From Podarcis vaucheri (taxonomy: Eukaryota): a stretch of 64,000 bases of DNA. Every line of letters starts with the position of its first letter. Position 1 is the stretch's first letter. The position numbers were made by a program, and so were the translations under genes. Positions 1 to 64,000 of the stretch are shown here, one piece after another. The notes under the pieces were generated by a model. That model was not told the origin of the DNA, searched no databases, and was given only the letters and a program-made list of their open reading frames with translations. Location of the stretch: NCBI GenBank assembly GCA_965113315.1, contig OZ220372.1; one strand, written 5' to 3'.

Positions 1-3000
1 GTTAAGTTGTAGAATCGAGTTGTGGTTGACCCTGACTTATTATTTGGATAGGTTATAACCCCCTAGAACAGGCTGTAGTACTGACACACATTCATCCTGG
101 AACAAACTCTTCCTTCTCCTCTGTTTAATTAAAACTGTAAACATTTGGGGACAGGGACCCTGCTGCTTCTGTGTTCTGTACAGTTTATTGTACACTGTTG
201 AAGCTAAATGAGTAATAGTGACTTCAACCAAGCGGTAGATGTTTTGCATTGGCAAATACCAGAAAAACTTTTCAAGGTTCGGTCATGGTTCCAAGGAGCC
301 CCATTGTATGGAGAGTCAGTGTACTTCAATAAGTACATAAGTTCATGGAATCTTTCTGTATAAATGTTGGGGGTAATGGCAAAAGATTCCTCTTTGTTCT
401 TACTGTATCTGGTTAGTATTATTGCTGGATTACAGTGAAGAGTGCTTCCAGCTATCTATTATTTGACGTGATTAGTAGTTCTTTGGTGACTGGCATGTAG
501 ACATGCTAGCATGCCAGACGTGTGAAAGTTGTACATTAAGTGCCACCCTGGGCTCCTTTGGGAGGAAGGGCAGGCTATAAATTTAATAAGTAAAGTGCCT
601 CAATCTCAATACTTGTTACTGCTAGTTCTGGCAGGATCAGTATGAAGGTAGTTGGTGGGCAAAAAACAGCCATGGCACAGAACAAAAAATGATAGTTACG
701 AACTTCTATGACAACAGGTACCTCTTTTGTGCTGAGAAGCCTCACTGAGGAAAACTGTGTTTCACCCCACAAAACAAATTTTCTCTTGAATTTTACCCGT
801 ATATTTAGACTTTTAATTCCCTAGAGGGGTTTTTAGCAAAATGAACAGAAACAAATATACAACAGTTGGTTGTGCTTCATGGTGATGATTATGAGTTGGT
901 AGACAAACCTTGTGTATGATGCAGGTAGGGGGAAACTGAGCACGCTGGAAACAGAAGGTTGGTTCAGAGAGATGGTATCCATCAAGGGCAGGGCAGCTTC
1001 TCAAGCCAGGCTATTCCAATACTAGCTCATGTACCTTTGATGCTGAAGACAGTGCCATATTTATAGACCAGTGGGTTAGTATCTGGAACCATTCAAGACT
1101 TCAAAATGCCTGGGGCCCAATGTCGTTAAGGTAGAAGGCCTGAATTGGGACTGAATAGTTAATAGGTTGGGGCTCTTTTGAGGGAGGGAGTTTGTTTCAA
1201 ACCCACAGCTTTATTTATTTGTATTTGCTCTGATTCACCTTCTATTCCAATGACTCTTGGTGAATTACAGCAACTGCAGAGCAGCACAACTTCCCCCCTA
1301 AAAACATAACACTTTCCAAACATTTTAAAGTAAGACTCATTTTTAAAGTATGACTCATGGCCAGTGAATTAGTTTAAAGGAGCTACCTTTAAGCATATTT
1401 GAGCGCCTGAGATACTGATGAGAAGAGAAGGTTATTGAATTGCCATTTTCCATCCTGACATGTGAAAGGTGGTGATAAGACTTCACATGTGCAGTAACTG
1501 AATGCTAGAGCCTTGTGGCCATTGAATTAGGTCATGCATTTCTTGAGGTGGGACAGAGTTGATTGCAACTTTTGTTTGTCAGGCGACAGATTGAACACAA
1601 AATTCCAATCAGAAAAACAGAACAAACTGCAACATTATCAACTGTGCACAGAGCAAATAAGAGTACATTTCTGCATTTCCCCCACATTTATTCCTTTTAA
1701 GAGACATTGATTTTGTGATCACCAAATTTGATTTCTGAGCAGAAACCTGATGCAAACCTGTATATTTATGTGTCGCTAGTATTTCAGGGGGTAGGGGCAA
1801 CCTGGTGTAGCTGAAGCAGAAATGACTCGGATGCATTTATTTGGACAGCTTCTCCTTTCCAGTCTGTACTGCTGATACTATAACTGCAATATTTCAAATA
1901 TTCATAGATACCTTCACTTACAGTTCTGTTAACTAAGAAGTCAAAGGTAAGGGAAGAATAATAACCGATTGGATTAAACATTGACTTGAGTGATGACCAG
2001 CTGCAAAGATTCCGCTTACATCATTATAGGCAGCATCAAAACTTTGTGGAGACTTGCACTGTTGCTTTATTGTTAGTTTACTACTGGAGTTATACTGCAA
2101 AGTGCTTCTACCATGGTTTGAGGGGGTTCAGGATTTTCCTTTAAAGACAAAATCCTAGTATATATGGCACATGGTTCCGCCCCTTCCCACTTGGGAAGAT
2201 TGGATAAAACAAGGCAAAATAAAAATGCTAATTCAAATGATGGAAAGTATCTTACCATTTTAGTAATAGTTCTACTTTGGTAGCACAGTAGTTAGCCAGC
2301 ACTTTGCTGATGTGTAGGCAGAATGAAGACAAGTCAAACAAGGTTGTCCATAGTAGAAATAAGTTGTTGGAAAAGGATAGTACAAACTGAAGAACTGAAA
2401 GAGAGAAATAACCCATCTTAAGAATGTATCCTAACTTTCCATGTGCACAACTGTCTTATCTAGTAATCGCTAGTCGAATTTCCTTCTCTGCAAAAGGATA
2501 AAAACATAGCACCACCACTGTTGTTGCACCTCTTCTTAAGAACTTCATGTTACATTTTGCGCATTAACTTTGACTATAGCTGCAAACCATGATTTACAGG
2601 ATTGCTATATTTGTTGGGAGTGAGGTCCCCCATACATTCTCAGTGCTGCTTTGATGTAGGAAAAAAAGTCAGATTTTTAGCAGAAATTGGCTTTAGAAAG
2701 AAATACTGTGTAAGAAAGAAATAGAGTGTAAGGGCTTGTCCAGACCTGTGCTTGTTCCACTGCTTTCCTCTGGGAAAATCTGATATTTACCACTGAATCG
2801 GAGCAAACATCAATTTGGTTTTCTGGGACTGCCGTTTGTTCCAGTTCAGTACTAAAGAGCAGGTTTTTACTGGGGAAAGGGGTGGGGAAAATGGAAAATT
2901 TTAGGCATCGCAAAACTGCTTGGTCCCGTACTTTCTAGACACAGGACAACTGGAAGTGTAGATGAGACCTAAGTGTAGTTGCAGACTGGTTAGAACAATC

Positions 3001-3070
3001 AAAACAATAAATAAACTATTTCCATTTCCATTTTTTCTTAGAGTAAGATCACATTAATAGAATAATAATT

Positions 3071-3470
3071 TTATTATTTATACCCCTCCCATCTGGCTGG
3101 GTTTCCCCAGCCACTCTGGACGGCTCCCAACAGAGGACTAAAAGCAGAATAAAACTTCGAACATTAAACAATTCCCTAAACAGGGCTTCCTTCAGGTGTC
3201 TTCTAAAATTCAGATAGTAGTTTATTTCCTTGGCATCTGATGGGAGGGTGCCACTACCAAGAAGGCCCTTTGCATGGTTCCCTATAACCTCACTTCTCGC
3301 AGTGAGGGAACCACCAGAAGGCCCTCGGAGCTGGAGCTCAGTGTCTGGGCTGAACGATGGGGGTGGAGACGCTCCTTCAGGTATATTGAGCCGAGGACAT
3401 TTAGGGCTTTAAAGGTCAACACCAACACTTTGAATTGTGCTCAGAAACGTGCTGGGAGCCAATGTAGGTC
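3071..3470 (-). mobile_element. L2 LINE 3' fragment
   Basis: (TTA)-rich tail then tatacccctcccatctggctgggtttccccagccactctgg; collinear with the longer L2 copy at 13790-14545. Confidence 0.75.
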
Positions 3471-3711
3471 AGGTTTTTCCTCATAATTTTAAGCAAGGTG
3501 AAAGTGCTATGGAATGTATACTCAGTTGAAAATTGAAAGGCTTTTTTTTGTTCCTTATTTTATTACTTTGAATGGAATATTGAGAGCACCATTAACACTG
3601 TATGTATGCATTTGATGTGTGAGAGAAAGTATATAAATCTATTCAATCCACCAGCTATGTCTCAACATTTAGTTATTACTTTTTTAGCTCAAATTGCAGA
3701 ACAGTTGTGAG

Positions 3712-3845
3712 AAACCTGTGCCTCCCACTTCAGATATTGCTAGACATCATTTCCCATCTTTCCTAACCATTGACCATGTTGGCTGGGGCTGGTGGGAGTG
3801 GCAGTTCAGCATCAGCTAGAGGACCACAGGTTTCCCACTCCTGCA
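3712..3845. mobile_element. Short palindromic non-autonomous DNA transposon (MITE-like) relic
   Basis: Termini gaaacctgtg ... cacaggtttc are inverted with internal dyad symmetry; a related degenerate copy lies at about 6885-7028. Confidence 0.5.
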
Positions 3846-4989
3846 GTGTGAACAAAAGGAAGTTGGGGGAGGGAAGCCTGTTTCATATATAAGCTAGAAG
3901 ATACCACTGAGACTGGCAGCTGGAAAACAATTATATTGGTGGCTTAGAAATGCAGAAACAGCACTTTACGTGAAGGTAGAAAACATGGTGTTTTTGTCCT
4001 GTAGGGATTCAGTAAATAAAACTGGTCGAGATTGTGTAGGCTATCTGTATGCCTTCTGTGCGCTGCTATCATTGAATGCCCTTCTCCTTCTCCCTGCTAC
4101 AGGCATGCATGATCACATGACTCCCAGGGGACACTGGCCAGATATGCTAGTGTCAGAACAAATTTGGAATTCAGCCAGTATCTGAATGACCTGGCGTAAC
4201 TAGATGTATTCTGAATTTAACATAGTTTCATTTTGCCTAAAATGAGAGTTGCAGGCGATTTGATAATGCACAGAGAAGGTTTCCTTAGTTCGTTTCAAGC
4301 CCTCTCTTGCTTCTGCATGTGTTCTTCTGCAAGACTATTTTGTACAGTGGTTCCCTTTGGAGAAAACCAACAGTGATCCTCTGTGCTATGCTATGCTAAA
4401 GCACAATTTCCCTGTCTCTGGGTTACGTTTCTCAGTGTTGCAACAAGCTGCGCTTCTTCAGATCTGTGAGTAGGCATATTATTTGCATCTACAGTGAGGA
4501 TGCTTTATACAGCCTGCTGTATTTTTCATAGTAGGTGTACGGATATGTATTTTGTAATATATGAAGGGCATTGCAGGTATGCAGTGAAGGAACAGATACG
4601 TCGGTTTCCTCGTCTCTTTTTCCTGCAAAATAGAAAACAATCTTGTTGTCTTTCATATAGTGCAAACTACATGTTTGTTTTCCAACCCTGAAATTGATCT
4701 TTTTGTTGGGGAAAAGTAACTTATAAAGCAGAACTGCAAATACAGTACAACCTAATCTCTCTAGGTTGCCAGAGGGAGGAACGTGAAAAATGTCTGAGTT
4801 AAGCAGAGTGCAGTATAACTAAGAGCTGGTGTGTGTTGCGGGGAATGGGGTGGGGATCTTATGATGCAGCCTTTTGGGGATGGTTCCCCCTGGACTCCTT
4901 GTTTCTGGAAAACTAGCATGTCCATTAGAATAGCTCTAGTCCCCCCCCCCCGCCTTTTTCCTTTTATTGTGGAGAACTATTCAGACTGA

Positions 4990-5340
4990 GGGACGCGGGT
5001 GGCACTGTGGGTAAAACCTCAGTGCCTAGGGCTTGCCGATCGCATGGTTGGCGGGGTGAGCTTCCGTCTTTCGGTCCCAGCTCCTGCCCACCTAGCAGTT
5101 CGAAAGCACCCTTAAGTGCAAGTAGATAAATAGGTACCACTTTCTAGCGGGAAGGTAAACGGTGTTTCTGTGCACTGCGCTGGTACTGGCTCGCCAGAGA
5201 AGCTTCGTCACGCTGGCCACGTGACCCGGAAGTGTCTGTGGACAGTGCTGGCCCCCGGCCTCTTAAGTGAAATGGGCGCACAACCCTAGAGTCGGACACG
5301 ACTGGCCCGTACGGGCAGGGGTACCTTTACCTTTACCTTT
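4990..5340 (+). mobile_element. Sauria SINE, near full length
   Basis: 5' gggacgcgggtggc tRNA-like head, body gtgcaagtagataaataggtacc, 3' (ACCTTT)n tail; TSD ATTCAGACTGA at 4979-4989 and 5341-5351. Confidence 0.92.
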
Positions 5341-5635
5341 ATTCAGACTGAAAGTCCTCTGCCATGTTGCTTGGTGACACAGTTCCAGAAGGGCTATACC
5401 ATATGATGATAATTAAAAAAATCATCATCATATGGATTTGGCCATCTAGCCCAACCCTGTAATGTAGGAATCACAGCTAAAGAATCCATGACAAATCAGC
5501 AAACTACCATATATCCTATTCTGTGTTGGTTTCAGCCAATTTTACCAGCATGGGAGTCAACATGTTTGCTTGTATCTTTCATGTGTGGCGTTTTCTGTGG
5601 TCCTCTCCAGCCGGGGAGGGCGTGGTACAAATAAA

Positions 5636-5636
<1 letters not shown>

Positions 5637-5690
<54 letters not shown>

Positions 5691-5691
5691 T
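5637..5691. repeat. (TTA)n microsatellite
   Basis: About 18 perfect units; the source of the poly-Leu/Ile ORFs. Confidence 0.95.
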
Positions 5692-8291
5692 GGACAGCTA
5701 CTGCAGGTCTGCAGGGCCAAGCTGCTTCCTGCTAATCATGAGTGAGAGGAATAATAATGCCTAAGCTGACGTTTGCTCTTCCTCAGTTCCATAGGTGGCT
5801 GATGGTGCAATCCTACACATTTCTACTCAAAAGTCCCACTGAATTCAGTGGTCTGGCTCCTAAGTAAGTGGGTACAGGGCTGCAGTTGGAGGCTTTTCTA
5901 TTTCCTGACCATTATGTAGCTATCAGGGCCAGTGGATTTTTGCTGTGGTCCATGAATTGGAGAGATGAGGCCTGCCTCTGATGTGGGCAAAGGCAAGAGA
6001 TGTCCTTGATTTTCTGCAAGGAGTTTTGTTCTCCTTTGGCAAATGTTGACCCCAGTCATATTTTTGGGTAAACTGATCCAATTTAAAAGTCTCTGTTCAA
6101 GAGATTTTTTGCCTTTCTATGTGGTTCAGATCTAAGGCAGAAGGATTTTAACTAACTGTCTAATCTGAATTTAAACCTTAACATCCTTTTTATGTTCTCT
6201 GTGCAGCAGAGTCATTGTAAATGACTTTTAGTGTTGTCTCCTCACAACTTAGCATTAAATTCTGAAGAATACCTTGTGCATTCTCCTGATTTCAGTATGC
6301 GGACTCTTAAGAAAACCTCTTTTTGTTCAAGAGTGCATGTTGGGTGATGGAAATCATGTGCTTGAGAAAGCTTCATCATCATTCTAAAGTGCTAGAACTC
6401 GGCTGATGTTCTCTGGGTGGCTTTTAGCGTATCCGTTTAATAGCTGTCAAACATCTAATACATCTGAAGCAGCATTTGTGGGAAAGTGCTACTAGAAGCC
6501 CAGTGCACTGGCATGGCAATCTCTGTGGGTTACCACAAATTGGGATGAATATAATTAATGCATTGTTTGAAAGTAGTGATGCTTATGATTAGGGGAGAGA
6601 AAGTGCAGTGTTCTCAACGCTGCTGTTCATACCTTCCTCTCTTGGAAAAGCAGGCAAGGAGTGCCATTACAGTAAACTGGCACTGTGATTATGTGCTTGG
6701 TTTCCATTTGGCATCTTCAAAGCCTTTATTTCTAAAATGTGTTCTGCTGCCTAGCCCAAAGGTTATATAGCTTGACAATAAAGCACAATTGATCCATGCA
6801 AAAGGTTCAGTAACAGTTATGCATCTCCAGGGAGGAGGGGAAAATGCCTGTTTTGACCGGCAGCCACTCTCCCAGGTGTGAGGTGTGGGCTACCCATGAC
6901 CCTCTAGGTGTTTCTGGACTTCAGCTTCCATCATTCCTGACCACTAGCCATACTGGGTGGGAATGATGGGACTTGGATGGAGCCCAAGAACATCTCTACC
7001 CAAAGGCCACAGCTTCAGCTCCCCTGCTGTAAATATTACTGAGTTAGATGGGCCCAAAGTCTCAATTTAAGGCAGCTTCTTATTTCCTAGTGTTTCTGAA
7101 GAACCCCAGAATTTTTTTAAAAGATAAAACATGCCAAAATGCAAAACGTAAAAAGGTAAAAATTAAACACTCGTGCACAGAACCATTACAGTTAAGCAGT
7201 AATCTAGTAAGACCAGTACATTTTATAAAAAACATGTAAAAATCTGCTAAAACCAAGCACTACCACATCAGTTCAAATACCTGCCTAACCTGAGGATTTT
7301 AAAAACGCTTTCTAAAGGTCAAGAGGGGTTTAGCCTTATGAGGCTTGACAGATAGAAGGTTCTACTGATGCTCAGGCAGTTTTAAAAGGTTCGGTCAAAT
7401 GTTAAGGTTTTGATTTGTTAGAACAGCAAAAACACTTTAATCATAAAAACAAAATGTTTTGTTTTGTTTTGGCTGCTGCTATGAAGATTTTTGTTGTGAA
7501 ATAATGAAGTCAACTTAACTAATGTTATTATTTTTTAAAAAAAGTTTTTATCTTTGGGTGTCATTCTGAAACTCCATTGTCAGCTTACAGTTGCAAAACT
7601 AAAACTAATTATTTTAAACAAATTAATATAGATGGTGAAATTTTGCTTTATTTCTACTAAACTGTTGCAGGGTAAGGGGTAAGCAGTCATTACAACTGCC
7701 CTTGATGGCAAGGACGCCTTAATGAGTGGCAGTGAGTTGACTCAGATGGCAGGGCACTTTATTCAGCAAATAGGTGGAGGTGCTCCTTAAGTAACCTTGA
7801 AACAATCTGCCTTGAACTACAGTGAAGGAGGGATGGTCTGCACTAGTAAACAAAGAATGTATCAACTGATACCCATTCTAAAGTTTAATGAGATGTCGGG
7901 GTACAAATCTGCTCTAATATTCTGCAGTTTTATTTTCCTCTTTTTTAAAAAACAAAAACAAAACTGCAACAAAAACACACTTTGTTCTGGTGCCATGAGT
8001 AAGAACCTAGTATTTCAGTTTGATAGCATGCTTCTCTGCAGTTAATAGGATTGTGGGGGGTCTTTTGATCTTGAAAACTTGATCTCATCACTTATTGTTA
8101 CACATTAAACATGCTAAAGAAAATGCGTGCAGATGGTTTCCAGGAGACAAGATTGCTTGCTTCTTCGGGGAGTATGTGTTCTTGTTGTTGAGGAATGAAA
8201 TAGAACTTATCTAGGCCCTTGAAAGACTGTTCGTTGAAAGAGCTCTTTTGGGGGATGGTATATTAAATGCTGTTTTCTTTTTCACTCGCAG

Positions 8292-8516
8292 GGTAACCAG
8301 GAGCCGACAGCCACTCCTGACACGATGGTCCAGCCATTCACAACAATCCCATTCCCACCTCCCCCACAGAATGGGATCCCCACAGAGTATGGCGTACCCC
8401 ACACTCAGGACTATGCAGGCCAGACCAGCGAGCACAATCTGACAATCTATGGGAGTACACAGGCGCACGGAGAACAGAACACGAACACAGCCACCACACA
8501 GAATGGATCTCTTACG
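8292..8516 (+). CDS. RBFOX2: RBFOX2 coding exon (first common exon, 225 nt, phase 0-0)
   Basis: tttttcactcgcag|GGTAACCAG...CTTACG|gtatgc. Translates GNQEPTATPDTMVQPFTTIPFPPPPQNGIPTEYGVPHTQDYAGQTSEHNLTIYGSTQAHGEQNTNTATTQNGSLT, near-identical to the vertebrate RBFOX2 N-terminus (ORF 8325..8573). Confidence 0.97.
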
Positions 8517-8600
8517 GTATGCATAGCAAGGCTGAGCAGTGCAGCGTTACTTATTTCAGATGAGAATGCCTAATCTCTCGCATTTGTATTTTTCCCAAAC

Positions 8601-8606
8601 TGCATG
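8601..8606 (+). promoter_or_regulatory. RBFOX-binding element TGCATG downstream of exon 8292-8516
   Basis: Exact UGCAUG hexamer about 85 nt after the donor; function inferred. Confidence 0.4.
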
Positions 8607-8793
8607 GATAGGACTCATGTGGCAAAAACTAGACATTCAGTCTGGCTGGTGGGGTGGGGAGTACCTTTGCATTCCAAGCTTTATTTTTAATGTCTCCCTA
8701 TTTCCCTGGCAAAAGCTGTGATGACCAAAGAAGAGAATTCCTCCCAGCATTGGAAAGAGAACTGAGAAGGGCAGGTGTTTGTTATTCATCTGA

Positions 8794-8794
<1 letters not shown>

Positions 8795-8826
<32 letters not shown>
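8795..8826. repeat. (ATCA)n microsatellite
   Basis: Direct inspection. Confidence 0.9.
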
Positions 8827-10739
8827 CTCCAGGCTGAATGAATTAAGAAGGTGACAGAAAAATCAAGCCAACTTGTTTTATTCTTAACTAGCTGACCTGT
8901 CCTCCAGTCCACTTTCATGTTGCTGATGGGCCCTCATATAGGGGTCTTTTCACACCCTGCACCCCCTCCCTATATGGATCACATTCTCTTGCAATCTCTG
9001 CCTTTATGCAGCTTGCAGAGGCAGGATTGAATGCAGGATTGATTGGCATCAATGTGAAAGGTGCCTGTATAACCAGTGTGGCTTGGACGTGATGGGATCA
9101 CGATACCCAAGTTTCTAGGTTAACTTACCTGCAAATGTGGGTGTCCAAACTCTTATTGCACCTAATCTGATGCAGCTCAGTTCCTCTCTGCCAGTACTGC
9201 TTGTTTCTATTAAGTAGGATAAAGGGAAGGAGGAGGTGAGGAAGATCCATTCTTCACTCAAAGGGACACAAGGAGATCTGTAAGCTCCTCTGTGTTTTGG
9301 TCAAGATTTAAATGGATCTTTTAAAAGAATGGACCGCTGGATTTGGTGAGCAGACCTGCCAGTTGTGGCTGCCTTTGGTTGTTAAGAATAGGATCATTTT
9401 AGGGGGGAATTTCTAGATTGGGGTGGCAGAAATGAATTGGTAGAGTTTGTTCCTCAGAATGACATAATGTGGTGAAGATTTGAGGGCAGCACCATGATGG
9501 AATTGAGAAATGATGTTGTAGACAAGACTCTTGGACTGCCACAAAGCCATTTACTTTGTTCCCTTTTTGACATGATTCTGTAGTCTCGAACTGGGCAATA
9601 TGCCTGCGGATTATCTAAACGAAAAGCTTTATCCATCTGTTAAGCCACTTGTTAAGTCTTAACTTCCTAATAAAGAGCATTATGGTGGGAATCTAGGGTG
9701 CAAAGGATGGATTTAATCTTTTAATGCTTTCAGTTTTCTTGTAACATAGCTGGCTAATAGCACACACATAGCTCCCAAGTAAGTCCTACATGAGTGCAGT
9801 GGCCTTGAATGGAAGGATATGGTTGAAAATACCAGTTTGAGGTGTATAGAGATGCTTAGCATTAGGTAGCATTTTATCTTTGGTGAGCAGGTGGCATCAT
9901 GGATCAGTACCTTAAAACATTGCTTAAAATAAAATTGCTTAAAATAAACAGTTGACTTGAAAAAGAAGGCATTTTGGCTCATAAGGTACTAAACTAACAC
10001 ATTTAAACCTAATGCTCTTGTTGGAAGCCAAATCCAGATGCACTTAAAGTAGGGCAAAGCATTATTGGTAGCTATAACAAGTCCTGCCTAATGGTGTATA
10101 GTCATACTATCTGCTCCCAGGCTTGAAAGTACAACACAGGTTTAGATCTTTTGCATGGAAATGCTTGATGTCTGCAGTGTGGCAATGGAAGATATGAATC
10201 CTGCAAATGAAATGGGATCTCCTGTATGCCAGTTTTGAGCTGCCTCTATGCGTTTATGTTGATTTCATCTTTGTCCAGACGTTTATTTAATTTAATATAA
10301 TGAAGCAGGGAATGAATAATGGGAGCGTTGACCTTAGTCACCAGCTGCTGCCAAGCCTCCTGTTCCTCTTCCATATTAGGAGGCAATCTCAGTGTACTGC
10401 TTGAAAGAGCACTGCGTCTCATCAGCTAATTCAACTGCTTAGAGAACTGGTGAGAGTGAGGATAGGAGCCTGCACATATCAAGTGGTGAGCTGAGGTGAT
10501 CAGAATGACAGCCTTTAAAAAATATGACAGTTGTACTTGTATTTTGGTGAAGTAGTGAGAGTCAAGCTTGTTGGGAGTCCACAAAGACAAGAAAAGTGCT
10601 TGTTGGAGCCATCACTGAGCAGGGTAAAATATTCCTCCACAATGGAACAAGCATCCCCAAGGAGGTGTAGAATCTCACCCCCCCCCCCAATACAGCATTG
10701 ATAGTGCTGCTGTTTACAGCCTGTTTTGCACATTCTTTT

Positions 10740-10935
10740 GACCTATAAAACCTTAAATGATTCAGGACTGCAATCCTTAAAGGACTGCCACTCTCTATAT
10801 AAAGCTACCTGGACCCTGTTACCATCATCTGAGGCCTTTCTTAATGCGCCTCCTACATGGGAATGGGGCTTTTCTGTGGTGGCTCCCTGTTTGTGGAATG
10901 CTCTCCCCAGGGAGACCCACCTAGTGCCTTCAGCC
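10740..10935 (+). mobile_element. L2 LINE ORF2 C-terminal fragment, degraded
   Basis: Translation contains TYKTLN...FSVVAPCLWNALPRE, the typical L2 C-terminal motif. Confidence 0.65.
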
Positions 10936-13789
10936 TGATGAGATCTCACCTACAAATTTTGCTGTAGGGGAGGGAGAACTCACAGAACTTGAAGGCTCTG
11001 AAGGAGGCTTGTCTGAAACATCTTCATAAATCGTTAGGCTTTATTGCTTTGACTCTTACATCTCATGGTTGTAATCAGTGCAATGTAGTGTGTGTAAACT
11101 GCACATGAGCAGTAAAGCAATGGGGGGTGTAGGTTTCCAGTTTTACCCTTTGAGATGATGGCATTGTTTCCTACCCTTTAGCCCAAGGCCTTGTCATGCT
11201 GACTGTCTTCTCTTTGGCTGTTTTAAGCCAACCCCAAATAGAGAAAGAGTATCACAAGAAAACTACATATTAGGAAAACAGATTTTGTGCATCTCATTAA
11301 TTCAGCCTGACATTCATGCTGGTCTCTCTAGTAATGTTTGGACCCTTAGAATGGAAATTGGAATAGTCCCTGTATATCCTGTGACTGCTATACCTGGCAC
11401 TGGGGGAAATCTTTCTTCTGGAAACACCATAACTGTTCCTTAGCTGCCTGCCAAATCATATTTATCGGAAAAACAATAGAGTAGGTGAGATATATGATGG
11501 ATCGCCAAGTCTGTAGCCTCGTAACTGGTTGAATTTCTGCTTGGTTTTTGAGCCATGAGCCCATCAATCCCCCTGGAAGGATCTTTTATATGCAGATCTA
11601 GGTTTCAGGCACAAGTAGTAGAACAGATCTCAAAAAGAATATTATTGCAGCTTCCCTTGCTTCGTATTTTTTTATCACATGATGTAGGGTTGTGGCTTTC
11701 AGGTTTAATGCCTCTTCAGCAATCTTTGCTTTGGAATTGCTCTGCCAGGGACAACTCAGCTTTAATTATTTTTAAGAATGTGGGACAATTTATCTCCATT
11801 GGTAGAAAAAACCTTGGATAACCACATCCTGAACTCTTTTGTGGTGCTAAAATGTTTTTGTCTTGTATCAGATCTGTCACAAGTTCTCCATTTTTAAAAT
11901 GTTCCTTCAGTAGTTAAATATGTGCCTGGAATCTAAAGTCCCTAGGAGCGAGTTTTTAATTTCCCAGAGATCTTTCCAGAGCAACACACTCTTGGCTCAA
12001 ATTGTTTGACTCAAGTTTCTGTGCCACGCAAATAGGCCTTAAAAACACAGGCCTTAAAAACACTCCTCAGCCAAGATTACAGAGAACAATGAGCGGGCCA
12101 GCAGTTTCTGGAATTACCCACATATAACCTAAGCCATGAAGCTTCTTCAGTCCTAAAGCTGCCACTAAACAGGAGCAAGTCTTTCTCTAAAGCATGGGAG
12201 CCCTTGCTAAGTACCACGGATTTCTTACCACATTAGGAAAGCCAGGGCTTCAGGGGATGAGGTAGACAGTCAGCTAGTGGGCTTTCGGCAGGGGCCAAGA
12301 GCAGAGAGTGATGTAGACATGAAGCCTTTTCTCTCCTCCCCCAATCCATCAAAGTCCCCTGATTTGAGCTTCGGGGGGCAGGTAAGGAAGTGGCTGGGAA
12401 TCTGGTCAAGTGCCACCTGCTCCATATCTCCAGGCCAGGCTTTGCCTGGGCTGCTCTACGCAACCGGCACTTCCTTCCCAGCAGAGGTTGGAGTGCACTT
12501 AGGGAAACGAGGGCTGGCTAGCTGGTCCACCTTGGAGCTTGTGTGCCTTGGAGTTGAAATGAGGAGGGCTGCTAGAGCAGGAGCAAAAGGACAGTGCGCC
12601 TGGGATTAGCTTGGCTCTGGAGCAAGCGGAGGAGGAACGGAGGAGGAGGAGGAGGCAGGCAGGTTGCAAAACTGCCTCCACCACTACTGGTTCCTCCTCC
12701 TCTTTGGGGTCGCCATTGTACCTCTGGCTGGGGTGGCACAAGGAGTGTGGAGCTCGTCTGCCTTGTCCCTCGCTACCTGTTGGGCTCTCCTTGGCACTTT
12801 AACCCTCTTAACCTAGATAATAGCAAAGTGAGACCATAAAGTTTGGTCTTTTCCTGGGATCCTTGACAAAAGACTTGGAGAGAAAGACCTCAGCACATCC
12901 TCAGAGGCACTCTTTATCATCTGTTTGTTTGTTTAACCAGTTATGAGTCTTATTTCAGACAGCCTCATAACCCATTCCCCTCATGAGGGGGAAAAATATG
13001 ATGAAGAGTCAAGAGAAGCAAGGCCTGGTGAGGTCACATTAAATCCCAGTTGTCATCCCTGCCACCCTATCCCCACAGCCACTCTCCTGTATTGCTCAGA
13101 CAACCTCTGGTGTGCTTCCGACTGAACAGTCTGAAAATGCACTCAGGCTTTGCCCTTCGCATTGCCCTTTCTGGTTTGCTCCTTATTTAGCATGTTTCCC
13201 CTTTCAATATTCTCAGTTAGAAACTCTTCCAGTGTGGGGCATTGCCTGGATTATTCTTAATCCAGGCTATGGCTCCACTTTAAAAAAACAGCCAGTTGTT
13301 TCTACCCTAACCGTCCCACCCCCACCCCCCCGGGCCACAACTCCCTCCGACCCCAGTTTATTTACTTTTGAGGTGAGGGGTGGGGAGTGTACTGCAGACT
13401 AACCCAAGATAACTCCACACCAGGGCTGTTCGGAGGATGTCTAGGGGGAGGGTAGTCCAGCATTGTGCGCTCTTCTTTTTCACAGGCTATGTTTATTTAA
13501 TGGCTTCACAAGAGGCTCCACTAGTTTGACTAGAAGCCTTCAAAAATATTAGTATTATTATTACTATTATTTGTACATTCCCAGCTTTCTTATTCTGTCA
13601 GGGACTCAATTCTACATATTTAATTAAATATGTTAATTGTGTATATTAAATAATATTAACCATATTGCAAACACTTTAATTTGCATTGTGGAATTTTAAT
13701 TCAGTGTGCAGCCTGAGGATTCTGTGTCAAAGTACTTTTGAAGCCAACTTACAATTTATTAAATTAGTATACTTTGTACAACAACAACA

Positions 13790-14545
13790 ACAACTTTTTA
13801 TATGCCACACATCTGACTGGGTTGCTCCAGCAACTCTGGACTGCTCCCAACAAAAAATAGTAAAAATCCAATCCAACATCCAACACTAAACACTTCCCTG
13901 AACAGGGCTGCCTTCAGATGTTTTTAAAAAATCACAGATCTCCTTGACATCTGATGGGAGGGCGTTCTACAGGTCGGGCGTGACTACCAAAAAGGCCCTC
14001 TGCTTGATTTCCTGTAACTATCGGAAAGCCCTCAGAGCTGTATCCCAGTGTCTGGGTTGGATGATGAGGATGGAGATGCTTCTTCAGGTATACAAGGCCA
14101 AAGCCGTTTAGGGCTTTAAAGGTCGGCACCAACACTCTGAATTGTGCTTGGAAACGTACTGGGAGCCAACATAGTTCTTTTGGGACTGGCGTTATATGGT
14201 CTTGGTGGCCACTCCCAGTCATCAATCTAGCTGCCGCATTCTGGATTAGTTGTAGTTTTCAAGTCACCTTCAAAGGTAGCCCCACATAGACAACATTGCA
14301 GTAGTCCAAGTGGGATATAACTGGAGCAGGAACCACCCTGGTGAAACAATGTGCAGGCAGGTAGGGTCTCAGCTGGTGTATCAAATGGAGCTGGTGAACA
14401 GCTGCCCTGGACACAAAACTGACCTGTGTCTCCATGGACAGCTGTGAGTCCGGAATAACTCCCAGGCTGTGCACCTGGTCTTTTAGGGACACAGTTACCC
14501 CATTCAGAACCAAGGAGTCCCCCATACCTGACCTCACCTCTAAAG
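13790..14545 (-). mobile_element. L2 LINE 3' portion with degraded ORF2
   Basis: Minus-strand translations LKDQVHSLGV...HLDYCNVVYVGLPLKVT and DHITPV..L.WLPVRFQAQFRVLV..FKALNG are characteristic of L2 ORF2 downstream of RT; simple-repeat tail near 13780-13800. Confidence 0.88.
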
Positions 14546-17500
14546 TATCTATGCCCAATCTTAATGCCTGTATTTTTTGTCAGCAGTTGTATTTTCACTG
14601 TGTAGAGCTACATATTCAGTAGTGAGCAGGGTCTGGTAATTCAAGTCTCTGAGGAACATGTAGTTCTATCCTCAGTGCCATTGTTGGCACAGCTTCTATT
14701 TCTGAATTAGCTGTTGCATTTAATCCCAGTGTTTAATATCTGGTAACTGTTTATTATTTCCATCACAAGGGTACATAGTTACCATAGTATACTCTTCTTA
14801 TATGTGCCTGTTAAGTTAATCATTCAATCACTGGACGAAGCTCTAGTTTCCCATCCAAAAAACCCTTCAATATGTTTGCATTCCCAGCAACTCTGCACCA
14901 CTGGCCTACTAGTTAAATGTCATCTTGCAGCCAAAACAGAGACATTCATTATCCTTCTTTGACAAGCATCTGGGGACAAACAAGCTCAGAACCTATGTGG
15001 TTACTATTTTTAATATAAACAAATAAAGGGCCCCTGATCCCCTCTAATGTGTATTCCTTGTAATTCTGAATTAGTTTGTATACCATAAGATATTTTGATG
15101 ACTATTCATATATTGGAAAATCTGAAGCACCCCATGGTGTGCTTAGCAGGCTGCCTTGCCGGGATATTTTTCTGCACCATCTGGTCTAGGTATATAACCA
15201 TCCATCACAGGCCTGTTTGCGAGAACCCCAAAAAATTGGAAGGGAGAAAGAAAGCACGAAATACAGAAGGATTTGTTAGTAGTGTTTTTTTGGGGGCGGG
15301 GAGAGGGTCTTCCTTTGCCTTTCCCACATCATCATAGTAATTCAGAACATTAGATCAGTTTCTTATGATGAACACCACAGTCAAGAATTTCCCAGACTTG
15401 TCTTCAAGGGAACTTACTGTGCTGAATTTGACATCAGAATAATTGCAAAAGACAGCAGTAGAATTCTTCACTCCAACCTCAATATTTTTAATCATATGTC
15501 TGTATGACATTAACAGAGACTTCTGAAATCTAGATTAATTCACATTAGTCAATGCTGGCTTATGCACAAATTCCCCCTCTCATCCGTGGTCTGCTTTTAA
15601 GTATAGCATACTGAAATCTGTCAGTCTGATTTAACTATGGTTTCTGCAAACCAGGATTGCCCCAAATTCTGGTATGCAAATCCACCTGAAACCACGGTTT
15701 AACATCATGGTTTTAAAGCAGTCCTGGTTTTCACTAAGCCTTTCTTTATTTTAAAAAATCTGATTCAGAAATCATGGTTGCAGCAAATCATGGAGACCAG
15801 GAGACAGTGCAAGCTAGTGGTATCTTCCTGATCTGCAGACCATGATGTAAAGATTAGGTATTGTCTCTGTTAAGAGGTTGACTTGAGAGTAGAAATTCAG
15901 TAACTTGCAGTGGAAATCTTTCTACAGTATTCTCAACTTTCAGCCTATTCGCGTAGATATTCCCCCTCTTAATAATTTCTCTGCTGTCAGCTGTCCATGG
16001 CTGAAACTTCTAATTAAGCTGATGCATGTGTATCCCTGTAATTTGACAGTTATGATCCCATAAGTGCAAGAACTGGCAGTAGCTAAGATATAGATGACAA
16101 TGTTTGAAATAGATTCCTGCAGGTTTCTTAGGATTATGAATTGTATGGATGTCCAGAAAACATCTCATCTAGTTCTGTCATCTGTGTTTTAGTCATCTCT
16201 TTTCAGAATGAATCAGTTGCTCTGCCAGGAAGCTTTGTCTTCTTAAAGCAAAGAACAGTAACACAATAAAATTAAGTGAGGGAAATGTATACTCTGCCCT
16301 ATCTTCAGATCACCCATCTCATTCCTGAGCTTCAGGCTGCACAATATTTTAGTCCTAGATGTTCTGACTAATAAATAATGGTCATGCCAAATCATATGAG
16401 GGAATCATGATGTATAGGGGTATTATCCAAGGGGGAGTAGACTTGATACGCCAAATTTAATTGGTGATCTGCAATGACATTTCAAACTGGGCCTCCAGGC
16501 TACAGTGAACTTAACTTGCTTTGCCTCTCTCAGCCGATTTCTTCAGTTCTTTCTGGTTTCCATGCTATGTTGTGCCTGTGTTAAGAACTTTGTAATGTGT
16601 GAAGCAGCACTCATAACAACAGAACACACTGGAATTTGATTGGAGCAAGATACAGCTGTTGGCAAACGCCATCTGTTCTTCTTCAGTTAGATGTGATTAA
16701 CTCCCAAACATTCTGACTCCTGCACCCATATTTTCTGTAGGCGGTTATTCATAAAGTACCAAGGAGAGAAAAGTAGTAAATGTGTGACAATTTGTACAGG
16801 GTACAGGGGGTATTGATTGCTCCAAAAATGCAAACACTTTTGTTTGCATTTCCGGTGCAATGATTTAATGCATTGTTGCTCCCCTCCTCATTCACATAAC
16901 ACAGCCTTTCCTTTAGGCATTGCTTAATTGAGAGGTTCCGGGGCTCAAGCTTAAGTGGAAATCATTGTCTCTGACTTCAGAGCCCTTCCTCCAATGAGCA
17001 ACAGCAAGTAGTGAGGCAAAAGCACTTTGCATAGGCTCACAGCCACTTTCCATATTCTTGTTCATGGCCACAATCTAGTCAAACATTTGGAATCTGCAAA
17101 ATAACTTTTGATTCATCTTTGCATGCTATGATAAGCAGTCACCTTTCCATTCAGTTTTCTTAATCTGGCCACTACATTAGCAGTATCTCAGCAAAGGCTG
17201 TCTGTAGTTTTTCTCTACAGTGTGTTTTAGTGACCTTCCTTCCTTCATTTCTCTTTAAAAAAATTAGGGAGCTCTCATTTATCTTGTGCAGTGTGAGTGA
17301 GGCTGTTGGACTGGGCTTTAGGGCCCCACCAAGTGGCCAGAGGCAGGCACAATGTCTTGGGAAGCAGGTGACACCCAGGATGCCTTTGAGAAAGCAAGCA
17401 CACGTCTGTCTTTGATTCCTGTTCCTTTCCTGTTTTCCCCATTTTTTCATTTTTCTCTATGGCTTTTCCCATTCTTTATTGTTACTTTTAGCCATTCGTT

Positions 17501-17832
17501 TTTCTTTTCTTCATTTTTCTGTATATGCTCCTGTCACCATTTTGGTTTCTCCTTCCCCACTCTCTTGCTTACCATCTTGCTGCTCCTATCCTTTTGTTTA
17601 TATATTTTTGTGTTTGTGTGTGTATAGATGTAGATATAGATATACAGTGTGCTTACAATTTATGCACATTTAACTTGTGTGCTTTCAGCTTTATGTACTT
17701 GGCAAAACAATAAATAAATTAAAAAGAGAGCAGAAACGGGGCAGATTTCCTGGAAAAAGGACTTTGACAATCCCATCTACCATTGAATCTGATGTGTTTT
17801 GTCTCTGTGCAATTTTGGCTTTAGGTGCGATC

Positions 17833-18125
17833 CCTAGATGACCCTTGTGGTTCCTTCCAACTCTACAATTCTATGATTCTAGGTCTTCCTTGCATTCCAG
17901 AGGGTAGGATCCAAACCAATGGAGCCAAATGACAAGGGAGATTCTGACTAAACATCAGAAAGAAATTTCTAACAGACTACCTCAGGAGGTAGTGGAGTGT
18001 CCTTCAGTGAAGGTTTTTAAACAGAGGTTGGATCTATCAGGGATTCTTTAGCTGTGATTCCTGCATTGCAGGGGGTTGGACTAGATGACCATTGGATCCC
18101 TTCCAACACTGCAATTCCATGGCTT
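17833..18125 (+). mobile_element. CR1 LINE 3' fragments (two adjacent pieces)
   Basis: ctagatgacc...ccttccaactctacaattctatgattcta tail at 17833-17881; a second 3' end ggttggactagatgacc...ccttccaac at 18074-18120. Confidence 0.75.
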
Positions 18126-18585
18126 TCCTGAATGCTTTATTTTACAAGCGGTCCCACCAGACAAAATCAAATTAAAGAGTACACTGACGGACTGCACTGT
18201 AAAAACCATAAATTTGGTGCTTGTCAGCAACACAAAAACATTCATCCAAGGCATGGATCCTTTAGGGATGTTCATTATTTTTACGTATGATTATGACAAA
18301 ATCACCAGTGAATCACATAACATAGCTGTTGACCAGGTGACCTATCATGTGGTGGTGAGAAACCTGGAGGGGGGGGGAGAATTTCAAGACCATCCATTTT
18401 ACTGGATCCAGCTTGTGAGTGCATGTGTGTCCCTTGTCTCACTAGCTCGCTCTCACTCCAGCCCCCCAGATCACCCCATTTCCCACCCTGTCCTCTAGGC
18501 AAATCTTTTTTTTTTTTTTGGTCCTGCAGTTCAGATCTGAGCCTTGAAAAGTAGTCAAAAATGGAACTGGGAAGGAGCTTCACTC

Positions 18586-18890
18586 TTTTTTTTAATAAGA
18601 TATTTATTAAAAAAAAGAAAAAAATGAAAAATAAACATACAAAATAATAAACAGTTAAAAACACACATTAATTTTCAATGACATAACTTCCATACCCTTA
18701 TTTCCTCCGACCTCCTCATACTTCCCTTCTTTGTATTCCAGTTCAATTTGTTAGTTCAGCAAATCCTTACCATTAAACTTTTACCCATTTATAATCCTTT
18801 TTTCATGTCTCCTAAAGCATTACAGCTGGAAACCACTTGGTTTCTACCCAACATCTTTCTAACATTCATTCATTTTACAATATTTCTTCC
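18586..18890 (-). mobile_element. 5'-truncated polyA-tailed LINE 3' UTR (L1/Tx1-like)
   Basis: T-run followed by TTTATT (AATAAA on the minus strand); putative TSD CTCTTTT at 18583 and 18891. Confidence 0.5.
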
Positions 18891-20521
18891 CTCTTTTGAC
18901 TTCCTGCTTCCATTCTGTTTTTCTCTTTTGACTTCCTGCTTCCATTCTGTTTTTCTGGGGGGTGAAAGATAACCACCTTCACTATCTCATGATGAAGAGG
19001 ACAGTGAGCAGCGATGGGCTCTACATGGACTGGCTGTGTCTCTCCGCACATTTTCAGACAGTGTTTTTTCCTCAGCCCTTCCTGTATAGTTGCATAGAGA
19101 TTTAAGTCTGATCCAGTTCCCCCTTCTACCTCAAAAGGTTCCTGGTTCTTGTTCTCTTATGCTGTCTCATCTCATATCTGCCATCCAGCAGTTTGCCAAA
19201 ATAGCCTGAATTCTCGGGGGGGGGGGATAAATCTAAATATTGCAAGCAGAATATTTAGCGAGTGGTTTCCCCCCAGATATATTCTGAAGAGATTAATTTT
19301 GTTGCAGAGTCTGACTAGCCATATGCAACCTTGAGAAAAGAAAGAGCTGTATCTTATAATGAGGCACTGACAGAGAGCTAGCCTGAAGGAGCCGAAACTT
19401 CTTAGTGGAAGATTAGTTGTTTTCTAAAGTATATACATTAATCAGCTACACTTGAGGTGGTTTCTCCTGCCAGGCCACTGTGTAAGCTGTCTTCAAAATA
19501 GATCAGAAGGCTGGGTCTATTATATTCATCATCTGTCTAGTGAGCAATCACTTAAAGTGAAATTAAAAACTGAGAGGCAAAAGTCAATTTTTATAAAAAA
19601 CTTAATTTGTGGTAATCGGTGTTTTATTATAGTTTTAATGACCTCATAAAGAGTAAGGTGTATTCTGGCATCTCTAATGTGATATTTTAATCTCTGTGGA
19701 AGTCTGAAGTTAAATGTACCTTTCAGAAGTCTGTCATGCTCTGAGGAGTGAAATGGGCACTGGAAATCTGGAAAAGGGAGGCATCCCACGTTCCTCATAT
19801 TTGAGACCTTGGCTTTCTTCAATATACAGCACAACATTAATTGGGGCACAAATTTCAGCTTCTACGTAGTCTTGTATTTCCATTGGTATGCAGTCTTTAG
19901 AAGTTATTCCAACAGAACTGGTTAGCTTCTTCTTTATAAATGTTATATCAAGATTAGGTCAGGCTGTTTAGAGCAGGGATTCTCAAATCCTTTTGTAATT
20001 AGCCTTCCTCAGTCAAAATCACAGCTCATTGATTAAGACAGAACAGAGCCTTATTTGTTCATTTGTTTATTTAAGGAAAAAATTATCCTACCATTCTGCT
20101 TTTGAAATGTGCTTTAGACAGCTAACAATCCAAGCCAGGGCATTTAAAAGCAAGATGATGATGATGATAGTAAATTTTTTGTTTAATTACTAAAAAGAAT
20201 TTGGGATAGGACAGCAGATAAAATGAATAGTTAATAGACAAATTTAACTTGTTCCGGAATAGGTGTCTTAAAGTGATGCCAGAAAGACATCAAGGAAGAA
20301 ACCACACAAATATATTGAGGCAGGGAGTGCCACAACCTGGTGCAGCCACAGAAGTGAATCCTTTGTCCTCGCTGCCTCTGATTAGGAGCACCGAAAAGAA
20401 ATATGGCAGTATACACCCACAAGATGGTTATGGGGCTTAGGGATGCAAAATTTCCCCCAAGGGATTAAGCATTGATTGCTCCATTTACTCCTCATGCTAA
20501 CAAGACAAGGAGTGAGGAAGA

Positions 20522-21130
20522 AAACATAAGAAGACCCAAATAGTCCTCATTCTGTTCCCACAGTGGCCAACCGGATGGATAGGAGAAGCCCACAAGCTGC
20601 TGAGTTCAATAGCATTCTCCCACTCACATTCCCCAGCACTGCTATTTAGAGGCATACTGTGTCTGGTACTCGAGGTAATATATAGCCATTATGGCTAGTA
20701 AGGTAAAGGACCCCTGGACGGTTAAGTCTAGTCAAAGGTGACTGTGGGGTTGTGGTGCTCATCACGCTTTCAGGCCAAGGGAGCCGGCATTTGTCCACAG
20801 ACAGCTTTCCGGATCATGTGGCCAGCATAGAATGCCAGAGCGCACGGAAACACAGTTTACCTTCCTGCCGCAGTGGTGCCTATTTATCTACTTGCACTGG
20901 GGTGCTTTTGAACTGCTAGGTTGGCAGGAGCTGGGACAGAGCAATGGGAGCTCACCCTGTCGTGGGGATTCATACCGCCAACCTCCCGATCAGCAAGCCC
21001 AAGAGGCTCAGTGGTTTACCATGGACAACCATATCTTTCAGGAATCTGTCCAGTTTCCTTTTTTGAAGCCAGTTTAGTTGGTGTCAAATTCTGCAGTTTA
21101 ACACTGCAGTGTGTGAAGACGTACTCTTTC
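20522..21130 (-). mobile_element. CR1-type 3' fragment interrupted by a Sauria SINE
   Basis: aacataagaaga...ttctgttcccacagtggccaacc...atagccattatggctagta resumes after the SINE as ccatggacaacc...ttttgaagcc..agttggtg. Confidence 0.55.
20699..21018 (-). mobile_element. Sauria SINE (5'-truncated)
   Basis: aaggtaaaggacccctg tail on the left; body cctatttatctacttgcac is the reverse complement of the 4990 copy. Confidence 0.88.
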
Positions 21131-21199
21131 TCTCTCTTCTGTCTGTCCTGAATCTCTCACATTTCAGCTTCATTGGACGATATTGGGTTCTAGGGTTAT

Positions 21200-21209
21200 G
21201 AGAGAGAGA

Positions 21210-21249
<40 letters not shown>
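21200..21249. repeat. (GA)n microsatellite
   Basis: Direct inspection. Confidence 0.95.
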
Positions 21250-21251
<2 letters not shown>

Positions 21252-22536
21252 AATAACGCACCTCCCTATCCACTTTTGTCACACACAATACATAATTTTA
21301 TGCACTTCACCTTTTAAGCTTATGTAGTGAATAGGCTCCTGCTGCCAGGCCCAGTATAGGTATCCACTGGGAGAGATTTGGGAGGAGCAGGGACATCCCC
21401 GCCAACTATTCACACCACCCATGGGAGCCCTGTTACACTGAGAACCACCAGTTCAGCCATGTTCCCAGTTTCCTCACTCTGTCTGCACCCTTTGTAACCA
21501 GGAGCGGGAATGATGGGCCGTATGTCTGTGGCCATCTGGAAGGCTGTGTCAACTTGCCAATTTCACCATCTGCTGTAAGCTGCTCAGAATTTGGAAATTT
21601 GCATTAGCCATGCTCCAGAGTGCAAAAAAGAAAAAAAAGGCACTTTAAAGAGAGAGACCCCTTGGACCATGTGGGAAGAAATGATATCCAACGGTTGTTT
21701 AGGGAGACTATTTCCTAGTGGTTGTCTGCACAGATGATGGATGTGATGTCATGCATTCTGTCCTCTTCCTTGGACAGTTTTACCCTGGGGAGTAGAGGAC
21801 TCTGACGATGTCAAAAATAAAACTGCCAAACAGCCTAGTGTGATTTAATCACAAGCCAGCTGCATTGATTCTCCCCTCAGGGTGCACCATGCATTTGTTT
21901 GGAGATAATTTTGTCAGTGTATTGAGGAGGGAATTGGAAGCCACTGTAAATAGTATACTTGTGATGTGATCAGGTGTACCTTTGTCAGGAAACTCATGTG
22001 TGTATTTGATATTTGGGGCTGGTTGAAATTGATTCTTGGTTGAATGAAATTAGTTTATCCCAGCTGTTTGGTGCCTTGTTTTGCATTGTGTGACTGCAGA
22101 TGCTCCGATGGAGTTTATGTGGCATTCATTGCCTGATTGAAGCAAAGCTGAAAGCTGCTCTTGCTTTGCTCAGCACGTTGCCTTGTGAATGTTTGCTGCT
22201 AATATGCTTTTGTTTGTCCTGAAAAGCTTATACACAAGTCCAAGGTCATATCTGGAAAAGAATGAGAGAGAAAGAGTAGCAGCTGACAAATAGAGCCTAG
22301 TGGTGCTGCTTGTAAGAGTGGCTGAGGGACCTATTTCACCTCTTTGGGGAATTCTATGGTCCTTATTATCTAGCTTCAGTTAAGTCACATGAAAGCATCG
22401 TTTTAATATTTTGGAGAACATAATTTAAGTTGCTGGGTTCTGATAATGCACCCTTTCATACTAGATTCTTAAAAGTAAGATGTTGGCACCGTAATAGATG
22501 GTGATAAATGTTGGATTTTCGTACTTGTCACATTTT

Positions 22537-22635
22537 ATAGAATTGTAGAGTTGGAAGACACCCAAGGGTCATCTAGTCCAACCCCCTGCAATGCAGGAAT
22601 CACAACGAAAGCATCCCTGACAGATGGCCACCCAG
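22537..22635 (-). mobile_element. CR1 LINE 3' end fragment
   Basis: atagaattgtagagttggaag...ggtcatctagtccaaccccctgcaatgcaggaatc; shorter related pieces at about 32670-32716 and 51505-51575. Confidence 0.75.
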
Positions 22636-24132
22636 CCCTTCTTTCAAGGAATTCTGACCTAAATGTACACTATCCATCCTTTCTTTCCTTTACAGCAGCC
22701 TTAGGCTGTAAGATGCTGAAAAACCAGAAGCCACCCAGCGGGCTTCATAGTTCAGCCAGGGACTTTGAAACCTGTTTTACTAAATCCACAAAGAACCAGC
22801 AGCTCTTTTTTAAAAAGTGCATAGCTAGACATGCAAATTTCTTGGAACATATTGGTTGATATTCAACTAAATTTTACCCACAGTAGACTCATTGAAATTA
22901 ATGAACATGGCTAAGCTAGGTCCATTAATTTCAGGAGGTCTGCTCTGAGTAAAACTTAGTTGAATACCCCCCCATTAACATAATTGCCTATTAAAATAAT
23001 TGGAAGCATATCAAAACCAGTGGGCCTACAAAATAACCTTTCAGCTTCTAACGATGAAGAGGAGTTAGCCTGTATTGTAAACAAGAAGAATCAGGCACGA
23101 AGTATTAAGTCACCTGCATGCCAGCAAGTATTTCATTGTGCTTTCCTTAGCTGCAACTGCGGTAAAAACTGATTAGATTATTATTGATTTCACTTTGCTC
23201 CTGCCAGCACACATCAGTCAGCGAACACGTTTTTTCAAACCTCACCAAAACTGGGTTCCCTAATGGCGCAGGTTAACCATGTTGTAATAAGGTTTACACA
23301 AAATCTCCTGCAGGAAGGATTCAAACAAAGATTAAATAAGGCTTTCTGTCTCTTTCAATGTTTAGAGCCTTTCACCATGTTTAGGTCCCAGTGTCATCTG
23401 TAATGCACAATAAGTTTAGAGACGGTACATGTAAAAGAGCATGGCACACAATGGATCTTTTGTTCTCAGTGGATTTTAAAGTAAGTAAAACACCTCAGAA
23501 GTAAACATAAGCCAAAAGCTGCACTTCAAGTGAGGTATTCTGATGGTTATCTGAGACGCTGCCCTATGAAACTGGATTGTTATGTTGTTTACGAACATGA
23601 GCAAGACACTGTTCTTCATTGTAGCCTTATTGGTAACAGAGAAGGAGAAGCAGGATGGAGAACTAATTTACCTTATGAAATCCTACTAATAACTAAAGGG
23701 TTGTCTGCACTGCAGGTTAACTTGCTGCTGTTCAGTGAAATGTCGGCTTTCATGGCTTATAGCACTTGGCATAGAGCTACGTGGTCCTTTGCACCCTCAT
23801 GATAATTGTATCCTACACCCAATTTTAACAGGATCTTAAAGTCATGGGAAAAAGGAAGTGCACTCTCTTTGAATTTTGTGGTTTTACATATGAAGACATA
23901 GTAACAATCATTTGTTCCTTTGCAGGTCCTTGAATTAGGTAAATACAATTTAAGATGAACAACAACACATAACATATTACACTGTCTCATGATTTATTTA
24001 ACAGAAATAAAGCCAAATTGGAGAAATCATGTGTGAAAAACTAAATACACCCTTCCTGCTTCCATAGGAATTAAGTAGCAGATAGGTGCTGCTAATCAAA
24101 TGCACTTGCTTAATTGATTATCAGCAAGTGTA

Positions 24133-24470
24133 AAGGTAAAGGTACCCCTGACCGTTAGGTCCAGTTGCGGATGACTCTGGGTTTGCGCGCTCATCTCACT
24201 TTATTGGCTGAGGGAGCCAACGTTTGTCCGCAGAACAGCTTCCAGGTCATGTGGTCAGCATGACTAAGCCACTTCTGGCGAACCAGAGCAGTGCACAGAA
24301 ATGCAGTTTACCTTCCCGCCAGAGCGGTACCTATTTATCTACTTGCACTTGAGGTGCTTTTGAACTGCCAGGGGGGCAGGAGCTAGGACCAAACAATGGG
24401 AGCTCACCCTGTCGCGGGGATTCGAAGTGCCGACCTTCCGATTGGCAAGGCCTAGGCTCTGTGGTCCCTT
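24133..24470 (-). mobile_element. Sauria SINE nested in the Tc1 element
   Basis: aaggtaaaggtacccctg tail; perfect 12-bp TSD TCAGCAAGTGTA at 24121-24132 and 24471-24482. Confidence 0.92.
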
Positions 24471-24550
24471 TCAGCAAGTGTACCCATCTCTATAAAAGCC
24501 GAAGTTTTAGAGGTTTGCTGGTCTGCAGCATTCAGGTGTGTTTTAACACA

Positions 24551-25570
24551 ATGCCAAGTAGGAAAGATGACCAATGCTCTTAGAGAAGCAGTTGTTGCTG
24601 CCTATGAAACTGGGAAGGGTTATAAGGCCATCTCCAACCAATTTTAAGTCCATCGTTCTATAGTGAGAAAGATTATTCAAAAGTGGAAAACATTAAAGAC
24701 AGTTGCCAATCTTCTCAGGAGTGGACATCCCAGCAAATCACCCCAAGGTCAGACCTTGCAGTGCTCACAGAAATTGCAAAAAAAAAAACCCCAAGATTTA
24801 CATCTCAGGGTCTACAGGCATCAGCATGTTAAATGTTAACGTTCATGGCAATACAATAGAAAGAGACTGAACAAGTATGGTTTGTTTGGAAGGTTTGCCA
24901 GGAGAAAGCCTCTTCTCTCTAAAAAGAACATGACAGCGCAACTTAGGATTTCAAAGTTGCCTATGAGCAAACCACAAGACTTCTGTAACAATGTCCTTTG
25001 GACAGACAAGACCAAAGTGAAGATGTTTGGCCGTAATGCACAGCGCCACATTTGGCAAAAACCAAACACAGACTATCAGCACAAACACCTCATACCAACT
25101 GTGAAGCATGGTGGTGGAGGGGTGGTGATTTGGGCTTGTTTTGCAGCCACAGGACCTGGGAATCTTGCAGTCATTGAGTCGACCATGAACTCCTCTGTAT
25201 ACCAAAGTATTCTAGAGTCAAATGTGAGGCCATTGGCCCGACAGCTAAAGCTTGGCTGAAATTGGGCCATGCAATAGGACAAGGATCCCAAGCACACCAG
25301 CAAATCTACTGCAGAATGGGTGAAAACAAACAGAATCAAGGTGTTGCAATGGCCCAGGCAAAGTCCAGACCTCAACCCAATTGAAATGCTGTGTGGGACC
25401 TTAAGAGAGCTGTGCATAAACAGACGCCAGCAAACCTCAAAGAACTGAAGCAACGTTGTAAAGAACAATGGGCCAAAATTCCTCCACAACAATATGAGAG
25501 ACTGATAAAGTCCTACAAAAAACAATTATTTCAAGTTATTACTACTAAAGGTGGTTCTACAAGCTATTGA
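24551..25570 (+). pseudogene. Tc1 transposase pseudogene
   Basis: ATG 24551; motifs GKGYKAIS, RKPLLSKKN, VLWTD.TK, PTVKHGGG.V.IWACF, Q*DKDPKHTS, WP.QSPDLNPIE, GGSTSY*. Several stops and frameshifts. Confidence 0.92.
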
Positions 25571-27116
25571 ATCATAAGGTGTACTTAGTTTTTCACACAT
25601 GGCTTTTCCATTTTGGCTTTATTTCTGTTAAATACATCATGAGATGGTGTAATATGTCATGCGTTGTTCATATGAGGTTGTATTTACCTAATTTGAAGAC
25701 CTGCTAAGGAACAAATGATTGTTATTATGTCTTCATATGTAGAACCACAAAATTCAAAGAGAGTGCACTTTCTTTTTCCTATGACTGTATATAAATGTGG
25801 CTTGGCTTCCATCACCTTGTAAGGTCCATTTAAGAAACGAAAATTTGGCATCTTATAAGAGTAACAGTCTCCTTTGGAGGAATCAATATAAATGTCGACA
25901 GGGCAACAAAAGATTTGATTGGGAAGAGAAGAGAGACAGTGGAAGTAGTTGTTGATGAGAATAATTTGCCACCAGATGTTGGAAGCAGGGCACCTCACAA
26001 ACCCACTTGTTAGGCTGTAAAGCTGTAGTTCCTGTATAAAAGGTCTTTTAATGTCCATTAAGGCAGCACTGGTATCAAGAGAAGCACAGGCAGTGAAAAG
26101 GAGAAGTTTGATGTATTGCTGCTAGTGGCCCTCACGGCTTCTTTACGTCTGGCAGCAGTTGCATGCAGTCTCAGGAGCAGTGGGGTAGCAAACTGAAGCA
26201 GTAATGCCAGCAGCAGCCGCTCTTTGGGGTTAAAAAAAATCATGGACCCACGATGGCATGCCCAAAAAACTCCCATATCATAGAAGGTACACCAGGCCCT
26301 ATATAGCCATTAGTTGTGAGATGATGGTAAAATAAACTTGAACTATTTAAAGCTAGAATGGCTTAGTGATCAAGAGAGAGGGTGTTACAAATCAGAGGAC
26401 CACAGCTGGAATCTCACCTCTGCCTTACACTCACTTAGGCAAGCCACACTTTCTCAACTTGAATGCTCCCACCAGCAGTTTGGGAATAATACTGACCTAC
26501 CTAATAGGGCTGTTGGAAAAAGCAATATGTAAAATGCTTTGATTATGTTAAAGTGCTGTATAAGTGCTGTGTACTGTTGATTCTGTTTGCTGTAATTATA
26601 AACTTGAAATGTTGACATGTTGAAAGCTAAATGCTAGCAGAAGCACGCCAAGAGGATTTTAAAGGTAAGAAAGCAGGGCATGTCTAATATGGGTGCAACA
26701 TTAAATCCATATATTAAAAATGCCACAGGTTGAAAGTAGTGCCTCAAGAAAGGTTCGGTCTAAAAAAATTAAAAGGTATCTACTTCTGCAGTCAATGTAT
26801 TGGCACAGTCATTTGCTCTGCTTTATCTGTATCTGTTTCAATCCACATCCAAATTACACTGATGCAACTGATCTCCCAATAACCTGTGCTGTGGAGATTC
26901 TCTTACTGTTTTTGTTCTTCTCTCAACCATTGCATGAACAAAGGATTGCTTGTTGAACTTTGCTGTTATTATCAAACTTACTTTAAATGTGCTCAGATAC
27001 TAGGTCAAGGAAGGTGGTGTAAATACCTGAGACATGAACTGATAAACGGATGAATCTTGGCTGGATTTTTGTGATTTCTTCTCCACTTTTTATTTTTGTT
27101 TTTTAATTAATTGCAG

Positions 27117-27263
27117 CAGACAGAAGGAGGGGCACAGACGGATGGCCAGCCGTCACAGACACAAAGCAATGAGAGTACCGAGAGCAAATCTACTCCAAAG
27201 CGGCTGCATGTCTCCAACATTCCCTTCCGCTTTCGGGATCCTGATCTCCGGCAGATGTTTGGG
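27117..27263 (+). CDS. RBFOX2: RBFOX2 coding exon, start of RRM (RNP2); NAGNAG acceptor gives start 27117 or 27120
   Basis: U-rich tract then ttgcag|cag|ACAGAAGGA...TTTGGG|gtatgt. Translates (Q)[48 protein letters not shown]. Confidence 0.97.
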
Positions 27264-28086
27264 GTATGTTGATATGTCCTTTAAGGAACCATAGGGCTGT
27301 ATCCCTTTCTCTCCCCCCCCTCGAAGGTTTAAAATGAGTAACAATTTAAAACATAAAACATAATATATTCTCATGAGGCCCCACCCTGTTTGGGTGGGGG
27401 GTGCCTCGGGACTGCAGTTTCCCCCCCTCAAAGTCACCACAGTCTAACAGAGAAGAATTAAGTACACCTGTGCCTCAGGTGTGTTCAGTTGGCATAGTGC
27501 AGTTCCCTCAGGGGTCTGGATCCGGTTCTTTGAGATCAAACAAGGAGGATCCAGGTGATGTGAATATGTAACCGGGAGTTAATGTTTTCCTTCTGAAGGA
27601 CACATTCATTTCCTGAAAATGACGTTCCTCCTTAAGATCCAATTAAAAAGAGTATACCCTAGTTTCAATCTTTTGGCTTTGGGATTGTGGGCTTTCAGGC
27701 TGCTAGCATGTTTCAGCCATGTCTGTTTTACACTACCAACCTGAACCTGATGGCTTTTGTCCTTAGCAAGCAAGAAGAAAGTATTGTTCAGAATTAAATT
27801 TCTAAACATGTAGAAATACATGCCATGTCAAAGAGTGGGGGGGGGGGGGAGAGAACAAATCCTTGAATGTCATACACTTGGATTTCTAAAATGCTGTTGG
27901 AAAATACTGAATTTCTAAAATACAGTTGATCAAATTGCTCACCGAAGGTTGAGAGTGTAAGATAAGAGAGAATGATTAGCTCAGGGTCAGCCACTGAGCT
28001 TCACAGCTTAGCCAACTTTGAACCTGGGTCTCCCAGTCCTAGTCTGCCACTAACCACTACACAAGAATGGTGCTCACTGTACAGTA

Positions 28087-28300
28087 CAGTGGTACCTCAG
28101 GTTACGAACTTAATTTGTTCTGGAGGTCCGTTCTTAACCCAAAACCGTTCTTTTGCTAATGGGGCCTCCCGCTGCCCCCGTGCAATTTCTGTTCTCATCC
28201 TGGGGCAAAGTTCTCAACCTGAGGTACTACTTCCGGGTTAGCAGAGTTTGTCACCCGAAGTGTTTGTAACCCGAAGTGTTTGTAACCCGAGGTACTACTG
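28087..28300. mobile_element. Tc1/mariner (Tigger/pogo-like) MITE, copy 1
   Basis: TA|cagtggtacctcaggttac ... gtaacccgaggtactactg|TA. Confidence 0.88.
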
Positions 28301-29205
28301 TAGTGAGGAGTTACAACAGTAAAATCCCAGAAAAATGTGTCTCTGGAGAAAATTGCTGCTGATGCTCCTGTCTACAAAATCCTTATAACAGACAGATAAG
28401 ATGACACACCCGTGATAAAGCTGAACCAAGTTGGGTCAGAGGAGTAATCAATTTAGATTAGCATTCTGTTTACAGCATCTAGGGGGTCACTGTTGGTAGA
28501 GAAGTTCATGAGTTGGGCATAGTGCTCTGGTCTATCCTCAGTTCCTAGCTGTGTTTGAAGCTCCCATTGTTCTGCGCGCATTTTGTGACAGGAACTTTCC
28601 TCAGCACAAGCAGTGCCTAAGATTTCAGATTAAAACTACAGAATGGAAGGAAAGGAGGACATTTTTCTGCCTCCCCACTTCTAGCTACTCTCTTAAGGAT
28701 GGAGAAAAGACCCTCTTAAGAATATTAGGGGGGTGGGCAGGGGAAGGACTAGACCATGTGAAAAATGAACATAATATTTTAGCTGCAGATCATTCATTTT
28801 CAGCTTTATAAAAGAAGCGTGCCTAGCCCATAACTTAGGTTTAAGGTGCCATTTAGCTCCTAGCTTTCATATCTCAGTTTCTAACACTGGTTCCTCGTTC
28901 TCAGGATCTGGAAGATAATAGTTTGCCTTCTCAGAACATATTTTGGGCTGCTGTGGCTGATAAGTCTAAACCTTTATATTTTTGTCTAGGTTTTTTGACC
29001 TAGAGCAGAAATGAGTTATGCCTTATATTCATGATTGACATTGCAATATATTATTGTGAATACATGTCTTGGGGCTGCCTTGTGTGTTACCAATAGTCAC
29101 TGTAGATTCATATGCCTATAAGGCATGGGCAGAATATAGTCTTTATCTGACTTTAGGGCTATCATTTCAAAGCATGACATATTCTTTAGGCTGTCCCAAG
29201 AGTTA

Positions 29206-29446
29206 CAATGGTACCTCGGGTTAAGTACTTAATTTGTTCTGGAGGTCTGTTCTTAACCTGAAACTGTTCTTAACCTGAAGACCACTTTAGCTAATGGGGC
29301 CTCCTGCTGCCGCCGCACCGCCGAAGCACGATTTCTGTTCTTATCCTGAAGCAAAGTTCTTAACCCGAGGTAATATTTCTGGGTTAGTGGAGTCTGTAAC
29401 CTGAAGCGTATGTAACCTGAAGCGTATGTAACCCAAGGTACCATTG
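29206..29446. mobile_element. Tc1/mariner MITE, copy 2
   Basis: TA|caatggtacctcgggtta ... taacccaaggtaccattg|TA; internal sequence shared with copies 1 and 3. Confidence 0.9.
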
Positions 29447-30240
29447 TAGTGCATTCACAAGTGAAGGACTGCTTTTGGAAGTGTTTACAGTTCTGATTTC
29501 TATGTCTCCTTTATTCAAGTCTCCACTTTCTGCTTAGATGACCAAACACAACATTGCACTGCTAAACGTGTATTGAGTTTTACAGTCCTTTGTGGTGGAG
29601 GAGTCTGAGAATATAATTTTCTTGACTCTAATGAAACGATATCAGAATTAGGAGATTTCCCCAAGGTAGGCAGATAAACAAACCTCCCCTATACATATAT
29701 GCAGCTCTCCCCACTCAGTTGCCAGATCCTTAGGCTCAGAACTATTAAATTTCTGTGAACAATTTCATGCGAAATAATGTAGCAGGCATAGGAGTCTCAC
29801 TTCTACAAACCCCACCACCCCGCACTCCCACTTCAAGGAAATACAACTAAAAGAATGTAGACAATATTTTAAATTCCCCAGCATTCAGAAAGCAAAAATT
29901 ATCTGCCACAACGTTTTCTAAATTTTTCATACCAGGGGACATAGGTTTGAGGTTGGAGGTTTTTAATGCAGTAATGTTGGGGGGACATTTCACTCTTGGC
30001 CTGACAATGTTACTTATTCCCCCATCCATCACACTGGGTATGTGGCACCCTTACAGTTTGTCTGATATTGCCTCCCACTTCCCTGTTCGCCTCATTGGTC
30101 AGGGCTCAAGGACAAGACCGTGATTTCTTTTTTTAGCAATAGTGATACCTCTGGGATTTCTTTGTGCCTATCGGTTGTAGCTTAAGGATGAGTCCCAGTG
30201 CATCCTTACTCCCTCTCAGGCTGAAAACAGTGATTGTATA

Positions 30241-30435
30241 AAGTGGTACCTCGGGTTAAGAAATTAATTCGTTCTGGAGGTCCGTTCTTAACCTGAAACT
30301 GTTCTTAACCTGAGGTACCACTTCAGCTAATGGGGCCTCCCACTGCTGCCACGCCCCAAAGTTCTTAACCCGAGGTACTATTTCTGGGTTAGCGGAGTCT
30401 GTAACCTGAAGCGTCTGTAACCCGAGATACCACTG
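30241..30435. mobile_element. Tc1/mariner MITE, copy 3 (internal deletion)
   Basis: TA|aagtggtacctcgggtta ... taacccgagataccactg|TA. Confidence 0.88.
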
Positions 30436-33400
30436 TACTGGTAAAGAGAGGGGATGAAATTCTTTAGTTTAATGTTCTCTGTCTATCCTAGCCATCACCT
30501 GAAATTCTTCTGATAAACATGTGCATGTTTCATGGAGCCTTAAGGTAGCACATTACCTTTAGCATTCACAGGTGGGAGGAAAGTCCTAAACCAACGCCCA
30601 AGCAATGCCGGATTACATTAGACTAGAAAAATGTTTTGCAATTCCCGTCTCCACCAAATTACTGGTTACCATTTACCGTCATTCTACTTAGGGTAAATGT
30701 TTTGTCTGGAAGGTTATTCCAGTGGCATAAAAGTAAAAGGGGAAGTGCACATGAACTGTGGTGCCTGTGGGTTTCATCTTTCCTTTTACTTAATTGGAAG
30801 CTTTGGTTTTCCTGGCTCTGACTTCAGCCACAGGGATAGAGCCTGCTAAAACTGCTTTTTTACTTCTTAGGCACACATGCATGAGCATGTGCCATTTTGA
30901 AACTTGGGGTAGACTCTACACTTGGAGCAGGGAAGCAATCAGAAATTCAGTTCTGATTTCCTGCTCGTACAGCATTTCCAAACAACATAAAATCAGTCTG
31001 GAACTATAAAATGGGACAGTGAAATATTAACCCTAGTTGTGGTGTTCTTATTACTACTGCTACTGCAGTAAGAGAGCTTTCCCTTGGGTGAATCATATTA
31101 AACGAGCCCTTTATCCTGTAGGGGACCTATGATTGCAGCTTCTGCAATATCCCGCCTCCCAGCCTTTCCCAGTGTCAGGTTCGATTGTTTCAATGTCATC
31201 TATGAAAGACTTAAGGCCTTTGCCTCAAGTGAATTTTCCAAAAATACATGAACAGAGAGAAACTGTGTAGTTAGCAGGAAAATGGGCCATGAGAGAATAT
31301 TATTACGTGGGAGGAGTGAAAAAGTCCCTGAAGGATCCAGCAACAGCCTGGAGGTCGGCTTTGCCCTGGAGCATGAAGCATCAACTTACGTTGTCATGCA
31401 ATCTGAAAAAGATCATCAGGACTGACAATGATGGCTGATCTCAAAGTGCTCTGCAAATTTTCCACAGCTGATTTCCAAAGTCTCAGATGTTCCTGACTGT
31501 AGGCCAGGAGTCACAATTAGTTGTGTAAAGCAGGACTTCTTTGCCACCGTGTGCACACAGTAGCCACAACTATGTGCTCCCACCTGTGTTCACTATGGGA
31601 CTTGCACACCACCTGTACTCTAGTTGTCATTGGGCTTGTTTCATTGAGCAAAACTCTTCAGAAAAGCAAGGGGCCAGTTAGTCTCTACAATGCTGAAAAG
31701 AACACCTAGGAATTATATGGCCCTTTCTACCTTGCTGTTCCATACTGAAACTAGGGCCTTGATGGAAGCACCAGCCATGTTGACTGGAAAATCCCCTAGA
31801 GCATTTATGAATCCCTTAATTCCATAAATGTGGAACCATTCTAGCTGGGCCCTCACCTTTGCAGGGAGTTCTCACCATCATCAGTGCAAACTATTTGGTA
31901 CTCTTGATTGTTGATATCTTCCAGGAGCTGCTTTGTGGCTTGGGAGCAGGGGTACAGTGTTACAGTGGTTCCCCTCATACCTGCAGGGATGCTACAAGGG
32001 AATGGCATAAGCGGACTTCTGTTCAGTCTTTGGCTCTTGAGCTGTGAGGTCCCTCTTGTCTCCCATTGAGGTTAGCATCTGTAAATGAAGCTGTTGAAAG
32101 TGCTCCTCCTAGGTAGTGTAAAATTTGTATTTATTTGTAAGCTGATACGTTCAGTCAATATATGAACCAATTAGTATATATGCTTGTTCAAGAAATATAT
32201 GAATTTAAAAATTGGTAAATTGATTCAATTCAGTCATTTAAATCTGACTTCTGCACTCTTATGTATTTAAATCATTGACTTAATTGCCCTGATTTAATGT
32301 AATCCACCCTAGGATGCACTTAAAATTCTGGTCCCAGGTGTTCAGAGCCCTAAGGCTTAATGATGTTTGTTGACAAGATATACAGACAAGATTTGTTTTT
32401 GAGAAAGCTGTGTGAAAATACAACCCAGTGTCTAATAAAACAAGCTAGGATCCTTTCTACGACTTTCTTACCTTACCTTTGGAAATATACCATTTATTTG
32501 ACTTGAAGCTAGCAAGAATTGTAAGCTGTTTTCACACACTTGAAACTGCTTCAGTATTTATAGGCTGTGTGTCATCTCAGTTATTTGTAAAACTTCCAAT
32601 CGTACCTTGCCTTCCTGTGTGGACTAGTCTATTGTAGAGGAAACAGTGTACCCTGCCTCAAGCGAATGAGAGAATCAGAGAATTGTAGAGTTGGAAGGGA
32701 CCACCAAGGTCATCTAAGGAGTGCGCTTATTAATCTGAAGATTATAATGATTCAGATGCGGAGCTGAAAATAGTTGCATTCAAAATTTGCTCCACTGTAG
32801 TGACTATTGAATTGCTGAAGTGATGAATGGGTAAATTTGCTTTTGTTTTTGTTGTTGCCAAATTGCAGCTGAATGGTCTCCTTCGAAACATAGGTCCCAG
32901 CTCTAAGGACAACACATTAAACCCACTTTAGGGGGCTAGCTGTTGGGGTCCTGCTTTAAGCTGGCAAGACAGCAACCAGCCCTTGCCAGATGGTATTAAA
33001 GGCATAGGGACCCCCACCCCCCCACGGGGGATCAGGGGACTGAACTATCTAGCTACTACTTTCTTACTGTATGAGTTCAAAGTCTAATTCAGCATTGTCC
33101 AAACAGTGAATACTGCTGGCCTAGTTAGTTCAATGCCTCTAGGGAAAGTCATGTTGTTTACTGTAAAATTTAGAAGAGTTGACAACAAGCCGGTAATAGT
33201 TACATTCAGATGGACAGGGAGTTTGGGGGTGGAGAGAGAGATATGAAGCTTATAAGACAGGCAACGGTGACCTCTTTTTATTTAATTTTTGTGTGTGGCT
33301 ATGACTCATACATTTTGAGTCAGTCAGTTCTGAAATCATTATGCTTAATGAAGCACCATATGCTCATATCCCCTTTGGATAAGAAAGGAGGCCTGCAATT

Positions 33401-33693
33401 ACTCAGTGGGATTTACTTCTGAGTAGACATCTATAGACTTGCACTGTCAGGATGGAGCTATATCTGCACTGTCCTTACATATGTTAAAGAAAGCATTTTT
33501 TATTAGGACAACCCTGTTTTTAATGCCTGTGGGGGGTTTAAGGCGGAGTATAGGAAGTGTGGCTTGTTTGAGTAAAAGAAATAGCACATAGGGTTGAGTT
33601 TAATGGAGAAGCAATTTAAAAATGGCAGAGCCACACCAGCATCTGGAAGTAGTGCAAGAATTTATGAATGCCAAGGGGGCTACTACCATAGCA

Positions 33694-33778
33694 TTCATTT
33701 GCCCTGTAGTAACCCATACAGTAATGCACTAAGAGTCTCTTAGTGCATTACTGTATGGGTTACTACAGGGCAAATGAA
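33694..33778. repeat. Perfect inverted repeat (42-bp arms, 1-nt spacer)
   Basis: ttcatttgccctgtagtaacccatacagtaatgcactaagag-t-ctcttagtgcattactgtatgggttactacagggcaaatgaa; arms are exact reverse complements. Confidence 0.97.
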
Positions 33779-36054
33779 GCATCTGGCCTCCATTGGTTCA
33801 GCTTAATGTGATGATTAGAACGTTCATCAACACTCCTTCAGCTGAGGGAACTTGTTAGTGGTGGAATTCAACTTAAGTTGAATTAAAAGTTCCCTTGTAT
33901 ATGGCTAGAGAAAGGCAAATAAGGAAGGAGTTAGGAAAGCTCACAGGAAAGAGGTCCCATGAGGTAGGGAAGCTAAAAGGAAGAGAAAAAAGGAGCAGGG
34001 TGACTGAAGAAATGGTGCAAAGCATGGAACGGAACAAAAATTAAAAACCTGAGGGAAAGGAACGGGGGAGGGGGAGAAGCCTGAGGAAAACATAAAGCTA
34101 ATGGAATTGGGTTGGCTCTGAAAAACCCACAGAAAGCCTAAGGATATAGGCACATAGGAAACTGCCTTATAGGGAGTCATGCCATTGGGTATGCACACTG
34201 CCTATTTCAGGGTTTCAGGCCAGAAACATTCCCAGCCCTGTATGGAGATGCCAGGGATTAAACCAAAGCCTGCCAAATAGGTGTTCTGCCACTGAGCTAC
34301 ATGTCAGTATGTCAGATGGAAGGGAGTTGACAGACTAGCAGGACATAGCTGACTTCCCCTGGTAAACATAAGGATGCCAAGGGTGATTGTCACTCTAGTT
34401 TTATGTTACGTCACGCCTGCTGTGGCAGCCAGTTTGTGACATGCTCACAGCACTCTTTCAAAATCCAAAATGTGTCCTGGTCCATAAAGTTTGGTGACCC
34501 CTTTCATAAGGTCTCAAGGCAAGTTGCAACATACTTAATGTAAACATAAATACTTTATACTATCGATACATTCATTAAAAAAACCACAACACACACACAA
34601 TTCATAAAAATATACAAAACAATCTTCTCCGTAATAGCCACAAGAAGCTTTAGCAGCATACTGACAGCAAAAAAAACCCACACACAAAACCCATCATCTT
34701 AGTTTATCAGAATGCCTGAGAGGAAAGGTAAGTTTTTAGCTGTCACTACAAAGATGTCAGCAAAGGTGCCAATCAGAATTCATTAGGAGAGCATTCCACA
34801 GACAAAGAGAACCACAACTAAAAAGGCCCTCTTTCTTGTCATCATCCTCCAAGCCTCCTTCAGAGAAGATCCCTGGAGACTTGTTCCTTCTATACACATT
34901 GTAGTTCTGTCTCTAACAGTGCTTTCCACCAGTTTTCCTAGAACTGATGCTAAGCTAGCCAGCCTGAAATTTCTGGAGTGGAGTAGCTGGAAAAGGAGGA
35001 TGCAAGAAGAGAGACATAGGAATAAAGGCACCTGCCTGTCCCCTCACACTCTCACCACCCAACAGCAGCCACCTGTTCCTTCACTCTCTTGCCCCAGAAG
35101 CAAAAGCTTTAAAACATTCCCACCCATGTGGTGTTGCATGTCTCCACTTGTTCTCTGTGCATGTGAAAACAATACCACCCATGTGGAAGAAGCCAGTATC
35201 AGTTGACTCTGGGAACTGTAAGGTTTGCAGGAGTACCCCCCGCCTCGCCCAAAAATATATCTCTGAGTAAAATATCCATAAGGTTGGGGGGGGGGCAGAT
35301 TCCAAAACAGCATAATGAGGACCGAGCATGCTCTGTGACCCTGGCTTGCTGACTAACTGCTGGGGTAGAAAAACAGAAAACCTGTGGGTGGCAGAATGGA
35401 ATGGAGTACCATGGAGGGGAAGGGCTAGAGTGACTGGAATAAGAGCACTCCACACCACAGTGCTTTGTTGCCCATTGCACTCTAGTCCACAAAAGCTTAT
35501 GCCACAATAAACCCATTCATCTTTAATTTACCGGAAGACTCGCTGGTTTTGCAGTGACAAACTGAACCTGGCTCTGCAATATCTTAACCTGGAATGTGAA
35601 ATGAGATTGCCTTTATAGATCTTGCAACTAACTCAGAGCGTATTAAGTAGTCAAAGGCTTCAGCTAAAGTCCTACTCAAGCATTTGCCTCAAAGTATGTG
35701 GGCTTAAAAGTGAGGAGGGGGCAGGGTGAACCAGCAGCCCCCACCCACATCTTACCCACCTGTGCCCTGCTTCACACCTTTCCTGTGTTGAAAGGGGAGT
35801 TCTAATTCTAAGTGTGTTCAAGTAAACAAGCTTGGAATCCTCTCAATTGGGGACCTCGATAATGCAATGTTACTGATCATGTGCATTTAGCTGAATGTGC
35901 TTAGAAACTCCTATAAACTTTTCCTCACAGTGCAAGGTGATCTGGCACATGCAGAGACGCTGGGGATGGAGACAGCATTTATCCATCCATCCAAATAATT
36001 TATAGTCCGCCCTTCCTCATGAAAGACCCTAGGATGGTATGGTCATGCATCTCC

Positions 36055-36056
<2 letters not shown>

Positions 36057-36100
<44 letters not shown>

Positions 36101-36110
36101 CCCCCCCCCC
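36057..36110. repeat. (CT)n microsatellite plus poly-C
   Basis: Direct inspection; about 200 nt upstream of the 36304 acceptor. Confidence 0.95.
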
Positions 36111-36303
36111 TCTTGCCAACATGCTTCTGGGTGGTTGCTGAATATGGTTTAAATAAAAGCTGACAACCAGAAGAAATTCAACAACTGAACATTCTTAACT
36201 GCATATTATAAAGGAAAATTTGCTAGCGAAATGAAGATTTTCTTAGAAAGGAGGATAAATGCAGTAGCTGACAAGGGGTAAATCTTCTCTTCTGTCTTTA
36301 CAG

Positions 36304-36357
36304 CAATTTGGCAAAATCCTTGATGTAGAGATAATCTTTAATGAACGTGGCTCCAAG
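36304..36357 (+). CDS. RBFOX2: RBFOX2 RRM exon (54 nt, phase 0-0)
   Basis: tctgtctttacag|CAATTTGGC...TCCAAG|gtaagt. Translates QFGKILDVEIIFNERGSK. Confidence 0.97.
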
Positions 36358-39300
36358 GTAAGTTTTGTTTCTATACCCAGTTTCTCTCTTTCTCTCCCCT
36401 CTCCCCTACCGCCCCTGCCCCAAGTTGACAAGATAGGACAGCTCCCTTCATAGAGAATAAGGCAGAACAGGAACTGGTCGTCATGTAATCGCGTAAAAAT
36501 TGCCATTCCTTATAATTGCAGATTTTGAGTGTAGCCAATATATTTCTTTCCAAATCCTTTCAAAATATTCCTTCAGAAAGATCAGGCACCCCAAATTTCT
36601 AGCAATAAAGGGTTTACTAAAGCTATCAGAGTCAGATTTTCCTTCGATTTCTCAAAGTTCCTGGTGTTTGGGACAGATGGCTTCTGTCCATTTAAAAATA
36701 ATAATCTATGAATAAATTATATGGGATAAGAGCTTTCACAGGCTATCTTGTGTAAAAGAAAAATTTCCACCCACTCTGCTAGCATAATGGACCCTTCAAC
36801 ATAGAAAAAATGTTGGCTTTTAGCAAATTACGGTATCTGTACAAGCTTCTAATTTTCTGGAACAGCTACTTGTGTAGCTATTCAAGATGCATCTGAATGA
36901 TAGTTTTTCAGGCTTACTACTAATTGAACTATCTAGAGAACAAATTGCAAACATTATGGTCACAAGTGCAGCAATTTTGAGTGATACTTGTCCTAACTGG
37001 TTCTCGTCATGAAACCATTGTCCCCTCACTGAAGAATTGATGTGATTCTCTCTCTGCCCAGTAGGTCCAGCACTGGAATAGCAGGGAGTGTTGCAGGTCA
37101 GGAGCAAGGTGCATTGGCAGAGCTCTGTGGGGGAAGCTTGCACAGTGCATGTCTATACTCTGCTTGACTTAATCAATGCTAAGTTTTCCACTTTTAATTA
37201 AAAATGAACATCTGTCCCATCCCCCCACCCCATCACATGACAGTTCAAAGGTGTACCGCCTAGTATTTTTTATATTAAAAAAACCATGGCCCGGTATAGA
37301 AGTGCCCCACTTAGATTTTTATATTTGGGTTCAAATTTGCATGCTGAAATTCATTTCTATGTGTTATCTGAAAACCAGAAAAGGGATTATTTTAAAATAT
37401 TAGCCACTATAATATTCTGCGTACCTTCGGCAAATTCTGTAAACAGAATTTAAACCCTTCATGGCAAATGATCTTTGAGCTCAGTTTATGAAAGTTTAAG
37501 ATAACATAAATGCAACACAACATGTGTTGAACTTGTGGAGAGATGCAGAACTATAGTGGGCGGCATAGAGCCCTTTATTCCTTTACCTATTTCACATGTT
37601 CTCCTGATCTCAGAACTGGAAGGGATGGAGTGCTTGGCTACTGCCCTTCATTAGCCATAGGCCACTTGACTATTGAGAAGAGTTAACAAGCTGGAAAGAG
37701 AACCACAGGCATTTAATTTGTGTAATGCAGCCTCCTGCAAAATAAGCACCTTCCCATTGCAACTCTTAATAGAGCATGAGCAATCTGCTGTGGTTGCATC
37801 TCTAAATATATTTCTCTCTGAAGTTAGCATAGGCCAAAATTGTTTATGAATTAGTGGTGCTTTAGTTATTATTGTCAGCCTTGGGGAAACTGACTCCCAT
37901 GTACAATCTCTTTTAAATGCCTAAAGGATGCAAAAGCAGCAAGCCTGTCAGAAAGAACAATGCACTTATCAAGGCCTTCATTTGACACTCTGCTTTAATT
38001 TTATAAACACATGTGATAATCATACTCATTTTATATAAACTTACATGACAGTCTCTGTTCTTATGTTCAGAATCTTCTATAAATCACAGAATTCTAATTA
38101 TGACTATTTAACAGTGCAGCCAAGAAAGCCCAAGACTTCTGGTTTTCAGTTAAAACAAGAGCTGTTAGTTATGCATTAACTTATGGGTATTTGCCCCCTT
38201 TTCTTTCATCCAGGCAATATTTAGCCCAACTAGTTTCTCCTATATTTGGTGGTAGAGTTTCTAACACCTGCCCATCGAATTCACAACAGTCTTTTATCAC
38301 TTGGCTCCAAGCTGGGGTCTGTTCTCTCAAAGATGGTGAATAGCTTCAGTGAAACTCAGGAAGCTCTCAAAGAATGTTTGTTGGTTATATCACGGAATAT
38401 TGAATTGGGACGCCTGGGATTTGCCCTTCTTTTTTTAAAAACAAACAAACAAACAAAAAACAGTAGCTTAGAATCCCCAGTGGTGGAACACAAATATTTC
38501 TAGGGCCCTTTCACTTGTCACCACTCCCCTTTCTTCTGCAAAAAGTATGCCAAAACTTGAATGCCTTTCTCCTACCCTGTGGTTTCTGTTCTAACCTAAC
38601 GATATGGAACCTCTCTCCTCTTCTCTCTTGGGAATCGGAAAGCAGATGCTCCTGCTGCCTGCATTGTGCTGTGTTCTCAATATTATCCCTCCCTCCCCTG
38701 GGTTTCTAAAGGGTATATTTTTGAATATGTATTTGATAAATGAATGTTAAAAAGGTGAATATGTAAAATCCAAATCGCCCCAGGTGTGCCCCCATCCAGT
38801 AATTGGGAAGGTCCTCCAGGGGCTGAGCATATCTTTATCCCTTCATAACTGTGGCAAAGGTCCTCTGCCAGAATTGTTCCAGTCTTGTGAAATTTTGGGA
38901 AGTTTCTGAAAAAATAAAGATGCATCTTACCCATTGGTCCATCTGAGTTGAGATGATAGCTTTTCTTTCTCTTGTTAAGCTGACATGCTAAGAGAAGCTT
39001 TCATGCATGTGTTAAATCTTACTAAAAACTGGCTCTCACTGGAGAGAGCCTATAGTTATGCACACTTTTACTGTATAAATATTGATTCTTCACAGGAGCA
39101 CCAAACATTTGAATTCTACAATATGCACAATTAAGGAGGAGATTATTGAAAGATCTCTAAGAAAGAAACCTTTTGAACAATTGAAATAAGAATTTCCTTT
39201 GTTTTCAGCCAAATGTGCCTCATAGTTTTAGTAATTTTCATTGCGCTTGTTACACTTCCCCTGGTAATGTGCCTACCAGAAATCATAGCTATTGTGTCTT

Positions 39301-40474
39301 AAAATGCTGGTTTGTTCCAGTTTGCCAGTGAAAACACTTAATTTCGCCTCCCAAATGAATATTTTGGTTTCCATGAGAATAAGTTTGATTTCCCCCAGTT
39401 TACACTAGGTTTTGAAAAATCCAAATTTCTTTAGAACTAGAACACTCAAACTTTGTGATAATGAACCTACTCAAATCAATACAACAATTAAAGCATCCAC
39501 CTATATTTAATTGGAAAGGAAAAGTGTGTTGATATTCTGTACCCTGGTCCAGTGAAGATGTAAGTTGGCAGGGTCAGGTAATTGAATCTCCCTCTGGTAA
39601 TTATAAATGAACAATAATTATTTGACTTTGGAGAATCCTTTCTAGTGCTACATATTGTACAAAAAGTGCATGAGAGACTGGCAAGACACTGTTAGCACTA
39701 CTTAAAATAGTAGCTTGAGAATCCTAGGTTCAACCTTTGTTTAGGATCTGTACACATGACACCCTACTGTATGTATATTGGACCAAACCAAAAATATGTA
39801 TGTGCAAGATACATGGCCCTGCTGGACTACTGTTCTGAATATTCAGATTGGTCCATGTGTATTTCATGACCAGAGAATGACTAGTAGGGATGCATTGTGT
39901 TCTGATGGCTTAGCCTTGCTCAGTAAAGGCTGTGGCTTCATAAAAACTGCTGTGCCATGGTTGCTGTTTCCATGTTATTTGGTTTCTAACTATGCCTGAG
40001 AATTACATGGTTGCCTTTCTGCAGCTTATTGCATGCATCAAATGACAGAACAGTTTACCTTAATTACTGATACTTTGATGTAATCAGGCAGTACAGCATG
40101 TGGGGCATAGGCATGTTCACGCTCAAGTCATTTTATAAAAAAATTAAAGATACAACAGATATGTTGTATGTCTCTTTACTTACAGAAAGTATCTAGTACA
40201 GGGAAACAAGTGATCTTGCACTGTTCTGCTCAGGGGTTTTTAATTGGGTTGGCTCAATAACAGAACTTGTTTCATTGTAAATTACTTTGGGTTGCCCTAG
40301 GCAAGATAAAATGACTGACAAATTCAATAAGCAACAGTGATAATCTTCCCTCATCATACATCTAAGGTGCATTCTAGTTTAGTCAATATTACCCCTGAAA
40401 TAGATATAATAAAAACAAAGAGCCTTGTAGCACCTTAAAGTCTATAAAATTATTGTGGCATAAGGGTTTCTCTC

Positions 40475-40858
40475 TGTCAAGGCAGGAGTCAAGAGCAGGT
40501 CAGCAGTAACTCACAAGGTGCCAGTGAAGTTAACTGTTTATTCCAAGAAACAAAACAATTCAGGCCTAGTGAGTACAGTAACCCTTTTCAATAGATTTTC
40601 CCCAATGTGGCAGTTGCAAGGACTGAAGGTCCCCACCTTCCCACACCTCTCTGTCTTCTTTTCCCCTGGGTCCTTCCCAAGCAGTCAGAGACTCTGACTC
40701 CTTGTCTGACTTTGCTCCACCCTCTTCATACCTCTTCTCCCTCTGACCAGTCATTGTTGTCCCACCACCAATCTCCTGGTTCTGAGCCTTCTTCCATTTG
40801 GGGTTCCCCAGTTGGCGCCTCCCACCACCATGCCTCTGCATCCAGCTAGTCCATGACA
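40475..40858. mobile_element. Probable solo LTR (Gypsy-like) within Penelope-like remnants
   Basis: TGTCA...TGACA inverted termini, near-TSD ctctc/atctc, internal TTTATT. Flanks (40418-40470, 41060-41110, 41712-41785) resemble squamate Penelope ends (gcaccttaaag.., gcatctgatga..agtccac..aa). Confidence 0.5.
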
Positions 40859-43360
40859 ATCTCTCTCTGATCCCCCCCCCAAGAAATAGTGGTGGTGAAA
40901 TTGTAAACGGTGAAGTTAACAACTGCTTTCTTTGAACAAACTACTGCTGTTAAGCGTAATCATCTCAGCCAGAACTGTTCTGCACTTAATCTCCATCGGA
41001 ACTCACTGTTTAACAATTCCACCTTCCACAGTTCGTATGTGTTACCTGTAAATCAGGATAAAGCTTTTTGCATCTGATGAGTGGATCGTAGTCCACAAAA
41101 TCTTATAGCAGGGATTTATTTATTCCCCTTGTTTCATAAAATTTATACACTGCTTGACTCTAAAATTAAACACTCAAAGCGGCTTAGAAAAAAAGCTAAA
41201 ACAATAGCATTATCAATAAGAAAAATGAACAACTATAGTTTAAAACTTTCAAAAAGTTAAAATAACAACGGACTAAAAAGCGATTAAAACTTCCATCAAC
41301 CACGGTGCCCTTGAGGGCTTTCATTGACGCCCTTGGGCAGGTTACCCAATCTCTGAACTTGTATTTAAAAAGAAGTGTCTAGTTCTCCTAGAAATAAAGT
41401 TTCTAAAGAAGTAAAAAAATATGCAGGCACCTCCTAAGCGATTTCTGTGAGAAGAGAATGTGTGTGATGTGGCCATCTTGTACATTTTCCTGGTACTAAG
41501 GAATGATCCCAGTTGTTATTAGACAGCAACACCCTTGTGAGTGAGTGTGAGTTCCACAATCAGGGCATATCTGACTTCTTATGTCAGGGGTGGGGAGTTT
41601 TCCTTATTTTGTGCTGTGGCATGCCCCCTTGCCAGCCATTTTTTGACTGGGGCCCTCAGTACTCCCCAAATTCAAAATGTGCCCACTGTTCCAAAAAGGT
41701 TGGTGACTCCTGGCTTATAACATTAAAAATGTGTTGGTCTTTATAGTGCTACAAGACGCTATGGATTTTGCTGCAACAGACTATGCCCCTGAAATAAATA
41801 CGGTGAAGTTCTGCTTCCCTCACTTGCAGATTTCAGTTGTGTTCTGCATTAGCAGAAGCATTTTTCTTTGATTTTGCAGTATTCACATGTTATCTTGCTT
41901 TAAGCTGATGCAACTCTGTCAAGCCCCAGTGTGTTTCAGAATTTTTTCCACTCTAATGAAATAGCTTTAAAGCAGCACGTAATTCAATCAGTGCAATGCA
42001 GTATTAGATGGGAGTTCCAGTCTTTTCACTGCAGATCTTGGAAAGTAGGATGCTTACTTTAAATGGCAGTAGGGTTTCCTTTTCTTCCCCTCAACCAATC
42101 ACTCATGCCAATCACTCATCTCAGATGGATTATCAAGGATGGCTAAAGATGCATATAAGTTTTGGAAGCAAGTAACCCTAATGCCTGGAATCTTTTTGAC
42201 TATTTATCCAGGCTTCTGGCTGTTGACTGAGTCTTTAAAGTGTGTCTGTGTATATATAGATATATTTTAAAAATGAAATTATGGAAAATCCGTCCCAACA
42301 CCATAAGATAAAGATGCTGCTTCTGAGGTGAATGTTCTAAACATAATAAAAAAGGGTTAACAATGCATGAGTTTCCAGGGGCTCCGTTTAGTTTTCTTTG
42401 GTTTTTGTTTATTTTTGTTTATTTTTGGTTTTATTATTATTTTTTCTTAATTTCTGTGTTCTGGCCACACCCAGGAGAATCGTCTGCTTTTGATTTCTCC
42501 CTTTACGGTTACATGGTAAATTTTCTTTCTCATTCTTCAGAGATGGAAACATTTTTAAAAACTCTGTATAATTATTATTTTTTTACACTGCTCATCCTGT
42601 TGCTTGTTATTTATTGCAGAATCTGAGGCCAGACTAAAAGGGTGATGGTTACTTGGGTGTCTTTTGGGTCCTTGAACAGCTCCTTAAAGAAAATGGGGTG
42701 TCCCTGGGCTACAGGTGGTTTCAGGTCATATGAGATATTTCTTTATGAGCATTTAATAATCTACAGTTGCATTAGTTGGATAATTTTCAGGCAGTAATAA
42801 TAAAAAGTAAAAAGCAAGTGTTGTTAAAAAACAGGAAAAAACCCACGCACAGACAACTGAACTTTAAAATTGGTAGCAAAGCCAATCAAAAATAGGTTTG
42901 TAGTAATACTTTGTAATATTATATAGCTTTGTGGATGCATAGTTGCTGCTTTCCTTCAACTTAACATTTTCTGTGATGTACATGGGCAATCTTCACCCAA
43001 TAAAGGCATGCATTTATTTTACTAATTGAGATGTCCTTCAAACATCACAAAATATCAGTTCTAAAGAAACTTATTCATGCTTATGGACAGATATTTTATG
43101 CTGTTTGGTGTTGTTGTTTTGTTTTCTTTAAAGCACAAACTAATAACAAATTAAAACAATTGCAGTGAAAAAAGTTTGTAAATGTGACAGATGTGTATGT
43201 ACATCTGTTTATAATATGTGATTCCTGCCCCTCCTCCAAGGACTCAGGAACCCATTCATTGGACTATTCTGTTGGAGAAGATTATCTCATTGTGTAGATA
43301 ATAGTGTTCTGTTGTGAACCACCTTGAGATCTTTGGGTATAGGATGGCATACTAACTATA

Positions 43361-43407
43361 AACTAAACTAAACTAAACTAAACTAAACTAAACTAAACTA
43401 AAAACTA
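43361..43407. repeat. (AAACT)n microsatellite
   Basis: Direct inspection. Confidence 0.93.
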
Positions 43408-44244
43408 ATTGTATTCCTTAAGTTCCTAGTGTATGTGTGTTTGGCCAGATAGCTCATCTGGAACACAGAGATTAGATTTCCTCCCTCCAGCTAGCATATC
43501 CAATACACTCTCATCTTCTTAGCAAAAGCAAGTTCCCCAACAAGCAGCAATTTTTGTTTTGAAGGAAATCAGTCTGTTTTCCTAGTAGGATGGAATGTGA
43601 CTGGGGAAGCACTAGAGCAGAAGTAGGCTTTCTGAGAGCAGCCTCCAAGGGGCTGCTTTTGGGGGGTGGGGAACAGAATTGCCCAAGAAGGTAGAGTTGC
43701 AATTGCCAGCCACAGAACAGCTTCAGAATTGACCACATATCTGTCTGGGGCCGAGAGGGCAGGATAATGGGGGGAAGCAGCTGTCAGCACCCTCAGCCCT
43801 AACACCTTCAAAACATTGCATGAAATTTGGGGTTTGCATGTCTGGATAAGCCCTTTTGAGAAGAATTTGCTTAAATATCCAGTAATAATATTTTTGCTGG
43901 AGAATCCAGTGACCCAGTTTAATTTATCAACTGATTAAAAAAAATATCTTTATCCCTTCCTTCCCATGAATAAGCTTCCCATTGAACTCTACAAATACAG
44001 GGCAGGAAACCCAGCTGTGAAGCAAAAATAGAGAAATCCTTCACACAGTTGCCGCAGGAATGGTGAAAGGCTTGAGCCCTAGCAGGTTCTCATTATAGCA
44101 TCTTCAAGAGCACTTTAAAATGATGACCCACTTGCTACTTAGTGAAAAATTAAAATGGCTCTCTAGCCACTGCATCTCATGTTTCATGTAAAGCCAAGGT
44201 AGATTTCCCCCTCAAACTAAGTGTAAGTGTACTACTCCGCCTAA

Positions 44245-44331
44245 ACAGTCCTGGACAAGTCTACTCAGAAGTAAATCCAGTTGTGTTAAGTGGGACTTAC
44301 TTCCAGGTAAGTGTGTACAGGATTGCAGCCT
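44245..44331. mobile_element. Short palindromic interspersed repeat (MITE-like)
   Basis: tcct..aca..tctactcagaagtaa...ttacttccaggtaagtgtgtacaggattgcagcc; related copies at about 5805-5885 and 33385-33445. Confidence 0.5.
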
Positions 44332-45117
44332 TCATTACCTAGGTTCCTGTTTCAGTATCAGCAGTTTCCATTATAGTTGACATATACTTTGTCCTTCCTG
44401 TTTCTGGGGTGAAAGAACTCGAAAAGATTAACTACTACAGTGTTTGAAATGTGGCTGTAAAACTGCCACAACGATATTTTATCTAGCCATGGGCTAAGCC
44501 AAATGTCTACATTCTTGTGAATGGAACAACTAATGCTCAGACCACACTGCTGAAGCTAAATGGACAATTCCTGGAGAGGAGACCAGTGGGATCCTCACCT
44601 ACTTCTGAGTTTTCTAAAGGAAAGTAAGCTATAAATAAATCAATGATTTCAGCTACTATTTAGATGTTATCATTTTCTACTAGCTTCTCATTAAATTAAT
44701 TTAGTCTTCCTAGCTTAGTCCCTGTGAAAGTGTTGTTCAGCCCCATTAATGAGTATCAGAAGTTTAGAAAATGGTCTGCTTTGTGACCGAAACATGGAAA
44801 GAAGTGGATTAGGTGAAAGAAAGTTAAGCTGTCCTGTGCTAAATTAGGTGGCTACCCAGTTCTTCAGATCAGTCCCAAGCCTCTGTGCTCTTTCCCATGT
44901 AATAGATTCTTTCCCCTCAGATTTAGTAGTTGCCCACTTAATGATGATATATGCATATACTGCAGCATTTCTTTAAACAATGTTCATTTTACAACTAAAT
45001 GTAAGGGTTTTGCATCAGGAAAAGGAAATGTAAAGCTTGGACCGAAAAGATAAACGGATCAATTGTGTAGCAAGATTTCTACCATGTCCAGTTGCTCTAC
45101 CATTATTGGAGCATATA

Positions 45118-45333
45118 CAGTGGTACCTTGGTTGCCGAACTTAATCCGTTTTGGGAGCCCCGAAACCGTTCGGAAACCAAGGCGCAGCTTCCATTTGGCT
45201 GCAGGAGCTTCCTGCGCTCAATTGGAAGCTACGTCGAACGTTCGGCTTCCGAAAAATGTTCGCAAACCGGATCACTGACTTTTGGGTTTGCAGTGTTCAG
45301 GAGCCAAACTGTTCAAGTACCAAGGTACCACTG
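45118..45333. mobile_element. Tc1/mariner MITE of a related subfamily
   Basis: TA|cagtggtaccttgg ... ccaaggtaccactg|TA; perfect 14-bp TIRs, CpG-rich interior. Confidence 0.88.
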
Positions 45334-45359
45334 TATAGTGTAAAGACTTACAGTGTGTG

Positions 45360-45392
<33 letters not shown>

Positions 45393-45786
45393 GGTAATCA
45401 ATAAAAGACGAGTCCAAAACTGCAATTTCTCCAGAGCTGCTGCAAAGGGTGTGACTTTCTTGCACAGCATTAAACTGTTGGACCACACTCCCTTTTTGTA
45501 GTGGCTTGTTCAAAGCACCTGCATGTGTGTATCCTTGCCATAAACAGGCAACTACTGAAAATGTTGTAGAGTCATGCCTTTGTAAGGTTCCGCATGGCAA
45601 GAGGATTTCCAACTAGGATTTAATAAATTTTGTTCCGTCAAACTAGGAGCTAGTTTACTTTTCAAAATTTGTCTCGAGTAACTGTACTTTTTTTGGTCTG
45701 GCCTCAATTGCTTTATGTTTGTTATTATTTTAAATCTGATTACAACTTTTTTTTATTAAAAAAAATTAAATTTATTTCATGAAACA

Positions 45787-45792
45787 TGCATG
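45787..45792 (+). promoter_or_regulatory. RBFOX-binding element TGCATG upstream of the inferred RRM cassette exon
   Basis: Exact hexamer about 90 nt before the gap, with a second at 45520. The upstream position is the established repressive position used in RBFOX autoregulation. Confidence 0.6.
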
Positions 45793-45881
45793 AACCAAAA
45801 ATGTGACTCTAGGAGAGTATTGCTAAGTTGTGCTGATGTCAATTTCATACTGTGATATTTTTTTTCTCTATTTATCTAGAT

Positions 45882-46053
45882 NNNNNNNNNNNNNNNNNNN
45901 NNNNNNNNNNNNNNNNNNNNNNNNNNNNNNNNNNNNNNNNNNNNNNNNNNNNNNNNNNNNNNNNNNNNNNNNNNNNNNNNNNNNNNNNNNNNNNNNNNNN
46001 NNNNNNNNNNNNNNNNNNNNNNNNNNNNNNNNNNNNNNNNNNNNNNNNNNNNN
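45882..46053. other. N-run (172 nt), probable location of the missing 93-nt autoregulated RRM exon (GFGFVTFE...GRKIE)
   Basis: No sequence encoding the RNP1-containing exon was found between 36358 and 48703. The gap is preceded by TGCATG (45787) and a pyrimidine tract. The gap is seen directly; its content is inferred. Confidence 0.75.
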
Positions 46054-46882
46054 AATTTCTTCTTTATATTTATTCTTTTGTTTCTTTTTTTGTGTCTTGC
46101 CTCACTTATTTCACATTTGGATTCCTGTCTTGTGTGTGCGTGTGCGTGTGTTTGTGTCTCTGTGTTTTTCACTCCCCTGCCCCCCTGCACTGAGGTGTAT
46201 AAAAATAACACACCCACCGAAATATATATCTATATATGTTTTGTTACTTTAGGTATTTTTCTTTTTCTCCTTTCTCTTAAGTTTGTTTCCAACCCACTCC
46301 AAATTTTTGACCTTCTGCTGTCTTGATTTTCCTTTGCTTCAGTTTATGAGGCTCCGACTTTTTATTGCCAATCCTGATCAAAACTAACGAAAAGAGCACT
46401 GTCCAATTTGTAACTTTTGTGTCTTAACAACAAAGAAGGGGGCCAGCCAGAATCTGCCCTTTTCCTCAGAGGCCAGTTCTCCTTCATATGAGTGTGACAT
46501 TACATTAATTGCAGGAAGGGATTGACAACACAGGAAGAAACTTCCTTGGGCTGCTAGAATAATTTTTTCTGGAGATGATTTCAGTAAGTAAATACACACT
46601 CAAAATTAGCTCTTACAATGTGCACAGAGTTTGATAAATGTGAATAGTTGTTAACCACGTGGGAAGTAACTGATTAATCAGTGGGGAGAAAAATATATTC
46701 CCTCATATTGAAGGCTAACTGGCCCCTTTCTCTTTTCCCTCCCTTTTTAAGAGAAAAAAGTACGAAATATAGGGGGGGAAACTTAAAGCCGCCGTTTTGA
46801 GTAAGATGTCTGCATATTTTGCTTTTTTGTTTTGTTTTTTTGTTTTGTTTTTGTTGTTTTATTTCCCTTTTCAATGGTTTAG

Positions 46883-46956
46883 TGTTTAGGGCCCTTCACT
46901 TGACTCACTCTTTCCATGGTAACTATACACAATGCTGGCGATGGTACGAGTTGGCG
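46883..46956 (+). other. Candidate PTC-containing (poison) cassette exon of RBFOX2; acceptors at 46883 or 46890
   Basis: About 60-nt U tract, tandem tttag|tgtttag| acceptors, consensus donor GCG|gtaagt, and in-frame stops from both acceptors (TGA 46901, TAA 46920). Confidence 0.55.
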
Positions 46957-48703
46957 GTAAGTGAAACAAAAGTGCTAGAGGAGAAGCTTATTTCTTTTCT
47001 TTTTTTTAATGCAAAACAAAATTAAGAAAGAAAAAAATCCATCTGCCATTTCACATTAACACTACAAAATGTGATTTGACTTGTTGTCCCCCCCCCTTTC
47101 CTTTTCCCCTTCCCACCCCAACCCACCCACCCCTTTTTATTTTCAATGCTGTTGAGTAATGCCGCCTGGACTTTGGATGTACATACCGTTTTGTATAAGT
47201 CTGAGCTGTTTGATTACTGACTTCCTGGTGATTTCCCTTGCACATCTTACTCAGAGTTACTGAACTCCAGTTTGGCTGGTTTTTATTAATGCACCCATAC
47301 CCTTCCCCTCTCTATTCTCTCCCTGCCCCCTTTTTCTTTTCTTGCTCTGCCTCTCTCCAAACCTGTGATTGTTTTTCATTTTTCCTTTCTCCCCTTGCCA
47401 TTTTTTTCTTCTTCACTCAGTTAAATGCAGCTGTTGGTCTCTCTTTGCTGACTGGTGGTTTCTGATTGGTTTTGGCCATTTTTCCTTTAAGTGCTTGTAT
47501 TGCACTCTGCTGTAGCAGCTGATTTCAGGCACTCGCTCCATCTTAATGATTGTCTGTGAGACCTCTCCTCTCTCTCTCCCCCTCCCTAGCCCCATTAATC
47601 GATTGTTGTTGTTGTTGTTTTTCTTTTTTTATGTGTGTTTTAACAGCATGCTCTCAGTCTCATCGTTGTTGTTTCCCATTCTTTTTAAATGTATGATGTT
47701 TATACTGTTTGGGGGCTGAAATTAGAGTAATGGGTTTCCAGGCTCCCTTCTTCCCTGCCCGAGCTCACTCTTCTGTTAAACGTCAGAGGGCATCTAAGAC
47801 TCCATCTTGAGATCGGCCTTGTGGCTTTTCCTTCTGTTACGGCTTAGGATTTCGAAATGTCACTGATTCTAGCTCAGCCTTCACCCTCTTTGCAAGAGCT
47901 CTGAGGCTGTGTCTGACACGGGGCTGCAGTAATTTGGCTTTGCCCACCGCTCCCATGTTTTTCCAGCACCATTTCTGCTGTAACACACACTTGCTGCAAT
48001 GCTTAGAAGGCTTGGGGCTATAAAGAGCTCAGAAATGAGGGTGAGTGCACTACGAAATCAGGAGACACCTTATCGGTTTCTAAATGGTGTTTGTTTTTTT
48101 GTCCTCCTCTCAAAAGTCAGCAATTGGAGATGGGTGCGCCAATATCTCAGGATATCCTGAAACTGGGATGTAGGCCAGGCAGCCTTGCTTTAGGAATCCA
48201 GAGGGAATTAGTCCAAGGCACCTGGGATATCCAAGCTCTCCTTCCGCCTGAATAGATGTCTCCTCTGTAATATTAGTAGGCCACTGCAGTTCAGTGAAAG
48301 GCTACTAAAATATGAGACAGAAGGCTACTAAAATATGAGACAAAGTTGTTTTTGTTCATTACTTCATACCAGTAAAGCTGGACGTGGAGAAAATAGCAAT
48401 AGGGGGAGTTTTTGCCCTTTGGATCAGTGAGCATCAAATGCCCAGTTCAGTCAAAGGTAGCAGGGATGCCTGAGAAAATGTGCTCTTTTTGGCCTTTTCT
48501 TGAATGCCAGAATTAAAATGCCAGAATTAGATTGGTTTGCAATTTTAATATTTAATTTAATGGCAACCTGCAAAAGTAAAATTAAATGTGCTAAATTTTT
48601 AAACAAATTTAAAAAAAACAAAAACACACACAAGTTTTCACCATTTTCTCTAAAGTCCTGTGCTTCCTCCCCTCTTCCCCCCTTTCCTCCTTTTTACTTT
48701 TAG

Positions 48704-48764
48704 GTTAATAATGCCACTGCCCGTGTGATGACTAATAAGAAGATGGTCACACCGTATGCAAACG
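48704..48764 (+). CDS. RBFOX2: RBFOX2 coding exon (end of RRM, 61 nt)
   Basis: ctttttacttttag|GTTAATAAT...GCAAACG|gtaagg. Translates VNNATARVMTNKKMVTPYAN(G). Confidence 0.97.
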
Positions 48765-51700
48765 GTAAGGGGAAATTCTGCTAATAATAAACAAGGTTTA
48801 TGGGGGAAGAGCTAAGCTATTGGGACTGTTCTTCCTTCCCTGGATTTCAGCATAATAGAAAGCTTTGTTGGAAGAATAGCATCTTCAAAATCTTTTGTGA
48901 CTGGTGTGTATAAACACTGAAGTAAGATGCCTGTTTTTCAAAGGGTAAGAGAGTACCCAACAGCTATTATTTAATGGTATTAGAATTTGTTTTGAGCAAG
49001 GAAACTTAATGTTAAATATAGATTAACAAGTCAAACTGTAGGGAATAACGAAAACTTTGCCCTTGCCATTCCCTGGTAAATTAGTGAGAAATGATCAACA
49101 TGAAAAGTTCCATCACTGCTTTTAGAATGGGGAGGTATTTAAAAAGTGGACCCAATATTTAATAGTGGGAAAGGATGCGGACAAGGAAAGGGCCTAACAA
49201 ATACACATGCAGATCTGTAATTCAAAATAAAAATATTTCTCTTCCCTTATCCCTCATACAGACCTTTCCACAAAGACCTTGGGAGAAATCATAAAATGCT
49301 AGGTTAGAAGGGTGAAGTCCAGTTTTGTCTGTCCTAGCAAGGTTTACAAAACCCACAAAGAAGGAACTTGCCCGTTGACTGCCAGTCTCTTTGTGTGAAT
49401 TAACCTTTCCTATAATGCTCTTATTTGACCATGTCTGTGTTACACAAAAGCTCATTGCCAAATACTGTACCTGAACAACATTTGATAATGGCAGTGCACC
49501 TGTTTCAGCACTTGCCGTTTAACTATACTAATTCTCAAGAGATGGTATGAAATGAAACACATGAACTTTGATCTTCCTGAAAATAATTGGTGTTGACCTA
49601 GAAGTCCATAGTACAACAGCCACTATAAAAGCACTTGTAGGTGGCTAAAACAAAACTGGAGGCAAAAAGGTCCAAATTCTCAGCCTCGCTGTCTCCTAAA
49701 AGTAGCTCTTGGTCTGGCTTAGTCACCATTAAGCTCAATCACCATTAAGTGAGAAATGCTAGTTACTAATTTGGGTTGAATAACAGCATGTTTTAAACAA
49801 GGTTCATTGAGAAGGGTATATTTGCTAAATCTGTATGCTGTCTGGTTGGATAGGGATGGTGTTTGTGTTTTTCACAGAATTGTAAAAGCTGAGTTTTCAT
49901 GCAGCTGTACATTGTCTACCCACATGCTTGTGCTAAGCCCTTAGTCATATTAGCTTTCTTGTTGTGACAGCACAGAGGCTTTGTTCCAAAGGTGTGCTAT
50001 ATATTATAATGCATTGCACTGGCATGTTAATTAGTTATGCTGAGATGATATAGCTGCATACCCCTGCCAGTAGCCTAATATAAATTCTCAAGAATGGCAG
50101 ATCTTTGAAGTGTAAGTAACTTTATCAAGTAATAAAAATGGAATCTTGTAAAAAACTACAGTGAAATAGGGATTACTTAGGAAATATGCCTTTGTGGATC
50201 AGTTATACGTTCTCAAATGGCATTGCAAGCACCCCCAAGTTAAAAATAAAACAATGATTTTGTGCATGTGCACATATAACTATTTATGATCTATATAAGA
50301 AAGCCAGTTCCCCACATTCATCATTCTTATTTCATTACATAAAGGGGACGGAGGGGATGGACCCAAAGCAAGACTCTGCAGATGAAAAGTTAGGGCTGGC
50401 TCACTTCTCACTGGTTCTCATTTAAATCCTATGAGACAAAGTAAATGGGCTGCAATCTGAAGTACAGCTTCTCCCATGTAAAGTAGTGGCGGCCATACAG
50501 TGTGTCACTTGGAGGCAAAGAAACCCTAACAGCAGGTCTTTACAGATAGGAACTACAGAGAAGCAGCCAGAACCTGCAAAGGCCATTGGCTTGTGTGCTC
50601 CGTCCTTTCGCTACACTGGTTAATGGGAGAAAGGACAGATGGCACTAGCATTCTGCACTTACATATTGAACTAGAAGCGATTGGGGTAGGAGCTCAGATG
50701 TGTTTACTGCAAATGCTCTTGTATTCATAGGAAGGCTGCCTCACACTTTGTGAACCATAGACAGAACTGTGTTCTACCTGCACTAAAAAGAAATTTGCCC
50801 CCCCCGCCCCGCCCCGCATCTAATATTGCTATAAGGAACTACTTTGTACTGAGCTAGACTGGTAATGGCTCTCTGAGCTCAGCACAAGCTTTTTTCCTCC
50901 AGCTGTGTTACCTGCTAAGAATTTTTAATTGGCAATATCAAGGATGAGTCATGATTGTAGTTCATGTCCTCCAATACGGAGCCACAGCTCCTCCCCACAA
51001 GGATGTACAAGAATTCCCTCGCATTGAATTCAATCATTGGTCCATCCAGTATAGTACTGTTTACATTGAATAGTAGCAGTTCTTCAAGTCTTTGGCTGAG
51101 AGCTTTCTTGATGTTAAATATGTAACATTAGTGCCCTTTATTATACAGGTGTGGCCCCTCAATGGTAGCAGTATGGGACTGTGTGGGTTACTGATATATT
51201 CCCCTCCTGGCCTCTAGCATTACATAATAAATCTACTAATCTAGTATAAAAACCAGCCAGACTCCAAATTCAAATTTGTACTACTATGTGTACTGCACAT
51301 GGTTTGCACAGCTCTGACCCATAAGTTTTCATTCAGTTTATAGGAACATAGTGAGTTAGCAGCTGAACTCTGCTACATTATTTTGTAGAATGCTTTTTGA
51401 CTTTGCTTTTCGTTGGGTAAATATTTAAAAATGCCATTGCAGAGATATTTTCAGACCCACAAATTCAGAAAAAAAAGTTGAAGAAAAGAACATATATAAT
51501 AATTAGAATAATAGAATCGTAGAGTTGGAAGGGACCACGAGGGTCATCTAGTCCAACCCCCCGTGAGGCAGGAATCGTTTGTCCAACATGGGGCTGAAAC
51601 ACATGACCCTGCCTGAGCCATGAATTGTACTTGGGCATTATGTTCTTGGTTGGTTTGTGTCAGCCCATTTTGACCTGATCAGTCCATGGTTTGTGTGTTG

Positions 51701-52189
51701 ATCTCAATTTCGCTTGTCAGTGTAGCGTTGCTGGATTGGGCTTACTTGTGCCTCTAGTGAACGAAGGCAGAAGGCACTCAGCTCCTAGGCAGGCCTTGCA
51801 CACAGCAAGCACAAGAAAGGCCAGCACAGAGCCTGCCTGCTCGCCCGCCTGCTCAGCCTCCCACTTTTCTGTCCATTCCCAACAGCAAGGGTCAGTGGAC
51901 TGGCTGGTTGGCTTTCCTTACCCACTTACTTGCTTACTCTGAGGCTGCCTCAGCTCCTGACAGCCATCAACCCCTGGCCAGCCCTAGAGGCACCATTTGC
52001 CTGGGGAGCTTGAAGGCAGGACTGCTGCAAAAGCCGCACAAGCATTTGGGAGGCAGAGTCGTAAGAGGGCATCGAGGGAAAGAAGGAAAGAGGGGCAGAG
52101 GCCAGTGTTGCCTTCAGTCCCCCTGACTATCATTCAAGGCACCCCAGGGTGCCACGGCACACCGGTTGAAAACCATTGCCATAGGCCAA

Positions 52190-53460
52190 GCTTCATGTGA
52201 GACCACTCCAGTGGTTCCTTCCACAGCAAGCACCTCTGCATTTCAATTCGTCCATGCCTATGGGAGACCATCCACTGGTGGAAAAGGGGTGTTACCCTCC
52301 GAAAAGGAATCTGCTTCAGAAATCCCCTAAATGCAACCATTACATTGGATGCCAGCCTGCATTGCGAAGGGCAACTGGTCCACATATGGAGAACCAGTGT
52401 CTCTCACCAGCATTCATCTCCACAGTTCTGCACTCCAGACACCCGTCTACAATCCACATCTACCAGGCGACATGGAGGGCCTTTCTTAAATGGACCAGGT
52501 GCAAACAAGTTCCAGCAGAAGCCACCTCCAATCCCTGACTTATTAGCGTTCCTACAGGAAGGCCTTCAACAAGGGCTCAAACCTAATACGCTTAAATGAC
52601 AAGTAGCAACCATTTCTTCTATTCTGACATGTCTAGATAGGCTCACTCTGGCCACTTACCCACTGGTAAAACACTTCCTTTGTGGAGTACTTCTCCAGTG
52701 TCCTCCAGTTGTTTATCGCTTTCCTTCCTATAATCTTCATAAGGCACTCTCGGCTCTCCATCACTGTGTCATTCCATCTGAAGTGATCCAACTTTTTTAC
52801 CTCATGCCACCCAATTTTCTTAATATTTTGCACACTTGTTGAATGATCAAAACTAAGTTTAACTCTAATTTTTAATTATTTATCTATGAAGGTTTGAAAT
52901 TTCAAAAATTAGAGCTACCTGCAAAATTTCATATTGGGATCTCAATGCGATCACATGAAAAAAATTGTACATGCATGTCTGCTCTGCCTTATTGGGTTTT
53001 ATTTAGTATAAATGGGTCTTCTTGGAGTAAAATATGACAGAATAAAAAAGATTCCTACTATAATATCAGTTGCTTCAGGCATTTCTTTAGAAAGTTATTC
53101 AATTAAAAGGTGTCTGTAAAGCTAGCCAGGCTTTTCTCTTAACAGTGTGATCCAAAACCAAGTGATAGAATTAATGCTTTGAAAGAATTCTTGTTTGTAC
53201 ATTTCATTTCACGAAGTACAACAAAATACATGTTTAAACTTAGTTCTGATCATTCAACAATTGTACAAAATATTAAGAAGATTGGATGACATGAGCTAAA
53301 AAAGTTGGATCACTTGGTATGGAATGACCTCACCCACCTTTGAGCCACTGAAACAAGTCCACTAGAGGCACAGGTAAGCCCAGCCCAGTGATGCTACGCT
53401 GGGAAAGCAAATCTACCCTTCAGGTAGGTACAATGGTACTTCTTTTTGGTAGAGGAGCTC
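52190..53460 (+). mobile_element. DIRS-type retrotransposon relic (tyrosine recombinase N-terminal region), split by an insertion
   Basis: Translation ISTVLHSRHPSTIHIYQATWRAFLKW...LLAFLQEGLQQGLKPNTLK*QVATISS...PLVKHFL..PPVVYRFPSYNLHKALSAL // HPP(F)EPL resembles the vertebrate DIRS YR ORF; stops and frameshifts present. Confidence 0.75.
52766..53330. mobile_element. Non-autonomous TIR DNA transposon inserted in the DIRS relic
   Basis: About 95-bp TIRs (gtcattccat...aagtgatccaactttt...actaagttta / reverse complement at 53232-53330) and a 4-bp near-TSD CACT/CACC; the DIRS reading frame resumes across it. Confidence 0.85.
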
Positions 53461-54137
53461 TGAGGCAATAGGGTCTCTAGTTTAGCACAAGGAATTATAG
53501 TGCAGAAGTTCAGAAACGTGTATGATTCTAACCAACACTTGCTGCATGGCAGCAGCAATCATAAACTGACACCCCCTTAGTTTATATGCCTAGTTTTGGA
53601 GGTGGCCCTTTCCAGTTAAGTCAATGTGTGGTGCGTCTGCACCAAATGCTTGCTCTCACAACTGCATTGTGAGCCAGATCTATTAGGAGAGGCATGTCTC
53701 TTGTTCTTTCAAATGTTCATCATCACACTTAACACTGGGAGTTCACCACCAGGTGTTCAAAGATCTCAGGCCTCAATTTCACAAATCGTTTGTTTTGTTC
53801 TTATTGTAAAACAGCTTGTAGTAGTCGCTTTAGACTTCATCTTTTACATTTGCTCCCTTACTCCAACCATTACCTTAAAAAGAATAAAGACTCATACTTG
53901 AACTGCAGGACGTATTTGCACATAATTTTTACCAGAAGGAATCAGTTGATTTTCTGCTTCTTCCATCTATGTCCAGAACGTGAGAATTTGGGAAAACCTA
54001 GCCTGCCTTTAATACACAGCAGCAATCTGCATGGAAACAAGAGGGGGATATGCACCAGAAACTACACTGCATCTATCGAGCTGTTTGCTCTTCCCCTGGG
54101 GTAGATCTTGATGCTCCCTCTGTCTTTATTCTTTCAG

Positions 54138-54191
54138 GTTGGAAGCTGAGCCCTGTGGTTGGAGCAGTGTATGGCCCTGAATTATATGCAG
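54138..54191 (+). CDS. RBFOX2: RBFOX2 coding exon (54 nt, phase 1-1)
   Basis: ttattctttcag|GTTGGAAG...TATGCAG|gtagaa. Translates (G)WKLSPVVGAVYGPELYA. Confidence 0.96.
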
Positions 54192-54311
54192 GTAGAAAAC
54201 GTTGATGCGTCTCTTTCTGCTATTTAACTGCAGTGGTGTTTGTTTGTGTTCTCAAACTGCTGTTTCTTTATAACCTTTTTACATTTTTTATTCTTTTTAA
54301 AACTAAATTAG

Positions 54312-54404
54312 CATCCAGTTTTCAAGCAGATGTCTCGCTGGGCAATGACGCTGCAGTGCCCCTGTCAGGAAGGGGGGGTATTAACACTTACATTCCTTTA
54401 ATCA
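54312..54404 (+). CDS. RBFOX2: RBFOX2 coding exon (93 nt, phase 1-1)
   Basis: aattag|CATCCAGT...TTAATCA|gtaagt. Translates (A)SSFQADVSLGNDAAVPLSGRGGINTYIPLI, diagnostic of RBFOX2 rather than RBFOX1/3. Confidence 0.96.
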
Positions 54405-55530
54405 GTAAGTAGCCCCTATTGGCCCCTGTATTGTTACTGTGCTTGAGTAAACAGTGATCTGTTAGCCCTCTTATTTTCAGTCTGTATAATATGTACTTGA
54501 AAGGATGGGCTTTGTTAGAAAGTGACAGCACTTCTCTGGGCAGTGGCTGTGACCCTTTCCATCTTGCAGCACACCTGCAAGCCTGCTTGTGGCTGGGCTT
54601 GCCCCAAGTTACAAGAGTGCTGTAAATCATAAGGGAGGAAATGTGCATGAAGGAACCAATTGCTTTAGAACGGAAGAAGTGAAACAGGCTGCACTCCAAA
54701 GTACATATTATTCAAGCTACTAAACTGCGAGTCCATCGCAGGCCCCCTTGTGGCATGCGCCTGGAAGCACCTTGGGTTGGATTTGTGCCTTGTGACTGAC
54801 TGGCGCCTTCTGGGTATCATCTGTCATCGCCTTGTGTTCCCAGCTGCCTTCTGAGGTTTAGACATGTTTTGCCCTGAGCCAGTTTACTCCAGCATGAAGT
54901 GTAATAAAACAGGGCCCAATATATACGAAACCACTTAATGGTCACCTATGCCGGAAGGTGGGCTCTTGGTAAACTGGCACATCGCTATCAATTTGGCTGC
55001 ATTACAGGAGATTCTTAGGTCCTCTCTGTACTTAAATTGAGTGTGGGAAGAATACACACACACATGCGCGCACACACACACAAAATCTCGTTGTCAGTCC
55101 ACCAGTTTAAGAGGCTCATAATAACAGACTTTTAAAGCCCGCCTGCCCCCAGTATGTGGAAGAGTCACCTGCCTGTATAAGTGGCAACTCTCTGTGCTTC
55201 TCGGACTGTTTCTAACCAGACTGCATGGCATTCTTAAAATGGGGTGGAGGAGGAGGAAAACAGTTTGCAGTTTGTGATGAATGAGGCATGACACAGCATT
55301 AATCCCTTGCATGCCAGGCCTCTCTGCAACCCTGGCTCCCCTTCAAGGCCATGATGTAGCGAGAGGTGTGCAATGTCATTGGGGCTCAAAAGCATGCTCC
55401 TTTGCAGGACAGGTGCGAAACATTTCTCCAGCTCTGGAGTTGCGTATCGTTCTAGTCAAAGATGGCTGTGGTTAACTGGGCGGACGTAGTGATCCTTCTC
55501 ATATCTTTCCTTGTCTGTCTGTCTTCACAG

Positions 55531-55663
55531 TTCCCGGCTTCCCTTACCCAACTGCAGCCACCACAGCAGCCGCATTCAGGGGAGCTCATCTGAGGGGCCG
55601 AGGGCGGACAGTGTATGGCGCAGTGAGAGCAGTACCTCCAACAGCCATCCCAGCTTACCCAGG
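55531..55663 (+). CDS. RBFOX2: RBFOX2 coding exon (133 nt, Ala/Gly/Tyr-rich C-terminal region)
   Basis: ctgtcttcacag|TTCCCGGC...CCAGG|gtaagg. Translates (I)[43 protein letters not shown](G). Confidence 0.96.
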
Positions 55664-58600
55664 GTAAGGGTTGGAAATCAACACGCAGTTCTCCGCAGAA
55701 CCTGGGAGTTCTGCTGAACCCCTAAAGAGGGGGGGAAATGAGACATGATGGATGGTGAGAGTCAGGATATGCCAACACCAGAGCACTCTGCACCCAATTG
55801 CCTCTGGAAAGGGAAGTCCAAAATCGTAACATTTGTGACTGGGGAAAACTTTAGCCGTCTTTTGGGGGTGCATCAGTGAAGGGCAGCTGTTTATCTTAAC
55901 GTGCCAATTCCGCTATCATGTGGTAGCAGTTCGGCTGCATTGGTAAAGTAATATGCCTATAAGAGTTAAGGAAAGGGTGTAGAGTCTGGAGTGAGGCAGC
56001 TTCTGCACTCTAAAAGTCCAGTATCGTCGTTATCCAGGAGTGGCAAGCATTGATTCTCAGTTTCATGGTATTCTTCCTGGAAACGGGACACAGAAGAGAC
56101 ATTCAGCTACCCACAATGGATTTGCTTTCTTGGTTGGAGACATTTTGAGAAGAGTTAAAATAGAGATCTATCAAATCTTATTTTTAAGATAGGATAAAGG
56201 AAGGGCTGAAAAGTGTATAAAGTCCAGTTTTTAAAAAGCAAAACGAAAAGCATTGATACAAAGTGTGTCTTAATGTGTGGCCTTGCTTCCTTGGCCTTTG
56301 GTTATTTCCCATAGTGTGATAATGAATCTGTAGCAACCAGCGGCTCTATTGTTATTTAAAAAGTAAAGCAGCCCACACCTTTGAAATAAAGTTGTTGGGG
56401 TTTTTTCAGCCTTGACAGGATGCCAGAAGCTCAGACATTTTTGTTGTAAGATTTCACTTTGCACCCTGAGGAGGCTGCTTTGTCTGTAATGCTGTTCTCC
56501 AAGCATCTTTCACAGATTAAAATCCTTCTCAGAGGAAACCTGAGCAGGAGAGAAACCACCTAGACAGGGCAAGTTAGAGCCTGTCCCTCTCTTCCTCTGA
56601 CTGGGAGCAGTTAGATACCAAATAGCCTGCTGCAGAGGTGGGCAATTGCAGCTGAATAAAATGCATGTAACTTGGCCAATGGCACGGAAAGGGAAACACT
56701 GGGAATGGAAGTAGGAAAAATGGGGAGTCTGCCTTCTTTTGACCTTGGCTCTGGCACTGCCTACTACTAGCATAGATTATAACTGAGGAAACATGGACCT
56801 CAGCAGAAAAAAAGTTCTCCATTCCTGGTCTGCTGTCATAGTGATATATAGGAATGCTCTGGGTCATGGTAGTTCAGTTGGAACATCTTAATAACTAACA
56901 AGATTGGATTGCTGTGCCCAGAATTTAAAATGAGTTAAGGGAAGCAATATGCAGTTGCCAGATTTTCATTTCTTTTACAATAGGAGATGGTATAATTATA
57001 ACTTGCTTACTGTACCACTCTCATTAGTAGCAAATACCTGTGTGGAGCATCCTTCTTGATCTGTACAGGAAGAATTTCTAGAGCAGTCCTTTGATATTTC
57101 CCCCATGAATTAATCCTGTAGTATCCCTCTTGCACTGATTCATGTGTAGGTCGTTTGCTGTGCTTGTTGTTATCCCTGATAGTAACGGCTGGAATGTTCC
57201 TAGAAAAGATGCTGTCCCTGATAATACATGGGAGAACATATTCAAGATCTCAATAAGATTTAAATTGAACATTTAAATCCAGCGTAGTGTCAGAGTTCTG
57301 ATCCAAAATGGGTCTCAGAATATAGATAGAACTGTATCTATTCAAGTGATGTTAAATTATACACTAGTTGGGGAAAGACAATAGTAAGCAAGCTGCTCCC
57401 TCAAACTGCCCATAACTGTACTAGTTAATTTTGTAAAATTGACCAATAACTCGCCTATTGTCGTGGTTGTCATCAGGAAACTCCTGTACAGCAGATGACA
57501 AAGAAAGAGTTTTGGTTCCTTCTAGTAGAGAAAAGAGAATTTTTGATAGTACAATTTGTCTCAGTATACTAGGCCAGAGAGGGAGAGACAGCTTTGCTAG
57601 TGAAGCAAATAAGTTTCTTTTTCTGAGGGCATAATCACTTGCTGCTAGGTAGTACATAACTTTTATTCCCTCCCCCCAAGTGTTTTAAAATGAACCTTTA
57701 TAAGAGCTGAGTGTTTTTATCCATCTGGTAAACTGTTGAAATTTAGCAAACCGCTAGATTCTCTGCAACTCATTCTTATACAAGGTGTCGTTGAAATAAT
57801 CGTAAGCATACTTTGTTAACAAGATGGATCTGATAAACTCAACCCAGCAATGAAAGGCCCCCTGATTTTCTTCCTTGTAGTGGCCTTCTCCTCGCTGCCG
57901 AATCAGTGTTACTTTCTTTGTTAAGTTAGCGTCATCAAGCCTGTTTGTCCACATCAGCTCTGTTTTTGTAGATCAAAGTGCCACTTTGTCCGTAGGGAAT
58001 GGATTATGACCATAATGAGACTGGATACCACCTGATCACTTAAACTTTCATCACTGTAGAAGCCTGATGATCATAAGGCAGACTTACAGTCAAGCTATAC
58101 TGGCCTTGTTGTTTGTAACTTCCTGTAGGTGGGTATGTTGTGATCAGAGTGGGAGAATCTTGGCATCATTTTGTACTCCAGTCGGCATATGGAAAAAATT
58201 ACAAGTAACACTGCCTCCTTCCTCCTAGCCTGTGATAACATTAACTGGTAAGCCGGAGACATGCACCCAAGGATCTCATATATGGAGAACTAATGCTTTT
58301 TAATATGAGTGATTTAGCATACAGCTTATCCAAAGGAACAAAGCAGGAGAAAGCTGTGCAATGCTAAAGCATGCATTCATAACCAGGGCTGTGGCAAACC
58401 CTCTTTTCCTTCCTTGTCCTCCCCTGGTCCCCTGCCCTACCAAAGCAAAGTGCTTTATACTATGAAATATTGCAGTAGGTGTTGGGGCTTTCACGTCTCC
58501 AGTTTTTCGCTTCTGGAGGTGCTGGGAGAAACTAATTAGTGGCTGTTAGATGAGAACTTCTGTTTACCTAAACTCTCCAGGTGCTGCTCTCTGCTCTGGA

Positions 58601-59356
58601 ATGTGTCGTTACTATCAGGGATTCCCCTTATTTTTCAATTTTTGGACCTTAGATCAGCCACCTAATTATCTCCGCTTTTGAAAGCAATGCATTGTGGGTA
58701 TTTCTTTCTTGGTTACATGTAGCTGTGCCTGCCTGGATCAAGAGTTTATTTATTTGGATTTTTTCCCCTGCCCTGAGGTGTTAAATCAGTACTTTTAAAG
58801 TACTTTGCATGCTTGTGTGATCAGCCAAATCTTTTCGCATGTCTAATGTACAGGGTATATAACAGGTGATGTATGGATATCAGAAAGTGATCGCACAAGG
58901 GTGCAAGATGCATAATTATACGCAACTTTTGGTGTGCTTCTGACCTAGGTGGACTCCAGCCCTTGATGAACTCCTCCTAAAGAACTTGTTGGTACTATCT
59001 GAAGCCCATTACATGAAGCCAGTTATGAAGCCAGTTTGTCCATGTGTTTTAGAGGGTTAACTAAAACCCTGGTCCAGGTTACCAGCTAGAAGCAAGGTTT
59101 CTCAAGTCGTGTTTCTCATCTTCAGGGCACTGAGTCCTTTAAAAAGAAAAGCAAGACAACACACTATTTTGTATGACGATACAAGGATTGTTCTTTCCCC
59201 ATCCCCCCTTTGCATACTGTCTCCCCTTCTGCCCTGCCCGCCTGCATGCTGTGGAGGATGACATGGAGCTGTCTAGCGTGCGTGCGCACACACAATCTCT
59301 TGCTGATTTGCTCCTGCCCGAAAGCCCAGGTTATGGTTTCATACATCACCTGCCTG

Positions 59357-59531
59357 NNNNNNNNNNNNNNNNNNNNNNNNNNNNNNNNNNNNNNNNNNNN
59401 NNNNNNNNNNNNNNNNNNNNNNNNNNNNNNNNNNNNNNNNNNNNNNNNNNNNNNNNNNNNNNNNNNNNNNNNNNNNNNNNNNNNNNNNNNNNNNNNNNNN
59501 NNNNNNNNNNNNNNNNNNNNNNNNNNNNNNN
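59357..59531. other. N-run (175 nt), probable location of the missing 40-nt B40 exon (VVYQDGFYGADLY)
   Basis: B40 normally lies between the 133-nt exon and M43 but is not found in the visible sequence. The gap is preceded by TGCATG at 59243 and a non-repetitive pyrimidine-rich flank. Content is inferred. Confidence 0.65.
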
Positions 59532-61954
59532 CCCCAACCCCCCTGATAAGCCAGCCTTTTTTTTGTTATTGTTGTTGTTGTTGATGTTTTTAGTTTGTTT
59601 TTCAAATATAATTTACTTTGATTTTCTTCTTCCTTGTGGATATATACATTTATATATTTAAGAATGCAAGCATGTTTCTCTGTCACTGCACTTGCCCCTG
59701 GGTGCAAGACCTGCTGTGCCTCTAGGTTTTCTAACCGTTGCCAGGGTCAATTTACAAGGTTGAGTGTCCTCTTCACACAGGTACGGTATATGCTGCTAAT
59801 CAACCTGAGAGATGATTACCAAATTAAAACTTCTTGTCTGTGCATTTCCGATTGGCATAATTTCAACCCTAAAATAAAAAATGAATAGATAACAGGATTG
59901 ATTTGGCCTCAGATCTTTCCTTTCCATCACTTCTTTTACATTCCCCTCTTGGGACCTTTCGAAGGTTTTATTGATGTAGGGGGCCTAGAGAACTCAAGGT
60001 TTACAAAGCCTACACAGTGTAGAAATGTGAATGTTAAGCCTTCTTAGAAAATGTTTGCCCTTGACCAGTATCAGGGCAACTTAAAGGTAGCACATTGCTC
60101 CTTCGTTCCCTGAATATAATGGTACCTTCTGGCCCATAGTTTGTTCTCTGTAGTTCCCCTGAGCAAAAGTGCTAGGTAAAAGTTTATCATCCTACTGTAC
60201 CTCTTGAAACTTTTCACTACCTATGTGATGTCTTGCATTCCCATGTGATTCAAGAAGCCAGCCTGATCCACAGAATTTCTTGGACTCTGATTTACATGTC
60301 CATCTCAGGCAAAGCTCAAAGATAACTTGGCTCATAAACAGAATAACTAGGGGCGTACTTCCTTTCTCTCTCACTCACTTTATAAGAGAGGTTAAAATAA
60401 TCTCCCCATATGCATCTGCTGACAATAAAACTTAGCCCAGTATCACCCACTTTGTATTAATTTGAATAGTGGCAACAGATGTACAGCTTTGATGTCACGG
60501 AGACCTTGTATTTAGGACAGGAGAATGTCATATTTTTCCTACTAAAGAAAATAGCCTCATTTTTAAAATCATGTCATTGTTTAAATGTATCCCTTGGTGA
60601 TGGATGGGGCAGCCTTCAGTTGCTTCTGGTCAACTTCCTAAGGAGACATTTGTCCTGCGTAGGCTAGCTACAGCAAGTACACTCTGGCTAAACATAGAAA
60701 ATCCTATTTTGATGGTGATTTTTCAACATCACTTACTTGTGGATCTTATGTACGCATTGCTTCCTACCTTGGCCAGATTCTGTTATATGTAATTTGTGTA
60801 GAAATTCAAAAGGATGACCCTGGGTTTCCACTAGCACTCCTAAATTGCTGTCACATACAGAGGAGACAGCTGGATACTAGTCATTCAGTGAGGAGACAAG
60901 CAAATGAATAGCATCTTTTGCTTAGCATCATCCCTTGCACAGCCAGAGATGCGAATGACAAGAAAGGTGTCAGGTGTGGTAATTTCCCCACTCTTGTTGA
61001 AAGGTTCCCCCCCCCCAGCCTGACTTGTTTTTGGCAGGCAGCTATTTTAGCAGTATATAGAATCTGCACGCCTCTTTTTATTGCATAGTACCCTTGGCAC
61101 TGAAATATCCCTGAGGCCTAAAATGGCATTGATGGGTCATTTAGCTATAGACAATGTAGATTCCATACTTTTGTGGGGTTGAGGAAGAGAACAGAAGTAG
61201 AGTAAATGAAGTCTCTCAAGGTAGATTAACCAAGCTTTTCCCATTGCTTTTCATTGCCAGCTGAACTGAAATGTATGGCTACATCTCAGTCATATCTTCT
61301 GAGCAATCTGCTTTCTGCTGTCTTAATTGGCATGAATCAAAACGAGTGCTGTTTACTTTTAACAACTTGCTAGCTATTCATTTTCCTGCCTCTGGGAAAA
61401 TAGCTATTGTAAGGGGAATGGCGAGGGTATCAGTGTTGCGTGGCTGTTCTAGGAAGGTAGTGAAGGAAACCTTTTTGGACACTGGACTGCAAAGTCACCT
61501 CCGTGAAGTTTAGATGGTGGCAACAAACTGAAGAAGGAAGAGAGGGGATAACAAAGGCAGAGAAGAGCAAATAGAGAAAACTGGCTTCTCATTCTGATCC
61601 CAAATTTTACTGTCCTTTTTCTGTTCTCCTCTCCCTTTTTTCCCTCTGAGGCAATCATCCTGCTTAGCTACTTTGTTTTCATGATAAAGGCTATGCCACA
61701 AGGTTTATTGCTTTCTGGCATTAAAAATGCAGGTAACTAGCCCCAGGGTGCAGAGGATAGGTATAAGAAGTAACAGCTTCCATTAGCATTGGTTTACTTT
61801 GCAAGAGCAGCTGACTTAAAAGGCCAACCGTATATATGAAAAGCGTGCTTGCATCCTCTGGAAAGAAAAGGCTGGTAAGCCCTTTGGGCTTTTTGTGTGA
61901 TTGTTTCCTTCCACAGCTGTGTTTTTGAACTGCTCTTCCTGTGTTCTGTTATAG

Positions 61955-61997
61955 AATAGTCTTACAGGAACCAATCATTAGCGCTAAAATACCTCAG
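61955..61997 (+). CDS. RBFOX2: RBFOX2 muscle-type mutually exclusive exon M43 (43 nt)
   Basis: ttcctgtgttctgttatag|AATAGTCTTACAGGAACCAATCATTAGCGCTAAAATACCTCAG|gtagga. Exactly 43 nt; in frame after GG it reads (G)IVLQEPIISAKIPQ, matching the known RBFOX2 M43 exon. Confidence 0.93.
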
Positions 61998-62070
61998 GTA
62001 GGAGTGCCAGTGTGACCTGCCAACCAATCAGATTGTGGATTGCAGTGAAAAAACAACAACCTTGAATTAA

Positions 62071-62077
62071 TACTAAC
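62071..62077 (+). promoter_or_regulatory. QKI/STAR-type element TACTAAC downstream of M43
   Basis: Exact TACTAAC about 74 nt after the M43 donor, with an adjacent TAAT half-site. Confidence 0.5.
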
Positions 62078-64000
62078 AGTTCCAACATCAAATTAGAGAT
62101 GGGAACAGAGTCTTTTTTTTTTAAGGCCTACATACATTTGTGAGCATGTGATCAGAACTCCAGTACATCTCAATGCTGCACAAACCATACATTCATAACA
62201 AATAGGGCAACTTTCCTAAACCAAAGTAGAAGCAACGAGGCAAGTTCCTTGATTTGTCACCCATACACAACCAGTGCAGCAGAAGCACATTTTTATTCTC
62301 TTTTTTTCTGTTCTATAATCATGCTTCATACAGGGCATACCTGCTGACTGTTTTGCAAGAAAACCTGGGCATTGGTTAGATCCCATTCTGTTATCTGTTA
62401 CTTAGTTTGGAAGTAGACACGTGAATTTGAGGGGAAAAAGAAAGAAAGAAAGATCAAAACAATTGGTTGGAGTTATTTTCTGAGATTTGGCAACTGTCAA
62501 CAGCATAAGTGGTGTCCTGATGGTGCCCTAGAGACAAGAAGCTGGTTCACATAATAGAATTCCAGCAAATGTCCTTTTGCTGCTTACTCTGAGGGATTGT
62601 CTCTAGTTCACTTAGTCTCACATTTATGTTGTGTTACAGAGTATTGTTGTCATCTCAAGATTTTGATGCTATGGCTCTGGTTTGTCAGGAAAGTTACCAC
62701 CACTACCCAGCTGTAAATACATTTCTGAAACTTCCTAAAACCTTATAAATGGGATTAAGTGTCCCAGAGGAGATGAAACGCTGTATCTGAACATGGCTTA
62801 AGCTAGTTTACACTCAGTGTTTTTCTCCACAAAAGCAGTCTCAGCTTTCCCAAGTTATGCCCTGACAGCTCATAGGCAATTCCTGTGGTCGCAATAGGTT
62901 GCCCCACCCATTGCTGCTACATTCATAGGAATTGCTGCTGTTGTATGCAGATGGTGTGACCTCCAGTTCACACATTGTATTTTTTTCCACATGGGCACAT
63001 ACTCTGGAATGGTCATGACTGTGCACATGGAAGAAAGAATGTATTATGTGCAGCTTTGACATTGCAAGGAATCTATGACTATTATTTGAAAACAAAAAAG
63101 AACTAGAAGATGGTGCTCAAGTATGCCAAAACCTTAAAGCACCAGTATCTGCAAAATTCTTATAGCATCATTGTCTTGAGGGTACAGTAAGACATGACAA
63201 GAGGAGAGAGGAGCAGAAATCATATTTTGGATCATGGTTGTGGTTTGTGTGTGTTTCTCTACAATGTCATGAATATCAGTGTGCGATCAACTCTGGAGCC
63301 ATGTCGTTTATACTAGGCCTTAAGGGTTCACACTGCAAAAATAACCACAAGAAGTATGTGTGTGTAAAAGCATGGTCCTTGTGTTCATATCAGACAATTC
63401 TTAAACTTAAAAGCTTTTTGCATATTGATAAAATAATCGATTGCATCATTCTCTGACTTTTCTATGAAAAGCATTTGTCCCATACACTTGTAAAGTGAAG
63501 AGGTGTAAAAAGTTAACATGGCAAAGTTATGACTGTACCCAAAAGCCCCTATAATAGTTTCAGTATTCACTGAAACTTTGGTTCGGCTGAACTAGTGTTT
63601 GTATTGCTTGAAAAAGGTACTGAAACCACAGCTGTTTTGTGGGGGATACTCAAAAATCCAGACAGATGTTTCGTTATGCCTTCGGTTGCTGAGCTGTTGT
63701 TTATATTCCTGCTTTTTCAGTTGCCCTCCAGAAAGCAGAATAATTGAGCTTGGTGTATTTCTGCCACATTGCTCAGGATATCCCAAGTGACTGATAGATG
63801 AGAACCCTACAACCCAACTTTGTAGGGCTCCTTATGTATACATGGGATGGGAAAGCATAATTAAAGACAGCTTCCCACTTTACTAAAGCAGCACCTGTCC
63901 TTGCTGCTCTCATTTATATGTCCTCATGCTGAAGCAGATAGCCATACAATGTGAAGAGCCTTTCCTTTGTCGTACATTTGCTCCTTAAGCAGCCACGACC

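Follow-up and report, generated by a model that had tools for sequence, protein, structure and literature searches.

A candidate lizard orthologue of the cryptic, NMD-linked exon 6* of RBFOX2

Does the RBFOX2 gene of a lizard carry, in the intron behind its 93-nt RRM exon, the cryptic exon that RBFOX3 promotes in mammalian cells? The question is raised by a U-rich acceptor and a nearby donor that a first-pass annotation had read as a poison exon in the stretch of DNA analysed here (64,000 nt, hereafter the window). [quoted passage not shown] Inclusion of either exon shifts the frame and leads to two stops in exon 7, and the resulting mRNAs accumulate under emetine with RBFOX3 overexpression; emetine alone did not raise the isoform in mouse cells, where RBFOX3 overexpression was required (PMC3126832). 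Baseline inclusion of exon 6* was only 2% in human control cells, and the nuclear and cytoplasmic RBFOX3 isoforms gave equal exon 6 skipping but differing 6* inclusion (PMC3126832). A 2026 review repeats the RBFOX3–exon 6* result. The human lengths are given as 41 nt for exon 5a, 93 nt for exon 6, 74 nt for exon 6a and 61 nt for exon 7 in Table S1 of PMC10123112, which enters the stop position of exons 5a and 6a as ‘downstream’; in hg19, exon 6a occupies chr22:36163415-36163488 and exon 5a chr22:36168978-36169018. The two sources disagree about the junctions, which are 5-6*-7 in PMC3126832 and 6-6a-8 in the table.

That RBFOX proteins promote cryptic PTC exons in mouse Rbfox2, as the first-pass annotation had stated, agrees with this literature, except that the exon is not a mouse peculiarity and was shown in human cells too (PMC3126832). 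Amniote-wide conservation, which the annotation had offered as a new inference, is already in print, because the same paper states that the cryptic exons are conserved in mammals and birds, which bracket the amniotes. Since the exon is known and its mammal-to-bird conservation published, a lizard copy is expected and would be a confirmation that brings no new mechanism. No report of RBFOX2 alternative splicing in a squamate was found in the literature searched, most subscription journals lying outside it, and 16 nt of the exon, searched for as text, matched no paper.

The exons of the host gene were mapped by motif search and tblastn and are numbered after the cited papers:

8292–8516, + strand: 225-nt upstream coding exon, from which the gene was placed
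27117–27263, + strand: exon 4 (147 nt), in which the RRM begins
36304–36357, + strand: exon 5 (54 nt, RRM), ending in phase 0
45882–46053, no strand: run of 172 N, expected site of the 93-nt RRM exon 6, with spacing that fits human
48704–48764, + strand: exon 7 (61 nt, as in human), with TGA TGA at 48726 and 48729 in the shifted frame
54138–54191, + strand: exon 8 (54 nt), downstream junction for NMD
54312–54404, + strand: exon 9 (93 nt), missing from several named isoforms
55531–55663, + strand: exon 10 (133 nt), downstream junction for NMD

Judged from these coding exons, the gene is squamate RBFOX2, as the annotation had it. The best solved-structure (PDB) match of exon 4 is RBM9/RBFOX2. 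Among the best 120 of 1029 protein matches, the 75 residues of the upstream coding exon match lacertid, anguid, varanid and python RBFOX2 at 100% identity, with identities of 95% in crocodilians, 93% in turtles and 91–92% in birds; the 14 named proteins in this set that match at least six of the seven exons exactly are all lacertid. The host gene thus falls with RBFOX2 rather than with RBFOX1 or RBFOX3.

Neither motif search nor tblastn found the 93-nt exon 6 in the readable DNA of the window. Between exons 5 and 7, 31 residues are present in 66 of the 113 named proteins (best 120 of 1029 matches) and none in 46, in which exon 6 is skipped, the end of exon 5 being absent in the remaining one; the exon-6-skipped form of RBFOX2 is annotated in reptiles and birds. 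Phase 0 had been claimed for both upstream RRM exons. For exon 5 it can be read directly, and for exon 6, presumably within the N-run, it follows from the 31 residues seen in the majority of relatives.

Several other features of the gene may be recorded here. The N-runs at 45882–46053 and 59357–59531 sit where the coding sequence of relatives misses in tblastn (exon 6 and the stretch after exon 10, respectively). The DNA at 59559–59722 matches, at 95–97% and in two frames, the C-terminus of a Zootoca vivipara RBFOX2 isoform (P0006), which is probably a read-through end in the Zootoca vivipara annotation. Exon 4 has a tandem CAG CAG acceptor at 27117–27120 that could yield isoforms one residue apart. 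Located 5' of the first mapped exon are CpG clusters at 5037–5299 and a very U-rich acceptor at 5698, possibly marking an alternative first or cryptic exon.

The candidate lies between the N-run and exon 7, and consists of the following elements:

46817–46882, + strand: U-rich tract and 3' splice site, AG-free for 75 nt, with a branch-point-like TTTAT whose A is at 46861 (-22)
46883–46956, + strand: candidate exon 6* (74 nt), frame-shifting, with a phase-0 TGA inside at 46901; proposed from splice sites, human length and spacing
46890–46956, + strand: putative alternative form (67 nt) via a second AG, with a phase-0 TAA at 46920
46957–46962, + strand: 5' splice site GTAAGT, second of the 148 GTs in 46054–48670

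What the annotation had read from the letters is present. The U-rich tract, put at about 60 nt, has 47 T per 66 nt; the two AGs, 7 nt apart, are at 46881 and 46888 and define the 74-nt and 67-nt forms; the donor GCG/GTAAGT spans 46956/46957; and the phase-0 stops of the two forms are where they were said to be. The three CpGs near the 3' end of the exon are at 46939, 46947 and 46955, a mild excess, as 4.6% of 74-nt windows have at least three. The U tract consists of degenerate tandem copies of a TTTTG-type unit.

Searches for other kinds of element were negative, with no Rfam match and no tRNA in the whole 64,000-nt window. The predicted structure of 46780–47020 is not unusual (z = -0.49). 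Among the 25 longest of 151 inverted-repeat pairs in 42200–48800, most join U-rich with A-rich tracts, and none convincingly brings a UGCAUG to the candidate exon. Folding also predicts a short hairpin at 46781–46803, directly 5' of the U tract, in a region that is otherwise without unusual structure.

The candidate agrees with exon 6* in size and place. The 74, 41 and 61 nt found here for the candidate, its partner in the preceding intron (see below) and exon 7 equal the human lengths of exons 6a, 5a and 7. A length of 74 or 71 nt, leaving a remainder of two on division by three, is shared by the 74-nt form and not by the 67-nt form; the mouse exon, at 71 nt, is shorter than the lizard candidate. 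From exon 5 to exon 7 there are 12346 nt, compared with 12541 in human, and from the end of the candidate to exon 7 there are 1747 nt, compared with 1884. If exon 6 is within the N-run, 829–908 nt separate it from the candidate (815 in human). The intron bounded by the 93-nt RRM exon and the 61-nt exon 7 would then hold the candidate in its 5' third, at 0.31–0.33 of its length against 0.29 in human.

The partner candidate is in intron 5:

42386–42474, + strand: U-rich tract before candidate exon 5*, like that before 6* (family D1)
42475–42515, + strand: candidate exon 5* (41 nt, the published 5* length), open in phase 0, frame-shifting

This exon, which supplies the 41-nt partner that an orthologue of 6* should have in the preceding intron, ranks best among 31 AG–GT pairs of 41 nt and is likely, on its sequence features, to be the orthologue of exon 5*. 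It lies at 0.64 of its intron, compared with 0.52 in human, and a tandem AG would give a 38-nt variant from 42478. A TGCATG is found nearby, at 42364.

Because length, intron position and frame match, we consider it highly probable that cryptic exon 6* of RBFOX2 has its squamate orthologue in 46883–46956, paired with exon 5* at 42475–42515; the annotation's claim of a squamate counterpart is supported. The lizard and human arrangements share the gene, the introns, the lengths of 41 and 74 nt, similar spacing and a +2 frameshift onto the exon 7 stops. They differ in that the lizard candidate has a phase-0 TGA within the exon, whereas the stops of published 6* are listed as downstream. In addition, the lizard candidate has a second AG 7 nt inside, and none is reported for exon 6* in the published descriptions.

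The splice sites themselves were scored with a rough weight matrix of splice-site frequencies. By this rough measure the donor at 46957 scores 5.8, ranking second of 148 GTs in the stretch from the N-run to exon 7, and the acceptors are weak, at 0.4 (46883) and 0.2 (46890), compared with 2.8–10.7 for six of the seven coding-exon acceptors and -6.1 for the remaining one. The candidate AG–GT pair as a whole scores 6.2 and ranks 15th of 1163. A different 74-nt pair, 47967–48040, ranks third with 11.0 by the same rough matrix, and one might propose that this is the true orthologue of 6* and that 46883–46956 is a pseudo-exon arising by chance downstream of a TTTTG microsatellite, as the repetitive nature of its U tract would allow. 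Set against this, 47967–48040 lies 663 nt before exon 7, at 0.72–0.73 of the intron (1884 nt and 0.29 in human), and the 60 nt that precede it have just 19 T. We rejected it on intron position, and consider the proposal very improbable. The peptide of 47967–48040 gave one 5-mer match to an insect protein, which we took as chance.

Where 46883–46956 stands out is in U content. The 60 nt before the AG of 46883 have the highest U content among the 4383 AGs of the 64-kb window. A rule that selects, intron by intron, the AG whose preceding 60 nt are richest in T, and then its best donor 30–200 nt away, returns exons of 41 nt and 74 nt; these lengths have base rates of 5 in 598 AGs and 4 in 134 AGs, ∼2.5e-4 jointly, a figure to be read in the light of the rule having been chosen after the candidates were seen and of an outcome that depends on window size. 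With a 40-nt window the 46883 AG ties for first place and the 42475 AG drops to a tie at places 4–6; with a 90-nt window the 46890 AG is slightly ahead of the 46883 AG and ranks first.

What would inclusion of these exons do to the reading frame? Two bases carried into exon 7 lead to exactly two stops, TGA TGA at 48726 and 48729, matching the published description (PMC3126832), and this frame is entered after an insert of 74, 71 or 41 nt. In candidate 6* the earlier TGA at 46901 would act ahead of them. It is 53 nt from its own donor, with 114, 168 nt and more to later junctions, so that a later junction lies beyond the 50–55 nt expected of a poison exon; the several downstream junctions that the annotation invoked are supplied by exons 7–10, which follow the candidate. 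The stops inside the exon, which it had taken as evidence for a poison exon, are at chance level and carry little weight, because 14032 of 19621 random 72-nt intron stretches (72%) contain one in frame; they are also unnecessary, because either shifted frame meets a stop in exon 7. From these features, 46883–46956 is very probably the lizard orthologue of the known RBFOX3-promoted NMD exon. Poison exons of SR and hnRNP genes (PMC3967051, PMC6547761) likewise add a premature stop through a conserved exon in a splicing-factor gene; unlike those cassettes, exon 6* has been described as a target of cross-regulation, included under the paralogue RBFOX3 together with skipping of exon 6, and not as a simple cassette activated by the product of its own gene.

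The two AGs raise the possibility that both acceptors are used, with selection keeping an in-frame stop in each product. Both AGs are preceded by T (TAG), lie behind one tract and score similarly, a stop is present in both forms, and the second AG is the one that leads with the 90-nt window. We nevertheless think this doubtful. The stops are expected by chance, as above, and scanning from the candidate branch point favours the first AG. The 46883 site is likely to be the main acceptor, because it is the first AG after the branch-point-like A at 46861 and fits the human length. Published lengths point the same way: the relevant passages of PMC3126832 report no lengths other than 74 nt in human and 71 nt in mouse, and the human position that lies 7 nt into exon 6a does not occur in the curated Table S1 file of PMC10123112. 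The second acceptor of the annotation is thus present as an AG, without a counterpart in those parts of the two sources.

The peptides of the candidate exons occur in none of the 113 named proteins among the best 120 of 1029 matches (7 left out) and in none of 66 proteins among the short matches (46 of 112 left out). As products of NMD-targeted mRNAs they are expected to be absent from named proteins, and the result neither supports nor harms the assignment. We also considered 14 short RBFOX2 proteins as possible products of 5* or 6*; they resemble read-through past exon 5 or fragments.

Finally, how might RBFOX proteins act on exon 6*? The relevant motif in the lizard intron lies on the other side of exon 6:

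45787–45792, + strand: TGCATG (RBFOX motif), just 5' of expected exon 6

A second TGCATG, at 45520, is also 5' of expected exon 6. A motif upstream of an exon is on the repressive side, according to the rule quoted in PMC3575530. In readable 46054–47645 there is no (T)GCATG, the nearest GCATG, at 47646, being ∼690 nt 3' of the candidate. Direct activation by RBFOX through a (U)GCAUG in the near downstream intron therefore lacks its motif in candidate 6*. Because none is readable near the exon, the simpler reading is that the effect of RBFOX on 6* is probably indirect and comes from the blocking of exon 6.

The sequence of events we envisage in the lizard would begin with high RBFOX protein, as in neurons, binding UGCAUG 5' of exon 6 and blocking that exon. 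Exon 5, thereby freed, could join exon 7 in frame, giving a dominant-negative protein without an intact RRM, or could be spliced to 5* or 6*, whose acceptors are U-rich and weak. In the latter case inclusion of 74 or 41 nt would shift the frame, translation would stop at TGA 46901 (6*) or at the exon 7 TGA TGA (5*), and, these stops lying more than 55 nt before later junctions, NMD would remove the mRNA. Skipping of the 93-nt RRM exon by RBFOX proteins is known to yield a dominant-negative protein (Damianov and Black, 2010, as described in citing passages). It shares its locus and regulators with 6* and is the form annotated in 46 of the 113 named proteins of reptiles and birds (best 120 of 1029 matches); it stays in frame and makes protein, whereas exon 6* would destroy the mRNA.

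The same lack of (U)GCAUG in 46054–47645 would also suit a region that is orthologous to 6* and hardly spliced in this lineage, being an intronic regulator of exon 6 or decaying. The weak acceptor scores agree with such a reading, as do the second AG and the in-exon stop, both unreported in mammals in the sources cited, and the 2% baseline inclusion in human control cells (PMC3126832). We judge it improbable, given the exact human length, the intact GTAAGT, the most U-rich acceptor in 64 kb and a partner candidate 5* that is intact too.

The preferred reading, an orthologue of 6* that is spliced, can be taken a step further, as a speculation that we advance with little confidence. Exons 5* and 6* may be paired decoy acceptors, having unusually long AG-free U tracts and no UGCAUG close downstream; the role of RBFOX would be limited to blocking exon 6, and another factor, one that binds U tracts, would decide between the dominant-negative protein and NMD. 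Lizard 6* may then have gained a stop and a second acceptor, destroying every product. If true, this would explain why the RBFOX3 isoforms cause equal exon 6 skipping but unequal 6* inclusion. The U-rich acceptor design common to both exons, without an RBFOX motif nearby, is the one useful lead.

If the exons are spliced as predicted, squamates join mammals and birds in having a two-exon NMD brake on RBFOX2, with exon lengths, spacing and the exon 7 frame trap kept across amniotes. This would strengthen an effect that has been seen mainly under overexpression in cell lines.

Further features were observed in the introns on either side of expected exon 6. The GCATG at 47646 is the sole one of the readable intron, which also contains a long pyrimidine-rich stretch at 47270–47431, AG-free for 148–158 nt. 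In intron 5, a donor of full consensus, CAG/GTAAGT, at 44307–44312 has no good acceptor in range. A small element at 45114–45337 has perfect 19-nt terminal inverted repeats and a CpG cluster, and is presumably akin to a MITE of the Tc1/mariner type.
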